In this document: one piece after another, positions 1 through 64,000 of the stretch | How positions within the stretch are numbered: position 1 is the first letter of the stretch | How the letters are laid out: each line of letters opens with the position of its first letter | DNA from: Promethearchaeota archaeon | GTDB taxonomy: Archaea > Asgardarchaeota > Lokiarchaeia > Sigyniarchaeales > SOKP01 | Direction: 5' to 3' | Assembly (NCBI GenBank): GCA_048940445.1 | Contig: JBHLON010000010.1 | Location: 22,102 to 86,101 of the forward strand | DNA length: 64,000 bases | The notes under the pieces: generated by a model | The model's database searches: none | The model's input: only the letters and a program-made list of their open reading frames with translations | Told to the model about the DNA's origin: nothing | Made by a program: the position numbers and the translations under genes

Positions 1-350
1 AAAATGTTAATCTTGAGGATATTGTGGATGAGGAGCTCTATGGTTTGATTATTGCTGTAAGAATTGTCGCTTTTTCATCTGATCGTGAGATGAAAGCATT
101 TCTCAAAAAACTAGACAAAGTCATAACCCACCCAGTTTCGAAAGTTGCCTATTTTTCTACTCATGCTTTGAAATGGAGAAAATTCTTTATCAGAGGAATC
201 AAAAAGACTCTTAAAAAAATTGGATGTGTAGGAGATGTTTGCCCTGAATTTCTTGAAATAAGAATGCAAACTGCAGAAGGTCCAGTTGAAGAAGGCTCTG
301 ATATAAAAATCCAGCACTATATATCTACATTACAACAATTTCTGAAATAA
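1..350 (+). CDS. Flavodoxin-like protein, 5' partial (frame is open to the window edge)
   Basis: No stop upstream of the GTG at 24; segments YGLIIAVRIVAF, KVAYFSTH and EGPVEEG resemble the flavodoxin fold. Confidence 0.45.
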   Translation, partial: NVNLEDIVDEELYGLIIAVRIVAFSSDREMKAFLKKLDKVITHPVSKVAYFSTHALKWRKFFIRGIKKTLKKIGCVGDVCPEFLEIRMQTAEGPVEEGSDIKIQHYISTLQQFLK

Positions 351-377
351 AAAATCTAGAAATTTATTTATTACTCC

Positions 378-794
378 TCATTTTTTTTGTATTTTTTCAA
401 CTTTAAAAATTGAAAACGTTCCATAAGCTTTTGCAACAAGAAGACCTTCTTTTTTAATCTCTGATTCAAGAGATCCTATCGATTTTCCTTTATGGATCAC
501 TTTGGTATCACACAGAATTGTTCCTTCTTTTACAGATTTAAAATAGCTTATTTTGATTTCAACAGTTGCACATAGCTCATCATTTTCTAATAGAGAATAC
601 AATGCTGCACCCATACCTGTATCTGCCATTGAATATAGTACTCCGCCATGTACAACTTTATGGGGATTAAAATGATTTTCATTTATTCTTAAGGCACACT
701 GGGAATAACCTTCTTCAAATTTAGTAAATTCGATGCCTAACAAATCCCCAAATTTATGAAATCCTTTCAAATTCATAGGAAATGGTTTGGGCAT
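378..794 (-). CDS. PaaI-family hotdog thioesterase
   Basis: HFNPHKVVHGGVLYSMAD motif; 138 aa. Confidence 0.9.
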   Translation of the reverse strand: MPKPFPMNLKGFHKFGDLLGIEFTKFEEGYSQCALRINENHFNPHKVVHGGVLYSMADTGMGAALYSLLENDELCATVEIKISYFKSVKEGTILCDTKVIHKGKSIGSLESEIKKEGLLVAKAYGTFSIFKVEKIQKK

Positions 795-965
795 AATTAC
801 TAAAATTCGCTATTATTATAAATAAATTTTTATCGAAATTTAAAAGGATAATATTATTATGTTATAAAAATGGAGTAATCTTTTGATTGAGAGTCATGAA
901 AGAAATAAGAAAAACAATTCAATAAATAATAAAAGAAAAGAATAAATAAATTTTAAAAATGCAAA

Positions 966-1604
966 TTATACTATCTTAGATTCTTCTTCGATGTTTATAG
1001 CTTCAGCTTTTTGTTTGACATTTGAGACTGCAGTTAGTATCTTTTCATGGTATACTTTTTCAATTTCTACCATATTACGGAGAACTTTCTGTATTGTTTC
1101 TAATTTTATCTTATTAAATTCTTCCGCGGCAGTTTTCGCTTCATTTTCTTCCTTTTCTGCTTTTTGTTTTGCGGTCTTTAAGACAGTCTCAGCATTTTCT
1201 AATTCCCCAGGTTTTAATTTTTCCTTTGGTTTATTTTGAGCTTTATTAAGATTTTTCTCAGCTTTTTCAACTTCTTTAACTGCTTTTGATGCTTCGTCTT
1301 GCTCGGATTGTAATGTTTTCAAATGTGTAATCAAATTATTCAAAGGAGCAATATATTGCTCTCTTAACTTTGTTACTTTTTCTTTGCGTTCATTTTCAAT
1401 GATTTCAAAAGTTTTGGCTAACGAACTCATTGCTTCTCCTAATGAAGGAGTTTCTGTTTCAGCATAACTTTTTAATGCTGTTACAGTTTTGCTTATATCT
1501 TTTGTTACATCTTCCTCTGCCTTTATGTAATGATTGCTCTCTTTAACCAGATCAGTGATCTTATCACTTGTCAATCCTAAAGCATCCATAAATTTCTTAA
1601 ACAA
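966..1604 (-). CDS. BAR-domain protein (FAM92/CIBAR-like) with N-terminal amphipathic helix
   Basis: All-helical 212 aa; YAETETPSL, YIAPL and FNKIKLETIQKVLRNMVEIEKVYHEK segments; TTG start after an AGGTGA SD. Confidence 0.75.
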   Translation of the reverse strand: MFKKFMDALGLTSDKITDLVKESNHYIKAEEDVTKDISKTVTALKSYAETETPSLGEAMSSLAKTFEIIENERKEKVTKLREQYIAPLNNLITHLKTLQSEQDEASKAVKEVEKAEKNLNKAQNKPKEKLKPGELENAETVLKTAKQKAEKEENEAKTAAEEFNKIKLETIQKVLRNMVEIEKVYHEKILTAVSNVKQKAEAINIEEESKIV

Positions 1605-1735
1605 TCAATTCACCTATGAAAAAAAATGCAAAAATTCTATTTAAAAATTACCTCAATAACTTAAAGATTAATTTTGAGAGGAAGAACATAACTGCTAACA
1701 AAAGTAAAGAAAATAAAAAAAAAAGAATATATTCA

Positions 1736-2536
1736 CTATTTTTTTAAAGACTCTTCTCTTACCGATAATTTTATCTTCCATACAATTAAAATAATTAAAG
1801 CAAAGATAGTAATCATTATGGTTAAATAGATCTGTAGTTCTCCGATATTAAAGAGCCAAACAAGGTTATTCGTAATATGGAAAAGAATGGTTACAAAAGC
1901 ACTCCCTCCGGAGCTATTAAAGAGGAATGTAAGTATTATAGAACCCATAAATAAACTATATAGCCATCCAAATAACATATCAACAGAAAAGTGATATAAA
2001 AACATAGGAAAATGCCAAAATGCCCATCCTATTGTGAGAATAATGGTGGCGATTAATGGATTATATTTTTCTTGCAATTTAGGTAATGCATACCCTCTCC
2101 ATCCAATTTCTTCAAACAAACCATAGGAAATGGCTCCAACCCAAATCCATAAAAAAACTGAAAGCGGATTAGAAATTCCATTGTCAACAAGGTATCCAAT
2201 TAGGTTAATTAAGTTTCCTGTAAAGAGGAAGTTAAGTAAAATACTTAATAATAAGAAAAATGGCATTATTAAAGCTGAAAATAGAATCCAAAAAGGGCCT
2301 ACTCTCCACTTAAAACTCGTTTTTCCTAATTCCTTAAGTCCTCTTTTTTTAGCAGAAATATAAGCTACTATAATAGCTGAAATAGTTGGTCCAAGTGCCC
2401 CTAAAAAATGCCAATTCATATTTACTGATAAAAGCCCAAAATTTGCTAAAATTAATGGCAAGACTAAAATCCACGTTGATATCCAAGCTATAGTAAAATA
2501 GCTTGCTATAGGATGTTTTTTAATCACATTCATCAT
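1736..2536 (-). CDS. CPBP (Abi/CAAX-like) intramembrane metalloprotease
   Basis: EEIGWRG, WAFWH and HITNN motifs; multiple TM segments. Confidence 0.9.
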   Translation of the reverse strand: MMNVIKKHPIASYFTIAWISTWILVLPLILANFGLLSVNMNWHFLGALGPTISAIIVAYISAKKRGLKELGKTSFKWRVGPFWILFSALIMPFFLLLSILLNFLFTGNLINLIGYLVDNGISNPLSVFLWIWVGAISYGLFEEIGWRGYALPKLQEKYNPLIATIILTIGWAFWHFPMFLYHFSVDMLFGWLYSLFMGSIILTFLFNSSGGSAFVTILFHITNNLVWLFNIGELQIYLTIMITIFALIILIVWKIKLSVREESLKK

Positions 2537-2556
2537 GTTAACACCATTTATTTTAA

Positions 2557-2976
2557 TTAAGTATCAGGAACTATTTCTAGGTAAACTCGTTCATCAATTT
2601 TCTTTTTATCATTTGATGAACTTAACTTTGAGAGGAAATCTCCTAATCTAAAACGAAAATAGCGTTTTCTCAATGCTTTATACGCAATATCCTGTTCGGA
2701 AGATCCTAAAATTCTTGCTTTTCCTTTGATAATTGACCCATTAACTTTCCCTCTCATTGTACAAGCACTAAATTGCACATCGGGATTGTTGATGATCCGT
2801 TTTACTTTATATCTCGAAGCTCGAGTTTCAACGTATAATCTATTATTTACTTCTGCAAACATAACAGGTGTTGGAACACCCTCTCCATTTGCTCTATAGG
2901 TTGTCAAATTTATGTATTTACTCTTTAATACCCCATTTAGCATATCCTTTGTTATACTTTCAGACATATTTTTCAC
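2557..2976 (-). CDS. PPOX-class F420-dependent oxidoreductase
   Basis: YINLTTYRANGEGVPTPV and KVKRIINNP motifs. Confidence 0.85.
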   Translation of the reverse strand: MKNMSESITKDMLNGVLKSKYINLTTYRANGEGVPTPVMFAEVNNRLYVETRASRYKVKRIINNPDVQFSACTMRGKVNGSIIKGKARILGSSEQDIAYKALRKRYFRFRLGDFLSKLSSSNDKKKIDERVYLEIVPDT

Positions 2977-3000
2977 CTCATATTTTTAAACATTTAATTT

Positions 3001-3690
3001 TCATCTAGGTTTTAAACCCTCAGCAATCCATTCAAATACTAACGATATTATATCCTCTTCATGAATTTTTAGATTCTTCAAGAAATTCCTGTTTTTTGTT
3101 AGTTCGTCAATTAATCCACCAGTTATCATACTCAAAGTCAAGGCAAGCAAATTTGGATTGAGGTCTTTTCGAATAGAGTTACTCTTTATCCCTTTAGTAA
3201 TGATTTGAATAAACAATAATCTATATTGGTTAACAATTTCATTTAATTCCTTAAATTCACGTGAGTTAATAAGTGAATCTTTTTTTTCTATGATAGCTTT
3301 GGATAAATTCGTCTTGGAATCATAATTATGAACTACTTTTGCATAATTCGGATATTCTCTTGAGAATGTGTAAAATGCTTTTCCAAATGCATTTAACTTA
3401 TTTATTCCGACTTTTAATCCTTCAATTGACTTTTGGGTGTATTCTAAAAGTTTTTGGTAAGTAATACTAGCAATTGCTAAATAAAGTTGCTCCTTTGAAT
3501 CAAAATAATTATATACGGTCCCTTTACTCAAAGAAGCTTCATAGGCAACTTCTTCAATCTTAGTGTCATTATATCCTTTAGTAAGGAATAATTTTTCTGC
3601 TGCCTTCACTATTTGATTCCGTCTCAATTCTCTTTCTTTTTCTCTTCTTTGTTTGATTCTATTTTTTTTAATATCTTCATTCTTACTCAT
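3001..3690 (-). CDS. TetR/AcrR-family transcriptional regulator
   Basis: HTH IEEVAYEASLSKGTVYNYFDSKEQL. Confidence 0.92.
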   Translation of the reverse strand: MSKNEDIKKNRIKQRREKERELRRNQIVKAAEKLFLTKGYNDTKIEEVAYEASLSKGTVYNYFDSKEQLYLAIASITYQKLLEYTQKSIEGLKVGINKLNAFGKAFYTFSREYPNYAKVVHNYDSKTNLSKAIIEKKDSLINSREFKELNEIVNQYRLLFIQIITKGIKSNSIRKDLNPNLLALTLSMITGGLIDELTKNRNFLKNLKIHEEDIISLVFEWIAEGLKPR

Positions 3691-3731
3691 AATAATCCTT
3701 CTTTTTTATTAATTGACCGAGGGTTTTTTAC

Positions 3732-3803
3732 TGACCATCAGTCATTAATATATATAAAATTATGATTATATTTAAACCTTTGGTCACTAAGTGACTGAAG
3801 GTT
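3732..3803. promoter_or_regulatory. Putative TetR operators and minus-strand TATA box
   Basis: TGAC-N5-GTCA at 3732-3744; imperfect inverted repeat AACCTTTGGTCACT-A-AGTGACTGAAGGTT at 3775-3803; TTTAAATATA on the minus strand at 3767-3776. Confidence 0.6.
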
Positions 3804-3858
3804 CAATATTAAATTTAATAACCTATTTTTTATATTAGAAACCCCTTCTATTTATTTA

Positions 3859-5151
3859 ATGAACTTTTCCGCAATAATACTAAATTTAATTCTATTTGCC
3901 ATTTTAATGGCATTTTACTCTCAGAGCAAGATCGATTATTTTCCAGTTGCTTTAATTATCGGAACCATTGCAGTGGTTTCAATGCTCATGATCGGGATTC
4001 AGGAGGGAGAAATTCTCGGATTTATTAATTTCAGTACACTAATCTTTATATTTGGTATGCAGATAATAGTCTATTTCGCCATTAATGATAGAGTTTTAGA
4101 ATATCTAGCAATTAAATTGATTCACATTACGAAAGGGAATAATAGGACGTTCTTTTACATGATATGTCTATTTACAAGTATAATGGTCGCATTTATCGAG
4201 GATTTAACCCTCTCATTAATATTAGTTCCATTGATCTATAGAACATGCAGAATTTTAGACATTCCTGCAGGGACGTATATGATGGGAATGACTATTACCA
4301 TTAATATTGGAGCCGTGCTTACACCTGTCTCGAGTCTAAAAAACTTAATAATTAGTAAGCAGTTTGGGTGGGGTTTTGGAGAATTTTTCGCTAATTTGGG
4401 CATTCTGTTTGTAATAGTGTTAATTATTACGATCTTTTTGATTGACAGGCTCATATTGAGAAAAGAAGAAAAACCAACTGAAAAGAATAAAACAATATTA
4501 TTATCAATGCTTAAACCAGGAATCGTCATTAGAGACAGAAAATATTTTTTTTTAACTACTATAACTCTCTTAGGTACTTTTGGGTTTATGATTATAGGAT
4601 TCGAACCTGGGCTCGTTGCTATCACATCTGCAGCAATTCTTCTCCTTCTTCATTATAAAACTTCTGAATTTTCAGACGTGAAAAGCGAAATTGAATGGAA
4701 ACTTATTATAGTATTTGCGATTATGTTCATTATTTCTAATTCTTTGGCTCAATTAGGATTTTCTGAACTTATTTCTGTAGGGCTGTCAAACTTGGTAAAT
4801 AATAATATATATTTTGCTGTGTTGATCACCTTAGGGCTCTCTTCTTTCTTATCTGCTTTCCTTGCTGGTACACCAGTCACCATCATTCTTCTCCCCATTT
4901 TTTCAACTATCGCTGCCGGATTCTCATTTCCTAATCCAATAATTATTGCATTCATAAGTGGTGTAAATATGGCAGGCAACTTTTTACCACAAGGTTCTGC
5001 ATGTGATTTACTTACTTTGTCTTTAGCAAAAAAGTATAAAGTAGCGAATTTAAATTATAGACGACTCCTAAAAAATGGTGCTTTTTTCGCAACAATTCAT
5101 TTCCTCATCATTTTGGGATACACAATGCTTTATACTGTTATAATAGGTTGA
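3859..5151 (+). CDS. ArsB/NhaD/CitMHS (ion transporter superfamily) permease
   Basis: About 11-12 TM segments; INIGAVLTPVSS and NMAGNFLPQGSA repeated motifs. Confidence 0.8.
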   Translation: MNFSAIILNLILFAILMAFYSQSKIDYFPVALIIGTIAVVSMLMIGIQEGEILGFINFSTLIFIFGMQIIVYFAINDRVLEYLAIKLIHITKGNNRTFFYMICLFTSIMVAFIEDLTLSLILVPLIYRTCRILDIPAGTYMMGMTITINIGAVLTPVSSLKNLIISKQFGWGFGEFFANLGILFVIVLIITIFLIDRLILRKEEKPTEKNKTILLSMLKPGIVIRDRKYFFLTTITLLGTFGFMIIGFEPGLVAITSAAILLLLHYKTSEFSDVKSEIEWKLIIVFAIMFIISNSLAQLGFSELISVGLSNLVNNNIYFAVLITLGLSSFLSAFLAGTPVTIILLPIFSTIAAGFSFPNPIIIAFISGVNMAGNFLPQGSACDLLTLSLAKKYKVANLNYRRLLKNGAFFATIHFLIILGYTMLYTVIIG

Positions 5152-5256
5152 CAAAATCCTTTTTGAACGGTCTCGAAATATTAATTATAAAATATTAAAA
5201 TAGATTTTTAATACTACGGCTTGCTAAGTTTAATAAAAAAAAGGAAGGTGAAAAAT

Positions 5257-5688
5257 TTGGTTAAAGTTAATCCTTTTTTATTGGTAAAGAACGGAAAAGC
5301 TGCTATCGAGTTATATAAAGAATTATTTGGAGCAAAATTGATAGATCATATGCCATTTACAAAAGAAATGGCTAAGGAATCTGGATTCCCTAAAGACTTT
5401 GATTATCAAAATTCTACGATGCATGCAGTACTAGACATAGGAGGCGCTGAAATAATGCTTGCTGATAATACTATGGGGCTCTCTACGGGTGGAAATGTAG
5501 AAGTCGTTTTACATTTAGATACTAAGAAACAAATTGAAACAATCTATAAAAAAGCGAAAGCCAAAAATTTTAAAATAAAAATGGAGCTTCAACAGACATT
5601 TTGGGGAGCTTGGTATACTAGATTTGAAGATTCAGAAGGTGTGGGATGGCAATTAAATTATCAAGAGCAAACTCCTGAAAAATCCTAA
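5257..5688 (+). CDS. VOC/PhnB-like glyoxalase-family protein
   Basis: VNPFL, MHAVLDIGG and QTFWGAWY...DSEGVGWQL; start moved to TTG 5257 behind an AGGTG SD. Confidence 0.85.
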   Translation: MVKVNPFLLVKNGKAAIELYKELFGAKLIDHMPFTKEMAKESGFPKDFDYQNSTMHAVLDIGGAEIMLADNTMGLSTGGNVEVVLHLDTKKQIETIYKKAKAKNFKIKMELQQTFWGAWYTRFEDSEGVGWQLNYQEQTPEKS

Positions 5689-5726
5689 TTCCTTATCTCA
5701 AACAAACAAATAAAAATCTAATTCTT

Positions 5727-6542
5727 ATGAGCGAAAAAATAATTCTGATTACTGGTTCTACGGATGGGATAGGATATCAAACAGCAATTGAATTAGTTAA
5801 ATCAGAATTTCAAGTTATTGTTCATGGCAGGGATCAAGAAAAGGCTGACTTAACATTAAATCGGATCGCAAGGATAACCCAGAGGAAAAATATTAGTGCC
5901 GTTTATGCGGATTTACGTTCTTTTAATCAAATAAAGGAGATGGTCAATAAAATTAAAAGTAAATTTGATAGATTAGACGTGCTTATTAATAATGCAGGTG
6001 TATATAAGCCAGAGCGATCTATAACTGAAGAAGGATTTGAAACAACATTTGCAGTAAATTATATGGCTCCTTTTCTCCTCACCAAATTATTGATGGATAT
6101 GTTGAAAAAAAGTGAATCGGGAAGGATTGTCAATGTGGTATCAAGAGTCCATTCTAATCATTTTGATTTTAAAAACTTACAGTTAGAGAGGGGATATACG
6201 GGTGTTAAAGCGTATGCCAACTCGAAAACTGCACTGATTTTGTTCACGTATTTTCTTGCTGATAAATTAAAAAGTGCAAATATTACAGTTAATTGCCTTC
6301 ATCCTGGGGTAATAAATACAAAATTACTGAATTCTGCTTATGGATCATATGGAGCACCAGTAATAGAGGGTGCTAAAACTTTAATTTTTGCAGCTACATC
6401 ACCAAAGTTAGAAAATATATCTGGAAAGTATCTTGTATATAACCATCCAAAACCCTCAAAAGATATCACCTATAATAAAGAACTACAGAAAATGCTTTGG
6501 GATAAAACTGAAGAACTCATTGGTATAAAAATTGATCTTTGA
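5727..6542 (+). CDS. Short-chain dehydrogenase/reductase (retinol-DH-like)
   Basis: TGSTDGIG, NNAG, YANSK and HPGVINT motifs. Confidence 0.92.
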   Translation: MSEKIILITGSTDGIGYQTAIELVKSEFQVIVHGRDQEKADLTLNRIARITQRKNISAVYADLRSFNQIKEMVNKIKSKFDRLDVLINNAGVYKPERSITEEGFETTFAVNYMAPFLLTKLLMDMLKKSESGRIVNVVSRVHSNHFDFKNLQLERGYTGVKAYANSKTALILFTYFLADKLKSANITVNCLHPGVINTKLLNSAYGSYGAPVIEGAKTLIFAATSPKLENISGKYLVYNHPKPSKDITYNKELQKMLWDKTEELIGIKIDL

Positions 6543-6547
6543 TGAGT

Positions 6548-6904
6548 TTAAGATTTTTGATAAGATTCATTTTGGAATAATTCATTGATTTTTGCGGCCA
6601 AAATGAAATCATTAAGATGTAGTCCTTTAATTGCATGAGTGTGTAGTTCCAAAATAACTTGGTTATAATAAATAAATATATCGGGATGATGACCCTCATC
6701 TTCTGCAAGCTCTGCTACTTGATTCACAAATTTCATCGCTTCTTTAAAATCCTCGAAACTAAATTCTCTATTAATTCTGTGAATTCCTTCTTTAATTAGT
6801 GACCATCCTTTTACTTGGTTTATATATTCTTTTTCTTTTTCCTTAGAAAACGGGGGGATACCTCCTTCACAGGGTACACATTTTTTTTCTAATAAATCGG
6901 CCAC
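6548..6904 (-). CDS. phhB: Pterin-4a-carbinolamine dehydratase
   Basis: CVPCEGG, EGHHPDI and THAIKGLHLNDFILAAKI. Confidence 0.92.
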   Translation of the reverse strand: MADLLEKKCVPCEGGIPPFSKEKEKEYINQVKGWSLIKEGIHRINREFSFEDFKEAMKFVNQVAELAEDEGHHPDIFIYYNQVILELHTHAIKGLHLNDFILAAKINELFQNESYQKS

Positions 6905-7037
6905 TTTTTTTCACCTATTCTTTATACATTTGATTCTATTAATAAACACTTTTAATATAAAATATAATTATATTTCCATAAAAAGTATAAATTTTACTAT
7001 TACTAGACAAAACCTTTAACTAATATTCTAACCATTT

Positions 7038-8525
7038 ATGTATAATATGACAATTATAGATCTCAAGTTGGGAAAACTAGAAGGGTATACCGAGAATGGT
7101 TTATCTATATTTAAAGGAATACCTTATGCTGAACCTCCGATTGGGGATTTACGATTCTATCCCCCAGTCGCAAAAAAACCTTGGGATGGAGTATTAAATG
7201 CAAAAGAATTTGGTTCTTGTGCATTCCAAGGATATAGTGAACTAGAAAAATTGGTAGGTAAACTAGAACCCGAAAGTGAAGATTGTTTAACCCTTAACAT
7301 CTGGACTCCTGGTATTGATAATGAAAAACGTCCAGTAATGTTCTGGATACATGGTGGAGCATTCATCTTTAATGGAAGTAAAAGTCCAGCTTATGATAGT
7401 GCAGAATTAGCTCATCGAGGTAATTTAGTTGTGGTAACAATTAATTATCGATTAGGAGCTTTGGGTTTTTTATATGTTCCTGGTGTTACTGTTAATGCTG
7501 GAATACTTGATCAAACAATGGCCTTAAAATGGGTGCATGACAATATTGCGTCATTTGGAGGTGATCCTGATAATATTACAATTTTTGGAGAATCTGCGGG
7601 AGGTTATTCTGTTATAGCCCTTGCTGCCATGCCATTGGCAAAAGGACTTTTCCATCGAATTATTGGTCAGAGTGCACCAACTATTGATCCAAAACTAGAT
7701 CAAAAACCTACCAAAACGTTAATGCGTTCATTAGGCTTAAAGAGTGGGGATATTGATGGTTTAAGGAAAATTTCTCCAGAAAAAATTATAGAAGCCCAAA
7801 ATAAAATTACTAATAAGGAGTTATTGGCTTTTAGACCTTTAATTGATGGGGAAATAATCCCTATTCATCCATTACACGAATTCATGAAAGGAAATTGTAA
7901 AAACATTGATTTATTGATTGGAACCAATCTAAATGAAGCAAAACTTTTCACTTCGTTGGATCCTAACATAAGCAAAATAGATGATGAAAAGTTTATTTTT
8001 GGATCTTTAGCAATGATGGGAATAAATCTTGATAAAGCCAAATTGATTGTCAATACCTATAAAAACGCTCGTGAAGGAAAATATTCAAATGAACCTAAAG
8101 AATTACTTGACGCTATTATGACAGATATGTTGTTCCGAATTTCAACTACACGTCTGCTTGAAGCTCAATCAGTACATCAGCATAACACTTATAATTATTT
8201 ATTCGCGTGGCAAACCCCCTTTTTCAATGGAAACTTAGGTGCTTGCCATGCACTTGAAATTCCATTCGTTTTCAATAGTTTTGATGATCCTGCAATGAGA
8301 GAATTTGTTGGCAGCAAATCAAATGTTGAGTCTCTATGTAATCAAATGATGGATGCTTGGATTTCTTTTGCCCATACTGGAGATCCCAATCACAATGGAA
8401 TTCCCCACTGGCCTCCATATGATAAAGATAAGAGAGCCACTTTTATATTTGATGAAGAATGCAGAATAGAAAATGCTGTATTTGAAAAAGAGAGGAAAAT
8501 ATGGGACGGAATAACGGAGATATAA
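7038..8525 (+). CDS. Type-B carboxylesterase (PnbA-like)
   Basis: SEDCLTLNIW, HGGAF, GESAG nucleophile and ACHALE. Confidence 0.93.
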   Translation: MYNMTIIDLKLGKLEGYTENGLSIFKGIPYAEPPIGDLRFYPPVAKKPWDGVLNAKEFGSCAFQGYSELEKLVGKLEPESEDCLTLNIWTPGIDNEKRPVMFWIHGGAFIFNGSKSPAYDSAELAHRGNLVVVTINYRLGALGFLYVPGVTVNAGILDQTMALKWVHDNIASFGGDPDNITIFGESAGGYSVIALAAMPLAKGLFHRIIGQSAPTIDPKLDQKPTKTLMRSLGLKSGDIDGLRKISPEKIIEAQNKITNKELLAFRPLIDGEIIPIHPLHEFMKGNCKNIDLLIGTNLNEAKLFTSLDPNISKIDDEKFIFGSLAMMGINLDKAKLIVNTYKNAREGKYSNEPKELLDAIMTDMLFRISTTRLLEAQSVHQHNTYNYLFAWQTPFFNGNLGACHALEIPFVFNSFDDPAMREFVGSKSNVESLCNQMMDAWISFAHTGDPNHNGIPHWPPYDKDKRATFIFDEECRIENAVFEKERKIWDGITEI

Positions 8526-8557
8526 ATCAATTTCCCTAGACATTCTTTTTATTTCAA

Positions 8558-9577
8558 TTATATTTGAAATACTGACAATTTTAAGGTAGTATATATAATA
8601 TAAAAACTAATTAATAATCCTCCTTCCCATCTTCTTAATGTTTTTTCACTCCATAGAAAATATAGCCCAAGAGCCAATACTAAGAACAATACCGGGATAT
8701 CAAAGACTAAAATGATCATTGGAACCTTAAAATTAATAATTAAAGTCCCTGATCCTGTTGCTAATAAAAGATCACAAATATTAGAGCCTAATATATCTCC
8801 TATTGCGAGTCCATAGGATTCTCTTCTTATTGCCGTTAAATCCGCAACTAATTCTGGCAAACTTGTACCAAGGCCAACTATCAGAATTCCAATTACATTT
8901 TCTGGAATAAAGAAAACTTTAGCTATATCATGAGCAGACAACAATGTAATTTCTGCTGTGAAAAGTAGGATGGTAAGACCAAGTAAGAAAATTGCAATAT
9001 CTTTGATTATTGAGGAAGTTTTACGTGTTATTTCTACTGGTTCGATATATACAGGATCCATTCGTTCCTTTTCAAGGTATTTAGGCTCACATTTTGATCT
9101 TATTAGGCGTTTCTCACTCCAAATAACTAAGGAGAGATAAAAAATATAAACGAGTATCATTATTAAGCCTTCAAACTGAGAAAGGATTCCATCAAGAGAA
9201 AAGATAAGAAAAATTAATGCAGAAATCACAAGCATAGGACCTTCTCTTCTTAATTCCCACTTACTCACAAAAATAGGTTGGCTCACTGCTAAAATTCCAA
9301 TTATTAGAGTAAAATTACTCAAAAATGATCCTATTTTATTCCCAATTACTATCCCATCAATATTTGGATCAATCCCTAAGAATTTATCAAAACCACCAAT
9401 TACACTAACTGCAATTTCAGGCAAACTAGTCCCAATGGCTAATATCGTCAAACCTACCATTATGTGACTAACTTTTAAGCGAGCTGAAATGTTTTCTAAT
9501 CCAATGATTACTAATTTCGCACCAAAATATAATCCGATAAAGCCGCTTAATAGAAGAACAAACGATATTAGGACCAT
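8558..9577 (-). CDS. Ca2+/Na+ antiporter (CaCA, YrbG-like)
   Basis: Two GTSLPE alpha-repeats; GDILGSNI. Confidence 0.9.
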   Translation of the reverse strand: MVLISFVLLLSGFIGLYFGAKLVIIGLENISARLKVSHIMVGLTILAIGTSLPEIAVSVIGGFDKFLGIDPNIDGIVIGNKIGSFLSNFTLIIGILAVSQPIFVSKWELRREGPMLVISALIFLIFSLDGILSQFEGLIMILVYIFYLSLVIWSEKRLIRSKCEPKYLEKERMDPVYIEPVEITRKTSSIIKDIAIFLLGLTILLFTAEITLLSAHDIAKVFFIPENVIGILIVGLGTSLPELVADLTAIRRESYGLAIGDILGSNICDLLLATGSGTLIINFKVPMIILVFDIPVLFLVLALGLYFLWSEKTLRRWEGGLLISFYIIYTTLKLSVFQI

Positions 9578-9790
9578 GGCTAGTTATTAAAAAAAAGTTC
9601 GAATATAAATTTTTCTTACGATAAAAATAGACTTCCACGTTATTAACGAGGTGATTTCTAAAAAATATTAAAAGAAATGATGATCTAATCATTTGATCTC
9701 CCTTTAATAAGTTTTTTTAAAAAAAAATGCCCTTTTAAATAAAAAATGAATATAGTTAAATTTAATATTTAAAAATAGAATTATATTTGC

Positions 9791-10423
9791 ATGAGATTCA
9801 AAAAGAGAAAGAAACTTAAAAATAGATTAAAGGAAGAAGAACCTCATTTTGAAATACAACCTTTAATCGAGCATAAAGATAAAGAAAAGCATCGTTTTGA
9901 GCCTCACTTTTCATTCAAAGTCTTATTAGTAGGGCATAATGATTCAGGAAAGATAAGTTATCTAGAAGACTTTGGAAATTCATGGTTTAAGGCTAATACA
10001 AAGTTATCAATTGGAATTAGTTTTGAAATAAAAGAGATCAAAATAGAAGACGTTAATATAAAGTTGCAAATCTGGGACTTAGCTATAGAAGAACGTTGGA
10101 GAGATTTAGTTCCACTTTACTGTAGAGGTGCATTGGGAGCTATTTTAATGTTTGAAATGTCAAAACCAGAAACATTGTATAAATTACCAAAGTGGATTCG
10201 GATCATAAAGGATAATACTGCAAATATTCCTTTGATCTTAATGGGGAATATTGATCTCCCAAATAACCTAAATCAAGTTTCTAAAGAGCAAGCTTTAGAT
10301 TTTGTTAGATCTGAACAATTAAATGGGTATTTCGAATGTAATGTTCTTACGGGCAAGAATTTAAATAATGCATTTGAAAGTTTAACGAGACTAATAATTA
10401 AAAATTATGAAAACAAGACATAA
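9791..10423 (+). CDS. Rab-like small GTPase with degenerate G-motifs
   Basis: FKVLLVGHNDSGK, IGISF, KLQIWDLA and YCRGALGAILMF; G3, G4 and G5 are altered. Confidence 0.85.
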   Translation: MRFKKRKKLKNRLKEEEPHFEIQPLIEHKDKEKHRFEPHFSFKVLLVGHNDSGKISYLEDFGNSWFKANTKLSIGISFEIKEIKIEDVNIKLQIWDLAIEERWRDLVPLYCRGALGAILMFEMSKPETLYKLPKWIRIIKDNTANIPLILMGNIDLPNNLNQVSKEQALDFVRSEQLNGYFECNVLTGKNLNNAFESLTRLIIKNYENKT

Positions 10424-10542
10424 ATTCTTCTAATTTTATAAAGGAGCCTAAAGTTGCATATTTCGATGACCCATTAAACTTTTTTAAATTTTAACAACTA
10501 TATTCAGAGTATAATAAAAATATTTTATTTTTACGCATATTT

Positions 10543-11739
10543 ATGTCAAAGCTTTTCGAACCTATGAAAATAGGTAAAATGGAGGTACGAAATCGATTTG
10601 TGCGATCTGCTACTAGTGAAAATATGGCGACCGAGACTGGCAAAATTACTGCTGATTTTATCAAAATGTATAAGACTCTTTCCAAAGGACAAATTGGTTT
10701 AATCATTTTAGGATACATGTATATTCATCCTTATGGAAGAGCTTTCAAGTATCAGACTGGTATTTATAGTGACAAACATATTTCTGGTATTAAAAAGGTG
10801 GTAGACGTTATACATAAAGAAAAAGGAAAGGTTGCTGTACAACTAGTGCATGCAGGACCCCAAACCTATCCGCAAATTATAAAAACAAAACCTTTTGGTC
10901 CCTCTAAAAAAATATTGAATCCGTTCACATTTGCTATGCCAAGAGAAATGAATGAAACCGAGATTCAGGACACTATTACCTTTTTTATTGATGCCGCAAA
11001 GAGAGCTGTAAGAGCTGGAGTAGATGCAATAGAAATTCACGCAGCACATGGTTACCTTATCAACCAATTCCTTTCTCCTTACTTCAATCATAGAAAAGAT
11101 GACTGGGGTGGCTCGGATGAAAATCGATTTCGATATCTTAAAGAAATATATATTCAAATTAAGGTGGCTATTCCAAATGAAATTCCTGTCTTTATAAAAT
11201 TGAATGCTCATGATCATACACCTAAAGAAGGAATAACTCCTCCTTTAGCAGCAAAATATGCAAGATGGTTAGTTAAGCTTGGAATTGATGCTATTGAAAT
11301 TAGTGGTGGAACTAATCATTATTCTCTTTTTGATGTAATCCGGGGAGATATCCCTTCAGATGAAATGGTTATGTGGATCCCCAAAAACGTTAGAGAATCA
11401 GCAAAAAAAGTATTTCAGGAAATGGAAGGTAAGTATACGTTGGAAGAAGGTTACAATTTAGAAGCCGCAAAAACTTTAAAGCCGGAAATGGGAAAAACGC
11501 CTTTAATATTAGTAGGAGGATTTAGATCTTTAACATTTATGGAAGAGGTTATAGAAAGAAATTATGCAGACTTCATTTCAATGTGCAGACCTTTCATTAG
11601 AGAACCTCATCTTATTAAACAAATTTATAAAGGTAGAAAGGATATGTCATCGTGTTCTTCATGTAATCGTTGTGTAGCTGCGTTACCCAATAATTTACCC
11701 GTTCACTGTTATGAAAAGAGTTTTCCGAAAATTATATAA
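10543..11739 (+). CDS. NADH:flavin oxidoreductase (Old Yellow Enzyme family) with C-terminal Cys cluster
   Basis: NRFVRSAT, HAAHGYLINQFLSP and CSSCNRC. Confidence 0.92.
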   Translation: MSKLFEPMKIGKMEVRNRFVRSATSENMATETGKITADFIKMYKTLSKGQIGLIILGYMYIHPYGRAFKYQTGIYSDKHISGIKKVVDVIHKEKGKVAVQLVHAGPQTYPQIIKTKPFGPSKKILNPFTFAMPREMNETEIQDTITFFIDAAKRAVRAGVDAIEIHAAHGYLINQFLSPYFNHRKDDWGGSDENRFRYLKEIYIQIKVAIPNEIPVFIKLNAHDHTPKEGITPPLAAKYARWLVKLGIDAIEISGGTNHYSLFDVIRGDIPSDEMVMWIPKNVRESAKKVFQEMEGKYTLEEGYNLEAAKTLKPEMGKTPLILVGGFRSLTFMEEVIERNYADFISMCRPFIREPHLIKQIYKGRKDMSSCSSCNRCVAALPNNLPVHCYEKSFPKII

Positions 11740-11778
11740 TCTTCACTTTAATTAAAATAAAACTATTAGAAGATTAAC

Positions 11779-11967
11779 TTATTTCAACTTATCATAACAA
11801 TTTTGACAAAAAAATATTCTTCGATTTTTTGAGGCGTTTTGAACCATAAATCCTGCTGTATTCTTGGACTCACAACCCCAACACATCTTATTAACAGCAG
11901 TATCAACAAAATAAGCATCTTTTTTGTTGAAAATATCATCTTTAATAATTTCTTGATAACTTTTCAT
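11779..11967 (-). CDS. Small Zn-finger protein
   Basis: CWGC...CQNC in 62 aa; ATG start. Confidence 0.6.
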   Translation of the reverse strand: MKSYQEIIKDDIFNKKDAYFVDTAVNKMCWGCESKNTAGFMVQNASKNRRIFFCQNCYDKLK

Positions 11968-12219
11968 TTTCTTTCTTTTGTGGATTATTATTCGAATATA
12001 TATTCGCTATAACAGATTGTTTAATTAATATTTTTGAACGTATTTAAGCATTATGTATACTTTTAAGAACAAAAGCAAGCTTAAAAGCAGATTTATTGTA
12101 ATCATTATGGGAATTAGATAAAATTAAACAGAATGAAGTCAATTATAAATCAGATCTTAAGAGGATCATCTGGTGTTTCGCACAGATAAATTGATTAATT
12201 ACAATTCGATTTTTCAGTT

Positions 12220-12732
12220 TTATTCTTCCCATAATTGAATCATAAGATTGAAGATAAATTTATTTTCATCCTTTTTTACAAACGTATGGTACCAATTAAG
12301 GTGTTCTTCATAACCTAATTCAAATCCATTTACTCCTTTTGTTTCACCAATATATTTATATTCACTTTCATTGACCCATTTCCATAAATTGCCCCAACAT
12401 TCTCCCAATTTTTCTATCCCTTCACATCTTAATAATGCATATAAGCCACCAGGTATGATTCTTATGAAAATATTCTTTTCAATTTTTGTTTCAGGAGTTA
12501 ATGCTATAAAGAAACCATACCCATGTGGTTCTGGGTTTTCAGTTGGGTAAGTATTTCTACCAAAAATCCGAATATTAGAGTTCTCCTTTAAGAAACCCTT
12601 GTTCTTTGCCCAAAGTTCTAACATTTTCCATGCATCTTCTTCAGGGGTATTTGAGAATGCATGGAAATATGCCGAACGAATGGCTCTCATATTGATAAGT
12701 TCAACATTCATAAATTCTATACCTTTTTTCAT
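12220..12732 (-). CDS. GyrI-like small-molecule-binding protein
   Basis: PEEDAW, IPGGLYA and WGNLWKWV. Confidence 0.8.
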   Translation of the reverse strand: MKKGIEFMNVELINMRAIRSAYFHAFSNTPEEDAWKMLELWAKNKGFLKENSNIRIFGRNTYPTENPEPHGYGFFIALTPETKIEKNIFIRIIPGGLYALLRCEGIEKLGECWGNLWKWVNESEYKYIGETKGVNGFELGYEEHLNWYHTFVKKDENKFIFNLMIQLWEE

Positions 12733-12838
12733 TAAATTCTCTCATGAAAAAAATCTAATTCCTTCTGATATAACAAAATTAGATATATATTTAATTTTTA
12801 GCTTAAGTAAGGATGTTTCTATAAATAAACTATATTGA

Positions 12839-14071
12839 CTATTTATGAATGAATGCTGGAATTAAGTGTAAACTATTCAAAAAACCTAGATGTTTCATAA
12901 GTTTCCATTTTCTAGACATCATAATCTTCCAGATTTGTTTCCTAGTTTGAGAACCAGAAAACATTGCAGTAAGTGATTCCATCATTTCACTATCTTTCTG
13001 AGCTATTTCATAGGCTGCATCAATTATATTTCCCAATAATCCACTATGAAATAGAAGGCGATGGATTTTATATGTATATTGCAATTCTTTTTCATAAAGA
13101 TGTTTTAATAATAGATTTTGATATTGAGCTAGATATGTTTCTCGAAAATCGCCATGTTCAAGAGCTTCACAAAAAACTGTTGCGGCTAATTTTCCTGATA
13201 GCCGTGCCTGATAAATACCTTCATATAAAATAGGATCTGCTGTACCGCATGCATCTCCAATTACCATTATCTGATCACAAAATGGTTTTGAAATCAGACA
13301 ATCAGGGATTGGTGCTGCCCATATTTTATGCCCTCCATGCTCTATCATTTTTCTATTTGATATTTTCTCTCTTATAAATGGGTTTTTGAGAAATATGTTC
13401 AAATCCGTTATTTTGGGATTTTTACCCAAAATTCCTATACTCACAGCTGCAAGCTTAGGAAATGCCCAAGCGAGGCCATGATCTAATTGGATAATGTCGA
13501 AAAACTCCCACACACAGTTGCCAAATTCTTCATCAATAATTGATTCTGGTACTGCAAATTCTGCTTGTATGGCATTTATCATGCTTGGAACTTCTATACC
13601 AATTTGGCGCTGGAGTTTTGCTCCTCCAAGTCCGGTGGCAATAATCACACATCTAGCTCGATATTCTTTAGGTCCTCTAAGAATTACTGTTTCATCTTTT
13701 TTTCTCTCAATTGATTTTACATAAAAGTTATAATTAATTTGAGAACCTGCATCACAAGCAAGATCGATAAGAAATTTGTCAAAATCAGTTCGAAACATGC
13801 AATAACCTTTATTCCTTTCTCCAGTAGCTTTAAATTCCATCATGCCATTTTTGGGAGTAACTAAGACTCCTCCCGTAATTTCTCGTTCACCAATGCCATG
13901 AGGAATTTCACTAAAAACCTCATTACTCACTGGGATACCTCCAGCACAACATTTGTATCGTCCTTCTTTAGCTGCTTCAAGTAATAACACATTAGCACCG
14001 AATTCTGCAGCTATTCTTGCAGCTGTAGCACCACCCGGACCAGCACCTATAACTATAAGATCATAGACCAA
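12839..14071 (-). CDS. Geranylgeranyl reductase-family flavoprotein
   Basis: GAGPGG, KCCAGG, RTDFDKFL, AWAFPK and GDACG...YEGI. Confidence 0.85.
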   Translation of the reverse strand: MVYDLIVIGAGPGGATAARIAAEFGANVLLLEAAKEGRYKCCAGGIPVSNEVFSEIPHGIGEREITGGVLVTPKNGMMEFKATGERNKGYCMFRTDFDKFLIDLACDAGSQINYNFYVKSIERKKDETVILRGPKEYRARCVIIATGLGGAKLQRQIGIEVPSMINAIQAEFAVPESIIDEEFGNCVWEFFDIIQLDHGLAWAFPKLAAVSIGILGKNPKITDLNIFLKNPFIREKISNRKMIEHGGHKIWAAPIPDCLISKPFCDQIMVIGDACGTADPILYEGIYQARLSGKLAATVFCEALEHGDFRETYLAQYQNLLLKHLYEKELQYTYKIHRLLFHSGLLGNIIDAAYEIAQKDSEMMESLTAMFSGSQTRKQIWKIMMSRKWKLMKHLGFLNSLHLIPAFIHK

Positions 14072-14321
14072 GTATAAAGCCTCATGTTAAAAATTTTTTT
14101 GAATATGTATTATATCAATCCAAATACATAAATAGTTTAATAAGAGAAAGATTCCATCTCTAATTATTTATTAAAGAATGGCTTTAATTTGCAAATAGCT
14201 TGCTGATATTACTTATAGGCTATAAAATACGTTATTAAGGGATTAAATTAGTTAACGATGCAATTAAAAACTACCGCTCATACCTAAACATAACATTTTA
14301 CGCAAAATTAGGTTTAAAATT

Positions 14322-15242
14322 ATGTTAGAGACGGCAGGAATCAAGATAAAGAAGATAACATGCCCAATGTGCGGAAAAAAATATGTTCCTAAATTTTTTC
14401 ATCGTGAAAAAATGAATTATGAACTTGAAGCTCCGATTTATAGATTTAAAATCCCTAAATTTAAAAAATCAAACAATCATGCTCGCCCGAATAGTATTAT
14501 TCGGCGTTCTTGGGTAACTTATTGCCCTAAATGTAAATATATTATCAAGTTTGCGGCAGAAGTAGGAAAAAAAGAATTATTAGCAGATTTCAGCTCACTT
14601 TTCCATCTTAAGGAATTTAAAGAGAATGGGAATATTTATGAGTATAGCTTTTACAATTATGAACAACCTTATACTGATGCTTTATTTTATAATAAAAAAC
14701 TCCTTAAATTTCTGGAAAATAGTATTTATAATGCTCTTGAAGATTTAAAGTTGGCACATTGGGGAAAATTGTACAAGATGTGGAAGAAGGAACAAACTAT
14801 TGATTCATTTAAATTTCTAATTAGGTTCTATTCATATCTATTGAACAAAAATCATGTTCATGATGCTAAAATAAGTAATGAAAAATTTTTAGACACAATT
14901 CAAGGATTAGAGATTTCAGATGATTTAAAGAAAGACTTGTTAGAAATTAAAACAATAAGAAACAAGATAATTTATGAATATTATGAGTTGAATAAAGATG
15001 ATGAAAAATTCATCCATAACACTTTCACTAATTTAGTGTTTGAATTAGCTTTCAATAAATTGAAACTTTTAGGTTTAGACGGGATCTATAATAAAAAAGA
15101 CGCAGATACAATAGATAGACAATTCCTTTACTCTGAATTAAAAAATGTGTTTTCCCATTATTTTGAAGATCAGATTGGACTTTCAGAGTTTCTTAATGAA
15201 TTTGTGATTTCTTTACTTAATAAGTTAGAAATAACTCTATAA
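14322..15242 (+). CDS. Hypothetical protein: N-terminal Zn ribbon plus helical (degenerate HEPN-like) domain
   Basis: CPMC...CPKC; IRNKIIYE resembles the RxxxxH motif with H replaced by Y. Confidence 0.55.
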   Translation: MLETAGIKIKKITCPMCGKKYVPKFFHREKMNYELEAPIYRFKIPKFKKSNNHARPNSIIRRSWVTYCPKCKYIIKFAAEVGKKELLADFSSLFHLKEFKENGNIYEYSFYNYEQPYTDALFYNKKLLKFLENSIYNALEDLKLAHWGKLYKMWKKEQTIDSFKFLIRFYSYLLNKNHVHDAKISNEKFLDTIQGLEISDDLKKDLLEIKTIRNKIIYEYYELNKDDEKFIHNTFTNLVFELAFNKLKLLGLDGIYNKKDADTIDRQFLYSELKNVFSHYFEDQIGLSEFLNEFVISLLNKLEITL

Positions 15243-15256
15243 AGAGATATCTTGCA

Positions 15257-16507
15257 TTATTCAGATAAAATCTGATTAATGTCAAAATCTTCCTTTAATA
15301 TTTCAGTCTTGTATTTACTTATATTTGATTTATTAAAAATTGCTTTCTTAATTAGTGGTTTTAATTCTTTCTTATTAATATTTTTTCCCAGAATTAATGC
15401 CCCAACTAAGCTATCATCATCAAGTACAAACTTCCTGCAAAAATTATTTTGAAATGAAACCCATGAAATTTCATCAAAACTCTTTTTAGAATGAGTAATA
15501 CCTGCCGCAATTGCTTGAAAATCAAAACCTTTAATTGTTTGGATGGGTATAGTTCCTTTATATTCATTAAGATTGCCAGTCATATTTTCTGCAGCAATTT
15601 TACCTTGTTTTTTAGCATTTCCCCATGTAGGGTGAAGGATAGGCTTTTGATAAAGAGGGTCTCTAATTTGGGCTACATCCCCTGCAGCAAATATATTAGG
15701 AATATTAGTTCTTAAATGCTTATCAACAATGATCCCTTTATCTACTTTAATATTTGTATCTTTTATAAATTCAATATTAGGACGTATTCCTATCGTTACT
15801 ACAACTAGATCGCAAGGAATCTCCCGAGAGCTCTTTAAAGTAACTGATTCGACATTCCCATTCTTGCCATTAAATTTTACAACTTCGTCATTAAAGTAAA
15901 GATCAACTCCCCGATCAATGAATTCCCTCTCAAAAATTCTTGAAATTTTTCGATCAAAACCAATAGGCCACAAATGTGAGCTTTTTTCAACAATTGACAC
16001 TTTCAAACCTACTTTTATAAAATTCTTTACCAATTTTATTGCTATAGAACCTCCCCCTATGATTACCACATTTTTGGCATCACAGGCGCTTTTCGCGACT
16101 TCTTTTGCATCCTTTAGCGTATATAGAGTTGATATTCCTTTAAGATTAACTCCGTTCCATGGTAAAAGTAAAGGACTTCCACCAGAGGCTATTAAAAGGA
16201 AATCGTAATTTAATATTGAATTATCATCTAATGATAGTTGATTCTTGTCTGGAATAACTTTGGTAACATGTCCATGGTAAAAATCAATCTTTAATTTTTC
16301 ATACAAATCTTTACCCTTTAGAAAAAGTTCTTCTTCTGTGCAACTTTCTGATATTAAATTAATTATTTTGCTACGCTTGTAGTATGCATAATTTTCATCA
16401 GATATAAGAGTTATTTTAGCCAAAGGTTCAAGCTTTCTTAACTTTTCAGCAGCGTTTGCACCTGCTGGTCCACCACCTATAATTACATATTTTTTTGGAA
16501 TAGAAAT
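15257..16507 (-). CDS. FAD-dependent pyridine nucleotide oxidoreductase (NADH oxidase/rubredoxin reductase-like), probable ATT start
   Basis: The first Rossmann motif YVIIGGGPAG lies in frame upstream of the listed TTG 16423; no ATG/GTG/TTG before the stop at 16529-16531; GGAGTGG SD; TNIPNIFAAGD. Confidence 0.88.
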   Translation of the reverse strand: MSIPKKYVIIGGGPAGANAAEKLRKLEPLAKITLISDENYAYYKRSKIINLISESCTEEELFLKGKDLYEKLKIDFYHGHVTKVIPDKNQLSLDDNSILNYDFLLIASGGSPLLLPWNGVNLKGISTLYTLKDAKEVAKSACDAKNVVIIGGGSIAIKLVKNFIKVGLKVSIVEKSSHLWPIGFDRKISRIFEREFIDRGVDLYFNDEVVKFNGKNGNVESVTLKSSREIPCDLVVVTIGIRPNIEFIKDTNIKVDKGIIVDKHLRTNIPNIFAAGDVAQIRDPLYQKPILHPTWGNAKKQGKIAAENMTGNLNEYKGTIPIQTIKGFDFQAIAAGITHSKKSFDEISWVSFQNNFCRKFVLDDDSLVGALILGKNINKKELKPLIKKAIFNKSNISKYKTEILKEDFDINQILSE

Positions 16508-16741
16508 ACCACTCCAGTTAATTATAAATTATTTTTTTCGGAATTTTTAATTTAAGATCTAATCTTATTAATAGACCAGAATAAATAGGAAATTTAATTC
16601 TAAGGCTTAAGGATTATAAATATTGTGTGAACACTATATTTTGAAGTAAATCCAAAAGGTATAAAGAGATAATAAAATATAAATTGAAAAAAACTAAAAT
16701 TCAAAAAAGCTACTAAATTTTAAATTTTTATTTTTAAGTAA

Positions 16742-17482
16742 TTAGATTTCTCCATTTAGAAATTTCCTTACAAATTGTAGCACAAATTTTGTTATCATTT
16801 CAGTAGTTATATCGACTCGTGATATTAGTGACCGCCTTAATTCAATTTGATCCAGTAACCCAAATAAAGTCATTATAATTATAAAATTGAGGTGATGAAT
16901 ATTTTTTGGAGATTTAATAGATCCATCTTTCTTTCCTAGTTCAATGGCATCGAGCCATATTTGTCTGTATTTAATATATTGCTTTAACAGATCATAATAT
17001 ATTTTATATTGTGTTCCAGATACAGATTTAAATTGAAAATTCTTTTTTTCAATTAGATTAGTATAAAAAATATTTTCAATTGGTATGTTTAATTCTTTAC
17101 TTCTATCAAAAAATCTCCTTAGCAAATTAATATAAATTGGGAATTCTAAAAGATCCTTAACTAGATTTTCAGTTAAGAATAATATTTTATGTTCACCAGA
17201 AAATTTAGCAGAATCTACATGCTTAAACCGTTTAATCCATTCCTTAATTTTTAATAATCCGATATTTAAATAAATTTCTTCCTTAGTATCGAAATAATTG
17301 TATAAAGTAGCTCTACTAAGCGCTGCTGAATCAGCGATATCATCCATTGTATTCATATCAAAACTTTTTTTTGAAAATAATTCTTTTGCGGCATCCAGAA
17401 TGATATTTTTAGTTCTTAAAATTTTTCGTTCTTTTTTAGATAAATCTTCTTTATTTTTTTCTCTTATCTTATAATTTTTCAT
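16742..17482 (-). CDS. TetR/AcrR-family transcriptional regulator
   Basis: HTH MDDIADSAALSRATLYNYFDTKEE. Confidence 0.9.
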   Translation of the reverse strand: MKNYKIREKNKEDLSKKERKILRTKNIILDAAKELFSKKSFDMNTMDDIADSAALSRATLYNYFDTKEEIYLNIGLLKIKEWIKRFKHVDSAKFSGEHKILFLTENLVKDLLEFPIYINLLRRFFDRSKELNIPIENIFYTNLIEKKNFQFKSVSGTQYKIYYDLLKQYIKYRQIWLDAIELGKKDGSIKSPKNIHHLNFIIIMTLFGLLDQIELRRSLISRVDITTEMITKFVLQFVRKFLNGEI

Positions 17483-17692
17483 TATTAGAAAGATATACTT
17501 GACGTCTAATAAATATATTGTGAATCTAAAAATTTAATAAGAACCAAAAATTTTTAAAATTAGACTTAGGATTTAAAAAAAAGACTTCCAATCTATTTTT
17601 TATCTTAATGTAAATTAACTAAAAATTGCAACTAATTGAGTAATTTCACGATTTTGAACAATATTCAATATAATATCATCGAAAAATTAACC

Positions 17693-18076
17693 ATGGAAAA
17701 AAAGAAAATTAAGATCTTCATAATTGAAGATGAACAGACAATTTTAGATTTGTATTCAAAATTTTTTTCTCTTAAAGGATTTGATGTAGTGGGTACTGCA
17801 AAAAATGGAATAGAAGCTTTAAAACAGCTAAAAAATTCGACTCTCAGACCAGATATTTTCCTGATAGATTATCATATGCCATATCTAAATGGAATTGAGA
17901 TTTCAAAACTCATTTTAAATATCGATAGCTCTTTTAAAATTATAATGATGAGTGGAAATACTTCCATTAAGAAAAAAGCACTCTCAATTGGTATTTTAGA
18001 TTTTTTTGATAAGTCTCTTGATCTTACTAAATTATATATCAAAGTTAAAGAAATCTTTGACTTAAGTAAGAACTAA
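17693..18076 (+). CDS. Stand-alone response regulator receiver (CheY-like)
   Basis: IIEDE, DYHMPYLNG and MMSG; ATG at 17693. Confidence 0.9.
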   Translation: MEKKKIKIFIIEDEQTILDLYSKFFSLKGFDVVGTAKNGIEALKQLKNSTLRPDIFLIDYHMPYLNGIEISKLILNIDSSFKIIMMSGNTSIKKKALSIGILDFFDKSLDLTKLYIKVKEIFDLSKN

Positions 18077-18193
18077 ATACTTATTGATCTAATTCCAAAA
18101 TCATAAATACATTATAATCTACTTTAATAGGATCATTTATTTCTATAATGACTAAACTTTTTAATCATACAAAAAGATTATACTAAATTAACA

Positions 18194-19045
18194 ATGGTGA
18201 ATCACGTTAATAATATGAAAGGAAAAGTTTGTATAATTACTGGGGCAAATTCTGGAATAGGGAAAGCCACTGCTATTGGGTTAGCAAAAATGGGGGCTAC
18301 CATAGTAATGGTTTGTCGTAATAAAGAACGTGGAGAACGAGCTCAAAAGGAGATTATTCAATCCATAGGGAATAGGAATGTAGATCTGTTATTATGCGAC
18401 TTATCGTCTCAAGATCAAATTCGCAATCTTGTTAATGATTTTAAGCAAAATTATCAAAAATTGCATGTGTTAATCAATAATGCCGGATTAATGTTGTCCA
18501 AACGCCAATTATCCGTTGATGGGATAGAAATGAATTTTGCAGTTAATTATCTCGCTCCTTTTTTACTAACAAATTTACTGCTTGATATGCTAAAAATGAG
18601 CGCTCCAAGTAGAATAATTAATATGAGTTCAGGTTATCATAAAAGAGCAGCTCTAGATTTTAATGATCTTCAAGGTGAAAATAAAAAATATGGTCTCGTT
18701 AAAGCATATGGTATCTCAAAATTAGCCTTAACGATGTTTACTTATGAACTTAGCAGAAGATTAGAAGGAACAGGAGTAACCGTGAATGCAGTTCATCCTG
18801 GTGTAGTAAATACAAATCTGGGGCGCGATCAATCAAAATTTTCTCAAGCCATTGCCACAGTTTTTTTTAAAAAGCCAAGTAAGGGCGCAGAAACCTCAAT
18901 ATATCTTGCTTCCTCACGTGAGGTTGAAGGTGTAACTGGAAAATATTTTGTGAATAAACAGCCTAAAGAATCTTCGGAAGCGTCCTACAACAAGGATTAT
19001 GCTAAAAAGTTATGGGAAATGAGTGTTAAAATGACAAATTTATGA
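18194..19045 (+). CDS. Short-chain dehydrogenase/reductase (retinol-DH-like)
   Basis: TGANSGIG, NNAG, YGISK and HPGVVNT. Confidence 0.92.
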   Translation: MVNHVNNMKGKVCIITGANSGIGKATAIGLAKMGATIVMVCRNKERGERAQKEIIQSIGNRNVDLLLCDLSSQDQIRNLVNDFKQNYQKLHVLINNAGLMLSKRQLSVDGIEMNFAVNYLAPFLLTNLLLDMLKMSAPSRIINMSSGYHKRAALDFNDLQGENKKYGLVKAYGISKLALTMFTYELSRRLEGTGVTVNAVHPGVVNTNLGRDQSKFSQAIATVFFKKPSKGAETSIYLASSREVEGVTGKYFVNKQPKESSEASYNKDYAKKLWEMSVKMTNL

Positions 19046-19228
19046 ACCTGGGGTTTTTATTTAATTATAATTATAATTTGGATCTTCTTTCCAAAAGAAA
19101 ATTATAAACAACATTTCAGAGAATTAAGTAAAGAAATAAAGAATATTGGAAAAAAAAAGCAATTATTTTTATTTCTAATAAGATAAGACATCATATTGTA
19201 ATGATTTTGAAAAATAGGATTAAATATT

Positions 19229-19705
19229 ATGCCTTATACTGAAATCCCTTACAATAAAAAAATGGATAATCCGATTCAACAATATACCAGAGTAGGATCG
19301 AGCACTATTCATGGCTTAGGATTATTTGCCAAGAAATTAATACCAAAAGGAACAATTTGGTGGCATGCACGCCCTCAGGACGTCTTTATTATTTCCAAAA
19401 AGCAGTTTTTAACACTAGATACATCTCAAAAGTCATTGAAAATGGATGACTATATAAAAACATTGCTTACCTACTCTTATTATGAAAGAGAACTTGATGC
19501 TTTAATTTTTTGTTTGGATAATTCTCGTTATGTTAATCATTCCTTTAATGCGAACTCTGGTGCTTCTGAAGACGAAAATGGATTCTGTTCCGTTTCTCTA
19601 AAAGATATTCAAGAAGGAGAAGAAATCACTGAAGATTATACAAAATATACGATTTGTCCTTGGATACAAAAATATAAAAAGTATTTTGATCCTTGTTGTT
19701 GGTAA
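19229..19705 (+). CDS. SET-domain protein-lysine methyltransferase
   Basis: IHGLGLFA, RYVNHS and GEEITEDY. Confidence 0.9.
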   Translation: MPYTEIPYNKKMDNPIQQYTRVGSSTIHGLGLFAKKLIPKGTIWWHARPQDVFIISKKQFLTLDTSQKSLKMDDYIKTLLTYSYYERELDALIFCLDNSRYVNHSFNANSGASEDENGFCSVSLKDIQEGEEITEDYTKYTICPWIQKYKKYFDPCCW

Positions 19706-19731
19706 GAAAGCTCGAAATAAAAAATTCAAAT

Positions 19732-20886
19732 CTATTTAATTAATGTGTTTATCCCATAACGAGCAGCTGTCTTTTTCGTGATTTTAGATATATCTGCAAG
19801 TTCCTGTTTAGAAAAATCTGGCTTATAATATGTAGGCGTGTGCAAGTGACTAATATAGTATCTTTTTACTTTTTCAAACTTTTCACTAGATAGTTTAGTA
19901 TGTTCAAGTATTTTATCTATGATTTTTGCGGGACTTGCACAAAGTTCATCATAATTAACCACTAATGTGGCTTCTCTAAATTTTTTATTCGCTTCAAGAT
20001 TATCTGCAAGATATTCATAAATAGAATTCCAGTAATACGCCCAACCTTTTACATAGGTTTTTTTGTTTGTCCACAACTTATGAATTTTATGGATAAGTTC
20101 TGTATTATCTAAATTTATACAAATTTGATGATAACCAAACTCATAGTGTCCGACTAACCTAAGCCAATCCTGTATTAAAGGTGCTTTACGTTCAATTTTC
20201 ATAAATAACTTTGTTTGTTTGATCAATGAAGCAATTTGATTAACAGGATTTCTAACGATTAATAAAAATCTCACCTTTGGAAAAAGTTTAAGTAAATAAT
20301 CGAACCTTGAAACGTGATAATTATTTTTGGCTACATAACGAGGTCTATTTTGGTCTATTAAAATTTTCCGAATATGATTTTTATAAAAAGTTTCAAATTT
20401 AGGATTAGAGGTTTTCCTATCAAGAATATTTGATGTATTCTCGTTGTGAAGATTATTAAAAAATTTTTGCCAAAATATTTCTTCCACAGCCTCCGGACTA
20501 TCATGAGTAATTAATATCCCATCCATATGTATTCGTTCAAAAGGTCTTGTATAAATGTTTAAACTTTCTATAAGTAAACTAATCCAATGAGGAAGATAAG
20601 GCATAAGAAGGTGTTTATACCTATGAGAGCTTAAATCTGGATGTTTACTTAACATTTCCAAAGTGATAGTAGTTCCAGCACGAGCAAGACCTGTGATATA
20701 AATAGGTCTTTCGATAATAACATTCTCCAGATCTATTCTTAAATACATAGATTCAAATTTATCGAGTAAAAATGAAAAAGATTGAAAGGAATCGAAAAAT
20801 TTAGTCACACCATACCCGATATATCCAAGAAGGGGAAACTTAAATGAATCATTGTTTTTTGATTTCATTTTAATTCTAAGCATCAT
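19732..20886 (-). CDS. PAPS-dependent sulfotransferase-family protein
   Basis: PIYITGLARAGTT 5'-PSB loop; VRNPVNQIAS 3'-PB. Confidence 0.88.
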   Translation of the reverse strand: MMLRIKMKSKNNDSFKFPLLGYIGYGVTKFFDSFQSFSFLLDKFESMYLRIDLENVIIERPIYITGLARAGTTITLEMLSKHPDLSSHRYKHLLMPYLPHWISLLIESLNIYTRPFERIHMDGILITHDSPEAVEEIFWQKFFNNLHNENTSNILDRKTSNPKFETFYKNHIRKILIDQNRPRYVAKNNYHVSRFDYLLKLFPKVRFLLIVRNPVNQIASLIKQTKLFMKIERKAPLIQDWLRLVGHYEFGYHQICINLDNTELIHKIHKLWTNKKTYVKGWAYYWNSIYEYLADNLEANKKFREATLVVNYDELCASPAKIIDKILEHTKLSSEKFEKVKRYYISHLHTPTYYKPDFSKQELADISKITKKTAARYGINTLIK

Positions 20887-21043
20887 ATATCCCCGTAATC
20901 AAATGAAAGAGCTATCTTTATTTATTTAACATTTTATTTTAGCTTATTTATATTAGCTTATCAATTTCAAAATATCCATTAAAAGATCTAATTTTATAAT
21001 CTAGGGAGAATCATTATATTTATTAAAAAAATAATGATCGAAA

Positions 21044-21922
21044 ATGTCTGAAATAAAATCTAAATCTTGGCTAAAAAATCTCTTCATCCTGTTAATTTTT
21101 ATTGGAATAATAATTGTAACTGCTGAAGTAGATTGGGTAGCTGAACATTCTGATGTAGGATTAACTGTACGCCTTATATGGTTGATTTTATTATTAAGTT
21201 TAGGTTTAATCCTTCCAATTACATTCATGTACCTTGCAGGTAATAGAGATGTTGAAAGAAACAATAGAGCCAAAAAATGGTTCATTATTGCTATAATTCT
21301 ATTTTTAATAGCTAATGGAATACCTATTATATTCTATGTAGTAATAGGGATTTCACCTGGATTTTTTTTATATCTGCAGCTAGTATTATTTGGTTTGATA
21401 CCAGCTTTTTTTCTACAACCAGAATCGATTAAAATGCGAATTCTGATCTTGATTATTCTTTTTACGTTCATAATTATTCCTATTGGAATTCTTGTCAATT
21501 TTACAATTGATGATATTTGGATAAAATTAGGATTAGGCTTTACTTCTTCTGAAATTGATAAAACGATGTATTACTTAACATTCTGGGGATTATTAATGAC
21601 TTTTTTCTATCTCATAATAGCGATTGGCTGGAAACTAGGTGGTGGTTCAAAGCGACAAAGCTGGAATATATTTGTAGCAGGAACACTCTTACAATTTAGT
21701 ACTTTAGAAGACTTTCTTTATTACTTTTTAAATGGACAACCTCTTCCTGGACCACCTGATTACTGGTCCTGGATGGAAAATTTTGTCATTAATTTGAAGG
21801 CTTTATTTGGACATAACCCTACAAGTTTAGATCTACTTATATTTTGCATAATTATTTCCGCGATTGCCATTTTGATTTTATTTGATATCCATGGTTATAT
21901 CTGGAAGAAAATAAAAAAATAA
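21044..21922 (+). CDS. Hypothetical integral membrane protein
   Basis: About 8 hydrophobic segments; LEDFLYY. Confidence 0.75.
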   Translation: MSEIKSKSWLKNLFILLIFIGIIIVTAEVDWVAEHSDVGLTVRLIWLILLLSLGLILPITFMYLAGNRDVERNNRAKKWFIIAIILFLIANGIPIIFYVVIGISPGFFLYLQLVLFGLIPAFFLQPESIKMRILILIILFTFIIIPIGILVNFTIDDIWIKLGLGFTSSEIDKTMYYLTFWGLLMTFFYLIIAIGWKLGGGSKRQSWNIFVAGTLLQFSTLEDFLYYFLNGQPLPGPPDYWSWMENFVINLKALFGHNPTSLDLLIFCIIISAIAILILFDIHGYIWKKIKK

Positions 21923-21995
21923 TCCCTTCTAATTTTTCACTTTTTTTTGTTAAGTGTAAATTTTTTAAGTTTACTTCTCTCCTATTATTTAAATT

Positions 21996-22925
21996 ATGAG
22001 CAAAGAATCTAAAATCATCGAAGAATTTCATAAGGGATTAAGTGCTATTGATTGCAAAGGGAAGGTTGTTTCTGGAATTCATATTGCTGATATTAATGAG
22101 GAGATTCAAAGTCATAAAAACAAACAACTTATCAATTTAAAATTTTATGAAGAATATAGAAATTATTTTGAAATTAAGCCTAATGTGAAGTTTCCTAAGA
22201 TTAATTCCATTTTTATAATAGCATATCCAGACCCTTCAACTAAAGTTATTTTTCAATACAAAGAGAAAGAACTTTCTTTGCTTATTCCTCCCCAATATTT
22301 GCAAGGTCAAAAAATAATTGATAGATTACAGGAATTTCTAATCTCTATCTTGTCTCTAGAAGGTTATAATGTAGAATATGCAAGGATACCTATGAAGACT
22401 CTATCAGCTCATAGTGGTTTGACTCAATATGGGAAGAACAACATTACATACATTAATGGCATAGGAAGTTTTTATCGTCTTGCTGCATATTATTCTGATT
22501 TTCCAATAGAACAGGATAGTTGGGGTGAGCATAAGATGATGGATCTATGTAAAAATTGTTCAGCTTGCGTTCGTAATTGCCCAACTGGTGCGATTCCAAC
22601 AGACAGATTTCTCCTACGTGCAGAAAAATGTCTTACTTATCATAATGAACATCCTCCTGAAATCCCCTTTCCAAACTGGATTGATCCTAGCTGGCATAAT
22701 TGTTTAGTTGGGTGCCTCCATTGCCAAAGAGTATGTCCTGCAAATAAAAAAGTAGTTAATTGGATTAGAATTGGTCCTAAATTTTCTGAGGAAGAAACCA
22801 AATTAATCCTTCAGGGAAAGAAATTGGATCAACTTCCTGAACCAACAATAAAAAAATTAAAGAGTTATGATCTAAAAGAATATTTAGAATTGTTTCCTCG
22901 AAATTTAGGGGTTTATCTTCATTAA
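21996..22925 (+). CDS. QueG-like 4Fe-4S double-cluster protein
   Basis: SGLTQYGKNN, CKNCSACVRNCPTGAI and CLVGCLHCQRVCP. Confidence 0.85.
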   Translation: MSKESKIIEEFHKGLSAIDCKGKVVSGIHIADINEEIQSHKNKQLINLKFYEEYRNYFEIKPNVKFPKINSIFIIAYPDPSTKVIFQYKEKELSLLIPPQYLQGQKIIDRLQEFLISILSLEGYNVEYARIPMKTLSAHSGLTQYGKNNITYINGIGSFYRLAAYYSDFPIEQDSWGEHKMMDLCKNCSACVRNCPTGAIPTDRFLLRAEKCLTYHNEHPPEIPFPNWIDPSWHNCLVGCLHCQRVCPANKKVVNWIRIGPKFSEEETKLILQGKKLDQLPEPTIKKLKSYDLKEYLELFPRNLGVYLH

Positions 22926-23059
22926 TTCTTATTTTAATTTAGTCTCAAAACTAAAATAGGTTCATTATTGGATAAAATAGTTCTCTTTTATGTAAAAAAA
23001 TCATTGAATTTTTAAAATCAGATCTAGAAAGAAGATCAAGAAAAATTACTTATAAAAAG

Positions 23060-23893
23060 ATGTATATGTGGTCTCAATACGTTAGGTTTAGAAACTTTAA
23101 GATTTCCATTTTAAGCATCTCTCTTCTCTTATTAGGAATCTTTTCGGGATTATACTGGCTTTTTTGGGATATAATTTCTTATGTAGTTGTTGTAAATGAT
23201 CTGCTCTTAGGTATTTTAATTTATCCTATAAAGATTTTAATCTTAGCAATGATGAGTCTCTTTTTATATAGAAAATGGTTTAGGCAAGAAGCAATTTACA
23301 TAACAGATGCCTATTTTTGCTTTGGGACATTTTTCGGAATTTGGGTATTTGGTAAAATATTCGATGTACTTCTAAATTTACTCTGGTTAAGCGGAACGTA
23401 TGACAATCTGAGATTATTTTTAATGAAAATTCGATACACAGTCATCGTAATCAATATTTTACCAATTCTCTATATAGGATTAGAAGCATTATTGGTGTTC
23501 ATAGAATTAAGATCCAAAACCAAGGAATCTAAATCGGAGGCAAACAAAATTAGATATTCTTTTATGGGAGGTTATGTTTTCATTTTACTAATTTTGATAT
23601 GGTTTGCAAACAATGTTAACTTACTAGTTAATTTACTTCCTATAGCAACCTTTATTATCTATCTGCTCTTGATGATAATGTTTTTCTTTATGTATCGCAA
23701 TAAGAGATTGTCTCAAGCTAATTCGTTGATAATAGGAATAGCATTTCTGCTTTTAATTCTTTCAAATATCATCCGAGCTATTTTTACAGCATCATATGAA
23801 TCATGGAGTATTATCCTTTCTGAAGTAATAGATACAATAATAATTGGGGTTCTCTTTACAGGATTTATCACAAAACCAAAATATGCGAAATAA
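23060..23893 (+). CDS. Hypothetical multi-pass membrane protein
   Basis: About 8 TM segments; no recognisable motif. Confidence 0.75.
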   Translation: MYMWSQYVRFRNFKISILSISLLLLGIFSGLYWLFWDIISYVVVVNDLLLGILIYPIKILILAMMSLFLYRKWFRQEAIYITDAYFCFGTFFGIWVFGKIFDVLLNLLWLSGTYDNLRLFLMKIRYTVIVINILPILYIGLEALLVFIELRSKTKESKSEANKIRYSFMGGYVFILLILIWFANNVNLLVNLLPIATFIIYLLLMIMFFFMYRNKRLSQANSLIIGIAFLLLILSNIIRAIFTASYESWSIILSEVIDTIIIGVLFTGFITKPKYAK

Positions 23894-24020
23894 AAACATA
23901 ATTTCTTTATTTTATTTATTTTTTAATTTTTTAAAATAATTCCACTTAAATTTTTTAATAAAGAATATGTAAGTTAATTGTAATAATATAATAATTTTCG
24001 CTTTAAGTGAGAACTTTATT

Positions 24021-25256
24021 ATGAGTAAGGATTTAAAAGATTTGATTGATAAGGCTGAAGAAGATCAACAAAGTAAAGCATATTTAGAAAAGACCATCGA
24101 GAAATTACAGCTTGAAGTTGATAAGTTAAAAAGCAAATTAGATAACGAAAAAATTACATTTAAACCTACGCCTATTAAGCATACTGATGATCTAAGTGAC
24201 ACTCAAGAAATCTTGGAATTAAAGGATATCGTTTTATCCCTTAGCAATAAATTAGAAAATAAGGAGCAAGAAAAAGAGATTTTACAAACTAAAGTTAAAG
24301 ATTTAACAATAGAGTTAGAAGAAGTACAAAAAAAATTGTTGGATCCATTAAAAGATGAAATGTTTTCTAGAACACAAAATTCATTAAATACACTAATTCA
24401 GGATTATGGGCGATTGGAACAAGAAAATAAAAATTTAAAGAATAAAGTGTTTGAATTATCAAAAGAAATTGAAATTGCAGACGAGACCGTAACATCATAC
24501 AAGTCTGAAAGTACAATAAATAAACAATTGAATAATGAAATCGCAACCCTAAGGCAGACTATTTCCAACCTAGAGAGAGCAAATAATTCTCTCTCAACAA
24601 ATTTGAATTTAATTAAAACTAAACAAGTTTCTGCTGAAGAACTAGATAGACTTGTTGAATCTCTAAAAAGAAATAATTTACAATTAAAAGAAGAAAATCT
24701 AATGCTTAATGAAAAATTAGAAGTTTTAAAGCGAGAAAAGATTAAAATTGTAAAACTAGAATCTCAAATTGCAAACTTAAATGAAAAGATTGAAGATTTA
24801 GAACAAAAAAATAAAGTACTTCGTGAAAAAGACACAATTTTATTAGCGAAAACAATAACAGCGCTTCAACCCCATGATAAAAAGGAAATTTCAAAGCCTG
24901 AATCTAGCATTTTTAATTTAAAAGGATGGTCAAGCGAATCAATTATCGAGGAAGAGAAAAAAACGATCGCCAAGGTCAAAGAATTGTCAACCAATATTAC
25001 TAATAATGTAATTAAGCCTTATATTTCTGATCCAATAGTAGAATCGAGAAAATTAACAGAAGAAAAAGCATCAGAAAATGAAAATCTCGAAGAAGAAGAT
25101 GAGGATATAATACGAAAATGGCAATGCCCTAGATGTGCAAATTCCAATAAAGCATATATAAGAGAAATAGATGATAAAACACGATTAATTTATGCTTATC
25201 CAAAGATATATGCAAAAAAATATAAATGCGGTCAATGTGGAGCAGAATGGAAATAA
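24021..25256 (+). CDS. Long coiled-coil protein with C-terminal Zn ribbon
   Basis: About 280 aa of heptads, then CPRC...IREIDDK...IYAKKYKCGQCGAEW. Confidence 0.8.
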   Translation: MSKDLKDLIDKAEEDQQSKAYLEKTIEKLQLEVDKLKSKLDNEKITFKPTPIKHTDDLSDTQEILELKDIVLSLSNKLENKEQEKEILQTKVKDLTIELEEVQKKLLDPLKDEMFSRTQNSLNTLIQDYGRLEQENKNLKNKVFELSKEIEIADETVTSYKSESTINKQLNNEIATLRQTISNLERANNSLSTNLNLIKTKQVSAEELDRLVESLKRNNLQLKEENLMLNEKLEVLKREKIKIVKLESQIANLNEKIEDLEQKNKVLREKDTILLAKTITALQPHDKKEISKPESSIFNLKGWSSESIIEEEKKTIAKVKELSTNITNNVIKPYISDPIVESRKLTEEKASENENLEEEDEDIIRKWQCPRCANSNKAYIREIDDKTRLIYAYPKIYAKKYKCGQCGAEWK

Positions 25257-25318
25257 TTGACAGATATTTGTCTACAAATATATATTATATAAAATAAAGA
25301 AATAATTACTTTAGGTAA

Positions 25319-25723
25319 TTATCGTTTTTCTTCTCTCGAATAAAAGATAACATCAATTACTGCTATTACAATGATTATGATATTATCTATCCAATGATAC
25401 ATTAGATTTACTGGTGAACGAGGTAGATATAATGCAGTAGTGATGTTAATCACAAAAGTAACAAAAAGAAAGCAGATAGCAAAAAGAAACAGCAATTTAA
25501 AATAGGACCAATCTCCTTTCACTAATCCAAATATAGCAACTATTCCAAGCGTCATGCATACACCTCCCCAAAGTCGCCAGAAATGGGGATCAAAATTGGG
25601 TGCTTCATTTATAGCATAAATTATTTCTGGTAAAAAGAGGTACATAATCCCATAGATTAAAGCGACTATAATATTTATCACTAATAAAATTTTCAATTCT
25701 TTTGACATTTCTGCCATAGGCAA
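25319..25723 (-). CDS. Hypothetical 4-TM membrane protein
   Basis: Four hydrophobic segments. Confidence 0.7.
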   Translation of the reverse strand: MPMAEMSKELKILLVINIIVALIYGIMYLFLPEIIYAINEAPNFDPHFWRLWGGVCMTLGIVAIFGLVKGDWSYFKLLFLFAICFLFVTFVINITTALYLPRSPVNLMYHWIDNIIIIVIAVIDVIFYSREEKR

Positions 25724-25874
25724 ACATCTTATTTTATATTTTCAGTTGAAAAATTAAATATGAATAGGAAGAGCAACCATAAAAGGTTTTACATAAGTGT
25801 AAGTTCTTAATTAAGTTAGTGTTTAAATCATAATAAAAGTTATATACTGTATTTAGATTAAAAAAAGATTAAAC

Positions 25875-26675
25875 ATGTCTATTGTTGGAATAGATTATAA
25901 TAAATGCAATAGTTGTAAAATTTGTTTAAGCACATGTATTCTTTTCAGATTTAATCAAGAATCTGAAAAGGTAGAATATATTGATTCAAAAGATTTCTGT
26001 AATTTATGTGGTCAATGTATCGCACGATGCCCAGAGAACGCAATTTTATATAAAAATTTAGGAGTTACTAATGAATTTCAAGGAGTTAGTAAACCAGAAG
26101 AAATAATTACATATGAAATACTTTATGATTTTTTAAGAGCCCATCGCTCAATTCGGCGTTTTCGACAAAGAAAAGTTCCTAATGAACTTCTTCGGAAAGT
26201 ATTTAATGCTATGAGTTATGCTCCTACAGGGGATAATATGAGATCTGAAAAATTTTCTATAATCTCTAATCAAGATCAGATTAAGCAACTTAATGATGCC
26301 GTTATTCAAGAATTAATAAAAGATACTTACATGAAAGAACGGTATGGAAAGCTATTTCATCTCCTGGGAAAAGCATTTCGCAGTCCTATTTATTTTGACG
26401 CTCCACATATCATTTTTGTTACTTCTTTTCAAAGAGGAGCTGTTGAGCAGAATAATATTGGAATTATTATTACATATGGACGATTAGCAGCGCAATCACT
26501 GGGATTAGGAACTTGCTGGAATGGATGGACTCAAATTGCGATGAAAATTAATCCTGAAATAAAAAAATTAGTGAATATTGAGGGTGAGAACATAGGAATA
26601 TTTATCATTGGCTATCCTGCAGTAAAATTTCATCGTACATCTCCTCGGACATTAAAAAATGTTGATGGTCTTTAA
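25875..26675 (+). CDS. Ferredoxin-nitroreductase fusion
   Basis: CNSCKIC and CNLCGQCIARCP; HRSIRRF, APTGDN and GLGTCW. Confidence 0.9.
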   Translation: MSIVGIDYNKCNSCKICLSTCILFRFNQESEKVEYIDSKDFCNLCGQCIARCPENAILYKNLGVTNEFQGVSKPEEIITYEILYDFLRAHRSIRRFRQRKVPNELLRKVFNAMSYAPTGDNMRSEKFSIISNQDQIKQLNDAVIQELIKDTYMKERYGKLFHLLGKAFRSPIYFDAPHIIFVTSFQRGAVEQNNIGIIITYGRLAAQSLGLGTCWNGWTQIAMKINPEIKKLVNIEGENIGIFIIGYPAVKFHRTSPRTLKNVDGL

Positions 26676-26901
26676 AAATTCATAAAATAATTTTTCAATT
26701 TATAACATAAAACAAATTTAAATTCTGAACTTCATACCAAATTTAATCTTAATATGAAGTTAAACCTACTATGAATTACTTTCCAAAAGTATAATTAAAA
26801 AAAATTGGAAATCCCATGAAATGATAAATACCTCATATTTACTGGCTTTACTTTTTCTGAAATTCCCTTTTAGTTTACTTCACTTTATTAATTAGATCTA
26901 A

Positions 26902-27156
26902 TTAATAACGCTTTCTTCTAGGTTTAAAACTCGGGCGATCAGCCTTTTCGGTAACTTTTAAATTACTAGCTTGAGGCCCTTTAGATCCATCGACTATATC
27001 AAATTCTACCTTATCACCCTCATAAATTGCTTTAAACTCATTATCCTTATCTTCAATCGCAGAAAAATGAACGAATACATCAGCTGCTCCGTCGTCTCGA
27101 GTAATAAAACCATAGCCTTTACGGCGATCAAACCATTTTACTGTTCCTTTTACCAT
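26902..27156 (-). CDS. cspA: Cold-shock domain protein
   Basis: GTVKWF, RNP1 KGYGFI and RNP2 VFVHF; basic tail. Confidence 0.93.
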
Positions 27157-27178
27157 TGAAAAAACCCAATGCGCAAAT

Positions 27179-27276
27179 TGAGTACGTACTTAATTAACGT
27201 ACTCACAAATAAGTAAAAAGTAACCATTCCAAATAAATTTATTACTAAACTGCGGGAATATCGAGTTTATAAACTC
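27179..27276 (-). promoter_or_regulatory. Candidate csp promoter and structured 5' UTR
   Basis: Palindrome GAGTTTATAAACTC (27263-27276) contains a TATA; perfect 9-bp stem TGAGTACGT-N9-ACGTACTCA at 27179-27205. Confidence 0.55.
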
Positions 27277-27791
27277 TAGAATTCATAGAAGCATTTGGTA
27301 CAGACTCTTTTTTTAGCATAAATTCTTCGAGGAACATAGCTTAGTAATCTAGATTTATCTTCAACTTCCTTTATTGCAAAACCAGATGCGCCACATTTGG
27401 GACACTCTCTTTTATGTGTGGAAGTATCTGCACTCGTGGTCACAATTGGATTTTCTGTTTGTCGAATTACTGGACCTTCTACTGTTTGCTGACTATAATA
27501 AGGAGTTTGTGTTTGTTGTTGCTCATATTGTTCATACTGTGTTCGTTCATAATTCTGATATTGAGGAGAACTCGGGATTGAAGGCTTAACCTTTTGTTGA
27601 GCATAGTAGGGAGATTGTATATTTTCTATCTGAGCTTTTAATTTTAGATTTTCATTATAAATTTGATATAATTGTTCATCTTTCTCCTTAATAAGCATTT
27701 GAAGTTGATTTACGTGATTCTGTAATTCTGAAATTTGATAATTAAGTTCATTAATTCTTCTCTCATAATCTTCTATATTTGAAAACATCAT
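27276..27791 (-). CDS. Coiled-coil, Q/Y/P-rich linker and C-terminal Zn ribbon protein
   Basis: CPKC...IKEVEDK...IYAKKRVCTKCFYEF, the same domain as in 24021-25256. Confidence 0.8.
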   Translation of the reverse strand: MMFSNIEDYERRINELNYQISELQNHVNQLQMLIKEKDEQLYQIYNENLKLKAQIENIQSPYYAQQKVKPSIPSSPQYQNYERTQYEQYEQQQTQTPYYSQQTVEGPVIRQTENPIVTTSADTSTHKRECPKCGASGFAIKEVEDKSRLLSYVPRRIYAKKRVCTKCFYEF

Positions 27792-27945
27792 TCTTTATTC
27801 GCACCTTTCATAAAAATATACTTAAATTATTAATCGACAAATAAATACTAGACTTGATTATTATTTAAAAATTCTTAAATGTCGGATTTTTTATTTTATT
27901 TTTAGGAAGAATATTAATTAAGTCTATGGATTTTATTTAATAAGC

Positions 27946-29463
27946 ATGACTACAATCACTATTTACGATGGAGCGAACACGATTGGCGGGAACAAAATTT
28001 ATTTAAAAGAAGGCAAAAATGGCTTATTTCTTGATTTTGGAATGAACTTTAAAAAGTATAATAATTATTTTCAAGAATATTTAACAGAGCGTTCTTCCAG
28101 AGGAATCTTTGATCTTCTTCACCTCAAATTAATTCCCAAGTTAAATATATATCGAAAGGATCTAATTACTTCGGATATAGATCTGTCAACATTCCCTTCA
28201 TTAAAAATTGATGCAGTGCTATTAAGTCATGCTCATATGGATCATTTTGGAAATATCTCTTTACTTGATGAATCGATTCCAGTTATAGCATCTCCCACGA
28301 CTATTACATTATTGAAATCTATTCGAGATAGTTCGATCGCAAGTCTAAATAACGAAGTCGCATATTTTACCAAAAAGATTGCAACTGAAGATGAGAGAAT
28401 CTTAAAAAGTGATAAAGCAGCTATTTATTGCAGACAATTTATCAGTACGATTAGATTTCCTGATACACTTGAAGATTTTTTAACCGTTCGTTTTAGAAAA
28501 AAAGATTATGTAAAGGGTGAGCTATGCATGTTAAATGATTTCTACACACCGTTTCAAATTAAAGCATTTGAGGTCGATCATTCGATATACGGTGCTACAG
28601 CTTTTCTCATTCAAGGAGAAAATACTGTTGCATATACAGGGGATTTACGCCTTCATGGAAAAAAATCAAATTCAAGTAAAGAGTTTATAGCCAACTCAAA
28701 AGAGGCTTCTATTTTAATAATTGAGGGGACAAGAGCGAAGAGAAAAGATTTTAATGAACCTGAAGAAATTGTTTATCAGAATTGCCTTAAGCTGGTTGAA
28801 ATATCTAAAGGTTTAGTTATTGCAGACTTTACTGCTAGAAATTTTGAAAGATTAGAAACATTTCATACTATTGCAAAAAAGGTGGGTAGAAAGTTAGTTA
28901 TTACCTCAAAAGATGCTTATTTGCTAAAAGCGATTGAAAAAGTCGATGGTATTAACCGAACTAAGGATATGTTAATCTATAAGATGTTGAAAGTAAAACC
29001 ATTAAGCTGGGAAAATTATCTTCTCAAAAGTGAGGCAGATATACAATTAATCGATCCTCTTGAGATCTCGAAAAATCCTGAAGATTATTTACTTTGTTTT
29101 TCTTTTTTTGACGTAAAAAATTTATTAGATATTAATCCAACTAAAGGTACATACATTTACTCTTCAAGTGAAGCGTTCGCAGAAGAATCAGAATTTGACT
29201 TCATTAGGTTAAATAACTGGCTTAGGCATTTTGGATTTGAGATATATGGTTTTGAAATAATTGAAAAACAAAATAGGTTAAAACCTGAATTTGTGAGAGG
29301 ATTTCACGCATCTGGGCATTTATCTCAAAGTGAAATTAGATGGGTCATTGAAAGGATTGATCCTGATATTATTATTCCAGTCCACACTGATAATCCAAAA
29401 TGGTTTAAAGAAAATTATGACAATGTAATACTTTTACAAGATGGACAAAGTTTTTCCAAATAA
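27946..29463 (+). CDS. Beta-CASP metallo-beta-lactamase (RNase J-like)
   Basis: IGGN, SHAHMDH, VDHS, YTGD, HASGH and IPVHT. Confidence 0.88.
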   Translation: MTTITIYDGANTIGGNKIYLKEGKNGLFLDFGMNFKKYNNYFQEYLTERSSRGIFDLLHLKLIPKLNIYRKDLITSDIDLSTFPSLKIDAVLLSHAHMDHFGNISLLDESIPVIASPTTITLLKSIRDSSIASLNNEVAYFTKKIATEDERILKSDKAAIYCRQFISTIRFPDTLEDFLTVRFRKKDYVKGELCMLNDFYTPFQIKAFEVDHSIYGATAFLIQGENTVAYTGDLRLHGKKSNSSKEFIANSKEASILIIEGTRAKRKDFNEPEEIVYQNCLKLVEISKGLVIADFTARNFERLETFHTIAKKVGRKLVITSKDAYLLKAIEKVDGINRTKDMLIYKMLKVKPLSWENYLLKSEADIQLIDPLEISKNPEDYLLCFSFFDVKNLLDINPTKGTYIYSSSEAFAEESEFDFIRLNNWLRHFGFEIYGFEIIEKQNRLKPEFVRGFHASGHLSQSEIRWVIERIDPDIIIPVHTDNPKWFKENYDNVILLQDGQSFSK

Positions 29464-29725
29464 TTTTTATTTCACTGTACACATATATCGGAAGGATTAC
29501 ATTTTAAAAAGAAAAAAAATAGAGTAAATTATATTATTAAACTTTTTAGTTATAAAATATTATTAAAATATCACAATTATCTGTTAGTAAAACCAAGATA
29601 GATAATTTTATCTATAAAATAGTTATAATAATCCTTTATGAGAGGGTTGGAGGTTATCTTCCTAAAAAAGGCTCATCTTGGATTCTAAGTAAAAGTCTAA
29701 AGACAAGAAATATTTATCTGATAAT

Positions 29726-30445
29726 ATGAAAATTGAGCAAATTTGGCAAAATGATGAATGGACAGGAGAGGCAAGAAGATTAATTTCAGGATTAACTCAA
29801 TTTCCGAGTGACTCAAAGATAATCATAATTCTTCGTCATTCTCATAGAAAACACTCAGATGATCCTTGGCGAGTCTCAAAACTCAAACTTACTTCACTTG
29901 GACATGAGATTGCTAGAATTTTTGGAGAGAATTTACCATTAGAAAGAGAGTTACGATTATTTTATAGTTTTTTAGATCGTTGTAAGGAAACTGCTGAGGA
30001 TATTTTGAGGGGCTTCAAAAGTAAAGGCGGGATTGGATTTCTAATGAATAATCTTGATGTATTAGTTGATATTGGGATGGAACCAGATACTTTTTTTACT
30101 GAAATTACAAATCATTCTTTAATAAATTTCTTTTTCCGTTGGATCGCGGGATTATATCCTCCAGAGATTCTTACTCCATTTAATATATTTTGTCAACAAG
30201 CTGCATATACTATTTGGGAGAAAATTGAGCATGCTCCTAACAAAGGGATTGATATCCATGTTTCTCATGATCTTATTATCTTAAGTTATAAATTTGGGTG
30301 GTTTGGATTACTCCCAAATAATTATTGGCCTTCATTTTTAGGAGGTTTTGCATTTACTTTTAATAAAGAAACTATTTTACTTCTTGACAATAATGGTTTT
30401 ACTTCGATTGAAATACCATATTGGTGGAAAAATTACTTGAGGTAG
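29726..30445 (+). CDS. Histidine phosphatase superfamily protein
   Basis: LRHS, LTSLG, RCKETA and VSHD. Confidence 0.85.
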   Translation: MKIEQIWQNDEWTGEARRLISGLTQFPSDSKIIIILRHSHRKHSDDPWRVSKLKLTSLGHEIARIFGENLPLERELRLFYSFLDRCKETAEDILRGFKSKGGIGFLMNNLDVLVDIGMEPDTFFTEITNHSLINFFFRWIAGLYPPEILTPFNIFCQQAAYTIWEKIEHAPNKGIDIHVSHDLIILSYKFGWFGLLPNNYWPSFLGGFAFTFNKETILLLDNNGFTSIEIPYWWKNYLR

Positions 30446-30453
30446 GGATGGAT

Positions 30454-31389
30454 TTATAGGCTCATAGTTTTCATTTTGTGTTCAAGTAATTCAAATCCTG
30501 CCTTAATCATTTCTGGAATCTCATTGTCTAAACCAAATGTGATATAAGGCAAGCTACTTCGACCATATATGAATTTCATTCGATTTTTAAAGTTAATGTC
30601 TAATTTATGTTGATAGGATGAGATTATATGGTCCAAGAAGAGATCTCCCTCTTTAAAAAATAAAAAATCAGCAGCGGGATCATAAATTCGTGAGTCCTCA
30701 AAATCAATTATTCCTGTAATTTTAAAGGTTTTTGGATCTATTAGAATGTTAGAAGTGTCAAAATCTCCATGTATCAAGGTTGGCTTAAAACGAAAATTTT
30801 CTTTCTCATCTAAGAATTTCTTGAAGAGTTTATTTAACCATTCCTTTTGTTTAGAATTAAGCAATGTAAATATCTTCTTTTGAATCGTGTTGTAATATTC
30901 ATACCATTCTTTTTCATATTGCTTTGATGAATAATTTTCACCCATATCATTTGAGACAACGTCTCGAAGGGTATCTGAATGTAAATGCGATAAAAATTGT
31001 CCAATTTGCTCAGCAATTTTGATTTTTTGGCTTTTTGAGGTTTTATGAAAGCATTGAGATAGAGAGATCCCATCAATTTTATCATAACCAATTAATGGGT
31101 AATTCAATTCAACTGAGACATAAATCGGGTCAGGAATAGTGAACGGGACATATTTTTCTATTAGATTTAATATTTTAAGTTCTCTTTTAATTAAGTTTAC
31201 CCCCTTGATGTTTCTTAAATGTATATCAGGAAAACGAAAAATATATTTCTTTTTTACTTCAAAAACGTTATATGTTCCATGGTAAAGAAACTTAATGTCT
31301 GGCTTCTCGATATCATGAAAAAAAACATACAATGCATCAATTAATTCTGATAAGGAGATGTCTGCTTTTCTACTCTCTTCATAAAACAT
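30454..31389 (-). CDS. APH/choline kinase-like phosphotransferase
   Basis: YIFRFP, IHGDFDTSNIL and GIIDFED. Confidence 0.88.
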   Translation of the reverse strand: MFYEESRKADISLSELIDALYVFFHDIEKPDIKFLYHGTYNVFEVKKKYIFRFPDIHLRNIKGVNLIKRELKILNLIEKYVPFTIPDPIYVSVELNYPLIGYDKIDGISLSQCFHKTSKSQKIKIAEQIGQFLSHLHSDTLRDVVSNDMGENYSSKQYEKEWYEYYNTIQKKIFTLLNSKQKEWLNKLFKKFLDEKENFRFKPTLIHGDFDTSNILIDPKTFKITGIIDFEDSRIYDPAADFLFFKEGDLFLDHIISSYQHKLDINFKNRMKFIYGRSSLPYITFGLDNEIPEMIKAGFELLEHKMKTMSL

Positions 31390-31455
31390 AATTGAAAATA
31401 GCTTTAATGTGATTTTAAGTGTAAATTATGTAAATAATGATTTATTTATTATGGT

Positions 31456-32166
31456 ATGGAAGATGAACCTTTATGGGAAATAGAAAGTTGGACCCTTCAA
31501 GTTCGTCAACTCATAAAAAAACTCTCAAAATTCTCTGAAAAATCCAAATTAATTCTAATTTTAAGGCATTCTGAAAGACTTGAGCCAAAAGAAATCGGGG
31601 ATGGAATAGAATTGCATTTAACTGAAAAAGGACATAAAATGGCCCATCTTTTTGGTCTTAAATTGCCTAAAGAACGACAAATTAGAATATATCACAGTGT
31701 TGCAGCACGATGCAAAGAAACAGCAGTTGATATTTTAAAAGGCTTTGAAAGTAACGGTGGCAATGGAAATATAGAGGGGAATCTAGAACCTTTACATGTG
31801 CTAGGAGTCGATCGTGAATTTTTCATTAAGGAACTTAAGAAAAGACCGACAGCTGAATTTTTTAGGAGATGGATGGCAGTATTGTATCCTCCGCATAAAA
31901 TAAGTAGACTTTCTACTTACTGCCAGAATGCTGCAAAAGTAATATGGAATCGTTTTTCTACTCTTCCAGAAGGAGGAATAGATCTCCATGTGACCCATGA
32001 AATTCTTATTATGGCTTTAAGGTTAGGATGGTTTGGTTTACCACCTAATGATTATTGGGTTAACTTTCTTGGAGGATATGCTTTTACATTTAAAAATGAC
32101 AAGATTTTACTCTTAGACAATAACCAGTTTTTAGAAGTTGATTACCCATACTGGTGGAGATTATGA
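31456..32166 (+). CDS. Histidine phosphatase superfamily protein (paralog of 29726-30445)
   Basis: LRHS, RCKETA and VTHE; shared PYWW C-terminus. Confidence 0.85.
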   Translation: MEDEPLWEIESWTLQVRQLIKKLSKFSEKSKLILILRHSERLEPKEIGDGIELHLTEKGHKMAHLFGLKLPKERQIRIYHSVAARCKETAVDILKGFESNGGNGNIEGNLEPLHVLGVDREFFIKELKKRPTAEFFRRWMAVLYPPHKISRLSTYCQNAAKVIWNRFSTLPEGGIDLHVTHEILIMALRLGWFGLPPNDYWVNFLGGYAFTFKNDKILLLDNNQFLEVDYPYWWRL

Positions 32167-32175
32167 TAAGAACCC

Positions 32176-33198
32176 TTATTTTAATCTAACTCTTGGATCA
32201 AGTGCACTATTAATAAGATCAGCTATAAGATTTAATATAATCACTGAAATTGAAAAAACAAAAACAATAGCTATAATCAGAGAATAATCTGAAACTCTAA
32301 CAGCTAATCGAAACAGGAAACCCAGCCCAGGGAAATTGTAAATTATTTCAACGGCAATCATTCCACCAAATACTAATGGAAATCCCATAGCTGATACTGT
32401 AATAACTGGTGGTAAAGCATTCTTAACAGCATGTTTCTTTACAATTTGCTTTTTCGAACATCCTTTTGCTTCTGCAGTTCTGATATAATCGTTTTGTAAA
32501 ACATCCAAGAGACTAGATCTTGTATGCCTAATAACAGCAACCATTTGAATAATCGTCATCGCTGAAATAGGGACTATGAGATGCCAAATGTAATCTACAA
32601 ATATGTATATTTGGCCAGATAAGAGAGAATCTATTAAACGCGACCCAGTGATTATTGGTGGTTCGGGATATCTAAGATTTTTATATCCAAACATAGGTAA
32701 TATTTTTAACGGTGTGTAAATATATAATTGCCAAAAAAATATTACTATGACAAAAGCTGGAATTGAAATAAAGAAATAAGTAAAAATTCTGATAATTTTA
32801 TCTCTTAAAGAATTCTTATGGGAAGCAGCAATTCTCCCTAATAAAAATCCAAAAAACATAGCAATTAATAAGCTTATTATCGTAACTTCTAAAGTTTTTG
32901 GTAAATGAGTATTAATTAAGTCCCAAATGGGATAATCTGGTTGTACTGAAAGTGAAACACCCCAATTTCCTGTCAGTATATCTCCCATATAAACAAAAAA
33001 TTGAACGATGATAGGTTCATCTAATCCTAACCTTGCCCTTTCTTTGTAATAGTCTTCCAGAGTAGCTTTGGCTGGAAGCCGGTGCCACACAGGATCTCCT
33101 GGAATCATCCTCGATAAGAAAAAAGTAATAACTATTATCGCAAATATCGTAACGAGTGATAATAATATCCTTTTAATAAGATATTTTAAAAATTTCAT
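32176..33198 (-). CDS. dppB: Peptide/nickel ABC transporter permease, DppB/OppB type
   Basis: PGDP, LGLDEP and EAA-loop DYIRTAEAKG. Confidence 0.9.
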   Translation of the reverse strand: MKFLKYLIKRILLSLVTIFAIIVITFFLSRMIPGDPVWHRLPAKATLEDYYKERARLGLDEPIIVQFFVYMGDILTGNWGVSLSVQPDYPIWDLINTHLPKTLEVTIISLLIAMFFGFLLGRIAASHKNSLRDKIIRIFTYFFISIPAFVIVIFFWQLYIYTPLKILPMFGYKNLRYPEPPIITGSRLIDSLLSGQIYIFVDYIWHLIVPISAMTIIQMVAVIRHTRSSLLDVLQNDYIRTAEAKGCSKKQIVKKHAVKNALPPVITVSAMGFPLVFGGMIAVEIIYNFPGLGFLFRLAVRVSDYSLIIAIVFVFSISVIILNLIADLINSALDPRVRLK

Positions 33199-33351
33199 AT
33201 CAAATTCACTCTACTAATCTTTTTATCACGAAGAATGGAAATAATTCTCTTTGCAAATTTCTTTCAAATATATAAATTTCAGTATCTTATTTAATTTAAT
33301 TAAATATTATCATTTAATATTAACATTAGAGTACATTTTCATTTCGATTCA

Positions 33352-34359
33352 ATGACTATAATAGATGTAAAAAGAGAAATACAAGCAGAAAGTAATACAA
33401 GTAATATAATAAATATTGAATTCTTTAGAGTTCTTAAGAATGTTAAATTCTTCTTTTTTTTAGATCATATCGATAGGGAAATTAAAGATATTCAATTATA
33501 CTCAGATATAAAAAGGTCAAACGGAAGAACCATGAAATCCTTAAAATCATTTTTATTTATTATTGGATTAACTATAGTTTTTTGTCTTGTTAATATAGCT
33601 ATTTTTCAAGATTGGTTTTCATATCGTACAAAAGCATCAGGATTTGGACTCGGTTGGTTATCTAATAAAGCTTTTTCACCTCCATCGCCTCAACATCCCT
33701 TAGGGACAACATTTAGTGGTTTTGATGTTTTAGCCAGACTTATTTTTGGCACTCGGTATACATTAATTGTTATTTTAGTTTCTACACTCATTAGTGTATT
33801 CGCAGGAATTATAATAGGATTAATTTCTGCATTTTATGGAGGTTGGCTTGATATGATTGTAATGAGGATTATGGATATTTTGATGTCCTTCCCAGGAGTT
33901 GTTTTCGCTATTCTTTTTCTTTTAATTTTGGGTCGAACTTACGAATTGACTATTATTGCTTTTGGGATAATTGGACTTCCTTACTTCTCTAGAGTTGTTC
34001 GAAGTTGTGTTCTGAAAGAAAAAGAATTACCTTATATCCAAGCTGCGAAAGTAATTGGAGCAAAAAAGATGAGAATAATGTTTCTACATATTTTACCAAA
34101 CTGTTATCAATCCATTTTAGTTTCAACAGCCTTTAATGTTGGAAAGGTTTTGTTAGGTTTAACAGTTCTAGCTTTTTTAGGATTTAACAGAATTCCATTC
34201 TTCTGGGGACAGGATATCATAAGTGTCATGAATTATGTATATACAGCACCGTGGGCTATTTTTTGGCCAGTTGTTATGATAATTATAACTATAATGGGTT
34301 TCTTATTACTTGGTGATGGCCTACGAGAAACTTTTTCATTAAAGACTGAGCAAATATAA
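33352..34359 (+). CDS. dppC: Peptide/nickel ABC transporter permease, DppC/OppC type
   Basis: HPLGTT, YIQAAKVIGA, HILPN and GDGLR. Confidence 0.9.
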   Translation: MTIIDVKREIQAESNTSNIINIEFFRVLKNVKFFFFLDHIDREIKDIQLYSDIKRSNGRTMKSLKSFLFIIGLTIVFCLVNIAIFQDWFSYRTKASGFGLGWLSNKAFSPPSPQHPLGTTFSGFDVLARLIFGTRYTLIVILVSTLISVFAGIIIGLISAFYGGWLDMIVMRIMDILMSFPGVVFAILFLLILGRTYELTIIAFGIIGLPYFSRVVRSCVLKEKELPYIQAAKVIGAKKMRIMFLHILPNCYQSILVSTAFNVGKVLLGLTVLAFLGFNRIPFFWGQDIISVMNYVYTAPWAIFWPVVMIIITIMGFLLLGDGLRETFSLKTEQI

Positions 34360-34448
34360 TTAGTAATTTTTGATGCTTTATTTAGATATTAGATTAATTC
34401 TTATATTAATTGTTTTAAACCTTAAAATTTATAAGTAAAGATCGATTA

Positions 34449-34462
34449 GTTCTATATAGTAC
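34449..34462. promoter_or_regulatory. Putative MarR operator
   Basis: Near-perfect palindrome GTTCTATATAGTAC upstream of a two-gene unit ending in marR. Confidence 0.45.
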
Positions 34463-34486
34463 AATCCCATATAAAAATAAAATGAA

Positions 34487-34957
34487 GTGAACTATATGAA
34501 TAATGAACAAGTGAAAAAAGAATGTTTAGAGTTAATGGAACGGTCTAAAGCAGCATATCTCACTACAATAGACCATGAAGGAAAACCTATCACAAGAGCT
34601 ATGTTCAATTTAAGAAATAAACAGCAATTTCCAGACCTTTCTAAGTTATTCTTAAACCAAAAAAATCAATTTTTAATCTACATCTCCACAAACACATCTT
34701 CATCTAAAATATCCCACATTAAAAAAAATTCCGCAATTAATGTTTATTTCTGCGATCCAGATGACTTTAAAGGGGTGATGTTAGGTGGAGATGCGGAGAT
34801 AATTGAGGATATGAAGATAAAGCAACATGTCTGGTTAGATTGGTGGACGAGATACTACCCTGAAGGCCTTAATGATCCAGATTATACTCTGTTACGTTTA
34901 AATCCTAAAACTCTAAGATATTATTATAGATTAGATCAAATTAAGTTGAATTTGTGA
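34487..34957 (+). CDS. Pyridoxamine 5'-phosphate oxidase-like / general stress protein 26 family
   Basis: YLTTID..G.PITRAM, STNTSSSK and YYPEGLNDPDY. Confidence 0.85.
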   Translation: MNYMNNEQVKKECLELMERSKAAYLTTIDHEGKPITRAMFNLRNKQQFPDLSKLFLNQKNQFLIYISTNTSSSKISHIKKNSAINVYFCDPDDFKGVMLGGDAEIIEDMKIKQHVWLDWWTRYYPEGLNDPDYTLLRLNPKTLRYYYRLDQIKLNL

Positions 34958-34960
34958 AGT

Positions 34961-35413
34961 TTGATGGAATCTCAAAAGAGAGGTGGATTTTTAGTTGCTA
35001 AAGTACATCAACTTTCTCAGAGGATTTTCACTAAAATTCTTAGAAAAGCGAATGTAACCGAATTAAACCCTGCTCAAGGAAGAATCATGTTTGTTTTATG
35101 GCGTGAAGATAATATTTCAATCCATGAACTATCAAAAAGAACTCTTTTGAGTAAATCAACTTTAACTTCAATGCTTGATCGCCTGGAGAAATCGGGATTT
35201 ATAAAGCGAGTACCATCAAAAACAGATAGAAGGAAAATCTTAATCCAATTAATAAATAAAGATGAGAGCTTTCAAACGAAATATATTAATGTCTCCAAAG
35301 ATATGACAAGAGTTTATTACAATAATTTCACAGAGCAAGAAATTAATGAATTTGAAAAATATTTAGAACGAATTTTAAATAATCTTTTAAAATATAATAA
35401 GAAAAATAAATAA
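34961..35413 (+). CDS. MarR-family regulator
   Basis: KSTLTSMLDRLEKSGFIKR...DRR. Confidence 0.92.
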   Translation: MMESQKRGGFLVAKVHQLSQRIFTKILRKANVTELNPAQGRIMFVLWREDNISIHELSKRTLLSKSTLTSMLDRLEKSGFIKRVPSKTDRRKILIQLINKDESFQTKYINVSKDMTRVYYNNFTEQEINEFEKYLERILNNLLKYNKKNK

Positions 35414-35439
35414 TTCCAATTCTTTATTTCCTCTCTTTT

Positions 35440-36387
35440 TTATAAATGAGAATTTAACCAGCTTATTACATCATTATAAACTTCATCACGGTTAACTTCA
35501 TTGAAGATTTCATGGCGAGCTCCTTCATAAAACTTGGATGTAATCTCTTTAACACCGTATTTTTTAAGTCTCTCTATCATTGCTATAACTCCTTTTGTTT
35601 TATTTCCGACAGGACATAAGGATCCAGATATGAAATAGATGGGTAAATCTTTAGGAATTTTTTGTTCATTTTTTTCATCATATATCTTTTCCATTCCATG
35701 AATAAATTCTAGCCATAAGGTAGCTGGTGAAATAAATCCACACCAAGGGTCATCAATATATTTCTGAACTTCTATTTTGTCTCGGCTAAGCCATTCAAAC
35801 CCTGTAGCACCTTCATCCTTTTGCCAATCATGATTATATGAAGCAAAATTCATATCATGCATTTTCTGACTTGGTGCTGTAGGTTCTAACTTCTTAATCT
35901 CATTTTTTACAATTAATTTCCCAGCTTTCAATACCATCTTTCTTACTTTACCATTAGTGCCACTTAAGATACATCCCTTTATTTCATTACCCCATTCTTG
36001 AATATAATCTTGCGTCAACATTGCACCCCAGGAATGTCCAATTAAGAATAAAGGGAGATTAGGATTTTCTTTCTTAATAATCATCGATAATTCATGAAGA
36101 TCATTAACTACACCTTGCCATCCATTTGGTCCCAAAACTCCAGCCTTTCCCTCTAATGTAGCCTCAGTTAAATCACCAGCAGTTAATCCATGCCCACGAG
36201 CATCGTTTGCATAACAAATAAAGCCTTCTTTACAAAGAGCTTCTGCTACTCTTGTGTATCTGGACGCATGTTCTGCTAACCCATGAACGAATTGAACAGC
36301 AGCTTTAGGATCTGTTTCGGGGGACCATTTATATACAAAAATCTCAATATCATCTTGATCCTTAAATGTAAAGGTATTAATTTTCAT
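35440..36387 (-). CDS. Alpha/beta hydrolase (lysophospholipase/monoacylglycerol lipase-like)
   Basis: HGLAEH, DARGHG, GHSWG and ARHEIFNE. Confidence 0.92.
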   Translation of the reverse strand: MKINTFTFKDQDDIEIFVYKWSPETDPKAAVQFVHGLAEHASRYTRVAEALCKEGFICYANDARGHGLTAGDLTEATLEGKAGVLGPNGWQGVVNDLHELSMIIKKENPNLPLFLIGHSWGAMLTQDYIQEWGNEIKGCILSGTNGKVRKMVLKAGKLIVKNEIKKLEPTAPSQKMHDMNFASYNHDWQKDEGATGFEWLSRDKIEVQKYIDDPWCGFISPATLWLEFIHGMEKIYDEKNEQKIPKDLPIYFISGSLCPVGNKTKGVIAMIERLKKYGVKEITSKFYEGARHEIFNEVNRDEVYNDVISWLNSHL

Positions 36388-36737
36388 TTTTTTATCACAT
36401 TCTTGTTTTTTAGTATTTTTTAATTCGAATAAAAAACGAAAGTCTTATTTTTATTCCGTTAAGTATTCAAACATCATCCGTAATTTATTGATTTTAATAG
36501 ATCTCTACAATTTTTAAATTTTTTCATTTATTGGGGAAGGTATAAAAATCTCGGAAAATATGGGAGCTAAATAAAATTTCATAAAATAAGTTGGTTCATT
36601 AAAAATGAGGAGATCTTTCCGTAGTATGAATATTTAATATAATACTAGCAAAGAGATTTATGAATTTAGGGCCAGTAGAGTTTAAATAGAAGTAATAAGG
36701 AATCATATTGACAGAAAAGTAAATTCAGAATCTGATT

Positions 36738-37295
36738 TTAATGAATCACGCAATCTACCAAATTAACATCCTTTAACTGAATGCAAGCAAGTTCAACTTC
36801 ATATCCATGTACACTAGAAACCTTAGCTTTATATATAGCATATTTCGCCAATTTGATTGCATTTTTATGCATAGGACTCAACCTTTTGATTTGATTAATT
36901 TTTTTAGCTTCTTGTTTGAATTGCTTGTATATTTTATATACTAGATCGATATAACAACGAGGATTTTCGTAATCTACATGGACAGCTTTTTTACCCACGT
37001 GGAGATGTGTTCCTTTTGGTTTATTATTTTTAATTTTTTCAAATAACTCTTTTTTCATTATATTCGGATCTTTATCTTTAGATGTAGTGTAAATTATGTC
37101 CACATCACTTGTACGGATATCAGTTTGCTTGCCTCCTGATCCTCCTTTTTTTACAGCTGCAATTTTAAATCCTGAAGTTTTGCGTAGGAAATTCATCATA
37201 TGGTTCACTTTTGAGTTATATCTTTCTCGAGTTTTAGGATCGGTATTGATTTGATGCAAATGTTCTATTAATTTCTCCATAGTGAGTTTAATCAT
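36738..37295 (-). CDS. Pol-beta superfamily nucleotidyltransferase, OAS/cGAS-DncV-like (short or truncated)
   Basis: KKGGSGGKQTDIRTSDVDII, third Asp in IDLV, and AIKLAK...GYEVEL. Confidence 0.75.
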   Translation of the reverse strand: MIKLTMEKLIEHLHQINTDPKTRERYNSKVNHMMNFLRKTSGFKIAAVKKGGSGGKQTDIRTSDVDIIYTTSKDKDPNIMKKELFEKIKNNKPKGTHLHVGKKAVHVDYENPRCYIDLVYKIYKQFKQEAKKINQIKRLSPMHKNAIKLAKYAIYKAKVSSVHGYEVELACIQLKDVNLVDCVIH

Positions 37296-37359
37296 CTATA
37301 TTTCGCCTAAAGATAATCATCAACAATATTAACATAATAAATTAAATAAAAAAACAAAT

Positions 37360-38793
37360 TTAGATATCTAAATTAGTAGTTATTGATTTTTGTTTCATTT
37401 TACCATATATTATTACAAATATTATAAATAAAGATGCAATAATCAATTGTATGCATGCAATTAAAAAAATTGATTTAAATGCAAATTGAGTGGAATATAT
37501 ATTATTATTTGCATTAGTTAGAAAAAATCCTCCAATTAAGGGTGTGAAAAGACCTCCAATTCCTTTAAATGTATTAAGGATTGCACCACTACTCCCTTTT
37601 TCTTCTTTTGGTGTGATCGAAAAGATTGTTACTTGATATGCTCCCGTTGCAGATCCCCAACCTATTGCTACGATTATAAGAAAAATTATAAGCCCTATTA
37701 AATTTTTGACAAAGATAGCCATAATAAAGAAACCAAAACAGGCAATTAGCAAACCAATTAATAATATTAATTTAGATCCAAATTTATCAATAATCAATCC
37801 TCCTAATATTACCATAAGAAACATAATACCGGTGTAAATAGTAAGTATATTACCACTGTTTGTAATATTAAAGTGTAATACCAATTGAGCGTATGTTGGT
37901 ATAAATAAAGCAGTACATGTAGTTGCGGCGAAGGTTAGCATAAAAGCTAGATTTAGTCCCAAAACCTCTCTTTTTTTCAATATAGATATATTGATTATTG
38001 GTTCGGTTGTATTCCGTTCCTTTAAATATAATAATAAAAACAAAAATAATGAAACGATAAACAGTGAGAATACTGTTGGTTCTATAAAATTTACAGTTTC
38101 AACCCTTACTAATCCTAACAACATCATGATTAGAGCACCAATCAATAAACAGGATCCAAGATAATCAATATTATGCTTTTTTTTGTAATTACTCTCTTTG
38201 ATTTTAAAAGTTAATAAAATTGAAGTGATTCCTATCGGAACATTAAGATAAAATATGCTACGCCAACCAATATGCTGAATAAGAAATCCTCCAATATTCG
38301 GACCGATTATAGTTGCGAGTATACCCATAGATGATAATATACTGATAGTCCTCCCTTGTTTATTTGCAGACGCAGCAGAACTCATTGCAGCTAACGCTGA
38401 GGGTAAAATAAGACCTCCCCCAACTGCTTGGATTGCTCTAAAACTCACTAATGAAAAAATATTCCATGATAAACCACAAGCGAGAGATCCAATTATGAAT
38501 ATTGTGACACCATATATATAGATTCGTTTCTTGCCATACACATCCGCAAATTTTCCCGCTAAAGGCAATATTGATGTCGAAATTAAGAGGTAAATTATAA
38601 CGGTCCAAGATACCCAATTATAGGATGTATTAAAGTATTTTACTATTGTTGGTAATGCAGGTGAAAAGATATAAGAATCTAGCCCTAGCATAAAAACACC
38701 CAAAGCTAATATCCCCATTACAAAATAAGGTGAAATTGATTTATGCCTAATGAAGTTCGAATCTTTTTTTTCCGTTGAATCTTTTTCATTCAT
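37360..38793 (-). CDS. 14-TM MFS drug:H+ antiporter (DHA2/EmrB-like)
   Basis: GKFADVYGKK, RAIQAVGGG and WRSIFYLNVPIG; start moved to ATG 38793 behind GGGGA. Confidence 0.9.
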   Translation of the reverse strand: MNEKDSTEKKDSNFIRHKSISPYFVMGILALGVFMLGLDSYIFSPALPTIVKYFNTSYNWVSWTVIIYLLISTSILPLAGKFADVYGKKRIYIYGVTIFIIGSLACGLSWNIFSLVSFRAIQAVGGGLILPSALAAMSSAASANKQGRTISILSSMGILATIIGPNIGGFLIQHIGWRSIFYLNVPIGITSILLTFKIKESNYKKKHNIDYLGSCLLIGALIMMLLGLVRVETVNFIEPTVFSLFIVSLFLFLLLYLKERNTTEPIINISILKKREVLGLNLAFMLTFAATTCTALFIPTYAQLVLHFNITNSGNILTIYTGIMFLMVILGGLIIDKFGSKLILLIGLLIACFGFFIMAIFVKNLIGLIIFLIIVAIGWGSATGAYQVTIFSITPKEEKGSSGAILNTFKGIGGLFTPLIGGFFLTNANNNIYSTQFAFKSIFLIACIQLIIASLFIIFVIIYGKMKQKSITTNLDI

Positions 38794-38833
38794 TTTTAAT
38801 TCCCCTGTTTTTAATAAAAATTTAATTTTCTTC

Positions 38834-38901
38834 AATAAGATACTGAAGTATCTTATTTAATATAGGAAAAGAAAGATTATTTAAGAAACTTTCGTTTCTT
38901 A
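38834..38901. promoter_or_regulatory. Two TetR operator palindromes between the divergent MFS and tetR genes
   Basis: AATAAGATACT-GA-AGTATCTTATT (38834-38857) and TAAGAAAC-TTTC-GTTTCTTA (38882-38901). Confidence 0.8.
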
Positions 38902-38904
38902 TTA

Positions 38905-39513
38905 TTGATGACAGAAAAACAAGATCAAAAAAAAGATAAAAAATCTTCAGATAATTCTAAACAAACTCGTCGAAGAGGAGAAAAACTTGAAGATGCTATA
39001 CTTCAAGCGACTTGGGATGAATTAGAAAGGATAGGATATAAAAATTTGACAATGGATAATGTTGCATCAAAAGCTCACACAAGTAAATCGGTAATTTATC
39101 GTCGATGGACCGGTCGTGCAGATTTAGTTCTTGCATCTCTGCGAAATAGGATGGGATCGGTTGAAAATCATATACCTGATACAGGAAATCTACGTGAAGA
39201 TGTATTACAATTATTAAATCAAGAAAAAGGTAAATTTCTACAAATTCCAAAAAAAATTAGAGAAGAAATTATAACAGAGTTCTTACCTTTAGAAAAATCA
39301 GGTGTTTTTAGAGTATTACCAGATCTAATGAATGTTATATTGGAACGTGCCAAAAACAGGGGTGAGATACCTAAAAAACCTATACCTTTTCGAATAATTA
39401 GACTCCCATTTGATCTTGTTCGTCATGAATTGATATTTAATCAAAAACTTATAAAAGATTCAGATTTGGAAGAAATTATAGATATCATTTTCCTCCCTTT
39501 AGTTTTAAAGTAA
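38905..39513 (+). CDS. TetR/AcrR-family regulator
   Basis: RRRGEKLEDAIL, TSKSVIYRRW and PDTGNLRED. Confidence 0.92.
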   Translation: MMTEKQDQKKDKKSSDNSKQTRRRGEKLEDAILQATWDELERIGYKNLTMDNVASKAHTSKSVIYRRWTGRADLVLASLRNRMGSVENHIPDTGNLREDVLQLLNQEKGKFLQIPKKIREEIITEFLPLEKSGVFRVLPDLMNVILERAKNRGEIPKKPIPFRIIRLPFDLVRHELIFNQKLIKDSDLEEIIDIIFLPLVLK

Positions 39514-39758
39514 TAAATCAAAATCCTTTTTCTTATATAATTACTTATTCCTTATTTTTTGAGGGGGAGATGGGAGATAGGTTTTATGAGTTTAATAAAA
39601 AATTGTTTTCTATAAGATTAATAATAAAAGATTCTTTAAAAGAATACTTTTGGGTTCCACTACCCATTTATGTATATATAATTAAATGAAAGATATGGTT
39701 TGATGGGATTAGATTACTTGAAACTATAAAAAGAACTTATTATTTTAATTTATTCTTA

Positions 39759-40016
39759 CTATCCATAAATTTCCAATAGGATAGGTTGGTTATCAGACAG
39801 GAATAAATTAATATCATTCGTGGTGATATCTTTTGGATTGTATTTATTAATGATAGTAAAGAACTTATCTAAAATCGACAAATTATAAATCTGAGTAGCT
39901 TCTGAATTGGTTTCTAATTCTGATAAAGTAAATTTTTCAAAATTTCCGAATTGTGTTATTATTTTCTCTTTTCTTTGTTCTATCGAAGCGTTCATAATAG
40001 AAAATAATTTGACCAC
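39759..40016 (-). pseudogene. Possible remnant of a tyrosine recombinase N-terminal (SAM-like) domain
   Basis: SEATQIYNLSILDKFF...NPKDITTNDINLFL; no catalytic domain follows. Confidence 0.4.
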
Positions 40017-40115
40017 GAATTTAAATGTTTAGTAAAAATAAGACTTCAAAATTTTAATTCGAATAAAATCTAATTATTCTTATACTTTTTTGAAATAAAA
40101 AAAAAATTTGAAAAA

Positions 40116-40577
40116 ATGGTGATTAATTTGGATATTCATTATTTTATTGATTTTAGTCAATTTATTATCATTAATGTATTTAATCTAATTGTATTTGCAC
40201 TTTTTTTGGCTCGTGTAAGAAAACCTAAAATATCTAAAAAGATTGGAATACTCTCTTTAGTACTTGGAATTCCAACATTAGTAATAGCAATTTTAAATCT
40301 TTTATTACTGAGAGCTTGGTGGTATTGGGCTTTTCCTTTACTACTTGTAGCTTTTATTATCTTCACTCTAATTGTAGACTATATATGGAAGATTGAATTT
40401 CGAAATCCACGTAGATTGTCAATTCTGATTCCATTTCTTATTTTGTTTTATGTAAGTATAATTTTAATGTGGGGATTAACCTGGATTTTAGGAGTTGCGT
40501 ATGGAGTTATAACGGGAATCACTTATTTTATACAATTATTTGGTGCTTATTATGCCGGTAAACATGGAGTAGGTTAA
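40116..40577 (+). CDS. Hypothetical membrane protein
   Basis: About 5 TM segments; VDYIWKIEFRNP. Confidence 0.75.
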   Translation: MVINLDIHYFIDFSQFIIINVFNLIVFALFLARVRKPKISKKIGILSLVLGIPTLVIAILNLLLLRAWWYWAFPLLLVAFIIFTLIVDYIWKIEFRNPRRLSILIPFLILFYVSIILMWGLTWILGVAYGVITGITYFIQLFGAYYAGKHGVG

Positions 40578-40714
40578 CATTATCTAAAAAGAATTAACCG
40601 ATTTTAAGAAATAATTTATGCATATAATCCTTAAATCCGAATTTTTTCCAAAAGAAAGCCGCTTCTGGATTTTTTGGAACAATACTGAGCTCTACTCTTG
40701 TTAAGAGAATATAA

Positions 40715-41728
40715 TCAAGATTTAATTTCTTGACCGCAAAAAGGACAAATTAATACAGCTGCATCAAGCAAATTATTACAAAAAGGACATGTTATTTTTA
40801 CAATATGGTCATCATCCTTTAGACTTAAAAGAAACTCATTAATATTTTCATGGGTAACAATCAAATATTCTCCATCAATCACAAAATTAAATTTTTTCGC
40901 CCATTTAAATATTTTATCCGCAAATGATTTTTCATCCATTTCCAAGGCATTTCTCATCATATCAAGCTTTATCCTATTAGAAACTTTAATCATCGATTTT
41001 ATTTTTTCAGTACGTCTTTTTTCCAGTTCCATTAAACGAATTTTTTCAGAATCCTTATAAGTAAGCACCTGGTTTAATAATTCCAGAAATTTAACTGTCT
41101 TGATCTTATCCCTTATTAAATGATTTAAACGTTTTTTAATGAATAAAAGAGAAAAAGCGCGATTATTCTTAGTTACAATTTTAATAAATAGATCTGCACT
41201 TTTAGATTGCCCTATTATTTCTTTAACTTCCAAAATATTAATTTGTTTTAAGTAATCTTCCTTAAATGGCTTAAAAGACACGAAATTTTCAGTTAATAAA
41301 ATTATTCCCTTGTTCAAGGTAGATTTCCAGTCATTCATATTCGGAATACCCTCCCAAAAAGCTCCTTTGGATTCAAAAAGTATAGGCAATTCATTTTTTG
41401 CGTACAATCGTGTAATATGCCTAAATAAATCTTCTGACAATCTCCTTGAATTTGAATGATAACTATCTCTATTTAAAAGTGGAAAAAATGCATAACAATT
41501 ATCTTTAATATCTATTAGTTCAATTACTGGAATTCTATTTCTACTCTTAATATAAAATCCTTTAATATTTGATAATTTTACCTCATACCTTATTTTATCA
41601 ATATCAGATTGAAAAGATATTTTACTTTCATTTAATTGAATAGTCACTCTTGCTCTTTTGGATATAAGAGCTCTATAGGATGGAATTCCAGAGGTAAAAT
41701 TACCAGATGATTCAAAGTGGATGACCAT
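40715..41728 (-). CDS. Tandem PH/GRAM-like domains, winged-helix-like domain and Zn ribbon
   Basis: Two beta-rich repeats (KGIILLTENFVSF), each ending in a helix; VSNRIKLDMMRNAL...FVIDGEYL; CPFC...CPFCG. Confidence 0.6.
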   Translation of the reverse strand: MVIHFESSGNFTSGIPSYRALISKRARVTIQLNESKISFQSDIDKIRYEVKLSNIKGFYIKSRNRIPVIELIDIKDNCYAFFPLLNRDSYHSNSRRLSEDLFRHITRLYAKNELPILFESKGAFWEGIPNMNDWKSTLNKGIILLTENFVSFKPFKEDYLKQINILEVKEIIGQSKSADLFIKIVTKNNRAFSLLFIKKRLNHLIRDKIKTVKFLELLNQVLTYKDSEKIRLMELEKRRTEKIKSMIKVSNRIKLDMMRNALEMDEKSFADKIFKWAKKFNFVIDGEYLIVTHENINEFLLSLKDDDHIVKITCPFCNNLLDAAVLICPFCGQEIKS

Positions 41729-41928
41729 TCTATGTTGAAAAGTAATAATTTAGGAATTTATAATTTTACATTATGATTTTAAAAATATTGTTACTATTGC
41801 AGTTTAAGAAGTAAAGGATATTGTATATTTTGGATATATTATTTAGAGAGGGAGTGAATTATGGATATGAATGATCTTACAGACCTAATTTTTATATTAG
41901 TTGGAATTTTAACAGTTATTACTTCTAT

Positions 41929-42840
41929 CTAAACTTTACAAAATTCCGAGTCATTAGTTGATATAAGTTGCAATGTTGATTCAATAATATTATATTTTTC
42001 ATTCAAATAATTATTAATCTTAGAAATTAAACTTCCTTGATTGTTATTCAGAAATTTATCTTCTACTTTTAGATATGCGGAAAAAACTAACATGTCTGGT
42101 GTAATAGTCCACAAATGAACATTGTACAAATCTAAAATTTGTTTAAAGTTTTCTTTAAGCTCTTCGCTAACTATATCAATATTCAATCCTTTGGGTGCCA
42201 TTTCAAGAAGGATCCTAGTTGAATCTCTTAAAACACTCCAAGCCCAGTAAAGAATTATTATTGATATCCCTAAACTTACTAGAGGGTCCAAAAAGTTAAA
42301 TCCAGTATAAGATATGATAATAGATGCAATTACAATTCCTATTGATGAAGCTGCATCGGCAATCATATGATAAAATACACTTTTTACATTTAGATTTCTC
42401 CTTTGACTGCCACGTAATATAAGAACACTTGTTATATTAACAGATAACCCTATTAAAGCTATTATTAACATGTAAAATCCAAAGACTTTTTCAGGATTTA
42501 TAAATCTAAGAATTGCTTCATAAATAATAACACCAACTATTGGAATAAGAAAAATACCATTTATGAATGCGGCTAAAACTTCTGCTCTATAAAGTCCGAA
42601 GGTTTTATGGTGACAAGGAGGTTTCCTTGCTATGATAATTGCTAATAAACTTATTCCAATTGCAAAGGAATGTGTAAACATATGACCAGCATCACTTAGT
42701 AACGCAATACTGTTTGTTAAAAAGCCTCCAAAAATCTCTAAAATCATAACTGTAGTTGTAATAAGTAAGGATAATATTAACCTTCTTTTATCTATTGAAC
42801 GAAATTGGAATAAATGCTCATGGGTTGTACTTTTACTCAC
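41929..42840 (-). CDS. czcD: Cation diffusion facilitator (Zn/Co/Cd)
   Basis: SIALLSDAGHM, TFGLYRAE, HMIAD and VHLWTIT. Confidence 0.9.
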   Translation of the reverse strand: MSKSTTHEHLFQFRSIDKRRLILSLLITTTVMILEIFGGFLTNSIALLSDAGHMFTHSFAIGISLLAIIIARKPPCHHKTFGLYRAEVLAAFINGIFLIPIVGVIIYEAILRFINPEKVFGFYMLIIALIGLSVNITSVLILRGSQRRNLNVKSVFYHMIADAASSIGIVIASIIISYTGFNFLDPLVSLGISIIILYWAWSVLRDSTRILLEMAPKGLNIDIVSEELKENFKQILDLYNVHLWTITPDMLVFSAYLKVEDKFLNNNQGSLISKINNYLNEKYNIIESTLQLISTNDSEFCKV

Positions 42841-42923
42841 TGGTAATCATAATCCTTTATTTTTATTATAATTAAAGAAACTAATTTTAATAAAATCATA
42901 TCTTATTAATTAAAATTTAGAAA

Positions 42924-44147
42924 TTAATCTAGATTTCTACTTTTTCGATGAAAATATATAATAAAAAAACATAAAATGAAAGAACCGGAAAACAAAATGA
43001 AAGGAAAGGTAATTGAAACAAATTCCATAATATATCCTGTCATCATAGTTGATATTGGTATAACTACAGAATTTAAGGTAAAGGAAGCACCAGTGATTTT
43101 TCCTAAATCTTCATGTGGTACCCTTTCTTGCATTGCAGTCCAATATGGGATATTAATTAGAGGAAAATAAAAACTCCAAAAAAACAAAATTGAAGCTGAA
43201 AAAAATAAACTTGTTGAAAAAGTAAAAATTAAAATTCCAACCGCGCCCCATACATATCCAATAAGAGAAAGCTTTCCTTTTTTAACCCTAGAACCCCAAT
43301 GCCCGATCAGAATACTTCCTATCAATGAACTAGCGGAGACTGATGTAAATAATATCCCATATCCCTCAGAACCAGCATTCAATATTTTTTCAGAGAAAAC
43401 TGGCCAACCTATTGACATTGGACCATTGGAGAATAAAGTCATAATAATTGTCCAAGTGATTATTAAAATAAGTAAAACAGAATCATTTTTTATAATTTTA
43501 AACCCATTATTAATGTCATTAACAACATTTCGAAGAGAAATATTATTTATCTTGCTTCTGAATGTATATTTGATTGGGAAAAACAATAAACTGCCTATAA
43601 TCAATGTATATGCTGAAATTGTAAAAAGGCTTATATATCCTAGTGTATTAATCAAAAATCCTCCTGATAAATACCCTATCACATTTGAAAGCCACATAGC
43701 AGAATCAATCAATGCATTTGCAGGGTAAAGATTTTCTCTCCTAATGATTTCCGGCATAATTGCATTTATTGAATTAAGAAAAAAAGGGAATGATATTCCT
43801 TGAAGGAAAGAAAGAAGATAAACATGCCATATTTCAATAATCCCAAGGAATTGAAGAATTGGAAAGACTAGAATGACTATTCCCCGTAACATCAAGGAAA
43901 ATACCATCAAATTTAAGCGATTAAATATATCTGTTAACAATCCTGAAAAAAAACAAAAAATGAGCATTGGTAAGAAAATGAACGTATTAACAATACCAAG
44001 CTGGACTTCTGAATTAGTTTTAATCAAAACCCACCAGTTGATACTGACTGTGAAAATGGCACCACCTAAGCCAAAAGCGAGTGTTCCTATCCAAAGAAAT
44101 AGAAAGCTCCGATCTCCAAAAAGCTCAAGATACTTACTTTTTCTCAT
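42924..44147 (-). CDS. MFS transporter (MefA/DHA3-like)
   Basis: About 12 TM segments; GLLTDIFNR and QERVPHEDLGK. Confidence 0.85.
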   Translation of the reverse strand: MRKSKYLELFGDRSFLFLWIGTLAFGLGGAIFTVSINWWVLIKTNSEVQLGIVNTFIFLPMLIFCFFSGLLTDIFNRLNLMVFSLMLRGIVILVFPILQFLGIIEIWHVYLLSFLQGISFPFFLNSINAIMPEIIRRENLYPANALIDSAMWLSNVIGYLSGGFLINTLGYISLFTISAYTLIIGSLLFFPIKYTFRSKINNISLRNVVNDINNGFKIIKNDSVLLILIITWTIIMTLFSNGPMSIGWPVFSEKILNAGSEGYGILFTSVSASSLIGSILIGHWGSRVKKGKLSLIGYVWGAVGILIFTFSTSLFFSASILFFWSFYFPLINIPYWTAMQERVPHEDLGKITGASFTLNSVVIPISTMMTGYIMEFVSITFPFILFSGSFILCFFIIYFHRKSRNLD

Positions 44148-44330
44148 ATGAATCCTTAAAAAGTATGTATTGATATATTTAAGACGCTAAATTCAATTCT
44201 TTTATTGAATTAAAAATCAGAAAATTTTATAGTTTTTGAATTAACGTTTCTAAAGAAAGGAAAAAATAAGTCTTATTTTTTTTTATAATCAAAAGATTTT
44301 TTAAATTACAAAATTGAAGCGTATTTAGAG

Positions 44331-45137
44331 ATGGAATTAACTGAAGATCAAATTGAAAGATATTCTCGCCAGATAATTTTAAGCGAAATTGGGAGCATTG
44401 GACAGAAAAAGCTATTAGCTTCTAAGGTATCATTAGTTGGTTTGGGAGCTTTAGGATCCTCCGCAGCTTATTATTTAACAGCTGCAGGAGTTGGAAGATT
44501 GCAGTTGATTGACTATGATGTGGTGGAAATTTCTAATTTACATCGACAAATTCTTTATTACACTCACGATATAGATCATTATAAAACAGACACTGCTATT
44601 AAAAAGTTAAATGCACTTAATCCTGATTGCAAAATAGAAATTATCACTGAGAAGATTAATCCGGACAACTCAAGGAAAATTTTGGGTGATTCTGATTTTG
44701 TTATTGAAGGTTCAGATAATTTTCCAACAAAAATGTTAATCAATGATACCTGTGTGCATTTAAAAATACCATTTACAATAGCAGGAGTTTTAAGATTTCA
44801 TGGACAAATGATGACAGTCGTTCCTGAAGACAAAACAACATGTTATAAATGCATTTTTGATAATGTAAATGGAATGGATCCAAATATGACTTGTTCTGTA
44901 GCAGGAGTTATTGGAGCTGCACCAGGAATTTTTGGTTGTTTAGAAGCTAATGAAGCTTTAAAGTCTCTTCTAAATATTGGAGAACTAATGGTAAATAAAA
45001 TCTTGTTTATTGATATTCTTAGAAATACTTTTAGTTTTATTGATGTCTATCGAAACACTAATTGTAAATCTTGTGGTGAGAATCCAAAAGCATTTGAAGA
45101 AATCACAGACTATTGGAGTGAAGATTTTTGCAGGTAG
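44331..45137 (+). CDS. moeB: ThiF/MoeB/UbaA E1-like adenylyltransferase
   Basis: RYSRQ, GLGALG, SNLHRQ, CYKC, catalytic TC and CKSC. Confidence 0.92.
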   Translation: MELTEDQIERYSRQIILSEIGSIGQKKLLASKVSLVGLGALGSSAAYYLTAAGVGRLQLIDYDVVEISNLHRQILYYTHDIDHYKTDTAIKKLNALNPDCKIEIITEKINPDNSRKILGDSDFVIEGSDNFPTKMLINDTCVHLKIPFTIAGVLRFHGQMMTVVPEDKTTCYKCIFDNVNGMDPNMTCSVAGVIGAAPGIFGCLEANEALKSLLNIGELMVNKILFIDILRNTFSFIDVYRNTNCKSCGENPKAFEEITDYWSEDFCR

Positions 45138-45394
45138 ATAATAAAAGTGAAGAGCATAAAGGTTTTTATAAGCTAGATATAAGAGGAAAAGTTTGTCCAA
45201 TGACTTTTGTATATACTAAAGTTGAACTTGAGAAGCTTAAGAAAGATGATATCCTAGAAGTAATATTAGATTTTGAACCAGCACTTAAAAATATTCCAAC
45301 AAGTTGCGAGCGCCAAAAATTAGCAATTCTTTTAAAGACAAAATCAATTAATTCAAATCCAAAAGAGTGGATGCTTAGACTTAAGAGGATTTAA
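45128..45394 (+). CDS. tusA: TusA-family sulfur carrier
   Basis: LDIRGKVCPMT; overlaps the E1 stop. Confidence 0.88.
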   Translation: MQVDNKSEEHKGFYKLDIRGKVCPMTFVYTKVELEKLKKDDILEVILDFEPALKNIPTSCERQKLAILLKTKSINSNPKEWMLRLKRI

Positions 45395-45421
45395 TAATTT
45401 TCCTAGTTCCCATTCTAATTT

Positions 45422-45733
45422 CTATCCCCCGGCGATAGCAGGTAAAAATGAGAGCTCATCACCATCCTGTAATAAAGTTTTTAAATTATTGAGAGAACGG
45501 ACGTCTTTACCATTCTTAGCTATGATTATATAATCATTAATCTCATTTGGATTTTTTAATATTAGTTTTTCAAATTTTCTTCCAAAAACTAGAATTATTC
45601 GTTTAATAGCATCATTAATAGTAGATCTTTCATTAGCAAATAACATTATTTCATCCTTATTTGTTATATCGCTAATTACTGAGAAAAAAGAAACTCTAAT
45701 TTGGATCATATAATCTTTTTTAATATCATTCAC
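45422..45733 (-). CDS. MoaD/SAMP ubiquitin-like sulfur carrier
   Basis: NGKDV...LQDGDELSFLPAIAGG with C-terminal GG; start may be ATG 45709. Confidence 0.92.
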   Translation of the reverse strand: MNDIKKDYMIQIRVSFFSVISDITNKDEIMLFANERSTINDAIKRIILVFGRKFEKLILKNPNEINDYIIIAKNGKDVRSLNNLKTLLQDGDELSFLPAIAGG

Positions 45734-45826
45734 TTATGTTTACAATATAACTTTTAAGAATTAATTGTTTCCTTTATAAATTTAAATAATTATTTATAAT
45801 TTTCTAATAGTTAATAAAATAAAATC

Positions 45827-46777
45827 GTGATTTATATCTTAAAAAAGAAGATAACCGTTGGTTATTTGTCCACAGCCTATCATACTGCCTTCATTTTAAA
45901 GGAAAGAAAAGGTTTTAAGAACCGCGTGAAGGATGATGTGGAATGGTTATTATTTGGAACTGGGCCATTAATGGTGAAAGCTTTTTCAGAAGGACGTTTA
46001 GATATTGGATATATGGGCCTCCCTCCTGCTATTATTGGAATTGATTCCGGTGTTCCTATTAGATGTGTTGCTGGAGGGCATGTAGAAGGCACAATAATGA
46101 TTGCTAAATTAAATTATAAAAAGTTGGAAGATTTAGATTGGAATATGAAATCAGTACTCTCTCAATTCGATGGAAAAGCTGTTGGTGTTCCAAGTAAAGG
46201 TTCTATTCATGATGTTATAATTAGGTATTATCTTAAACAAAATAATTTACAAGATAATATTATCATACGAAATTATGACCAAGCAGAGTTCATTCCTGTC
46301 GATATGAAAAGGAATATCTTAGAAGCAGGCGTTGGAACCCCCTCTTTAAGTGCTTATGCTTCAACAATCTTAGACTCTCATATCATCATTCCCCCATTTA
46401 AACTATGGACTTATAACCCAAGTTACGGAATCTTCTTTCACCAAAATATTATTAAAGATCATCTTGGTATAGGAAATACCTTCTTAAAACAGCATAAGAA
46501 AGCCTCTGGCTTGTTAAGAAATAAGCAGAAAAAAGCTGCTAGAATAATTTCGAAATCTTTTGGATTAATCGACAAAAATTATGTCTTATCTGTTTTGAAA
46601 ATCTCACCTAAATATTGCATAGCTCTTTGTGACGATTATATTAAATCAACAATGAGATTTGTACAAATACTTCATGAATTGGGATATGTAAAAAGAAATC
46701 TTAGTGTTGAGGATATATTTGACTTTCAACTTATACATGAAATCCACCCAGAAAAGGAACATTACTCAGTATCATAA
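45827..46777 (+). CDS. SsuA/NMT1(THI5)-like type-2 binding-protein fold, no signal peptide
   Basis: VGYLSTAYH, GRLDIGYMGLPP and PSKGSIHD. Confidence 0.75.
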   Translation: MIYILKKKITVGYLSTAYHTAFILKERKGFKNRVKDDVEWLLFGTGPLMVKAFSEGRLDIGYMGLPPAIIGIDSGVPIRCVAGGHVEGTIMIAKLNYKKLEDLDWNMKSVLSQFDGKAVGVPSKGSIHDVIIRYYLKQNNLQDNIIIRNYDQAEFIPVDMKRNILEAGVGTPSLSAYASTILDSHIIIPPFKLWTYNPSYGIFFHQNIIKDHLGIGNTFLKQHKKASGLLRNKQKKAARIISKSFGLIDKNYVLSVLKISPKYCIALCDDYIKSTMRFVQILHELGYVKRNLSVEDIFDFQLIHEIHPEKEHYSVS

Positions 46778-46805
46778 ACAAAAATTAAAAAAAAAAGATT
46801 TAGAT

Positions 46806-48209
46806 TTAAAGTTGCGATTCGTCAATTTTAGGCATTTCCTCAGAATTTAAGTTTTCTTGAATTTCACGATCGGGCATTTCGTATTCTTTTAAATTTCCAT
46901 TCATAAACTCCTCGTAAGCCAACAAATCAAAGAAACCATGTCCGCTGAGATTGAATAAGATAACTTTTTTCTCACCATCCTCATTGGCTTTCAATGCTTG
47001 ATCAATAGCTTCTTTCACTGCATGAGCACTTTCAGGTGCAGGAAGTATTCCTTCAGCTTTAGCAAATTGAAGACCGGCACTAATTACTTCTGTTTGATAA
47101 TGCATAGATGTATTAATGATTCGATTATTATTCAAGATCGAAATTATGGGAGCCATTCCATGATATCTTAATCCTCCTGCATGAATTGGGCTAGGGATAA
47201 AATTATGACCTAAAGTATGCATTTTCACAATAGGTCCTTTCATTGCAGAATCTCCGTAATCCCACCGATACTCCCCTTTAGATACACTTGGACATGCTCG
47301 AGGTTCCACTCCAATTAATTCCATATCTGGACTTTTCCCATTTAATTTTTCTATGGCAAATGGGATCATCAAACCAGCAAAATTTGAACCTCCTCCCATA
47401 CAACCAATAATAACATCTGGTTTTTCAATATGAGCTTTAGTTAGTTGAATTTTTGCTTCTTGCCCTATAATTGTCTGGTGTAGCAACACAAAATTAACCA
47501 CACTTCCAAGAGAATACTTTATTTTATCACTTCGCATGCTATGTTCTAATGCTTCAGATATCGCAATTCCTAAACTTCCTGGATGTTCTTGATCTTTCTC
47601 CAAAAACTTTTTCCCTGAATCAGTTAGATTTGAAGGACTCGCAAAAACTTCGGCATTAAAGGCTCTCATCATTATTTTTCTCCCTGGTTTTTGAATAAAG
47701 CTCGCTCTTACCATATATACTGTACATTTTAGACTGTATAGACTACATCCATATGCTAAAGCAGAACCCCATTGTCCTGCACCAGTTTCGGTAACAAGTT
47801 CCTCTAATCCCTCTTTCTTTGCGTAATATGCTTGTGTTATAGCTGTATTAGGTTTATGCGATCCTGTTGGAGAAGTTGATTCATTTTTATAAAAAATTTT
47901 AACTTTATCTCCTTCTAAACCTAATTGCTGCTCCAATCCGTAAGCACGGTGGAGCGGACTAGGACGATATGTTCTAGCAAAAATTTCTCTTAGTTCTTTT
48001 GGAATGGGGATTAAAGGATCAGAAGAAAGTTCTTGCAATACACACTCTTTAGGAAAAATTGCAAATGCCATTTCAGGAGGAATGGGTTTCCCATCCATTG
48101 GATTTAATAACGGTGTCATAGGAGTGGGTAAGCATGGTAAAATATTTACCCAATTCTTTGGTATTTCGTTAGGTTGTAACAAGATCCGTCCATTAAATAT
48201 ATTTGACAT
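46806..48209 (-). CDS. trpB2: Tryptophan synthase beta chain, TrpB2 type
   Basis: SPTGSHKPNT (PLP Lys), TETGAGQWG, GGGSNF, HAGGLRYHG, PAPESAHA and NLSGHG. Confidence 0.95.
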   Translation of the reverse strand: MSNIFNGRILLQPNEIPKNWVNILPCLPTPMTPLLNPMDGKPIPPEMAFAIFPKECVLQELSSDPLIPIPKELREIFARTYRPSPLHRAYGLEQQLGLEGDKVKIFYKNESTSPTGSHKPNTAITQAYYAKKEGLEELVTETGAGQWGSALAYGCSLYSLKCTVYMVRASFIQKPGRKIMMRAFNAEVFASPSNLTDSGKKFLEKDQEHPGSLGIAISEALEHSMRSDKIKYSLGSVVNFVLLHQTIIGQEAKIQLTKAHIEKPDVIIGCMGGGSNFAGLMIPFAIEKLNGKSPDMELIGVEPRACPSVSKGEYRWDYGDSAMKGPIVKMHTLGHNFIPSPIHAGGLRYHGMAPIISILNNNRIINTSMHYQTEVISAGLQFAKAEGILPAPESAHAVKEAIDQALKANEDGEKKVILFNLSGHGFFDLLAYEEFMNGNLKEYEMPDREIQENLNSEEMPKIDESQL

Positions 48210-48236
48210 ATTAAATACCTTAAATATTTACTTTCT

Positions 48237-48252
48237 CACATCTTAGGATGTG
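48237..48252. promoter_or_regulatory. Small inverted repeat in the trpB2 5' region
   Basis: CACATC-TTAG-GATGTG, 28 nt upstream of the start codon. Confidence 0.4.
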
Positions 48253-48328
48253 TATCATTAAAAAATTGGAGATCAATGTAATTAATGCCCATTTAAAAAG
48301 AAGAATTAATATTTACAGAGGAAATATT

Positions 48329-48398
48329 AAAAAGAAAAAATAAATCTGAATAAAAACCGATGCAGTTGGCTCTATTGCCAACGCCAAGGCCACTGCCA
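48329..48398 (-). promoter_or_regulatory. Candidate attenuator: alternative hairpins followed by U-tracts
   Basis: GTTGGC-AATAGA-GCCAAC stem spanning the leader stop; GCAGTGGC can compete for GCCAACTGC; TTTTT and TTTTTTCTTTTT follow. Confidence 0.6.
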
Positions 48399-48422
48399 AG
48401 ATAGAATTCTTAGAGTTGCCAT
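48372..48422 (-). CDS. trpL: Trp-rich leader peptide MATLRILSWQWPWRWQ (not in the ORF track)
   Basis: ATG at 48422, four TGG codons among the last eight sense codons, TAG at 48372-48374; same strand as trpB2 and about 160 nt upstream of it; TATA-like TTTTTAAAT about 30 nt upstream. Confidence 0.85.
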   Translation of the reverse strand: MATLRILSWQWPWRWQ

Positions 48423-48534
48423 AATATTAAATAAAGTTATATCTAAAAACATTTAAAAATCTTTTGAAATTTACTTGAAATAATTCGAATTTTAATTCTC
48501 TACAAAAACTTTATGTTAAAGAGTTTTTAACAAA

Positions 48535-48903
48535 ATGCTAAAATTTTCGTTTGTAGTTGCTGCTGAACCATATAAGTATGAAGCAATTGATACAGTTATA
48601 AATTTAGGTGAAGCTGTTATTAAAAAAGGTCATAAATTGTTAGGCATTTTCTTTTTTGGCAGTGGTGTATATAATATTAAAAAAGATCGGAAGTTATTCA
48701 CCTCAGTTAGAGACTTACCGAAAAGACTTCAGGAGTTTGCTGAAAAAAACGATAGTAGAATTGCAGCATGCAGCACATGGGTAAGTATAACTGGATTGAA
48801 AGAATCAGACTTTATTACACAAGCATGTTCCGATGGATTAGGTGGGCTTTCAGAATTAATTGGAAATTCTGATCGCGTTGTATTTTTTGGGCCTGGGAGG
48901 TGA
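48535..48903 (+). CDS. dsrE: DsrE/TusD-like sulfurtransferase (copy 2)
   Basis: EPY, IFFFGSGVYN, AACSTW active Cys and GLGGLSE. Confidence 0.85.
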   Translation: MLKFSFVVAAEPYKYEAIDTVINLGEAVIKKGHKLLGIFFFGSGVYNIKKDRKLFTSVRDLPKRLQEFAEKNDSRIAACSTWVSITGLKESDFITQACSDGLGGLSELIGNSDRVVFFGPGR

Positions 48904-48909
48904 GGAGAT

Positions 48910-49275
48910 ATTACATCCGTTTTAATAATTTGTGAAGATTCTCCCTTCGGAAAAAATTCCGCTGTTGAATCAATTAGATTGGCTGCAGGAATTATAAGTT
49001 TGGGAGATATTGAGAAGTGCCAAGTATTATTACTAGGAGATGCAATATTCTTTCTAAATAAAAACGTGAATGCTTCAGCTACGAATATGGATTCACTTGA
49101 TGATATGATTAGGTTGATTGAATTATCCGAACTGCACATTATTGTAGCACTAGAAGATCTTATTGCATTAGGTCTTGATAAAAATGACTTAATTTCATAT
49201 CAGAATTTAGATTTTATGGATAATATGGCCGTTTCCAAACTAATATTGGAAAATGATCTTTGTTTTAAATTTTAA
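48910..49275 (+). CDS. dsrF: DsrF/TusC-like protein (copy 2), probable ATT start
   Basis: In-frame ITSVLIICEDSPFGKNSA upstream of the listed TTG matches paralog MIKSVVIISDQSPIGKNSA; GGAGGTGA SD. Confidence 0.82.
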   Translation: MTSVLIICEDSPFGKNSAVESIRLAAGIISLGDIEKCQVLLLGDAIFFLNKNVNASATNMDSLDDMIRLIELSELHIIVALEDLIALGLDKNDLISYQNLDFMDNMAVSKLILENDLCFKF

Positions 49276-49288
49276 TAAAGTGATATAA

Positions 49289-49621
49289 ATGGAGAAAATT
49301 CTTTATCTTTTTGGGTATAGTATAAACAATTATACACCATTAGTAAAAATAGTAAATATAATACGACAACAGAAGGAATTAGGTGCAGATATCTCATTTA
49401 TATTTATGCATGATGGTGTCATCGGTCTTACCAAAGAATCTAAATTAAATGACCCTTTATTAAGCCTCATCGATCTGAATATTTCTCTCTATATTCTTCT
49501 TCCTGATCTTAAAGCTCGTGGAATCAATCCAGATAAAGTATTAGATAATATCATTAAAATTGAATATGAAATTCTTGTAGACCTATTAGCAAGAAATTCA
49601 AGAATAGTATCTTGGTTGTAA
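49289..49621 (+). CDS. dsrH: DsrH/TusB-like protein (copy 2)
   Basis: HDGVIG, PDLKARGI and VSW terminus. Confidence 0.85.
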   Translation: MEKILYLFGYSINNYTPLVKIVNIIRQQKELGADISFIFMHDGVIGLTKESKLNDPLLSLIDLNISLYILLPDLKARGINPDKVLDNIIKIEYEILVDLLARNSRIVSWL

Positions 49622-49719
49622 TACTTTGTTAGTTGACATATCGATTTCTCTATAAAAAAAATTTTAAGTTTACAAAGAAAAATTCATACTTATTCAATAA
49701 AGCATAAAACGATGTTAAA

Positions 49720-50493
49720 ATGAATATCTGGGATTTCTTCTTTGGACAATTTGGTTATCTATTTTTTTTTCTCTTCTTAATAGTCATATTAATCCTCTTG
49801 GCTAAATTCATTGGAAAATATCCACAACCTTTTCCTCTTTCAAAAAATCCGAAAAAGGAAATTATAGAAGCTATTACTTTATGGGGAATTGTATTTACAT
49901 ATATATCAATATCTATTTTCTTATTAAGTCCTATTTTGATAAAACTATTAGGAGATTCATTTTATATTGGAGTACTATTTGGAACTGTCATTAACCTGAT
50001 TATTCCTTTAGCTATTGTGATTTATATAAATAAATGGAATTATACTGAATTAGGGTTATCTATGAAAATTGAATCACCCTCCATAGTAATATTCAGCATT
50101 GTATGTTATCTTTTACTTGGAATCTACACTTTTTTCCGATTGGGGCGACGCGACATTTACTGGTATGTTTTACTAATTCTACTTTATTCAAATGCATTTT
50201 TAGAAGAATTTTTCTTTAGAGCTATTTTACAATCAAAATTAGAAAGAGCATTAGGACAGAAATACGCAATCATTTGTCAAGGCATTCTATTTCTATTAAT
50301 TCATATTCCCGCAAATTTAAGTAGGTTCATGATTGATCAAAATTTAATATGGTGTTTGTGGAATTTCGGGTTTCAGTTTATCCATGGAATAAATTACGGC
50401 CTCATTTTTATGAAAACAAGAAATTTATGGCCTTCAGTTATCTGTCATTATTTAACTAACTGGACTGGGGCAACAATATCACTTTTCTTATGA
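49720..50493 (+). CDS. CPBP intramembrane metalloprotease
   Basis: EEFFFR, FLLIH and HYLTN. Confidence 0.88.
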   Translation: MNIWDFFFGQFGYLFFFLFLIVILILLAKFIGKYPQPFPLSKNPKKEIIEAITLWGIVFTYISISIFLLSPILIKLLGDSFYIGVLFGTVINLIIPLAIVIYINKWNYTELGLSMKIESPSIVIFSIVCYLLLGIYTFFRLGRRDIYWYVLLILLYSNAFLEEFFFRAILQSKLERALGQKYAIICQGILFLLIHIPANLSRFMIDQNLIWCLWNFGFQFIHGINYGLIFMKTRNLWPSVICHYLTNWTGATISLFL

Positions 50494-50590
50494 AAATTCT
50501 AAAAAAAATTAAAAACCAAATTTCTTTATGTTTCTTAATTTATCCAAATTAAATATTCTGAACAGAAAAACTTTATCTTCGTGATTTAGG

Positions 50591-50992
50591 ATGTTAATAG
50601 ATATTAATTGGTTAGCTGTAATTGTTGTTGCAGTAATATACTGCTTTATATTATTTTTCTGGTATTATCCAAATATTTTTGGAAATACATGGCTTAAATT
50701 AGTGGGAAAAGGAGGTGTTGAGAAGTCAAAGATAATTAGAGAAACCATAATAATGGGTTTAACTAGCTTCGTTTCAGTATTGATACTTGAAATTCTTATG
50801 GATTTAACTGGTATGAATGATATTCTCTCGGCGTTATTACTCCCTTTTCTCCTATGGCTCGGATTTATAGCAATGGTAGCAATAAATCAAAACATTTTCA
50901 ATGATCGGGGAGTAAAATTATTTTTAATAGAGTACGGAGCTTACTTAGTAGCATTACTAGTTGCTGGAATAATCTTAGCAGTATGGCAATAA
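50591..50992 (+). CDS. DUF1761-like membrane protein
   Basis: INWLAV...WY...FGNTW; 4 TM segments. Confidence 0.75.
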   Translation: MLIDINWLAVIVVAVIYCFILFFWYYPNIFGNTWLKLVGKGGVEKSKIIRETIIMGLTSFVSVLILEILMDLTGMNDILSALLLPFLLWLGFIAMVAINQNIFNDRGVKLFLIEYGAYLVALLVAGIILAVWQ

Positions 50993-51009
50993 ATTTGTAA
51001 ATAAAACTT

Positions 51010-52212
51010 TTAATTATTGCTCTCTTTTTTATTATTCTTCAGATCTACTGACATTTTCCATTTTGATAATAATGTTGCGAATAATATAGGGATTAAAAAA
51101 GCAAATATCATGCTTGAAGCAATGAGAACTGAATATAAGTCGGGAGATATCAAATTATTTTCAAAAAATATTGCAAAAATAACAATACTAGTGCTAAATT
51201 TTACTGAAAGCCCAATTCCTAATAATATTGAATCTTTTTTACCAATTTGTTTTCTTCCACTCAGATAACTGGCTAAAACTTTTGCTGCAATACTTATCAA
51301 TACAATTAAAATTATCAGTACTGGAAAAGTAACAAGAGATTTTAAGTCCATTGACACACCTACCATTAGAAAAAAGATCGGAGCAAAAAAGCCATAGCAT
51401 ATTGTCTTGACTTCTGATTCTATAGCTTTTAGTCTCTCTTTTGGTAAAAATGTTCTTAGACCAATTCCTGCAAAGAGTGCAGCAAGTGGAGCAGCTTCAG
51501 CAAAAGTGCCTACACCAATAAATAAAAATAGAACAAACATAACAAAAACGAAGAGTGCTTCCACTCCCGTATGCTTAAACCTTTTACGTTCCTTTTTAAA
51601 CTTAATTAATCCAATCATTAGTAAAAATAAAATAAAAAGAGCAATGAATATTACCCATATGTTAAAATCTCCTTGAGGGGCATTCGACCCTACCATTAAA
51701 ATGACAAAAATTAACGAAACAATTTCAATTATATCATCCAAACTGCCTACTCCAATAATAGATTGCCCTAATGGTTTGTTTGTCAAATTGAATTCATCCA
51801 AAATAGGTATTAAAATTTCTTCTCCTACAGTTGCAAAGGATAGACTCACAATTATAGCGATTAATAAATCTACTCCGAAAAAAAAATATATAATCAAAGT
51901 CCCAAAAATGGTTGCCAAAAGAATCGTTAGGATAGTTGATTTAATAACAAATTTCCCCATCTTTTTCATTTCTTTTAGATCTACTTCAAAACCAATAATA
52001 AAAAGTAAAAAATACATTCCTAATTGAGAAAAAAAATCAAATAATGTATCAGAAGTAATCGAAGAAAAAGGATTATAAATCGCAAGAATAAACCCTATAA
52101 TTAATGCAGCAAAGATCCAAGGAATATGAATCTTTTCAATCAACATTCCAATTATGTATGTTAACAAGAATATAACACTCAAAAATAAAAATAAAAAAAT
52201 GTTTAGATCCAT
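51010..52212 (-). CDS. Cation:proton antiporter (CPA2-like)
   Basis: LLFIIGFEVD, LDD and FFAPIFF. Confidence 0.88.
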   Translation of the reverse strand: MDLNIFLFLFLSVIFLLTYIIGMLIEKIHIPWIFAALIIGFILAIYNPFSSITSDTLFDFFSQLGMYFLLFIIGFEVDLKEMKKMGKFVIKSTILTILLATIFGTLIIYFFFGVDLLIAIIVSLSFATVGEEILIPILDEFNLTNKPLGQSIIGVGSLDDIIEIVSLIFVILMVGSNAPQGDFNIWVIFIALFILFLLMIGLIKFKKERKRFKHTGVEALFVFVMFVLFLFIGVGTFAEAAPLAALFAGIGLRTFLPKERLKAIESEVKTICYGFFAPIFFLMVGVSMDLKSLVTFPVLIILIVLISIAAKVLASYLSGRKQIGKKDSILLGIGLSVKFSTSIVIFAIFFENNLISPDLYSVLIASSMIFAFLIPILFATLLSKWKMSVDLKNNKKESNN

Positions 52213-52321
52213 AATAAGAATTAAAAAAAAGAGGATATATAAGTATAATGAACTAACTTAAATTCTCAAAATCTGCTAAAATGTACTTAATATGAAAAAG
52301 AAGAAAAAAAATTAAAAAAAT

Positions 52322-52561
52322 TTATTTAACGGCTTCGAAATAAATCCACCATTGTTCTTCATCTTCGATGAATTCGGTCCCAAGATGTTTATGTTTGGTT
52401 TGCTTAGCCAAATCTCTAGGAACACTCTCAGATGCAGGTTTGTAGTCTGTAATAACTTTTAGTACAGTTCCAGGTCGCATTTTCATTAACTCTTTTTTTG
52501 TCTTTAGCGCTGGAACAGGACAAACTAAACCGCATACATTTAATTCTTGATCAAATTTCAT
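52322..52561 (-). CDS. tusA: TusA-family sulfur carrier (last gene of the hdr operon)
   Basis: GLVCPVP and LKVITD. Confidence 0.9.
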   Translation of the reverse strand: MKFDQELNVCGLVCPVPALKTKKELMKMRPGTVLKVITDYKPASESVPRDLAKQTKHKHLGTEFIEDEEQWWIYFEAVK

Positions 52562-52604
52562 GGTATATTCTCCTTCATTTAATTTTTATTTCTGAATAGA
52601 TAAT

Positions 52605-55076
52605 TTAATCACAAATAATTGAAAATAATGGATCTATCATATCGGTCTCTGCTTTCATTTCTAATTCCATTAACTGAACTAACCGAAGTGCTTCATATCT
52701 AACTTTTCTTGCTTCCATTCCAGTATTTTTTGCTATATCATTTATTGTACTAGGTCCTTGAAGGGTAATATAATCTAACACTAGTTGTCTCGGAGTTTTT
52801 TCAAAAGTCATAAGTTCTCTCTTTGATTTCAAATTGATGGCAGTTTTCAGTTCCTTCTCATTCACTTTAGCTTGTTCATATAAACCTTTTTCAATAGCCT
52901 TTTCAACAAGTGTTTTTCCTCGTTCAGTCCATGCTACAACAGTAGTATATCCTTTTTGTGATCCAACTTCCCCCGCAGTTATATCGGAATAAATTGCTGG
53001 AAAATCTTGACAATGAGAACAGAAATGATTACAACTTAAACATCTACGTGCTTCTTGTAAAGCCAAATCTTCATTAAACACCCTTTCAATCTCTTCAAAA
53101 GACCAATTTATATCTTCTGTTGCTACTTCTAATGATTCTGGCTTTATTGAGTAATCTTTTGGAGGTTTTTTCGGACCAGTAAAAAATGAATTCACTCTTT
53201 TATACCTTCCATCTACTAAATCCTCTCCTTTCAAATATCTGTCAATTGAAATTGCTGCTTCTTTTCCGTGCGATATTGCAGCAATAGCTACAGCTTTGGA
53301 ATTATTAATGATATCTCCTCCTGCAAAAATACCAGGGATGTTTGTTTCAAATGTAATTTCATTAACTTTGATTTTATTTCGTTCTTTTTCTAATTTATTT
53401 TTAGTTGCAGCGTCTATTTGGTCAAAATCAACTGCTTGACCAATGGCTATGACTATATTATCAACTGGGATCTCATAATCAGTATTCTCAACTTTATTCA
53501 AAGACTTCCTTCCATTCACATCTGGTTTTCCCCATTTGATTTTATAACAATTCAAAACCAACTTACCCTCGTCATTCTGAGTGATCTTTGAAGTGGAACT
53601 CTCGAAATGATATTGTATATATGACATTTCACTTTCGGGGATTTCCCTTAAAACTAGTTCTAATTCTTTTTCAGACATGATATCTACTAAATGAACTTTT
53701 TCAGCACCTAACCTTAAAGCTGTTTGAGCAACATCTACAGCAACGGGTCCGCCTCCGATGACACCAATAGTTTTTCCTTTAAATTCTTCTTTATTTTCCC
53801 AATATCGGTATTTTCTATCTATAAGGAAATTTATCGCAACAAATACATTTGGAAGATTCTCTCCTTCTAAGTGTAATGTTCGAGGCTTATATTGTCCAGT
53901 GGCAATAAAAATAGCTTCATATCCATTATTTTTTAAATCTTCTATAGTCATGTCAGGCCCTAATGGTTTATTAAGCTCTACCTTTACGCCAGAATCAATG
54001 ATTCTTTGTATATCGTAATCTAACACATAGTTGGGTAATCTAAATTGTGGAACTCCAAATCGTAACATACCACCAGTCTTATCGGTTTTTTCGAATATTG
54101 TTGGAGCATATCCTCTTTTTCTTAAGTAAAATGCAGCAGTTAGTCCTGCGGGACCAGAACCTATAATAGCTACCTTTTTTGCATTCTTTTTTAATTTTGG
54201 ACTACCTTTTGAAATTTTCTTTTCCTGTTCAATTTCCCATTCAGTCACAAACTTCTTTAATTCCCGAATTGCAACTGGATGATCGTCCCCAATTAAAGTA
54301 CATCCAAATTCACATTCATTTGTACAGATTCTACCACAAACTGAAGGGAGTGGATTGTTTTCTATGATTAAGTTTACAGCATCTTGATACTTGCCTTGAC
54401 GTATTAACGAGATATACCCTTGAGCGTTAACACCCGAAGGACAGTTATTACAGCACGGAGAACACACTAAACCTTTATCTGTTTCTTCAGTTCGAATTTG
54501 TGAATTACAAAATAGACCTATCTTTAAAATTTCTCGTTTCATTTCTTCTGCAATTTCAGCAGCTCCGCGCATTTCACATGGAACACCAACAATCCCTATT
54601 TCATCAAAAGTTTCACCTGTAACTTCTACTAGTCGTTCTAAAACACCTGATCTACCATAAACCACGCCTGCTTTCTGAATTACTTCTTCTGGATTTGTTA
54701 CGATCTCTGCGGATGGTTTTTCATCATTATCCTCTTGAACCATAACTGCTTTCTTAATAGTGTTATTTTCTAATAATTCCTTAACGAAAGTTGTCACAAA
54801 TCCTCCACTGGATGCTTTAGCTAACACTTTTGGATTTTTGCTTCTCAATGAATAAATAGCTAAAGGTTGTTTTTCTTCAAACTTTTTTTGAATAACCTGA
54901 GGACAAATTTGATAACATTTTCCACATTCCTGACCATCTCTCTCTAAAACACAATAATCTTTAAGGGATGGTCGCCTTACTTCCATTTCAATATGCTTAC
55001 AAGACCCCGCACATAGGCCACAACCTTGGCAAAGGCCGGCATCTACTACTTCAGCTTTTAATAATTCAAAACTCAT
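52605..55076 (-). CDS. Ferredoxin + FrhB-like scaffold with inserted GltD/NfnB-like NAD(P)H oxidoreductase + C-terminal wHTH
   Basis: CQGCGLC, SSGGFVT, VGVPC and IGLFC (FrhB-N); SPCCNNCP, CGRIC, GSGPAG, GGGPVA, FAGGD and RRCLSC (GltD); CSHCQDF...DITAGEVGS (FrhB-C). Confidence 0.85.
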   Translation of the reverse strand: MSFELLKAEVVDAGLCQGCGLCAGSCKHIEMEVRRPSLKDYCVLERDGQECGKCYQICPQVIQKKFEEKQPLAIYSLRSKNPKVLAKASSGGFVTTFVKELLENNTIKKAVMVQEDNDEKPSAEIVTNPEEVIQKAGVVYGRSGVLERLVEVTGETFDEIGIVGVPCEMRGAAEIAEEMKREILKIGLFCNSQIRTEETDKGLVCSPCCNNCPSGVNAQGYISLIRQGKYQDAVNLIIENNPLPSVCGRICTNECEFGCTLIGDDHPVAIRELKKFVTEWEIEQEKKISKGSPKLKKNAKKVAIIGSGPAGLTAAFYLRKRGYAPTIFEKTDKTGGMLRFGVPQFRLPNYVLDYDIQRIIDSGVKVELNKPLGPDMTIEDLKNNGYEAIFIATGQYKPRTLHLEGENLPNVFVAINFLIDRKYRYWENKEEFKGKTIGVIGGGPVAVDVAQTALRLGAEKVHLVDIMSEKELELVLREIPESEMSYIQYHFESSTSKITQNDEGKLVLNCYKIKWGKPDVNGRKSLNKVENTDYEIPVDNIVIAIGQAVDFDQIDAATKNKLEKERNKIKVNEITFETNIPGIFAGGDIINNSKAVAIAAISHGKEAAISIDRYLKGEDLVDGRYKRVNSFFTGPKKPPKDYSIKPESLEVATEDINWSFEEIERVFNEDLALQEARRCLSCNHFCSHCQDFPAIYSDITAGEVGSQKGYTTVVAWTERGKTLVEKAIEKGLYEQAKVNEKELKTAINLKSKRELMTFEKTPRQLVLDYITLQGPSTINDIAKNTGMEARKVRYEALRLVQLMELEMKAETDMIDPLFSIICD

Positions 55077-55078
55077 GT

Positions 55079-56314
55079 CTATCCCTCTTTAATTTTTATT
55101 TCTTTTACTATACCTATTGAATCAATCGTAAATTCAACCGAACCATTTTTATAGGATCCCTCAACCACGTCAAAAACGTGAGTTTTATAATCGTCAAAAT
55201 TATCATTCTCATTAATCTGCGTTTTAAATCCACCATAATAGAGATTAGATAAATTCATATTCCCTGCTATTTTTCGTATGTTATCAGTTACATCTTTATA
55301 CTTTTTTGGATCTCTAGATTCTATTGCTTCTAATAATTCCTTTTCTAATTCTCTCAATTGATTTCGATATTGTTTTGTGGCCTCACTTACTTCTATATTA
55401 TTGGCTTGCTCATAGGTTTCCAAGATTTTAAGTGTTAAAGAAATTGAGTGATCTCCTCCTAATAAACCAGTGATTAAAGGTAATTCTTCCACTAATCTTC
55501 CTGTAAATACATCTTCTAATAAACTACCAGATGAGGAGATTCTCCCTTTAGGCAATCCAGATGTAGATAATGTAAATCTAAAGAAGTTACCAACTACATC
55601 TGGTAAACTTGCAGTCACATCATCATCATTATCAGCTAATTTATCAGTTGCTCCTTTTTCAGAATGTTCCGTAGCAACCTCAATGTTTCCCATTAATGTT
55701 CCAAACATTCCAAGCATTCTAATTCCCGAACGTTCTACCATTGGTTTACAACCACGACAAGGTGCATTATAATCTATACATCGTTCCTTGCATTCTTTTG
55801 CTATAAAACCGTTACATAAATATCCAAGATCGTTAAAACATTTTTCGCCATCATCTAATTCAATTTGACGTTTTACTTCTTTCAGATAATCGCATGTTTT
55901 CTTTCTTCCACATACTATACATAAATTATTTAACTTTACTAAATCTTCACCATTAATCTGAGATTTAAGTTCTTCTATCTCAGCTAAACACCCATTAACA
56001 TTTATAACTTCTTTGACAAAATTTTTTAAGGGAGTAATTTCATGGCCTCGTTGATTAGCTAAGGCAAAGACCCCTCCAGTAGTAGTACAATCTCCATAAG
56101 CAATAATTTTTTGTGAATTTTTTTTGATTTTATCTAAAGTATCTTTATCCTCTGGTAATAAATAACCAGTAATTACAGAAGCATTTGTTTTTTCCTCTTT
56201 CCAATCTTTAGGATTTGCAATAAATTCTATTTTATAATCTGAATCTGCTTTTAATAAAATTGTTTCATTAAAGCATTTATTGCATCCATTAAACTGAAAT
56301 ACTTTAACATCCAT
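55079..56314 (-). CDS. mvhG: MvhG/FrhG-like hydrogenase small subunit with a C-terminal extension resembling a degenerate large subunit
   Basis: GCNKC, AYGDCTTTGG, NGC, CIVC, CF..LGYLCNG...C...C...PCRGC and NFFRFTL; about 155 aa of extra C-terminus. Confidence 0.8.
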   Translation of the reverse strand: MDVKVFQFNGCNKCFNETILLKADSDYKIEFIANPKDWKEEKTNASVITGYLLPEDKDTLDKIKKNSQKIIAYGDCTTTGGVFALANQRGHEITPLKNFVKEVINVNGCLAEIEELKSQINGEDLVKLNNLCIVCGRKKTCDYLKEVKRQIELDDGEKCFNDLGYLCNGFIAKECKERCIDYNAPCRGCKPMVERSGIRMLGMFGTLMGNIEVATEHSEKGATDKLADNDDDVTASLPDVVGNFFRFTLSTSGLPKGRISSSGSLLEDVFTGRLVEELPLITGLLGGDHSISLTLKILETYEQANNIEVSEATKQYRNQLRELEKELLEAIESRDPKKYKDVTDNIRKIAGNMNLSNLYYGGFKTQINENDNFDDYKTHVFDVVEGSYKNGSVEFTIDSIGIVKEIKIKEG

Positions 56315-56756
56315 CCTTTAAGGTCCCCTCCTCTTTAATTGCAGTTGCTAATCGTTCCACAATATCTTCAAAATCTCCAACTGCCGTTTCTGCTTCCGCA
56401 GCTCGTGAAGTATATTGATTTACAAATTGGTCACTATATCCTAATTCTTTGAATAATTTTTTCACGAGTTTAATCCTATGCATTGAGAGAATATTGCCAT
56501 TGAAGAAATGACAAGCTCCTATACAACACCCTACACATGCAACACTGTCAGCTCCATTATTTAGCGCATCCATTATTTGAATAGGTCCCACTTGACCAGT
56601 ACATTGGACCCGCACTATACGTATTGCAGGATTATATGACATTCGAGCTACACCAGCTGTATTAGCTGAACCCTGACCACATTCATTACACATGAAAATT
56701 ACTATGTTTTCCATTTTCTCGAGCACTTCTGGCTCAACATATTCACATTCACTCAT
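56304..56756 (-). CDS. mvhD: MvhD/FlpD [2Fe-2S] subunit
   Basis: CNEC, RVQCTGQV and GCCIGACHF; ATG 56756 behind GGAGGTG. Confidence 0.9.
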   Translation of the reverse strand: MSECEYVEPEVLEKMENIVIFMCNECGQGSANTAGVARMSYNPAIRIVRVQCTGQVGPIQIMDALNNGADSVACVGCCIGACHFFNGNILSMHRIKLVKKLFKELGYSDQFVNQYTSRAAEAETAVGDFEDIVERLATAIKEEGTLKDGC

Positions 56757-58785
56757 CTTCGCATACAACACCTCCGCCTGATACGGCGATTATTTCATCT
56801 AATAATTGATCATCCCTAAAATTTAACAATTGAATTGCTCCCGTTGGACAAGCAGGCATACACATACCACATGATTTACATGCTACCTCATTAATCATAG
56901 GAATACCATCATCATTAAGTTGAATTGCGGCGGGAGAGCATACTGTTTTACATAATCCACATCTAACACACAGATCTAAGTCTACAGATGGGATTAACAT
57001 TTCTTTTTCAATATATCCCTTTACTAAAGGAGCAGCTGCTATTGCTGCAGCACTACCAGCATGAGCTACTGATTCTGATATATCTTTGGGACCTTGAATT
57101 GCTCCTGCTAAAAATATCCCTCCTTTGCTACTTAACGTAGGGTTCATTTTAATATGAAATTCTTTTAAAAATCCTTCTTTTGATCGTAATACTTGTAATT
57201 TCGAACCCAAAGGACCAATACCTTCTGGTGGAACCATTGCTGCTGAAAGTACTACTAAATCTGCCTTAAGTTTTAATGGTGTTTGACTTAAAGTATCCTC
57301 AACGATTACACGCAACTCTCCAGAAATTGGGTCTCTAAGGATTTCTGAGGGTCTTCCTCTAATAAATCGAACTCCTACTTCTTGAGCTGATTTATATAAT
57401 TCCTCAAAATTTAATCCTGGTGTTCTTACGTCTATATAACAGATAGTTACATTTGCGTTAGGATACATTTCTTTTATAATGCGTGCATTCTTGACCGCAA
57501 ATTTGCAACAAACACCAGTACAGTATTGATTACCAACTTGATCATTTCTACTTCCAACACATTGGATCATCACTACATTCTTTGGAATCATACCATCAGA
57601 TGGTCTTAATACTTGACTATTTGTTAATGAACCTGGGGCCAGCATTCTTTCCATTTGCAGTTGAGTGATGACATTTTCATAACCTTCTTGTTTATAATGA
57701 TACGGTTCTATTTCAGAAGGATCATATTCATCATAGCCTGCAGCTACTACTATAGAACCTACTTTAAATCTTTTAGTTTCTGGTTGCATCGAAAAGTCAA
57801 CAGCCTGAACGGGACAAATATTTATACAAGTGTTGCATTCTATGCAATTTTTCTTATCTCTTACAAATGTAGCTGGAATTGCTTGAGGATACGCCTTGTA
57901 TATAGCTTTCCTCATTGACATTCCTTTATCCCATTCACTAGGAACTTCTACAGGACAATGAGCTGAACAATCTCCACAGGATGTACAATTATCCTTCACA
58001 TATCGAGGTTTAATTTCTATCTCAACTTCAAAATTACCCATTGATCCTTCCACTTCCTTAACCTGTGCATTAGTATAAAGTTCTATCAAAGGGTGATTTG
58101 CAACTCCATTAGTTAATGGAGATATCGAACATTGTGGACATTCTAATGTTGGAAATGTTTTATTTAACTGCGTCATATGTCCTCCTATTGTTGATTCACG
58201 CTCAACTAGATAGACTGGAATCCCTAATTCTGCTAGATCATGAGCAGATCTAAGACCAGCAATGCCACCTCCAATTACTAGCGCAGCCTTAGTAGTAGGT
58301 ATTCTACGAGTTTCAACATCCTCTAACTTTCGTGCTCTATTAACTCCTGCTTCTATTAATTGTTTTGCCTTTTGAGTTGCTTTATCTTTTTCTTTTTGAT
58401 GTACCCAACTATCAAATTCTCTAATATTTACTTGTTGATGACGGTGTTTGTTTAACCCCATTTCCTGAATTGCATTTGCAAATGTTCTTCCGTGCTGATT
58501 TTTGGAACACGATGCCACCACAGTTCTATTCACACCTAATTCTTTAATCGAATCTTTTACCATTTGGACGCCTGGTTTACTACACATAAACATATAGTGC
58601 TCTGCTTTAACAACATTAGGTAAATGCTTAGCATATTCTGCCACTTTAGCAACATCAACAGTACCAGCGATGTTATGACCGCAATGACATACAAACACCC
58701 CTATTCTAGGTTCTCCTTCTTTAGTTTCTTCTACGTCTCCCTGAATCTCGTGTTTTTCCTTAATTTTTTCTTCTTTTACTGTCAT
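56749..58785 (-). CDS. hdrA: Heterodisulfide reductase subunit A (flavin-bifurcating)
   Basis: IGVFVCHCGHNI, VNIRE, GGGIAG, KTFPTLECPQC, QCVGSR, CTGVCC, GPKDI and ferredoxin motifs. Confidence 0.96.
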   Translation of the reverse strand: MTVKEEKIKEKHEIQGDVEETKEGEPRIGVFVCHCGHNIAGTVDVAKVAEYAKHLPNVVKAEHYMFMCSKPGVQMVKDSIKELGVNRTVVASCSKNQHGRTFANAIQEMGLNKHRHQQVNIREFDSWVHQKEKDKATQKAKQLIEAGVNRARKLEDVETRRIPTTKAALVIGGGIAGLRSAHDLAELGIPVYLVERESTIGGHMTQLNKTFPTLECPQCSISPLTNGVANHPLIELYTNAQVKEVEGSMGNFEVEIEIKPRYVKDNCTSCGDCSAHCPVEVPSEWDKGMSMRKAIYKAYPQAIPATFVRDKKNCIECNTCINICPVQAVDFSMQPETKRFKVGSIVVAAGYDEYDPSEIEPYHYKQEGYENVITQLQMERMLAPGSLTNSQVLRPSDGMIPKNVVMIQCVGSRNDQVGNQYCTGVCCKFAVKNARIIKEMYPNANVTICYIDVRTPGLNFEELYKSAQEVGVRFIRGRPSEILRDPISGELRVIVEDTLSQTPLKLKADLVVLSAAMVPPEGIGPLGSKLQVLRSKEGFLKEFHIKMNPTLSSKGGIFLAGAIQGPKDISESVAHAGSAAAIAAAPLVKGYIEKEMLIPSVDLDLCVRCGLCKTVCSPAAIQLNDDGIPMINEVACKSCGMCMPACPTGAIQLLNFRDDQLLDEIIAVSGGGVVCEDE

Positions 58786-59700
58786 TTATGCTACCTCCTC
58801 TTTCTTAGTTTCTGCTTGCCCAAAAATATAATCACGTCCCATTAACTGATATTGTAATCCTACAAAATCTTGATCCATGCCCATACAATAGGCTACAAGC
58901 TGGGATAGATGAATTACTGGATAATCATAATTACATTCTTTATTTTTATTTAAATAGTCTTGTCCCGTTTCGAATTGCAAATGACAAAACGGACAGATAT
59001 CTAAAATAAAGTCAGGCTTTACTTCATCGATATTTTTCATTTTCTCTGCAAAAATCGTCATACTTGCATCTCCGGAGTATGCTTTAACACCTCCTCCTGC
59101 GCCACAGCAAGTTAATTGTTCTTTAAACCTTACTGATTGTATTCCTAAGACTTCAATAAATTCTTCGATAATTGTTGGCCCTTCAGAACTTTCAATTTCT
59201 CGTATTCTTGTTGGCTTTAAGAAATGACACCCATAATGAACAGCAGCTTTAGCGTTTAACTTCCTTACAATATAATCTTCAACACCCCAAGGTCCAACTT
59301 CATATCCTAATACTTCTGCAACATGTCGAACGTTAATCGTCCCTTTAAATTCATAATCTCCGAGAAGTTTCAGCTTTTCATTTACTTTTTCTCGATGTTC
59401 TTCATTTTCTTTGAGATGCTTATTTACTTCTTGAAGTGTGCCAAAACATCCATTACACACAGTTAAAATATCCGCATCCATTTTTTCAGCAATACTAATA
59501 TTTCTGGCTGCTGCAACCATCCAATCAAATTTATTAAATGAACGAAACACACCGGGTGCAGGACAACAAGTCGCTCTTTCCATGTCTAAAAGTTCATATC
59601 CTAATTTCTCCATAACGAATTTTGTCGATTTTTCGATTGCAGGATATCGATTGGGCATAATACATCCAAGGAAAAATGCAAATGTTTTTTCTTTTGCCAT
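58786..59700 (-). CDS. hdrB: Heterodisulfide reductase subunit B
   Basis: FLGC, TCCPAPG, CNGC, HYGCH, CCGAGGG and CPFCHLQF. Confidence 0.96.
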   Translation of the reverse strand: MAKEKTFAFFLGCIMPNRYPAIEKSTKFVMEKLGYELLDMERATCCPAPGVFRSFNKFDWMVAAARNISIAEKMDADILTVCNGCFGTLQEVNKHLKENEEHREKVNEKLKLLGDYEFKGTINVRHVAEVLGYEVGPWGVEDYIVRKLNAKAAVHYGCHFLKPTRIREIESSEGPTIIEEFIEVLGIQSVRFKEQLTCCGAGGGVKAYSGDASMTIFAEKMKNIDEVKPDFILDICPFCHLQFETGQDYLNKNKECNYDYPVIHLSQLVAYCMGMDQDFVGLQYQLMGRDYIFGQAETKKEEVA

Positions 59701-59703
59701 TTT

Positions 59704-60264
59704 TTAGGCCTCTTCTTTTTTCTTTTTTTCCTCCTTAACTGGAGGTAAATCAAACATGTTTTCTTCAATTTTTTTTAAATCTTTTTCATCCCCTTCCTGC
59801 TTGAACTTGAACGCAGTCGGAGGTAATTCTTCTAACCCTAATTCAACTCTTCTCTTTCTCACTTCATCATTTATCGGAACAGCATGTCCAAAATTTTTCA
59901 AGTACCCAACCACAGCTCTATGATTAGGAGAAATATTTCCTAATTTAGTAGCATAATTTCTTAACTCCATAATTACGTCTGTTGGCCTTACATCTCGTGG
60001 ACATCGTTCATAACACTGATAACAGGTTGTACACAACCAAATATCAGGATCTCTCAATACTGATAAATCTCCCAAAACTACTTTTCTAACAATTAAACGT
60101 GTTTTTAATGCGGTCCATCGTCCGCTTTCACAACTTGCAGTACAAGTACCACATTGGATACATTTTAAAATATTTGATCTACGTTCAATATCGCTAAAAA
60201 ATTCTGGGTTGAAATCCTCATCAACCTTAAATTCCCGATGTTGTTCTTCTTTCACATCAGACAT
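59704..60264 (-). CDS. hdrC: Heterodisulfide reductase subunit C
   Basis: CIQCGTCTASC, IWLCTTCYQCYERCPR and GHAVP. Confidence 0.95.
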   Translation of the reverse strand: MSDVKEEQHREFKVDEDFNPEFFSDIERRSNILKCIQCGTCTASCESGRWTALKTRLIVRKVVLGDLSVLRDPDIWLCTTCYQCYERCPRDVRPTDVIMELRNYATKLGNISPNHRAVVGYLKNFGHAVPINDEVRKRRVELGLEELPPTAFKFKQEGDEKDLKKIEENMFDLPPVKEEKKKKEEA

Positions 60265-60302
60265 TTTATCATCCTCTCTTAAATATAAAATAAAAAAAAA
60301 AT

Positions 60303-60719
60303 TTATAATGAGACTACTTGGTTACCATTTGACATTTCTAAAAATCCAGCGGCACCAATAGGATCTTCTACAAAATCCCACATTTCTTCTCTTTTAATTC
60401 CCATTAAATCCATTGTCATTTGACATGGATAAAGTTTCATTCTTCCTTCATCAACTGCTTCTTTGATTAATGCCCATGGATCTTCCATACCGAACTTCTT
60501 TAATCTTTTTCTGAACATTCCGGCTGCCATACCTTTCATAGGTGTTGGCATTCCAGCAACTTTGGGTTTAAATTTTTTCTTTAAAAGCTCTAAACCCCAA
60601 AATGTGAAAAAGAAATTCATTTCCATATCCATTGCACTCCCAGTAGTACCCAAGATTGTCATCATCATAAACTTTTCAAAAGATTTGTCTTTTACAATAA
60701 AATTCATTTTTTCTGCCAA
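60303..60719 (-). CDS. DsrE2/YrkE-like sulfur carrier
   Basis: FFFTFWGL, YPCQMTMDLMG and GAAGFL. Confidence 0.88.
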   Translation of the reverse strand: MAEKMNFIVKDKSFEKFMMMTILGTTGSAMDMEMNFFFTFWGLELLKKKFKPKVAGMPTPMKGMAAGMFRKRLKKFGMEDPWALIKEAVDEGRMKLYPCQMTMDLMGIKREEMWDFVEDPIGAAGFLEMSNGNQVVSL

Positions 60720-60845
60720 TTTTTACACCTTTTTTTTTAAATTTGTTTGTTTTGATTCTATGATTTGAGTTAACTATTTGTTAACCATGATTTACTTTCT
60801 CTAAAAAACTTTTAATTTAATTTTTTAATTTTTATTTTGTTAAAA

Positions 60846-61187
60846 TTACATCCATGAAATAACCTTATTACTATTTTCCATTATGTCAACAAGCTCCATA
60901 TAACCTATGGGCTTTGTATTTTCTTGAATATACTCTAATGGAATTCCTCTTGCTGATAAATCAGGACCCATTACAAATTTCTTTAGGCTCAAACTTCTCA
61001 GTTCAATCATTGACTCTATCATTTTTCCTTTTGCACTAACACCAATCACACCATCATGAATGAACACTATACCCATTTTCTTTCCATTGTTCACATGGTT
61101 TTTAAGAATTGGTACTAGACGGTTTAGTTCATCCCCATATCTAGGGCTAAATCCGAAAAGATATATCATATCAAAGACTTTTTCCAC
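60846..61187 (-). CDS. dsrH: DsrH/TusB-like protein
   Basis: HDGVIG, PDLSARGI and ISW terminus. Confidence 0.87.
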   Translation of the reverse strand: MEKVFDMIYLFGFSPRYGDELNRLVPILKNHVNNGKKMGIVFIHDGVIGVSAKGKMIESMIELRSLSLKKFVMGPDLSARGIPLEYIQENTKPIGYMELVDIMENSNKVISWM

Positions 61188-61201
61188 GTCTTCCCACCAC
61201 C

Positions 61202-61570
61202 TTAAAATCTAAAAATTGTATCGGCATTTTCAATTCTCTCTGTGAGATTTTCTAAATCTATTATCTTTAAACCTTCATATTCTATGAGATCTTCTTTTTC
61301 TAATCCAGCATCAGTTAACGCATTATCAAGTACTAATATCTCTAAATCCGATAATTCTGCCATTTCCATTGGTTCATCAAAAGGATCAACTCCAAGTAAT
61401 GAGGGGTCTGCGTGTTTACTTAATAAGTAAACCGCATCGCCCATAAGTACCACCTGGCAGTCAATTTCTTCTCCTAATCCCCTAAATCCTGACCCTAGCC
61501 TTAATGCTTCAATGGCAGAGTTCTTTCCAATTGGAGATTGGTCACTTATGATTACAACTGATTTGATCAT
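61202..61570 (-). CDS. dsrF: DsrF/TusC-like protein
   Basis: SPIG...EALR and LMGDAVY. Confidence 0.85.
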   Translation of the reverse strand: MIKSVVIISDQSPIGKNSAIEALRLGSGFRGLGEEIDCQVVLMGDAVYLLSKHADPSLLGVDPFDEPMEMAELSDLEILVLDNALTDAGLEKEDLIEYEGLKIIDLENLTERIENADTIFRF

Positions 61571-61575
61571 GTTTC

Positions 61576-61944
61576 CTAGCCCCCTGTTCCAAACATTATT
61601 AATTTATCTGATTCTGCAGTCCAATTAGATAATTCACCCAACCCTTCTTCTTTTGCCCCATCAATAAAACACTGTTCTTTTAATCCACATAGTCCTATCC
61701 ATGTTGTACATCCTGCTAATGGAATTTGATTTTTTTTAATAAATTCTTCCAAAACCCCAGGTAAATTGCGAACAGTAATACCGGTTTCAATATCTTTCTT
61801 GATATTATAGACTCCACTACCATAAAAAAATATTCCCCTAATATGATGGCCCTTTTGTAACACTGCTTTACATAAGTTAAGCAAACTGTCAACTGCTTCA
61901 AATTTATACGGTTCAGTAGCTATCATGAAAGTATATGTTGACAT
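61576..61944 (-). CDS. dsrE: DsrE/TusD-like sulfurtransferase
   Basis: EPY, IFFYGSGVYN, AGCTTW and GLGELS; ATG 61944 behind AAGGAG. Confidence 0.87.
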   Translation of the reverse strand: MSTYTFMIATEPYKFEAVDSLLNLCKAVLQKGHHIRGIFFYGSGVYNIKKDIETGITVRNLPGVLEEFIKKNQIPLAGCTTWIGLCGLKEQCFIDGAKEEGLGELSNWTAESDKLIMFGTGG

Positions 61945-61967
61945 TCTAATTTTCTCCTTCAAAATTT

Positions 61968-62192
61968 CTACGCTTTCTTAATCACGAATGTAATTCTACC
62001 ATCATCTTGTTTTGTTTCTACCAATTCATCACCAGTTTTGGATAACAAGGCAGGGACATCTTTTAATGCACCCTTATCATCAACTAAAAGCTCAAGTGTT
62101 TGACCTGAACTCATCTTTTTCAACTCTTTCTTAGTCATCAAAACTGGCATTGGGCATTTCAAACCAGTATAGTCAAATGTTTTATCAACCAT
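61968..62192 (-). CDS. tusA: TusA-family sulfur carrier (first gene of the operon)
   Basis: DYTGLKCPMPVL and DDKGALKDVP. Confidence 0.92.
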   Translation of the reverse strand: MVDKTFDYTGLKCPMPVLMTKKELKKMSSGQTLELLVDDKGALKDVPALLSKTGDELVETKQDDGRITFVIKKA

Positions 62193-62252
62193 ATTTTTTC
62201 ACTTCTTTTTTTAAACTTTTTTAAGACCTTTTATGTACAATTCATAACTCAT

Positions 62253-62310
62253 TTTACATTAAATATTACAAATGTAAACTTATATATAAACTTACTTTAC
62301 ATAATATAAA
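62253..62310. promoter_or_regulatory. Operon promoter with TTACA/TGTAA-type inverted motifs flanking a TATA box
   Basis: TTACA-AA-TGTAA at 62266-62277; minus-strand TTTATATATA at 62281-62290; TTTACA-TAA-TATAAA at 62296-62310. Confidence 0.5.
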
Positions 62311-62452
62311 ATTATTATCAAAAAATAGCACAAACAAATATAATGATTTATAAATAGATATTACAAACAAAAAGTTTATATTAATTTTATCATATTTATA
62401 TCTAGACAATTAGAAATTGTTGATTTAACAAGTTAAAAATTTGAGTTTAATT

Positions 62453-62920
62453 ATGACAGAAATTATAGATTTAGATGATTTAGACAAACAGATTCTTAGT
62501 ATTCTACAAAATAATGCCAAGGCATCGCTCCGTGACATTGAAAAAGAGATTCAGTTAACTCCAACTTCAATAAGGATGCGAATAAATCGTTTAAAGGAAA
62601 AAAAAGTAATTAAACAATATGTAACTTTGATAGATTGTCGTTTTTTAGGATACCGTGAGATGGTGATGGCATCACTTCGAGTAAATTCATCATATCCTTT
62701 AGACGATCTTAAGAGAAAAATAGAACTCATGGATAAGATAAAATATGCTTATATAATTACTGGAGAGTACCCATTGTTTATTATGGCAAAATGTCTGAAT
62801 CATCAAGATTCTATGGGACTCATCGAGAATTTACGTAACCTTCCAGGAGTAGAGGAAGTAAAGACTCAAATTGTGTTGGATAAAATTAAAGAAGATCCCT
62901 CCGTTATCATCCCTGAATAA
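62453..62920 (+). CDS. Lrp/AsnC-family transcriptional regulator
   Basis: LDDLDKQILSILQNNAK HTH; ITGEY and LPGVEEVKT; ATG 62453. Confidence 0.93.
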   Translation: MTEIIDLDDLDKQILSILQNNAKASLRDIEKEIQLTPTSIRMRINRLKEKKVIKQYVTLIDCRFLGYREMVMASLRVNSSYPLDDLKRKIELMDKIKYAYIITGEYPLFIMAKCLNHQDSMGLIENLRNLPGVEEVKTQIVLDKIKEDPSVIIPE

Positions 62921-63269
62921 TATAAGAGCACGAATTCAACGACTTGAGAAAGAATTAATTAAAAAATATGTTGCGTTGATTGATTGTCGTCAATTAGGGT
63001 ATCGTGAAATGGTAATGGCATCACTGAGAGTAAATGCTACTAATCCATTAGAGGATGTTAAAAACGAGATTGAGAAAATGGAAAAAATTAAGTATGCTTA
63101 TATTGTCACTGGAGAATATCCTTTATTTATTATGGCAAAATGTCTAGATCATTCAGACTCCATGGGTCTTATAGAAACACTTCGCAACCTTCCTGGAGTT
63201 GAAGAAGTGAAAACTGTGATTGTCTTGGATCGTATCAAAGAAGACCATTCAATTATTATTCCAGAATAA
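62871..63269 (+). pseudogene. Second Lrp/AsnC paralog lacking most of its HTH
   Basis: Homology to the first copy starts at IRARIQRLE, immediately after the first copy's TAA; the effector domain is intact. Confidence 0.7.
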
Positions 63270-63408
63270 AAAATTTAAAATTCTTTTATATAGATTTTTT
63301 GAGGATATTTGAAAAATTAAATCTGAACAGAAATTAATTCATTGAAAATCTTAGTTATGATTACCTTTCTCTAAATTGGACTTAATTAGTATAGTCATTT
63401 CTTTATTA

Positions 63409-63624
63409 CTAGCCGTATTTTTTAAATACACCCATATCGACTAAATCCATGATATTTGCGATATGAGCTGTATCATATACTTCAATTTCTATACCAGCGC
63501 GTTTCGATTTATTCATTATTGCTTCCATGATTGGTTCCTGATGTGCTTTAGCTCTGAATTCTTTTCTATAATCACAAATCTCTTGTCTAGCAATATTGCA
63601 AATAAAAAAGTTAGGTAATTCTAT
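63409..63624 (-). pseudogene. Short ORF without a canonical start; contains a fragment resembling the beta-keto acid cleavage enzyme (Kce/BKACE) family
   Basis: 71 codons from ATA behind GAGGT; GIEIEVYDTAHIANIMDLVDMGVFK. Confidence 0.4.
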
Positions 63625-63848
63625 AATTTTATTACCTCTTTTAAGTTTAAATATAAGTATTTAAACTCTGATAGAGTTAGAAAACTATAAATCCTGCGAA
63701 TTACTTTTTTCTCATTACCTCGCTTATGAAAAATCCTATTACGAGAATTCATTCATACCTCAGAGTTCATAGCAAGATTATCTCGAAAATGTGGGGCTTG
63801 CGGGGGATATAGATAAAGTTAAATATGAATGACCCAAAATAGTATATT

Positions 63849-63908
63849 ATAACCAAAAAGTGAAATAAATATAACCAAAAAGTGAAATATATAACCAAAA
63901 AGTGAAAT
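63849..63908 (+). repeat. Three identical 18-bp direct repeats ATAACCAAAAAGTGAAAT
   Basis: Copies start at 63849, 63871 and 63891 (periods 22 and 20). Confidence 0.9.
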
Positions 63909-64000
63909 AAATTTGATAAAGTGTAGATTAATGAATAAAAAACACATTTTAATTGTGGGAATTGGCTTCTTCTTAATGGCAACGATATGTTTTATGGAAT

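What the first reader, a model, noticed from the sequence alone, without database searches (positions are those of the whole stretch)
48329..48460. Unannotated Trp-rich leader peptide and attenuator-like RNA upstream of trpB2 in an archaeon
Seen: minus-strand ATG GCA ACT CTA AGA ATT CTA TCT TGG CAG TGG CCT TGG CGT TGG CAA TAG (48422-48372) = MATLRILSWQWPWRWQ. It has four alternating Trp codons in a GC-rich patch of an otherwise very AT-rich spacer, directly upstream of a Trp-synthesis gene. A TATA-like TTTTTAAAT lies about 30 nt before the ATG. All four Trp codons sit in TGGC words that can compete for a single downstream GCCAACTGC, and U-tracts follow. Established: Trp-codon leader peptides drive attenuation in bacteria; archaea couple transcription and translation and terminate at oligo-U tracts with aCPSF1/FttA; to my knowledge leader-peptide attenuation is not experimentally established in archaea. 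Inference: ribosome stalling under Trp limitation controls read-through into trpB2, by hairpin switching or by shielding U-tracts from FttA.
Basis: partly seen in the sequence, partly recalled or inferred. Interest (0 to 1): 0.9.

Follow-up and report, generated by a model that had tools for sequence, protein, structure and literature searches.

The report
Tryptophan-sensing leader peptide in Asgard archaeon
A 16-codon mini-gene with four tryptophan codons, set in a conserved folded RNA, sits in front of the only tryptophan-making gene found in this Asgard archaeon and in front of tryptophan genes in about a hundred related loci; it most likely lets a stalling ribosome sense tryptophan shortage, a control known from bacteria for which I found no report in archaea.

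Summary
Observation confirmed; interpretation largely supported. The uORF (48422-48372, minus strand, four Trp codons) is the only one with three or more Trp among 1,832 spacers of its genome. It precedes trpB2, the only Trp-synthesis gene found there. Equivalent Trp-ending uORFs precede trpB2 in 74 of 84 family loci, in 13 of 13 loci from the order's other families, and in ten trpD-led operons (four found without using the leader). Frame is kept in 56 of 56 aligned cases and the N-terminus is not conserved. Conserved RNA parts: a TATA peak, a hairpin over the last Trp codons and stop, a segment pairing with the uORF start, a U-rich tract, and a covarying downstream stem (P3). No classical terminator/antiterminator or anti-Shine-Dalgarno switch was found. 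Best model: ribosome-gated premature termination by FttA/aCPSF1 (about 0.55); Trp sensing by the ribosome itself about 0.88. No RNA data exist here, so the output step is inferred. This scan had already found the same element on other Asgard DNA (at least 13 genomes).

The parts
48452..48465 (-). TATA-like box with purine-rich BRE-like bases just upstream; likely promoter of the leader
   Evidence: In relatives a TATA-like word lies 50-68 nt before the uORF start in 71 of 73 loci, against 9-20 of 73 in equal windows elsewhere. This genome lacks about 25 nt relative to L002, which moves the box to -37.
48372..48422 (-). Leader ORF, 16 codons, Trp at codons 9, 11, 13, 15, stop two codons after the last Trp
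48378..48398 (-). Trp-codon block (sensor); also constrained at nucleotide level
   Evidence: After Trp codons CAG is used 68 times and CAA 24 times (genome 5,442 against 23,906); CGT 60 times and AGA never (genome 4,394 against 20,388).
48365..48382 (-). P2 hairpin: last Trp codon paired with the post-stop arm, stop codon in the loop
   Evidence: MFE; two registers across the family, both with changes on both sides.
48357..48362 (-). Element B (consensus CA-N-N-GG), start of the 3' arm of P1, which pairs with the uORF start region and 5' UTR in relatives; P1 is weak in this genome
   Evidence: Cognate duplex -8.25 against -5.91 kcal/mol for distant non-cognate pairs, better than median in 42 of 58 loci; becomes unpaired when a ribosome is modelled on the stop codon, 0.55 against 0.36.
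48329..48344 (-). U-tract 1, candidate FttA/aCPSF1 loading or termination site
   Evidence: 13 T in 15 nt here; family mean T fraction 0.59-0.61 at +30 to +50 after the stop against 0.40-0.41 behind ordinary genes.
48295..48330 (-). AU-rich 9-bp hairpin (48330-48306) followed by U-tract 2 (48305-48295); seen in this clade
   Evidence: folds; alignment.
48248..48292 (-). P3: conserved irregular stem-loop with a 3-nt bulge and a sequence-conserved apex; role unexplained
   Evidence: 14 pairs in three helices, 76-94% paired, 10 pairs with changes on both sides; same fold in leader copies in front of trpD operons. Family f1 only.
48237..48252 (-). P4: small hairpin that competes with the base of P3; present in part of the family
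48216..48221 (-). Shine-Dalgarno-like bases 6 nt before the trpB2 start
   Evidence: alignment.
46806..48209 (-). trpB2, stand-alone tryptophan synthase beta-2, the regulated gene
   Evidence: PRK12391 625.6 bits, TIGR01415 581.5 bits, both over cut-off.

Best explanation
The stretch is a ribosome-read tryptophan sensor (a trpL-like leader) that attenuates trpB2, most likely by conditional premature termination through the archaeal factor FttA/aCPSF1. Step 1 (shown by comparison): a promoter drives a short ORF whose only constant feature is 2-6 Trp codons placed 1-2 codons before the stop. Step 2 (inferred from known attenuators): with plenty of charged tRNA-Trp the ribosome runs through and is released at once; P2 and P1 fold over the Trp block, the stop and the uORF start, so no new ribosome loads, and RNA polymerase crosses the U-rich tract untranslated; FttA cuts and terminates. 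Step 3 (inferred, weakest): when Trp is short the ribosome stays on the Trp codons, P2 cannot form, and the ribosome parked close behind the polymerase keeps FttA from engaging, so transcription reads through P3 into trpB2. Physiological sense (inferred): the genome has a tryptophanase-family gene and trpB2 but no trpA, trpB1, trpC or trpE was found, so TrpB2 would rebuild Trp from indole and should be off when Trp is plentiful. I put the sensor step at about 0.88 and the whole model, with termination as output, at 0.55.
For: Unique in the genome (1 of 1,832 spacers). Present before trpB2 in 74 of 84 distinct family loci, 13 of 13 loci with upstream DNA in three other families of the order, 4 of 6 in other orders, about 7 of 20 elsewhere in the phylum. 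Present before an unrelated first gene, trpD: 4 of 4 operons found through trpB1 and 6 more found through the leader pattern. Start-to-Trp distance is 30, 33 or 36 nt in 56 of 56 aligned cases. Last Trp is 1-2 codons from the stop in 60 of 73. N-terminal residues and length vary freely. Named stems: 86.8% paired, 13 of 19 pairs with changes on both sides, 0 of 500 shuffles as high, slid controls 28-55%. U-rich, G-poor tract after the stop. FttA gene present, in two pieces at contig ends. FttA prefers U-rich RNA and its exclusion by the ribosome is proposed in PMC11616081. uORF-to-gene distance varies from 64 to 456 nt across lineages, which fits control of transcription better than coupling of translation.
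Against: No antiterminator or other consistent switch: modelled ribosome position changed U-tract and Shine-Dalgarno accessibility by 0.02 or less on average; cross-pairing tests of the Trp block or element B with P3 or the Shine-Dalgarno region show no cognate preference. An unbiased tree-aware covariation scan gave no pair at E below 1, and the named-structure test leans toward a structure derived from these sequences. The U-tract begins about 28 nt after the stop, beyond a direct footprint, and a second tract lies further on. The model gives P3, the best-conserved structure, no role, and P3 lies downstream of the presumed termination zone. Ribosome/FttA exclusion is a hypothesis in the cited paper, not a result.
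Confidence: 0.55

Rival explanations
1. Same Trp sensor, but the output is translation: ribosome stalling rearranges the leader (U-tract, P3, P4) so that the start region of trpB2 opens, as in mycobacterial polycysteine leaders; termination, if any, is secondary polarity.
For: P3 is conserved, travels with the leader to trpD operons and sits at a fairly constant 48-76 nt before the next start codon. In this clade U-tract 1 can form a 12-bp helix with the purine run just before the Shine-Dalgarno. In some distant short-spacer loci (L079, L106) a predicted hairpin covers the Shine-Dalgarno. Precedent: bioRxiv 10.1101/834739.
Against: No cognate-specific pairing of the Trp block, element B, U-tract or P3 with the Shine-Dalgarno/AUG; Shine-Dalgarno accessibility does not change with ribosome position; spacer length varies seven-fold across lineages.
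Confidence: 0.22
2. Same sensor, but the output is RNA stability: a stalled ribosome protects the finished mRNA from 5' decay or from cleavage in the U-tract, and P3 acts as a roadblock to 5'-to-3' nucleases.
For: FttA is an endo- and 5'-to-3' exonuclease acting on U-rich RNA (PMC11616081); P3 lies just 3' of the U-tracts and has no partner in the sensor.
Against: No direct evidence; P1, which buries the uORF start after translation, is not needed for this model.
Confidence: 0.11
3. The peptide itself acts: either a nascent-chain arrest peptide that senses free Trp in the exit tunnel (TnaC-like) or a small trans-acting protein.
For: The C-terminal W-Q-W-P-W motif is strongly kept within the family.
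Against: Spacer residues, number of Trp (2-6), length (about 13-45 codons) and N-terminus all vary; 1-nt deletions after the Trp block that change the C-terminus are tolerated (L140, L142); codon bias shows RNA-level, not peptide-level, constraint. The tryptophanase gene of this genome has no Trp-bearing uORF. TnaC-type arrest induces on excess Trp (own knowledge), the wrong sign for biosynthetic operons.
Confidence: 0.07
4. A non-coding structured RNA or protein-binding repeat (TGGC words) whose reading frame is incidental, or chance.
For: The Trp block is constrained at nucleotide level; ten family loci lack the uORF before trpB2, some keeping P3.
Against: Frame kept through three different start-to-Trp lengths in 56 of 56 cases; unique in the genome; tied to Trp genes at two non-homologous positions; three genomes that lack it before trpB2 carry it before their trpD operon (G045, G067, G093).
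Confidence: 0.05

Closest known systems
E. coli trpL-type ribosome-mediated transcription attenuator (Rfam RF00513 Trp_leader); actinobacterial trp attenuators (PMC1262725)
   Same: Short leader ORF with clustered Trp codons ahead of Trp-biosynthesis genes, embedded in hairpins, with a U-rich stretch downstream; peptide sequence otherwise free.
   Different: Archaeal host and TATA promoter; Trp codons alternate with one spacer codon and abut the stop; no GC-rich terminator hairpin with adjacent U-run and no antiterminator found; no Rfam match.
Factor-dependent attenuation: E. coli tnaC/Rho and predicted Rho-dependent leaders with regulatory codons next to the stop (PMC1262725)
   Same: Sensor codons at the end of the leader ORF followed by a long untranslated pyrimidine-rich spacer with no intrinsic terminator.
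   Different: The factor would be the nuclease FttA/aCPSF1 rather than Rho; sensing is by shortage of charged tRNA, not by excess free Trp (inferred from the biosynthetic genes downstream).
Mycobacterial polycysteine sORF translational attenuators (bioRxiv 10.1101/834739)
   Same: Cognate codons near the stop of a short, nearly leaderless ORF; no classical terminator.
   Different: There the sORF RNA pairs with the downstream ribosome-binding site; no such conserved pairing was found here.
Known archaeal trp regulation: TrpY repressor (Methanothermobacter) and Tar/TK0271 activator (Thermococcus) (PMC6737238)
   Same: Controls Trp-biosynthesis genes in response to Trp.
   Different: Both are DNA-binding proteins acting at initiation. 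From memory, unverified (paper not held): Xie and Reeve 2005 proposed that a single Trp codon at position 2 of trpY limits its translation; that is not a leader peptide ahead of the biosynthetic genes.

Membership tests
Leader-peptide (trpL-type) attenuator | Short ORF in the 5' leader enriched in codons of the pathway's amino acid | tested here: met
   Four Trp in 16 codons; 1 of 1,832 spacers.
Leader-peptide (trpL-type) attenuator | Sensor codons, start and frame conserved while the rest of the peptide drifts | tested here: met
Leader-peptide (trpL-type) attenuator | Located upstream of genes of the cognate pathway, on the same transcript | tested here: met
   Upstream of trpB2 and of trpD operons, same strand, TATA peak upstream of the uORF; co-transcription itself is inferred.
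Leader-peptide (trpL-type) attenuator | Intrinsic terminator hairpin (3:4) directly followed by a U-run | tested here: not met
   No terminator-like site in 48150-48560; the conserved U-tract lies 12-14 nt beyond element B.
Leader-peptide (trpL-type) attenuator | Mutually exclusive antiterminator (2:3) favoured by stalling | tested here: not met
   No conserved alternative pairing or accessibility switch; equilibrium folding of AU-rich RNA can miss kinetic switches.
Leader-peptide (trpL-type) attenuator | Translation of the leader and Trp-dependent read-through | not testable with these tools
   No RNA holder listed.
Rfam Trp_leader families | Covariance-model match at gathering score | tested here: not met
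   Best hits 23 bits or less, E 0.8 or more, unrelated families.
FttA/aCPSF1-dependent terminator | U-rich untranslated RNA and the factor encoded in the genome | tested here: met
   U-tract; TIGR03675 matched in two pieces at contig ends, 541.9 and 368.6 bits.
FttA/aCPSF1-dependent terminator | Factor-dependent 3' end mapped in the tract | not testable with these tools
   Needs Term-seq with factor depletion.
TnaC-like arrest peptide | Fixed residues at fixed distance from the stop, upstream of a catabolic gene | tested here: not met
   Variable spacing and residues; the tryptophanase gene has no such leader.
tRNA-Trp anticodon-arm mimic (for P3) | 7-nt loop with CCA at 34-36 closed by a paired 31-39 position | tested here: not met
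   Closing pair forms in 40% of sequences.

The most novel reading that the evidence does not exclude
Asgard archaea use a ribosome-gated attenuator with no terminator/antiterminator pair, in which Trp-dependent stalling decides whether the CPSF73/Integrator-related nuclease FttA cuts the nascent leader: a natural regulatory use of ribosome-versus-FttA competition, joining bacterial attenuation with eukaryote-like cleavage-dependent premature termination, with P3 as a so far undescribed functional RNA module.
Probability: 0.4. Interest if true: 0.9.

Novelty: new variant of a known kind. Interest (0 to 1): 0.78.

Why it matters
Leader-peptide attenuation is textbook in bacteria, but nine searches of the held library turned up no report for archaea, where described trp control is by DNA-binding proteins (PMC6737238). 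A conserved, portable 200-nt element gives a direct test of an open question stated in PMC11616081: whether the archaeal ribosome and FttA exclude each other on nascent RNA and whether cells use that for regulation. Because it is found in the archaeal lineage closest to eukaryotes, it also bears on the origin of uORF control and of cleavage-based premature termination. It is invisible to annotation and to Rfam. Caveats: subscription papers are not in the library, and this scan has reported the element before on other Asgard genomes.

Tried and rejected
RNAalifold on the full 63-sequence alignment gave no consensus structure (gappy, two hairpin registers). A tree-aware covariation scan found no pair at E below 1; its best base-pairing hit (columns 251/293) pointed to the P3 base helix. 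A tRNA-Trp anticodon mimic for the P3 apex was rejected. Pairing of Trp codons with the P3 apex is possible on paper but has only one clade-level change and no cognate preference. A U-tract/purine-run helix is good in this clade only and no better than shuffled across the family. Ribosome-constrained folding showed no switch. No RNA holder listed for this DNA. Rfam gave nothing. No convincing cognate-codon leader for other amino acids was seen in this genome by eye on unannotated hits. The longer in-frame start at 48452 overlaps the TATA box and is not conserved, so it is unlikely to be used. Ten off-target matches of the leader pattern were chance. Local folding z-scores around the stop are modest (family mean -0.9, distant loci -0.6), so the hairpin rests on covariation, not stability. 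Xie and Reeve 2005 could not be read.

Full report
Observation. The minus strand at 48422-48372 encodes a 16-residue ORF with Trp at codons 9, 11, 13 and 15. A TATA-like word ends 30 nt before its ATG, and U-tracts follow at 48344-48329 and 48305-48295. The next gene, 162 nt after the stop, is trpB2. A DsrE/TusD-like gene starts on the other strand at 48535. Contigs from other sequencing runs, three studies in all, cover the uORF without listed changes in it. The nearest named relatives are Promethearchaeota (Lokiarchaeia-type Asgard) MAGs.

Chance. I called ORFs over the whole genome and scanned every spacer of at least 120 nt. Of 1,832 spacers, only this one holds a short ORF with three or more Trp in its last ten codons; eleven hold two. 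The single outlier lies in front of the one Trp-synthesis gene found in this 93% complete genome: no trpB1, trpA, trpC or chorismate-binding enzyme such as TrpE was found. A tryptophanase-family gene is present (PRK13238, 528 bits, cut-off 285) and has no Trp-bearing uORF. That TrpB2 condenses free indole with serine is established knowledge (own knowledge); a Trp-degrading and a Trp-rebuilding enzyme in one cell give a reason to shut trpB2 off when Trp is plentiful (inference).

Conservation. trpB2 orthologues were collected from the genus, family, order, class and phylum. In the family, 74 of 84 distinct loci carry a uORF with 2-6 Trp codons about 190-260 nt upstream. In three other families of the order all 13 loci with upstream DNA carry one; so do 4 of 6 loci from other orders and about 7 of 20 from the rest of the phylum. 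The last Trp is one or two codons from the stop in 60 of 73 family cases. The distance from the aligned start to the aligned Trp codon is 30, 33 or 36 nt in all 56 scorable cases. The N-terminal residues vary freely. These genomes are related, so the counts are not independent events; the spread over several families and orders is what carries weight.

The strongest functional evidence is that the leader follows the pathway, not the gene. Four de novo operons found through trpB1, each beginning with trpD, have a Trp-ending uORF 130-210 nt upstream (L069, L071, L073, L075). A pattern search then found six more complete copies of the family-type leader in front of trpD operons (L162-L166, L169); these six were selected on the feature. 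Three of those genomes (G045, G067, G093) lack the leader before trpB2.

RNA anatomy. A TATA-like word lies 50-68 nt before the uORF in 71 of 73 loci; this genome has lost about 25 nt there relative to L002, leaving a predicted 5' UTR of about 10 nt (inference). Codon choice after Trp is the reverse of the genome's (CAG over CAA, CGT and never AGA), so the block is also under RNA-level constraint. P2 pairs the last or second-last Trp codon with a post-stop arm and puts the stop in the loop; it exists in two registers. Element B, 8-12 nt after the stop, begins an arm that pairs with the uORF start and 5' UTR (P1); cognate pairs are stronger than distant non-cognate ones. A U-rich, G-poor tract follows at +30 to +50 (T 0.59-0.61 against 0.40-0.41 behind ordinary genes). 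P3, an irregular stem-loop with a 3-nt bulge and a nearly invariant apex, lies further down. P2 plus P3 score 86.8% paired with 13 of 19 pairs changed on both sides, above all 500 shuffles and all slid controls, and P3 keeps its fold in five of the six trpD copies. The caution is that the structure was read from these sequences and an unbiased tree-aware scan found no significant pair.

What was not found. There is no intrinsic terminator, no conserved antiterminator and no anti-Shine-Dalgarno pairing. Folding 51 leaders with a ribosome placed on the first Trp, last Trp or stop codon left U-tract, Shine-Dalgarno and P3 unchanged on average; only element B was affected.

Mechanism. Sensing by ribosome stalling on Trp codons is very likely (about 0.88). 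For the output I favour conditional termination by FttA/aCPSF1: the gene is present, the factor prefers U-rich nascent RNA and is proposed to compete with the ribosome (PMC11616081), archaea terminate at U-stretches with or without the factor (PMC8116511), Trp codons next to the stop make ribosome release the timed event, P1 and P2 would block reloading, and the spacer length varies from 64 to 456 nt across lineages. Against it, the U-tract is out of direct footprint range and P3 is unexplained. Translational control (0.22) and stability control (0.11) remain open.

Comparison. It works like a trpL attenuator but fails two defining tests of that family (terminator and antiterminator) and has no Rfam match. 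In layout it is closer to factor-dependent leaders and to mycobacterial cysteine leaders (PMC1262725; bioRxiv 10.1101/834739). Described archaeal trp regulation uses TrpY and Tar (PMC6737238). Library searches and spot reading of archaeal Ribo-seq papers showed uORFs in archaea but no amino-acid-sensing leader peptide; absence from this library is not proof of absence from the literature.

Earlier scan notes. Sixteen findings in at least 13 other genomes describe the same kind of leader. They are unchecked AI notes and I did not count them as evidence; my reading was fixed before I opened them.

Verdict. Real, conserved, almost certainly regulatory; a new archaeal variant of leader-peptide attenuation whose output step is still to be shown. 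Interest 0.78.

Noticed in passing
window 44331-45733 and 48535-49621: Sulfur-relay genes flank trpB2: a MoeB/ThiF E1-like enzyme, TusA and a ThiS/MoaD-family carrier on one side, and divergent DsrE/TusD- and DsrH/TusB-like genes on the other. The divergent gene starts only 112 nt from the uORF start, so the two promoters share a short spacer.
   Followed up: partly
L004:752-1180 and many family loci: In most relatives the leader lies just downstream of a Roadblock/LC7 gene; in this genome the upstream neighbour has been replaced.
   Followed up: partly
L160:1375-3003 (G000 C84): Tryptophanase-family gene with no Trp-bearing uORF upstream.
   Followed up: yes
L094, L145, L146: Loci that lost the promoter-uORF part but keep P3 (L094 also keeps the P2 3' arm and element B): recent decay, or a role of P3 that does not need the uORF.
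   Followed up: partly
L164:301-411, L165:749-988, L169:688-987: A small, partly decayed ORF (37-80 codons) sits between the leader and trpD in three genomes; not identified.
   Followed up: no
L079, L106, L114: In distant Asgard loci with short spacers (64-91 nt) a predicted hairpin covers or abuts the Shine-Dalgarno of trpB2, so the output of the leader may differ between lineages.
   Followed up: no
G000 C119:72724-73836 and C122:6-848: The FttA/aCPSF1 gene is split over two contig ends; an assembly break, not evidence of a broken gene.
   Followed up: no
L070:5205-5258: A two-Trp short ORF overlaps the end of an upstream gene 358 nt before a trpB1-trpA cluster; a weaker candidate leader.
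   Followed up: no

Follow-up and report, generated by a model that had tools for sequence, protein, structure and literature searches.

Introduction

In Elp-Hdr complexes, electrons reach HdrA from an FrhB-family subunit that works with MvhD/ElpC and a catalytic relic devoid of its cofactor (PMC12350162). The [4Fe-4S] cluster of FrhB is held by C104, C134, C192 and C195, and the β-sheet 148-172 with its 163-IGKGK turn, between Cys134 and Cys192, was placed beside the F420 ring (PMC3591093). The NfnB-like domain of NfnA is an NADPH-oxidising input domain from which electrons are relayed singly via two [4Fe-4S] clusters (PMC11829005). GltD/NfnB domains have been described as insertions in HdrA, namely in HdrL, "type III HdrA" and HdrA9-11 of ANME-1 (PMC9012536, PMC12054007), and the preliminary description of the locus reported here was right to name GltD insertion into HdrA as an analogous event. 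Imachi et al. (2020, PMC7015854) list FlxABCD-HdrABC for the Asgard archaea as a whole.

Here we describe an Asgard protein in which a GltD/NfnB-type module is nested inside FrhB. No description of such an arrangement was found in the literature searched (one review, Appel et al., 2021, lay outside that search). The Asgard order that carries the nested protein includes two closed single-contig genomes and is a reference for syntrophy models of eukaryote origin, to which the NADH, ferredoxin and H2 balance of these archaea is central.

Domain structure of the nested protein

The window is a 64,000-nt stretch of a Promethearchaeota archaeon contig (JBHLON010000010.1). An intact ORF at window positions 52605-55076 (minus strand) encodes a protein of 823 aa. 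Its domains stand in the order two-[4Fe-4S] ferredoxin, FrhB N-part, GltD/NfnB-type module, FrhB C-part and winged-helix tail, and by its cluster sites it is a five-cluster flavoprotein. The features are:

54891..55055, minus strand, N-terminal 2x[4Fe-4S] ferredoxin domain (residues 8-62)
54507..54881, minus strand, FrhB N-part (residues 66-190), ending at IGLFC (C190)
54468..54506, minus strand, 13-residue linker (residues 191-203; pLDDT <50) that replaces the start of the FrhB lid
53025..54467, minus strand, inserted GltD/NfnB-type module of 481 aa (residues 204-684)
53676..53696, minus strand, end of β2 in the NAD(P)H Rossmann fold, V461-H-L-V-D465-I-M467 where v-t-i-v-Y-R-R is usual
53025..53117, minus strand, circularly permuted GltD N-terminal segment (residues 654-684), ending C679-LS-C682
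52797..53024, minus strand, FrhB C-part (residues 685-760), starting C686-SH-C689-QDF
52608..52796, minus strand, C-terminal winged-helix domain (residues 761-823)

The gene had been read initially as an FrhB scaffold with a whole GltD module inside, and this reading was borne out by Pfam matches above the curated cut-offs, by motifs verified in translation and by the intact ORF. FrhB_FdhB_N matched residues 75-147 with 58.9 bits (cut-off 22). FrhB_FdhB_C scored 68.6 bits (cut-off 23.3) and was split in two pieces, with profile positions 2-49 on residues 158-201 and 60-149 on residues 650-740. In phmmer searches the FrhB N-part matched Fsr (7NP8, E 9e-21), and the FrhB C-part matched 8RJA_E (E 8e-12) and FrhB 3ZFS_C (E 4e-8). 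The N-junction reads IGLFC-NSQIRTEETDKGLV-CSPCCNNCP in translation, and the C-junction RRCLSCNHF-CSHCQDF...AGEVGS. The insert separates the second from the third Cys ligand of the FrhB [4Fe-4S] cluster, with residues 191-685 made up of the 13-aa linker and the GltD module. An insert of about 480 aa, with FrhB resuming at CSHCQDF, had been proposed; the module measures 481 aa and the C-part runs from C686. The view of the insert as one GltD-like block holds for its extent and was refined in one respect, namely that its last ~30 residues are the GltD N-terminal segment in permuted position.

The cluster cysteines of the ferredoxin domain (16, 19, 22, 26, 42, 51, 54 and 58) are invariant at 8/8 positions in 23 family members. 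The FrhB N-part contains the FAD pyrophosphate helix motif A88-SSGG-FVT95 and the cluster ligands C167 (VGVPC) and C190 (IGLFC). The C-part holds the other two ligands, C686 and C689, and places E703 at the position of FrhB S209.

The inserted module and its predicted cofactor

Pfam placed Fer4_20 on residues 195-285 (77.1 bits) and Pyr_redox_2 on residues 300-604 (105.2 bits). The module has sites for two [4Fe-4S] clusters and two Rossmann folds, one for FAD (GSGPAG, 306-311) and one for NAD(P)H (GGGPVA, 441-446). NCBIfam PRK12771 covered residues 204-690 with E 2.6e-119 and 399.4 bits, below its curated cut-off of 516; the match is confined to positions 46-521 of the 566-position profile, FrhB being in place of the flanking ferredoxin. 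The insert matched NfnA 9N5U with E 3.5e-90 (phmmer). Structural alignment of model residues 204-685 by VIA gave Z 40.1 with NfnA 9N5V (rmsd 2.6 Å, 440 aligned) and Z 34.6 with NfnB 4YLF.

The insert is of the circularly permuted GltD type, in which the usual N-terminal segment has moved to the C-end of the module (..SFEEIERVFNEDLALQEARRCLSC). In alignments, the permuted segment pairs with residues 464-491 of L001 (in the classical GltD part of this tandem FrhB-GltD fusion from the same genome), with NfnA residues 568-594 and with the N-terminus of PreT. C679 and C682 are present in 30/30 aligned family members. The first cluster of the module would be ligated from both module ends (C208/C212 and C679/C682), and it should adjoin the FrhB [4Fe-4S] (C167, C190, C686, C689), because only three residues stand between the permuted segment (C682) and the FrhB ligand C686. 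Derivation of the insert from the tandem paralog L001 was rejected: it is closer to permuted Hdr-associated modules, being 43% identical to one of them (P0127, its sister on the tree) vs. 37% to L001.

The NADPH 2′-phosphate motif YRR is absent from the nested protein. As stated in the preliminary description, residues 464-467 read VDIM instead (VHLVDIM at 461-467), with both 2′-phosphate arginines lost and an Asp gained. Of the 43 non-family GltD-type relatives in the alignment, 36 retain YRR, as do the basal family members L014 and L038. The replacements seen in the family are VDIM, VEIR or IDIQ, and the D/E-bearing members form one clade in the module tree (support 100/100). Since the two basal members keep YRR, the module tree places the acidic β2 switch later than the insertion, and by the same argument the exchange of F420 for NAD(P)H and that of NADPH for NADH are two distinct steps. 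The NAD-dependent PreT of E. coli likewise lacks the Arg pair and has an acidic residue there, with the structural equivalence being inexact (Asp465 is at the Tyr position of YRR, two residues before the PreT acidic residue). The GxGxxA form of the glycine loop, seen in NADPH-type relatives, is kept, and PreT has it too. From these motifs NADH is the most likely donor in this lineage. The NADH preference suggested earlier thus agrees with the lost Arg pair and the acidic residue at the β2 end, but it does not extend to the whole family, since L014 and L038 keep YRR.

Operon context and distribution

The nested gene is part of an operon whose other members in the window are:

59704-60264, minus strand, hdrC (176 bits, above the NCBIfam cut-off)
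58786-59700, minus strand, hdrB (375 bits, above the NCBIfam cut-off)
56749-58785, minus strand, hdrA
56304-56771, minus strand, mvhD
55079..56314, minus strand, MvhG-like Fe-S protein of 411 aa, upstream neighbour (Pfam Oxidored_q6, NCBIfam VhuG)
52322..52561, minus strand, tusA (79 aa, CPVP motif), 43 nt downstream of the nested gene

The operon genes overlap or stand 2 nt apart, with two bases between the mvhG-like gene and the nested gene. No [NiFe] large-subunit gene was found in the operon. The mvhG-like gene adjoins the nested gene in 23/25 other loci examined; a full-length copy was not picked up in L023, where the locus ends with the contig, or in L038. A tusA gene follows the nested gene in every locus with downstream ORFs listed, and the synteny hdrC-B-A, mvhD, mvhG-like, nested gene, tusA persists in homologs as distant as 47% identity, as well as in two closed genomes. 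At the gene level this is an arm of the Elp/Fdh type: an FrhB-family subunit is encoded with MvhD, HdrABC and a relic catalytic subunit. The MvhG-like protein is presumed to be the wire to MvhD. When the two FrhB parts were given as separate chains for complex prediction with the MvhG-like neighbour, no answer resulted (score 0.00), which counts neither for nor against an interaction.

We consider it likely that the nested protein serves as the subunit through which electrons from NAD(P)H (in this lineage probably NADH) enter a bifurcating, hydrogenase-less HdrABC-MvhD complex, in analogy to ElpB/FdhB. Because the gene lies in a hydrogenase-less Hdr operon and encodes an NAD(P)H module at the F420 site, the Hdr complex is probably fed by NADH, not by H2 or F420H2. 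In the direction of electron flow that we infer for such a physical complex, NAD(P)H (most likely NADH here) would pass hydride to the FAD of the inserted module, and electrons would then travel singly via the two [4Fe-4S] clusters of that module. The FrhB scaffold would keep its wiring and docking role, having lost the F420 lid.

The nested architecture occurs in >100 sequence clusters and in two closed genomes. It is restricted to a single Asgard order, where the hdrCBA-mvhD-mvhG-like-X-tusA synteny always accompanies it. Full-length homologs of 47-88% identity occur on >100 independent contigs, two single-contig genomes among them, and an assembly chimera was rejected on the grounds that the architecture is conserved on so many contigs. 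In an exhaustive search of 1.84 billion proteins, the nested form was found outside Asgard in 0/18 of the multi-stretch or length-matched non-family hits checked; these had GltD in ferredoxin, HdrA, MvhD or HdrC/B, or were tandem fusions. The nearest-neighbour Atlas cluster of the nested protein is of the tandem FrhB-GltD type. Such fusions occur in both orders (FrhB-GltD in L001, GltD-FrhB in P0160), and L001, at 911 aa, has an intact lid, GSIGS and YRR. The N-terminal extensions of the paralogs L001, L003 and L004 gave only sub-threshold Pfam hits. One genome therefore holds its own control set, consisting of canonical FrhB proteins, a tandem FrhB-GltD fusion and the nested form.

The FrhB scaffold without its F420 lid

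According to the predicted model, the two FrhB parts come together around the insert and restore the fold. VIA-align matched the whole FrhB fold (model range 66-761) to 9R51_B with Z 23.4 and rmsd 3.4 Å over 224/282 residues. In the full-model alignment A2, split FrhB paralog fragments were misaligned by MAFFT, and the modelled FrhB part still gave Z 23 vs. solved FrhB. Structure prediction had been proposed as a check on the F420 pocket and the FAD site; the model has the FrhB fold restored, while in the sequences the FAD motif is invariant and the lid is missing. All four FrhB cluster cysteines (C167, C190, C686, C689) are present and invariant in aligned family members.

The ~57-aa lid with the F420-phosphate loop (IGKGK) is absent from the nested protein, and the insert stands in its place. 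Five canonical FrhB paralogs in the same genome have a three-stranded lid of 57-62 aa with a ..KGKF.. turn, which corresponds to the stretch that had been noticed as missing between IGLFC and CxxC.DF. Where FrhB has the small F420-facing residue S209, all family members examined carry E or D (position 703; E703 here), vs. G or S at the S209/V210 position in the own-genome paralogs. Since the F420-binding lid has been lost, F420H2 is probably no longer a substrate. The earlier proposal that an NADH-oxidising module replaced F420 binding is thus supported by the lost lid and the acidic F420-facing residue; as to cofactor use it is a reading of the sequence.

F420 might still bind at the FrhB flavin despite the missing lid, making the subunit a two-donor enzyme or a transhydrogenase in which F420H2 and NAD(P)H exchange hydride or both feed Hdr. 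The invariant FrhB FAD-binding motif and the F420 biosynthesis genes in the same genome speak for it, and tandem FrhB+GltD fusions in both orders suggest that F420-NAD(P) coupling by these modules is recurrent. However, the lid with its F420-phosphate loop is wholly absent, the acidic side chain that replaces the small F420-facing residue in all members examined is unfavourable for an anionic cofactor, and the tandem fusions that plausibly do such a job retain both the lid and the small residue. We regard this explanation as improbable.

A88, G91, G92 and T95 of the FAD motif are invariant along with C167 and C190 in aligned family members, as are R142, H688, Q690 and W716 in the FrhB pocket motifs. 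The invariance of the SGG..T helix motif makes it probable that the FrhB flavin is kept. The invariant motif and pocket residues suggest that the FrhB flavin site still does something, for which the pure input-module model has no explanation. One answer would be a self-contained NAD(P)H-dependent reductase, in which GltD electrons end at the remodelled, lid-less FrhB flavin and reduce a new substrate, TusA sulfane sulfur being a candidate. The FrhB fold is already known with non-F420 substrates in HCAR (5DQR, Z 18.3) and BciB, the invariant pocket residues (R142, H688, Q690, E/D703 and W716) are family-specific, and tusA comes next wherever downstream ORFs were listed. On the other side, the ferredoxin domain at the N-terminus is intact and the gene is strictly linked to mvhG-like, mvhD and hdrABC, both of which argue for onward electron transfer, and no substrate-binding feature was identified. 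We judge a stand-alone reductase of this kind improbable.

A bolder suggestion is that the lid-less FrhB flavin is a new active site under selection, so that the protein has two working flavins. It would be a second bifurcation/confurcation point, or act on TusA/DsrE-delivered sulfane sulfur with the winged helix docking the carrier. We hold this to be unlikely. If true, it would give the FrhB fold a reaction class new to it and, if the site acts on sulfane sulfur, would be a new way in which the archaea most closely related to eukaryotes couple sulfur reduction to NADH.

The winged-helix tail

The C-terminal tail, described at first as winged-helix-like, proved to have a genuine wHTH fold. 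AlphaFold predicted three helices and two strands in the order H-H-H-strand-strand (block pLDDT 86-95), and Foldseek matched the tail to Zalpha 5J6X (TM 0.81, rmsd 2.4 Å) and to MarR/ArsR wHTH domains (E about 2e-3). The domain is conserved across the nested family, with conserved basic residues in its third helix (K..VRYEALRL). The tail alone matched Pfam HTH_24, HTH_9, FaeA and HVO_A0114 at E 0.002-0.09, all below the cut-offs. A redox-sensing regulator, whose tail binds DNA and whose flavoenzyme body reports the NAD(P)H/redox state (cf. PutA-type enzyme-repressors), would suit the wHTH fold, its basic third helix and the IMG (JGI) annotation of some homologs as "predicted transcriptional regulator", but it is very improbable for an 823-aa five-cluster flavoprotein within a tightly packed enzyme operon, beside which L014 has a separate Lrp/AsnC-type regulator gene, given also that the Pfam HTH matches are sub-threshold and that wHTH domains often act as protein-docking modules.

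Comparison with known systems

As an electron-input subunit, the nested protein implies that one Asgard Hdr complex is fed by NAD(P)H via a domain arrangement not found in the literature searched. Its host role is closest to ElpB/FdhB (M. marburgensis 8RVU, M. hungatei 7BKC), which is likewise an FrhB-family Fe-S flavoprotein and, together with MvhD/ElpC and a catalytically dead relic of the original catalytic subunit, replaces hydrogenase as donor to bifurcating HdrABC. The fold matches ElpB 8RVU_E with Z 22.0. ElpB/FdhB retain the F420 site and oxidise F420H2, whereas in the nested protein an entire NAD(P)H flavoenzyme has taken the place of the lid; as relic partner the former have an FdhA-like protein, and the nested protein an MvhG-like one. 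Sequence similarity to ElpB is weak (E 0.006), so the relationship looks like parallel recruitment.

The closest relative of the insert is the NfnB-like domain of NfnA/StnC (Bfu-type NfnABC/StnABC; 9BOV, 9N5U, 8OH5). It is circularly permuted in the same way, its C-end carrying EAxRCLxC, and is also embedded in a larger Fe-S protein. The NfnA/StnC domains keep YRR and use NADPH, and their host is a formate-dehydrogenase/hydrogenase-like polyferredoxin, not FrhB. In HdrL-type HdrA, a cassette of the same kind (about 480-500 aa) lies within the Fe-S domain of an Hdr-system protein and is a proposed NAD(P)H entry. The host there is the HdrA ferredoxin domain, and no F420 site was destroyed, unlike in the nested FrhB. 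GltD insertions of the HdrA type were also seen here in P0131, and in an HdrC/HdrB fusion in P0127.

FlxABCD-HdrABC of sulfate reducers is, like the predicted nested-protein complex, a proposed NADH-dependent bifurcating Hdr system with an MvhD-like connector. FlxA belongs to an unrelated flavoprotein family. The likeness to FlxA in the preliminary description is therefore one of function and not of kinship, and the closest relatives are the NfnA domain for the insert and ElpB/FdhB for the host role.

The nested protein is a clean natural case of a cofactor-port swap on an electron-transfer scaffold, with a permuted cassette between two ligands of one Fe-S cluster, and two stages of the insert survive within its family, an NADPH-type one and an acidic (NADH-type) one. 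L001 and P0160 also combine both families in one polypeptide, but in them the two parts are joined end to end, the GltD is of the classical, unpermuted kind, the F420 lid is intact, the residue corresponding to S209 is small and YRR is retained.

Architecture of the nested gene

The open reading frame at 52605-55076 (minus strand) is uninterrupted and encodes a product of 823 aa. Its Pfam domains, all over the curated cut-offs, are as follows:
Residues 75-147: FrhB_FdhB_N
Residues 195-285: Fer4_20
Residues 300-604: Pyr_redox_2
Two separate pieces: FrhB_FdhB_C

A profile search of the genome placed positions 2-49 of the FrhB_C profile on residues 158-201 and positions 60-149 on residues 650-740. 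The junctions of the insert read IGLFC-(13 aa)-CSPCCNNCP on the N-terminal side and RRCLSCNHF-CSHCQDF on the C-terminal side. The intact frame, the four domains, the split FrhB_C match and the junction motifs bear out the preliminary description, which had placed a GltD module inside FrhB. The FrhB half and the rest of the protein are equally conserved (mean column identity 74-76%, compared to 72% for the neighbouring gene's product). Public annotations give 'FAD-dependent oxidoreductase' and nothing more specific.

An AlphaFold model (85-row alignment, mean pLDDT 80.4) was compared with 48,161 PDB representatives. The insert (model residues 204-685) matched NfnA with Z 40.1 over 440 aligned residues. 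The joined FrhB halves (model 66-761) matched FrhB 9R51_B with Z 23.4 over 224 of 282 residues, with further matches to ElpB (8RVU_E, Z 22.0), 8RJA/8RIU (Z about 21.5), HCAR (Z 18.3) and Fsr (Z 17.9). Since the two halves align jointly to a solved FrhB, the host fold re-forms around the insert in the model, less about one lid's worth of residues.

Loss of the F420 lid

In FrhB, the cluster ligands are Cys104, 134, 192 and 195, and the interval between Cys134 and Cys192 holds a three-stranded sheet (148-172). Its sole conserved turn, 163-IGKGK, adjoins the ring of F420 and is the probable binding site of the cofactor's phosphate; two more residues packed against F420 are S209 and V210 (Mills et al., PMC3591093). 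Pairwise alignments map the ligands to C167, C190, C686 and C689 of the nested protein, and S209 to E703. The GLFC-to-CxxC stretch, or lid, spans 57-62 aa in five canonical FrhB paralogs encoded by this genome, three of which have the KGKF turn; none of it is present in the window protein, in agreement with the gap noticed originally. Position 703 is Glu/Asp in all family members examined and Gly/Ser in these paralogs. Against these changes, we consider continued use of F420 by the nested protein unlikely, even though the pathway for its synthesis looks complete by sequence in this genome: cofD passed its cut-off, and cofH is split over two contig ends (C61:4-708 and C70:7338-7733) with a cofG-like match just upstream on C70, a pattern of assembly breakage.

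In contrast to the lost lid and the changed position 703, the FAD pyrophosphate motif does not vary (A88/G91/G92/T95), and the FrhB flavin is apparently retained. That this flavin reduces a new substrate is a slightly less probable reading than retained F420 use; the preferred route, described below, runs from the insert through the FrhB cluster. A 313-aa FrhB paralog on another contig of the genome (L008:868-1809, plus strand, contig C69; AMAC-SSGGMTG-CKYCTDF) likewise has no lid. It is also devoid of the DGG/SGG FAD motif, unlike the nested protein, which suggests a cofactor-less, purely Fe-S FrhB derivative.

A permuted GltD module

Residues 204-684 match PRK12771-type proteins (E 2.6e-119). 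The best solved-structure matches are NfnA of Bfu-type NfnABC (9N5U, E 3.5e-90; 9BOV) and StnC (8OH5), followed by NfnB, GltD and DPD, and the match to those structures extends through 654-684 (..SFEEIERVFNEDLALQEARRCLSC). Classical GltD proteins, such as E. coli PreT and the GltD part of the tandem paralog L001, have the equivalent of this C-terminal segment in front of PCxxxCP. Judged by segment order, the insert is thus a circularly permuted GltD form, whose two ends lie near each other in the fold, an arrangement favourable to insertion. From the motifs, the first Fe-S site of the insert is predicted to be shared between the module's two ends, with C208 and C212 contributed by one and C679 and C682 by the other. 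C682 is three residues from the FrhB ligand C686, so the two clusters should sit side by side. The same permuted cassette was seen in metagenomic proteins (P0127, P0131, P0133, P0210) within an HdrC-HdrB fusion, behind HdrA-MvhD or fused to MvhD; it behaves like a mobile port through which NAD(P)H could serve Hdr-type systems.

The genome contains at least seven further FrhB paralogs. One of them, L001:40-2775 (minus strand, contig C84), provides a built-in contrast: this 911-aa tandem fusion consists of an N-terminal extension, a ferredoxin domain, a complete FrhB with intact lid and a classical unpermuted GltD, with GSIGS and YRR retained. It is likely an F420:NADP-type oxidoreductase or FGltS-like protein, and the Atlas has an Asgard cluster of such proteins with 67 members.

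Nicotinamide specificity and distribution

After beta2, 36 of 43 aligned non-family GltD-type relatives carry v-Y-R-R-s..EMPA, and the window protein carries V-D-I-M-S..ELEL, which confirms the replacement of YRR by VDIM. NAD-dependent PreT has V-A-R-E-E here, with no Arg pair and an acidic residue two positions later; GxGxxA is present in PreT too, and this loop therefore has no diagnostic value in the family. Most family members have VDIM/VDIA/VDVM, others VEIR or IDIQ, and two lineages (L014, identical to P0122, and L038) keep YRR. In a maximum-likelihood module tree rooted by eight outgroups, the nested family was monophyletic (support 100/99), consistent with a single insertion. Its sister was P0127, with the module in an HdrC/HdrB fusion. 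L014, on a long branch, and L038 branched first, and the D/E-bearing members formed one clade (100/100). On this rooting, and given the long L014 branch, lid loss and E/D703 would have come with or soon after insertion and the acidic beta2 switch later. The F420-to-NADH swap proposed initially is therefore supported in part: the lid, position 703 and VDIM agree with it, whereas YRR in L014 and L038 separates the NADH step from the insertion. A preference for NADH in the window protein is reasonable but unproven.

The full layout recurs in over 100 clusters (90% identity), all named members being Asgard MAGs. HMMER, run exhaustively against 1.84 billion representatives, added just two full-length 50%-identity clusters (P0121, P0122); the other strong matches were limited to residues 205-690. 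The nested FrhB form was not found in 18 such matches checked, where the hosts were ferredoxin, HdrA, MvhD, HdrC/B or tandem fusions. Among 400 genomes of the phylum, full-length copies occurred in roughly 75-80. Apart from one genome of another family, these come from three families within one order, namely the window's own and two sisters; outside them the matches were to canonical FrhB_C only. The Atlas cluster of the nested protein is 100% Archaea, with Promethearchaeota the most frequent phylum where members have a record, and the gene is present in two single-contig genomes. At L019, in a genome (G073) of a different family of the phylum, the nested gene and its flanks are almost identical in type (VDIM) to their counterparts in the window's family and fall inside its clade on the module tree, a pattern that indicates either recent transfer or misbinning.

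Operon context and proposed electron path

The order hdrC-hdrB-hdrA-mvhD-(about 410-aa MvhG-like)-nested gene-tusA is retained down to 47% identity. The genes overlap or stand 2 nt apart, except at the last:
52322-52561, minus strand: tusA, 79 aa, CPVP motif, 43 nt downstream of the nested gene

tusA holds this position at every locus with downstream ORFs listed (L014, L015, L017, L018, L019). The Oxidored_q6/VhuG part of the MvhG-like neighbour was confirmed, and the operon contains no [NiFe] large-subunit gene. In HdrA (56749-58785, minus strand), N-terminal residues 42-112 resemble rhodanese weakly and below the cut-off (E 8.6e-4), which may bear on the surrounding DsrE/DsrH/TusA sulfur-relay genes at 60303-61962.

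The NfnB-like relative of the insert in NfnABC is the NADPH-oxidising entry point and sends single electrons down its clusters (PMC11829005). FrhB-type modules dock to partner Fe-S chains via an N-terminal ferredoxin domain (PMC11493965), and in Elp-Hdr electrons reach the bifurcating HdrA FAD from an FrhB-family subunit, a cofactor-less catalytic-subunit relic and an MvhD homolog (PMC12350162). By analogy, electrons would most likely pass from NAD(P)H to the GltD FAD, the two [4Fe-4S] clusters of the insert, the FrhB [4Fe-4S] cluster and the ferredoxin-domain clusters, and then through the MvhG-like protein and MvhD to HdrA.

The tail (761-823) forms H-H-H-strand-strand in the model, and its structural matches (TM up to 0.81, E about 2e-3) are winged helices of the Zalpha and MarR/ArsR types, as its first reading had suggested. 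It is kept family-wide, basic third helix included, and its Pfam HTH matches are all sub-threshold; a regulatory, DNA-binding role for the nested protein is very improbable. FrhB paralogs at L003:1390-2877 (minus strand) and L004:544-2049 (plus strand), as well as the N-terminus of L001, have 115-155-aa N-terminal extensions that read like helix-turn-helix, with a weak HVO_A0114 match only (E 0.045). Addition of winged helices may recur among Asgard FrhB proteins.

Comparison with known systems

FrhB-family donors to Hdr are established (PMC12350162). In the searchable literature we found no description of an FrhB protein with a GltD cassette inserted at its F420 site. The parallel drawn earlier with GltD insertion into HdrA is documented (PMC9012536; PMC12054007), and the difference lies in the host: the published nested cassettes are in HdrA, whereas that of the window is in FrhB, at the F420 site.

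What the first reader, a model, noticed from the sequence alone, without database searches (positions are those of the whole stretch)
55079..55550. MvhG fused to a vestigial, nickel-less NiFe hydrogenase large subunit
Seen: after the normal MvhG end (PDVVGNFFRFTL) come about 155 extra residues with no Cys. They read LEDVFTGRLVEELPLITGLLGGDHSISLTLKILETYEQANNIEVSEATKQYR and end VVEGSYKNGSVEFTIDSIGIVKEIKI. Established: group 3 large subunits begin with roughly FEKF..GR..EE.P.I..RICG.C...H..AS.KA.E.A.G.EV...A..LR and later carry VEAPRG...H.Y..D..G.V....I. Inference: the extension matches both segments by eye, but the RxCGxC Ni-ligand motif has become GLLGGD and the C-terminal DPCxxC is absent. It may be a miniaturised pseudo-enzyme kept to cap the proximal Fe-S cluster, so the small subunit would act purely as an electron wire.
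Basis: partly seen in the sequence, partly recalled or inferred. Interest (0 to 1): 0.87.

Follow-up and report, generated by a model that had tools for sequence, protein, structure and literature searches.

The report
Nickel-free hydrogenase remnant fused to MvhG
In many Asgard archaea and one family of methanogens, a hydrogenase's iron-sulfur subunit carries a shrunken, metal-free relic of its hydrogen-splitting partner, apparently turning a hydrogen-fed electron-bifurcating enzyme into one fed by NADH or coenzyme F420.

Summary
Confirmed. ORF 56314-55079(-), 411 aa, is an MvhG with all 12 Fe-S cysteines, fused to a ~147-aa remnant of a group 3 [NiFe] large subunit. HMMER against Pfam/PDB misses it. 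A diverse profile aligns residues 266-325 to the MvhA L1 region (hhalign 95%, E 2e-8), and its best other hits in this genome are the two real large subunits. An AlphaFold model (pLDDT 92.5) superposes 265-411 collinearly on FrhA (Z 11.8, 2.5 A). No CxxC in 74 relatives; dN/dS 0.13. It occurs in 79 of 400 Asgard genomes (Lokiarchaeia, Thorarchaeia, cultured MK-D1) and in Methermicoccaceae, in hdrC-hdrB-hdrA-mvhD-mvhG*-frhB-tusA, mostly with dsrE genes, never beside a large subunit. In hydrogenase-free Methermicoccus shengliensis the syntenic gene, published as plain 'FrhG', is transcribed and detected as protein. Best reading (0.7): a non-catalytic cap that lets MvhG act as a wire in an H2-independent Hdr donor arm (NADH here, F420H2 in Methermicoccus). 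Contact with the proximal cluster, direction and sulfur substrate are inferred. Elp-Hdr is the precedent. This scan noted the fusion before in other Asgard genomes; no paper searched describes the remnant.

The parts
55547..56314 (-). MvhG/VhuG-type small-subunit part (aa 1-256): 12 conserved Cys for three [4Fe-4S] clusters (C11, C14, C76, C109; C132, C135, C159, C167; C175, C179, C186, C189); ~30-aa loop between C76 and C109 deleted
   Evidence: phmmer 9sw2_E E 6e-12, 5odc_E 1e-9; VIA 5odc_E Z 21.1, 2.6 A, 242 aligned; Cys census, spacing 33 vs 62-64 in unfused MvhG
55082..55522 (-). Large-subunit remnant (aa 265-411), Cys-free, about one third of MvhA
   Evidence: VIA: FrhA 6qgt_A Z 11.8, 2.5 A, 147 aligned, chain 41-402; 5aa5_C Z 11.1, 2.3 A, model 265-411 on chain 60-523; HyhL, NuoD, MBS large subunit, NdhH likewise; dN/dS 0.13
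55340..55519 (-). L1 region and following helix (aa 266-325 = MvhA 41-103); invariant R273, E277, R317
   Evidence: hhalign 95%, E 2e-8 to 3e-8; reciprocal HMM
55448..55465 (-). Erased L1 nickel motif: RICGIC replaced by LLGGDH (aa 284-289)
55229..55264 (-). GNxNLSN..GG segment (aa 351-362; G351, S356, G362 invariant), counterpart of the large-subunit GG..H.P...GG loop; the His is lost
   Evidence: weak by sequence (P~0.2), collinear in structure
55091..55162 (-). Terminal three-stranded sheet (aa 385-408), best match to the strands after the VEAPRG motif; APRG and the L2 motif are absent
   Evidence: AF2 strands 386-390, 393-397, 402-408; hhalign P 0.0005 vs 0.003 for the N-terminal hairpin
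52605..55076 (-). Probable donor subunit, 823 aa: 2x[4Fe-4S] ferredoxin + FrhB domain whose F420 cap is replaced by an NfnA/GltD-type flavoprotein (aa ~202-684, Asp in place of the YRR motif) + C-terminal winged helix
56304..56771 (-). mvhD; its stop overlaps the start of the fused gene
   Evidence: FlpD E 1.6e-31; junction
56749..60264 (-). hdrA (56749-58785), hdrB (58786-59700), hdrC (59704-60264), methanogen-type
   Evidence: HdrB over the TIGR03288 cut-off, 375 vs 345 bits
60303..62192 (-). Sulfur carriers upstream: dsrE2, dsrH, dsrF-like, dsrE/tusD, tusA
52322..52561 (-). tusA closing the operon, the most constant neighbour in all three lineages

Best explanation
An ancestral mvhD-mvhG-mvhA unit fused mvhG to mvhA once and lost two thirds of mvhA, including all four Ni/Fe cysteines, the N-terminal RxEG hairpin and the APRG loop (shown). 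What remains keeps the large-subunit fold (shown in a model) and is most likely a non-catalytic cap that stabilises MvhG and shields its proximal [4Fe-4S] cluster (inferred). The protein then works as a three-cluster wire in the donor arm of an HdrABC-MvhD complex that cannot use H2. Electrons enter from the co-encoded FrhB-family subunit: F420H2 where its cap is intact (Methermicoccaceae), probably NADH through the inserted NfnA-type flavoprotein in this genome. They pass via MvhG*, MvhD and HdrA, and are bifurcated to ferredoxin and to HdrB (inferred from Mvh-Hdr and Elp-Hdr). The disulfide handled by HdrB is most likely a persulfide on the co-encoded TusA/DsrE carriers (inferred from synteny, ~0.5); the net direction is open. 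Probabilities by step: homology 0.97, no NiFe site 0.97, structural role in an H2-independent arm 0.7.
For: Homology: hhalign 95%, E 2e-8. A profile with no hydrogenase rows finds the genome's two real large subunits as top non-self hits among 8810 ORFs (E 1e-5 and 3e-3; next 0.095). At least 17 of its weak hits in other genomes coincide with PF00374 L1 hits. Reciprocal HMM: 22 of 74 remnants over 10 bits, reversed sequences at most 9.4. AF2 without templates or MvhA rows: pLDDT 92.5, pTM 0.91; superposition on six large-subunit families. No metal site: no CxxC or DPC in 74 rows. Selection: dN/dS 0.13 vs 0.12 for the Fe-S part. Fused rows lie on one side of a 100/99 branch, and the nearest unfused relatives lie in mvhDGA(B) operons. 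Context: same gene order and no large subunit in 60 fused loci. The donor subunit varies only at the F420 cap. M. shengliensis has no hydrogenases, yet the syntenic BP07_RS03525 is transcribed at about the ribosomal-protein mean on methanol and detected as protein (PMC8630106 supplements). Precedent: ElpA, a cofactor-less FdhA in an F420H2-fed Hdr arm (PMC12350162). The large-subunit His loop faces the proximal cluster in hydrogenases (PMC3940037).
Against: Model coordinates were not inspectable, so contact with the proximal cluster was not measured. The middle and last segments are weak by sequence alone, and AF2 may lean on memorised hydrogenase folds. No biochemistry exists. HdrB is the canonical CoM/CoB type, so a small-molecule disulfide is possible. 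Ca. Harpocratesius keeps the fusion although its FrhB is cut to 142 aa, so a flavin donor is not always in the operon. BP07_RS03525 is identified with P0316 by species label and exact gene order, not by sequence.
Confidence: 0.7

Rival explanations
1. Adaptor more than cap: the remnant's main job is to dock the FrhB-like subunit so that its ferredoxin domain sits where the NiFe site was and injects electrons at the proximal cluster.
For: All four proximal ligands are invariant, so the cluster is probably still in the path. Ferredoxin plus winged helix are the only parts of the partner kept in the minimal version. The two genes are adjacent in every complete locus.
Against: The best-conserved residues of the remnant (R273, E277, GNxNLSN) match segments that by homology face the small subunit. 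The surface strands differ strongly between lineages.
Confidence: 0.3
2. The operon is simply an F420H2 (or NADH):CoM-S-S-CoB bifurcating reductase, as proposed for 'FrhBG-HdrA2B2C2' of M. shengliensis; the sulfur carriers are bystanders.
For: Proposed in PMC8630106; HdrB passes the CoB-CoM cut-off; this genome has F420-ligase homologues.
Against: tusA and dsrE genes travel with the operon in all three lineages, even in the methanogen. CoM/CoB use by Lokiarchaeia is not established (own knowledge).
Confidence: 0.25
3. The complex runs the other way: it oxidises sulfide or thiols to TusA/DsrE persulfide for biosynthesis or detoxification, confurcating with reduced ferredoxin to make NADH or F420H2.
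For: moeB, tusA, moaD and a second dsrE/F/H set lie 3-8 kb away in this window; moeB and tusA lie near the Harpocratesius operon. sHdr systems with DsrE/TusA oxidise sulfur (PMC11094781 abstract).
Against: moeB is not a regular neighbour. The Hdr is HdrABC-MvhD type, not sHdr.
Confidence: 0.2
4. The remnant has a new active site, as NuoD (quinone) or the MBS large subunit (polysulfide) do.
For: Invariant polar residues R273, E277, E302, R317, S356; structural matches include NuoD and the MBS large subunit.
Against: No conserved Cys or His. It is only ~150 aa against 356-427 for those subunits, and the invariant residues are inherited structural ones.
Confidence: 0.08
5. The remnant is circularly permuted: its last sheet derives from the N-terminal RxEG hairpin of MvhA.
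For: Second-best hhalign match, to MvhA 5-34 (P 0.003-0.01).
Against: The C-terminal match scores better (P 0.0005-0.001), and structural alignments place nearly all 147 residues collinearly, ending at FrhA 402, HyhL 377, 5aa5_C 523. An order-dependent aligner could hide a permutation.
Confidence: 0.12
6. MvhG* still pairs in trans with a real large subunit encoded elsewhere and is part of an active hydrogenase.
For: This genome and the five other fusion-bearing genomes checked carry real large subunits.
Against: In this genome those have their own small subunits next to them. M. shengliensis has no hydrogenase at all. A ~30-aa loop of MvhG is deleted in all fused members, and the remnant should occupy the binding face.
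Confidence: 0.03

Closest known systems
[quoted passage not shown]
   Same: HdrABC, MvhD, MvhG fold with three clusters (Z 21.1), gene order mvhD-mvhG-mvhA.
   Different: MvhA is reduced to ~147 aa, fused and without any Ni/Fe ligand; an FrhB-family subunit and TusA/DsrE carriers are added.
ElpABC-HdrABC of Methanothermobacter marburgensis (PMC12350162)
   Same: Nickel-free donor arm with an FrhB/FdhB-family flavoprotein, an MvhD homologue and a truncated, cofactor-less catalytic subunit kept in the arm.
   Different: Elp derives from formate dehydrogenase and ElpA is a separate chain; here the arm derives from the hydrogenase and keeps MvhG as a wire.
'FrhBG-HdrA2B2C2' of Methermicoccus shengliensis (PMC8630106)
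   Same: By gene order and flanks (purN, fae/hps, tusA ... lysS) this is the orthologous operon; it is expressed, in an organism without hydrogenases.
   Different: Published as plain FrhG with a theoretical F420:CoM-S-S-CoB role; remnant, MvhG affinity and sulfur carriers were not found discussed in the passages searched. The window's FrhB has an NfnA-type insert in place of the F420 cap.
NiFe-less large-subunit homologues: complex I NuoD/NdhH, MBS large subunit
   Same: Same fold without the NiFe cofactor (Z 8.7-9.9).
   Different: Those are near full-length, separate chains of membrane complexes from the group 4 branch with their own substrate sites; this is a group 3 fragment fused to its small subunit.
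Group F hybrid [FeFe]/[NiFe] hydrogenases (PMC11216029)
   Same: Archaeal fusion at the C-terminus of a group 3 small subunit.
   Different: There the fused domain is an [FeFe] catalytic domain and an intact large subunit is co-encoded.
sHdr-LbpA sulfur oxidation with DsrE/TusA (PMC11094781)
   Same: Hdr-type enzyme co-encoded with DsrE and TusA carriers.
   Different: Canonical HdrABC plus MvhD rather than sHdr subunits; no lipoate-binding protein was recognised in the operon.

Membership tests
[NiFe] hydrogenase large subunit (active, group 3) | L1 RxCxxC nickel motif | tested here: not met
   Aligns to LLGGDH; no CxxC in 74 relatives
[NiFe] hydrogenase large subunit (active, group 3) | L2 DPCxxC motif, in chain or on a VhuU-type peptide | tested here: not met
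   None in the family; none in the window in six frames with TGA read as Sec
[NiFe] hydrogenase large subunit (active, group 3) | PF00374 match and ~430-470 aa length | tested here: not met
   No PF00374 hit for any of 38 members; 155 aa
NiFe large subunit / NuoD superfamily (homology) | Profile similarity to the L1 region | tested here: met
   hhalign 95%, E 2e-8; genome-wide and reciprocal tests
NiFe large subunit / NuoD superfamily (homology) | Shared fold | tested here: met
   Z 11.8, 2.5 A, 147 aligned to FrhA; five more families at Z 8.7-11.1; based on a predicted model
MvhG/VhuG small subunit | 12 Cys for proximal, medial and distal [4Fe-4S] and MvhG fold | tested here: met
MvhG/VhuG small subunit | Curated family cut-off (NF045875, VhuG) and full-length C76-C109 loop | tested here: not met
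   41.6 vs 450 bits; ~30-aa deletion
FrhG (name used by JGI and PMC8630106) | Closer to FrhG than to MvhG; TIGR03294 cut-off | tested here: not met
   Z 12 vs 21; P0316 scores 30.5 vs cut-off 245.5
Mvh-Hdr bifurcating complex | hdrABC + mvhD + mvhG co-encoded | tested here: met
Mvh-Hdr bifurcating complex | Catalytic MvhA | tested here: not met
   None in 60 fused loci; present in the unfused control L145
Elp-Hdr | ElpA (truncated FdhA) and FdhB-type ElpB | tested here: not met
   The arm is MvhG-derived; the partner is closer to FpoF/Fsr/FrhB than to FdhB
Elp-Hdr / Mvh-Hdr | Donor-dependent bifurcation to ferredoxin and disulfide; physical complex | not testable with these tools
   Needs biochemistry

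The most novel reading that the evidence does not exclude
A distinct class of HdrABC donor arm built from a hydrogenase whose catalytic subunit was shrunk to a fused cap, with a swappable FrhB entry module (F420 cap, no cap, NADH flavoprotein, ferredoxin only), that couples NADH or F420H2 and ferredoxin to protein-bound persulfides on TusA/DsrE. It would give Lokiarchaeia, Thorarchaeia and Methermicoccus an H2-independent sulfane-sulfur pathway now annotated as part of a hydrogenase.
Probability: 0.45. Interest if true: 0.78.

Novelty: new variant of a known kind. Interest (0 to 1): 0.6.

Why it matters
It marks out a natural minimal scaffold of the NiFe large subunit (about a third of the chain) that still folds with the small subunit, which could help in making stable small-subunit wires without nickel maturation. 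It changes metabolic models: the Nerearchaeum preprint lists this operon's gene as a plain 'MvhG homolog' and links TusA/DsrE persulfide reduction to H2, whereas the operon encodes its own H2-independent arm. It offers a candidate for the unresolved electron routing in hydrogenase-free M. shengliensis. It is testable now in M. shengliensis and P. syntrophicum MK-D1.

Tried and rejected
HMMER of a narrow extension alignment against PDB sequences and Pfam gave only helical noise; the signal appeared only after distant members were added. The first AF2 model, from 120 close homologues, was poor (pLDDT 56) and its Foldseek search uninformative for the tail. Foldseek and pdb_via on the good model listed only small subunits because that domain fills the list; only the exhaustive VIA search showed large subunits. 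The ESM Atlas returned the family's own unnamed cluster. A complex prediction of the Methermicoccaceae MvhG* with its FrhB partner gave no answer and is not used as evidence. Ten paper searches found no description of the remnant; the library lacks most subscription papers. Rejected: assembly artefact or read-through; decaying pseudogene; H289 as a substitute metal ligand; a VhuU-type peptide completing the site. NCBI phylum labels of some MAGs (Hodarchaeota, Odinarchaeota) were not relied on. That G220 is Ca. Lokiarchaeum ossiferum is recalled from its genome size, not shown.

Full report
Observation. The finding is the 3' part of a 411-codon ORF at 56314..55079 on the minus strand. Residues 1-256 match MvhG/VhuG of solved Mvh-Hdr complexes; 155 Cys-free residues follow. 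The full-length form recurs in 364 homologues, named ones from Promethearchaeota and other Asgard labels, so it is neither read-through nor misassembly.

Is the tail a large-subunit relic? Direct searches fail: no PF00374 and no PDB sequence hit. A profile search of 1.8 billion representatives gave distant members. The resulting profile A4 contains no hydrogenase. Run on 400 Asgard genomes, it gave 80 strong matches in 79 genomes and a tail of about 70 weak matches, nearly all on profile positions ~12-79. At least 17 weak matches lie on the PF00374 L1 hits listed, and most others are in ORFs of 400-470 aa. In this genome the best non-self hits among 8810 ORFs are its two real large subunits (E 1e-5 and 3e-3; next 0.095). 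hhalign gives 60-62 nearly gapless columns, 95% probability, E 2e-8 to 3e-8, aa 266-325 on MvhA 41-103. The reverse test also works: 22 of 74 tails exceed 10 bits against a group 3 large-subunit HMM, reversed tails at most 9.4. Two further pieces map in order but weakly: the GG segment to MvhA 171-180 and the last sheet to MvhA 380-395. AF2 with 83 diverse rows (eight unfused MvhG, no MvhA, no templates) gave pLDDT 92.5 and pTM 0.91. An exhaustive structural search matched 1-259 to MvhG (Z 21.1) and the tail to FrhA (Z 11.8, 2.5 A, 147 residues, chain 41-402), a group 1 large subunit (Z 11.1, model 265-411), HyhL, NuoD, NdhH and the MBS large subunit. These Z values are moderate for a helical domain, but six members of one superfamily agree over the whole domain, and with the sequence evidence. 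Nearly every residue of the tail is placed, in chain order, which favours internal deletion over circular permutation.

What was lost and kept. RICGIC became LLGGDH; there is no CxxC or DPC in 74 relatives, and H289 is variable. No L2 peptide exists in the window. The N-terminal 40 residues, the middle half, the APRG loop and L2 are gone. All 12 Fe-S cysteines of MvhG are invariant or nearly so, while a ~30-aa loop between C76 and C109 is deleted in all fused members. That this loop embraces the large subunit is my recollection, not tested. The remnant is as constrained as the Fe-S part: median dN/dS 0.13 vs 0.12 over 213 unsaturated, non-independent pairs. Fused sequences lie on one side of a 100/99 branch, in three lineage groups (52 chosen rows, midpoint root, long outgroup branches). 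Their nearest unfused relatives sit in mvhD-mvhG-mvhA operons, the order that makes fusion easy.

Context. The window reads tusA, dsrE, dsrF, dsrH, dsrE2, hdrC, hdrB, hdrA, mvhD, mvhG*, frhB::nfnA, tusA. The core order holds in all 60 fused loci as far as contigs reach, none with a large subunit nearby. They include P. syntrophicum MK-D1, Ca. Harpocratesius, Ca. Sigynarchaeum and Thorarchaeota, plus Methermicoccaceae including M. shengliensis. The downstream subunit forms a series that differs at one spot, the F420 cap of FrhB: intact in Methermicoccaceae, deleted in Thorarchaeia, replaced by a short Cys-rich insert in two loci, replaced by a ~480-aa NfnA-type flavoprotein in most Lokiarchaeia (9n5u E 1e-89), and cut to ferredoxin plus winged helix in Harpocratesius. 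In 42 of 43 inserts listed, the YRR motif of NADPH enzymes is replaced by an acidic residue, which by the usual rule points to NADH (inference).

Literature. PMC8630106 lists Amam_01016-01024 (BP07_RS03515-03555) in exactly this order with the same flanks, calls the gene FrhG and proposes a theoretical F420:heterodisulfide oxidoreductase. It states that both strains lack hydrogenases and reports RNA at 1.04 times the ribosomal-protein mean in ZC-1 on methanol, with protein detected. The Nerearchaeum preprint (10.1101/2025.07.22.663070) lists the same operon with a plain 'MvhG homolog' and assigns persulfide reduction to H2 through a separate group 3c hydrogenase. Elp-Hdr shows that a cofactor-less catalytic subunit can persist in a nickel-free, F420H2-fed Hdr arm (PMC12350162). 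No paper found describes the remnant.

Mechanism. Shown: homology, loss of the metal site, conservation and synteny. Reported in a paper: expression of the syntenic gene in a hydrogenase-free methanogen. Inferred: the remnant covers the face of MvhG around the proximal cluster, since the kept pieces are the L1 region and the counterpart of the His loop that faces that cluster (PMC3940037). MvhG* then carries electrons from the FrhB-family subunit to MvhD and HdrA, which bifurcates them between ferredoxin and HdrB. The substrate is probably a TusA/DsrE persulfide. CoM-S-S-CoB and the reverse direction remain open, as does whether the remnant also docks the donor.

Verdict. It is not an active hydrogenase; it works like Elp-Hdr but is built from other parts. 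New variant of a known kind; interest 0.6. This scan has noted the same fusion in other Asgard genomes; those notes were not counted as support. The Methermicoccus orthologue with its expression data was not in the notes retrieved.

Noticed in passing
window 52605-55076 (-): FrhB-family protein with an NfnA/GltD-type flavoprotein inserted exactly at the F420 cap, an Asp-type (NADH-like) nucleotide motif and a C-terminal winged helix; four other cap states occur in orthologous operons.
   Followed up: yes
window 44331-45733 and 48535-49621: moeB/ThiF-type E1, tusA, moaD/ThiS-like carrier and a second dsrE/F/H set lie close to the operon; moeB is not a regular neighbour elsewhere.
   Followed up: partly
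window 62441-63269 (+): Two near-duplicate Lrp/AsnC-type ORFs in tandem (the second overlaps the first and may lack its start); an Lrp gene flanks or sits inside the operon in most Asgard loci and may regulate it.
   Followed up: partly
L005:8245-10879 (G000:C47): Real group 3 large subunit that ends without the L2 motif (VhuA type), next to a 441-aa small subunit with an extra Cys-rich segment; no VhuU-like peptide was found in the assembly even with TGA read as Sec.
   Followed up: partly
L153:11353-12723 (G000:C47): Second long (456-aa) MvhG-like gene without an adjacent large subunit, between an hdrCBA-mvhD cluster and hypE/D/F.
   Followed up: no
L066 / L103 (Ca. Harpocratesius repetitus): The partner subunit is reduced to 142 aa (ferredoxin + winged helix); moeB, tusA and a 395-aa ORF that looks like a cysteine desulfurase (by eye) lie next to the operon.
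   Followed up: partly
L069:1650-4090 (-): A second, split copy of the FrhB::NfnA gene follows the operon in a Promethearchaeum MAG.
   Followed up: no
G000 genome-wide: At least 14 ORFs match HdrA strongly (E below 1e-90), some fused to MvhD or NfnA-like domains, and several FrhB paralogues exist.
   Followed up: no
L099: One orthologous NfnA insert keeps the YRR (NADPH-type) motif, unlike the other 42.
   Followed up: no
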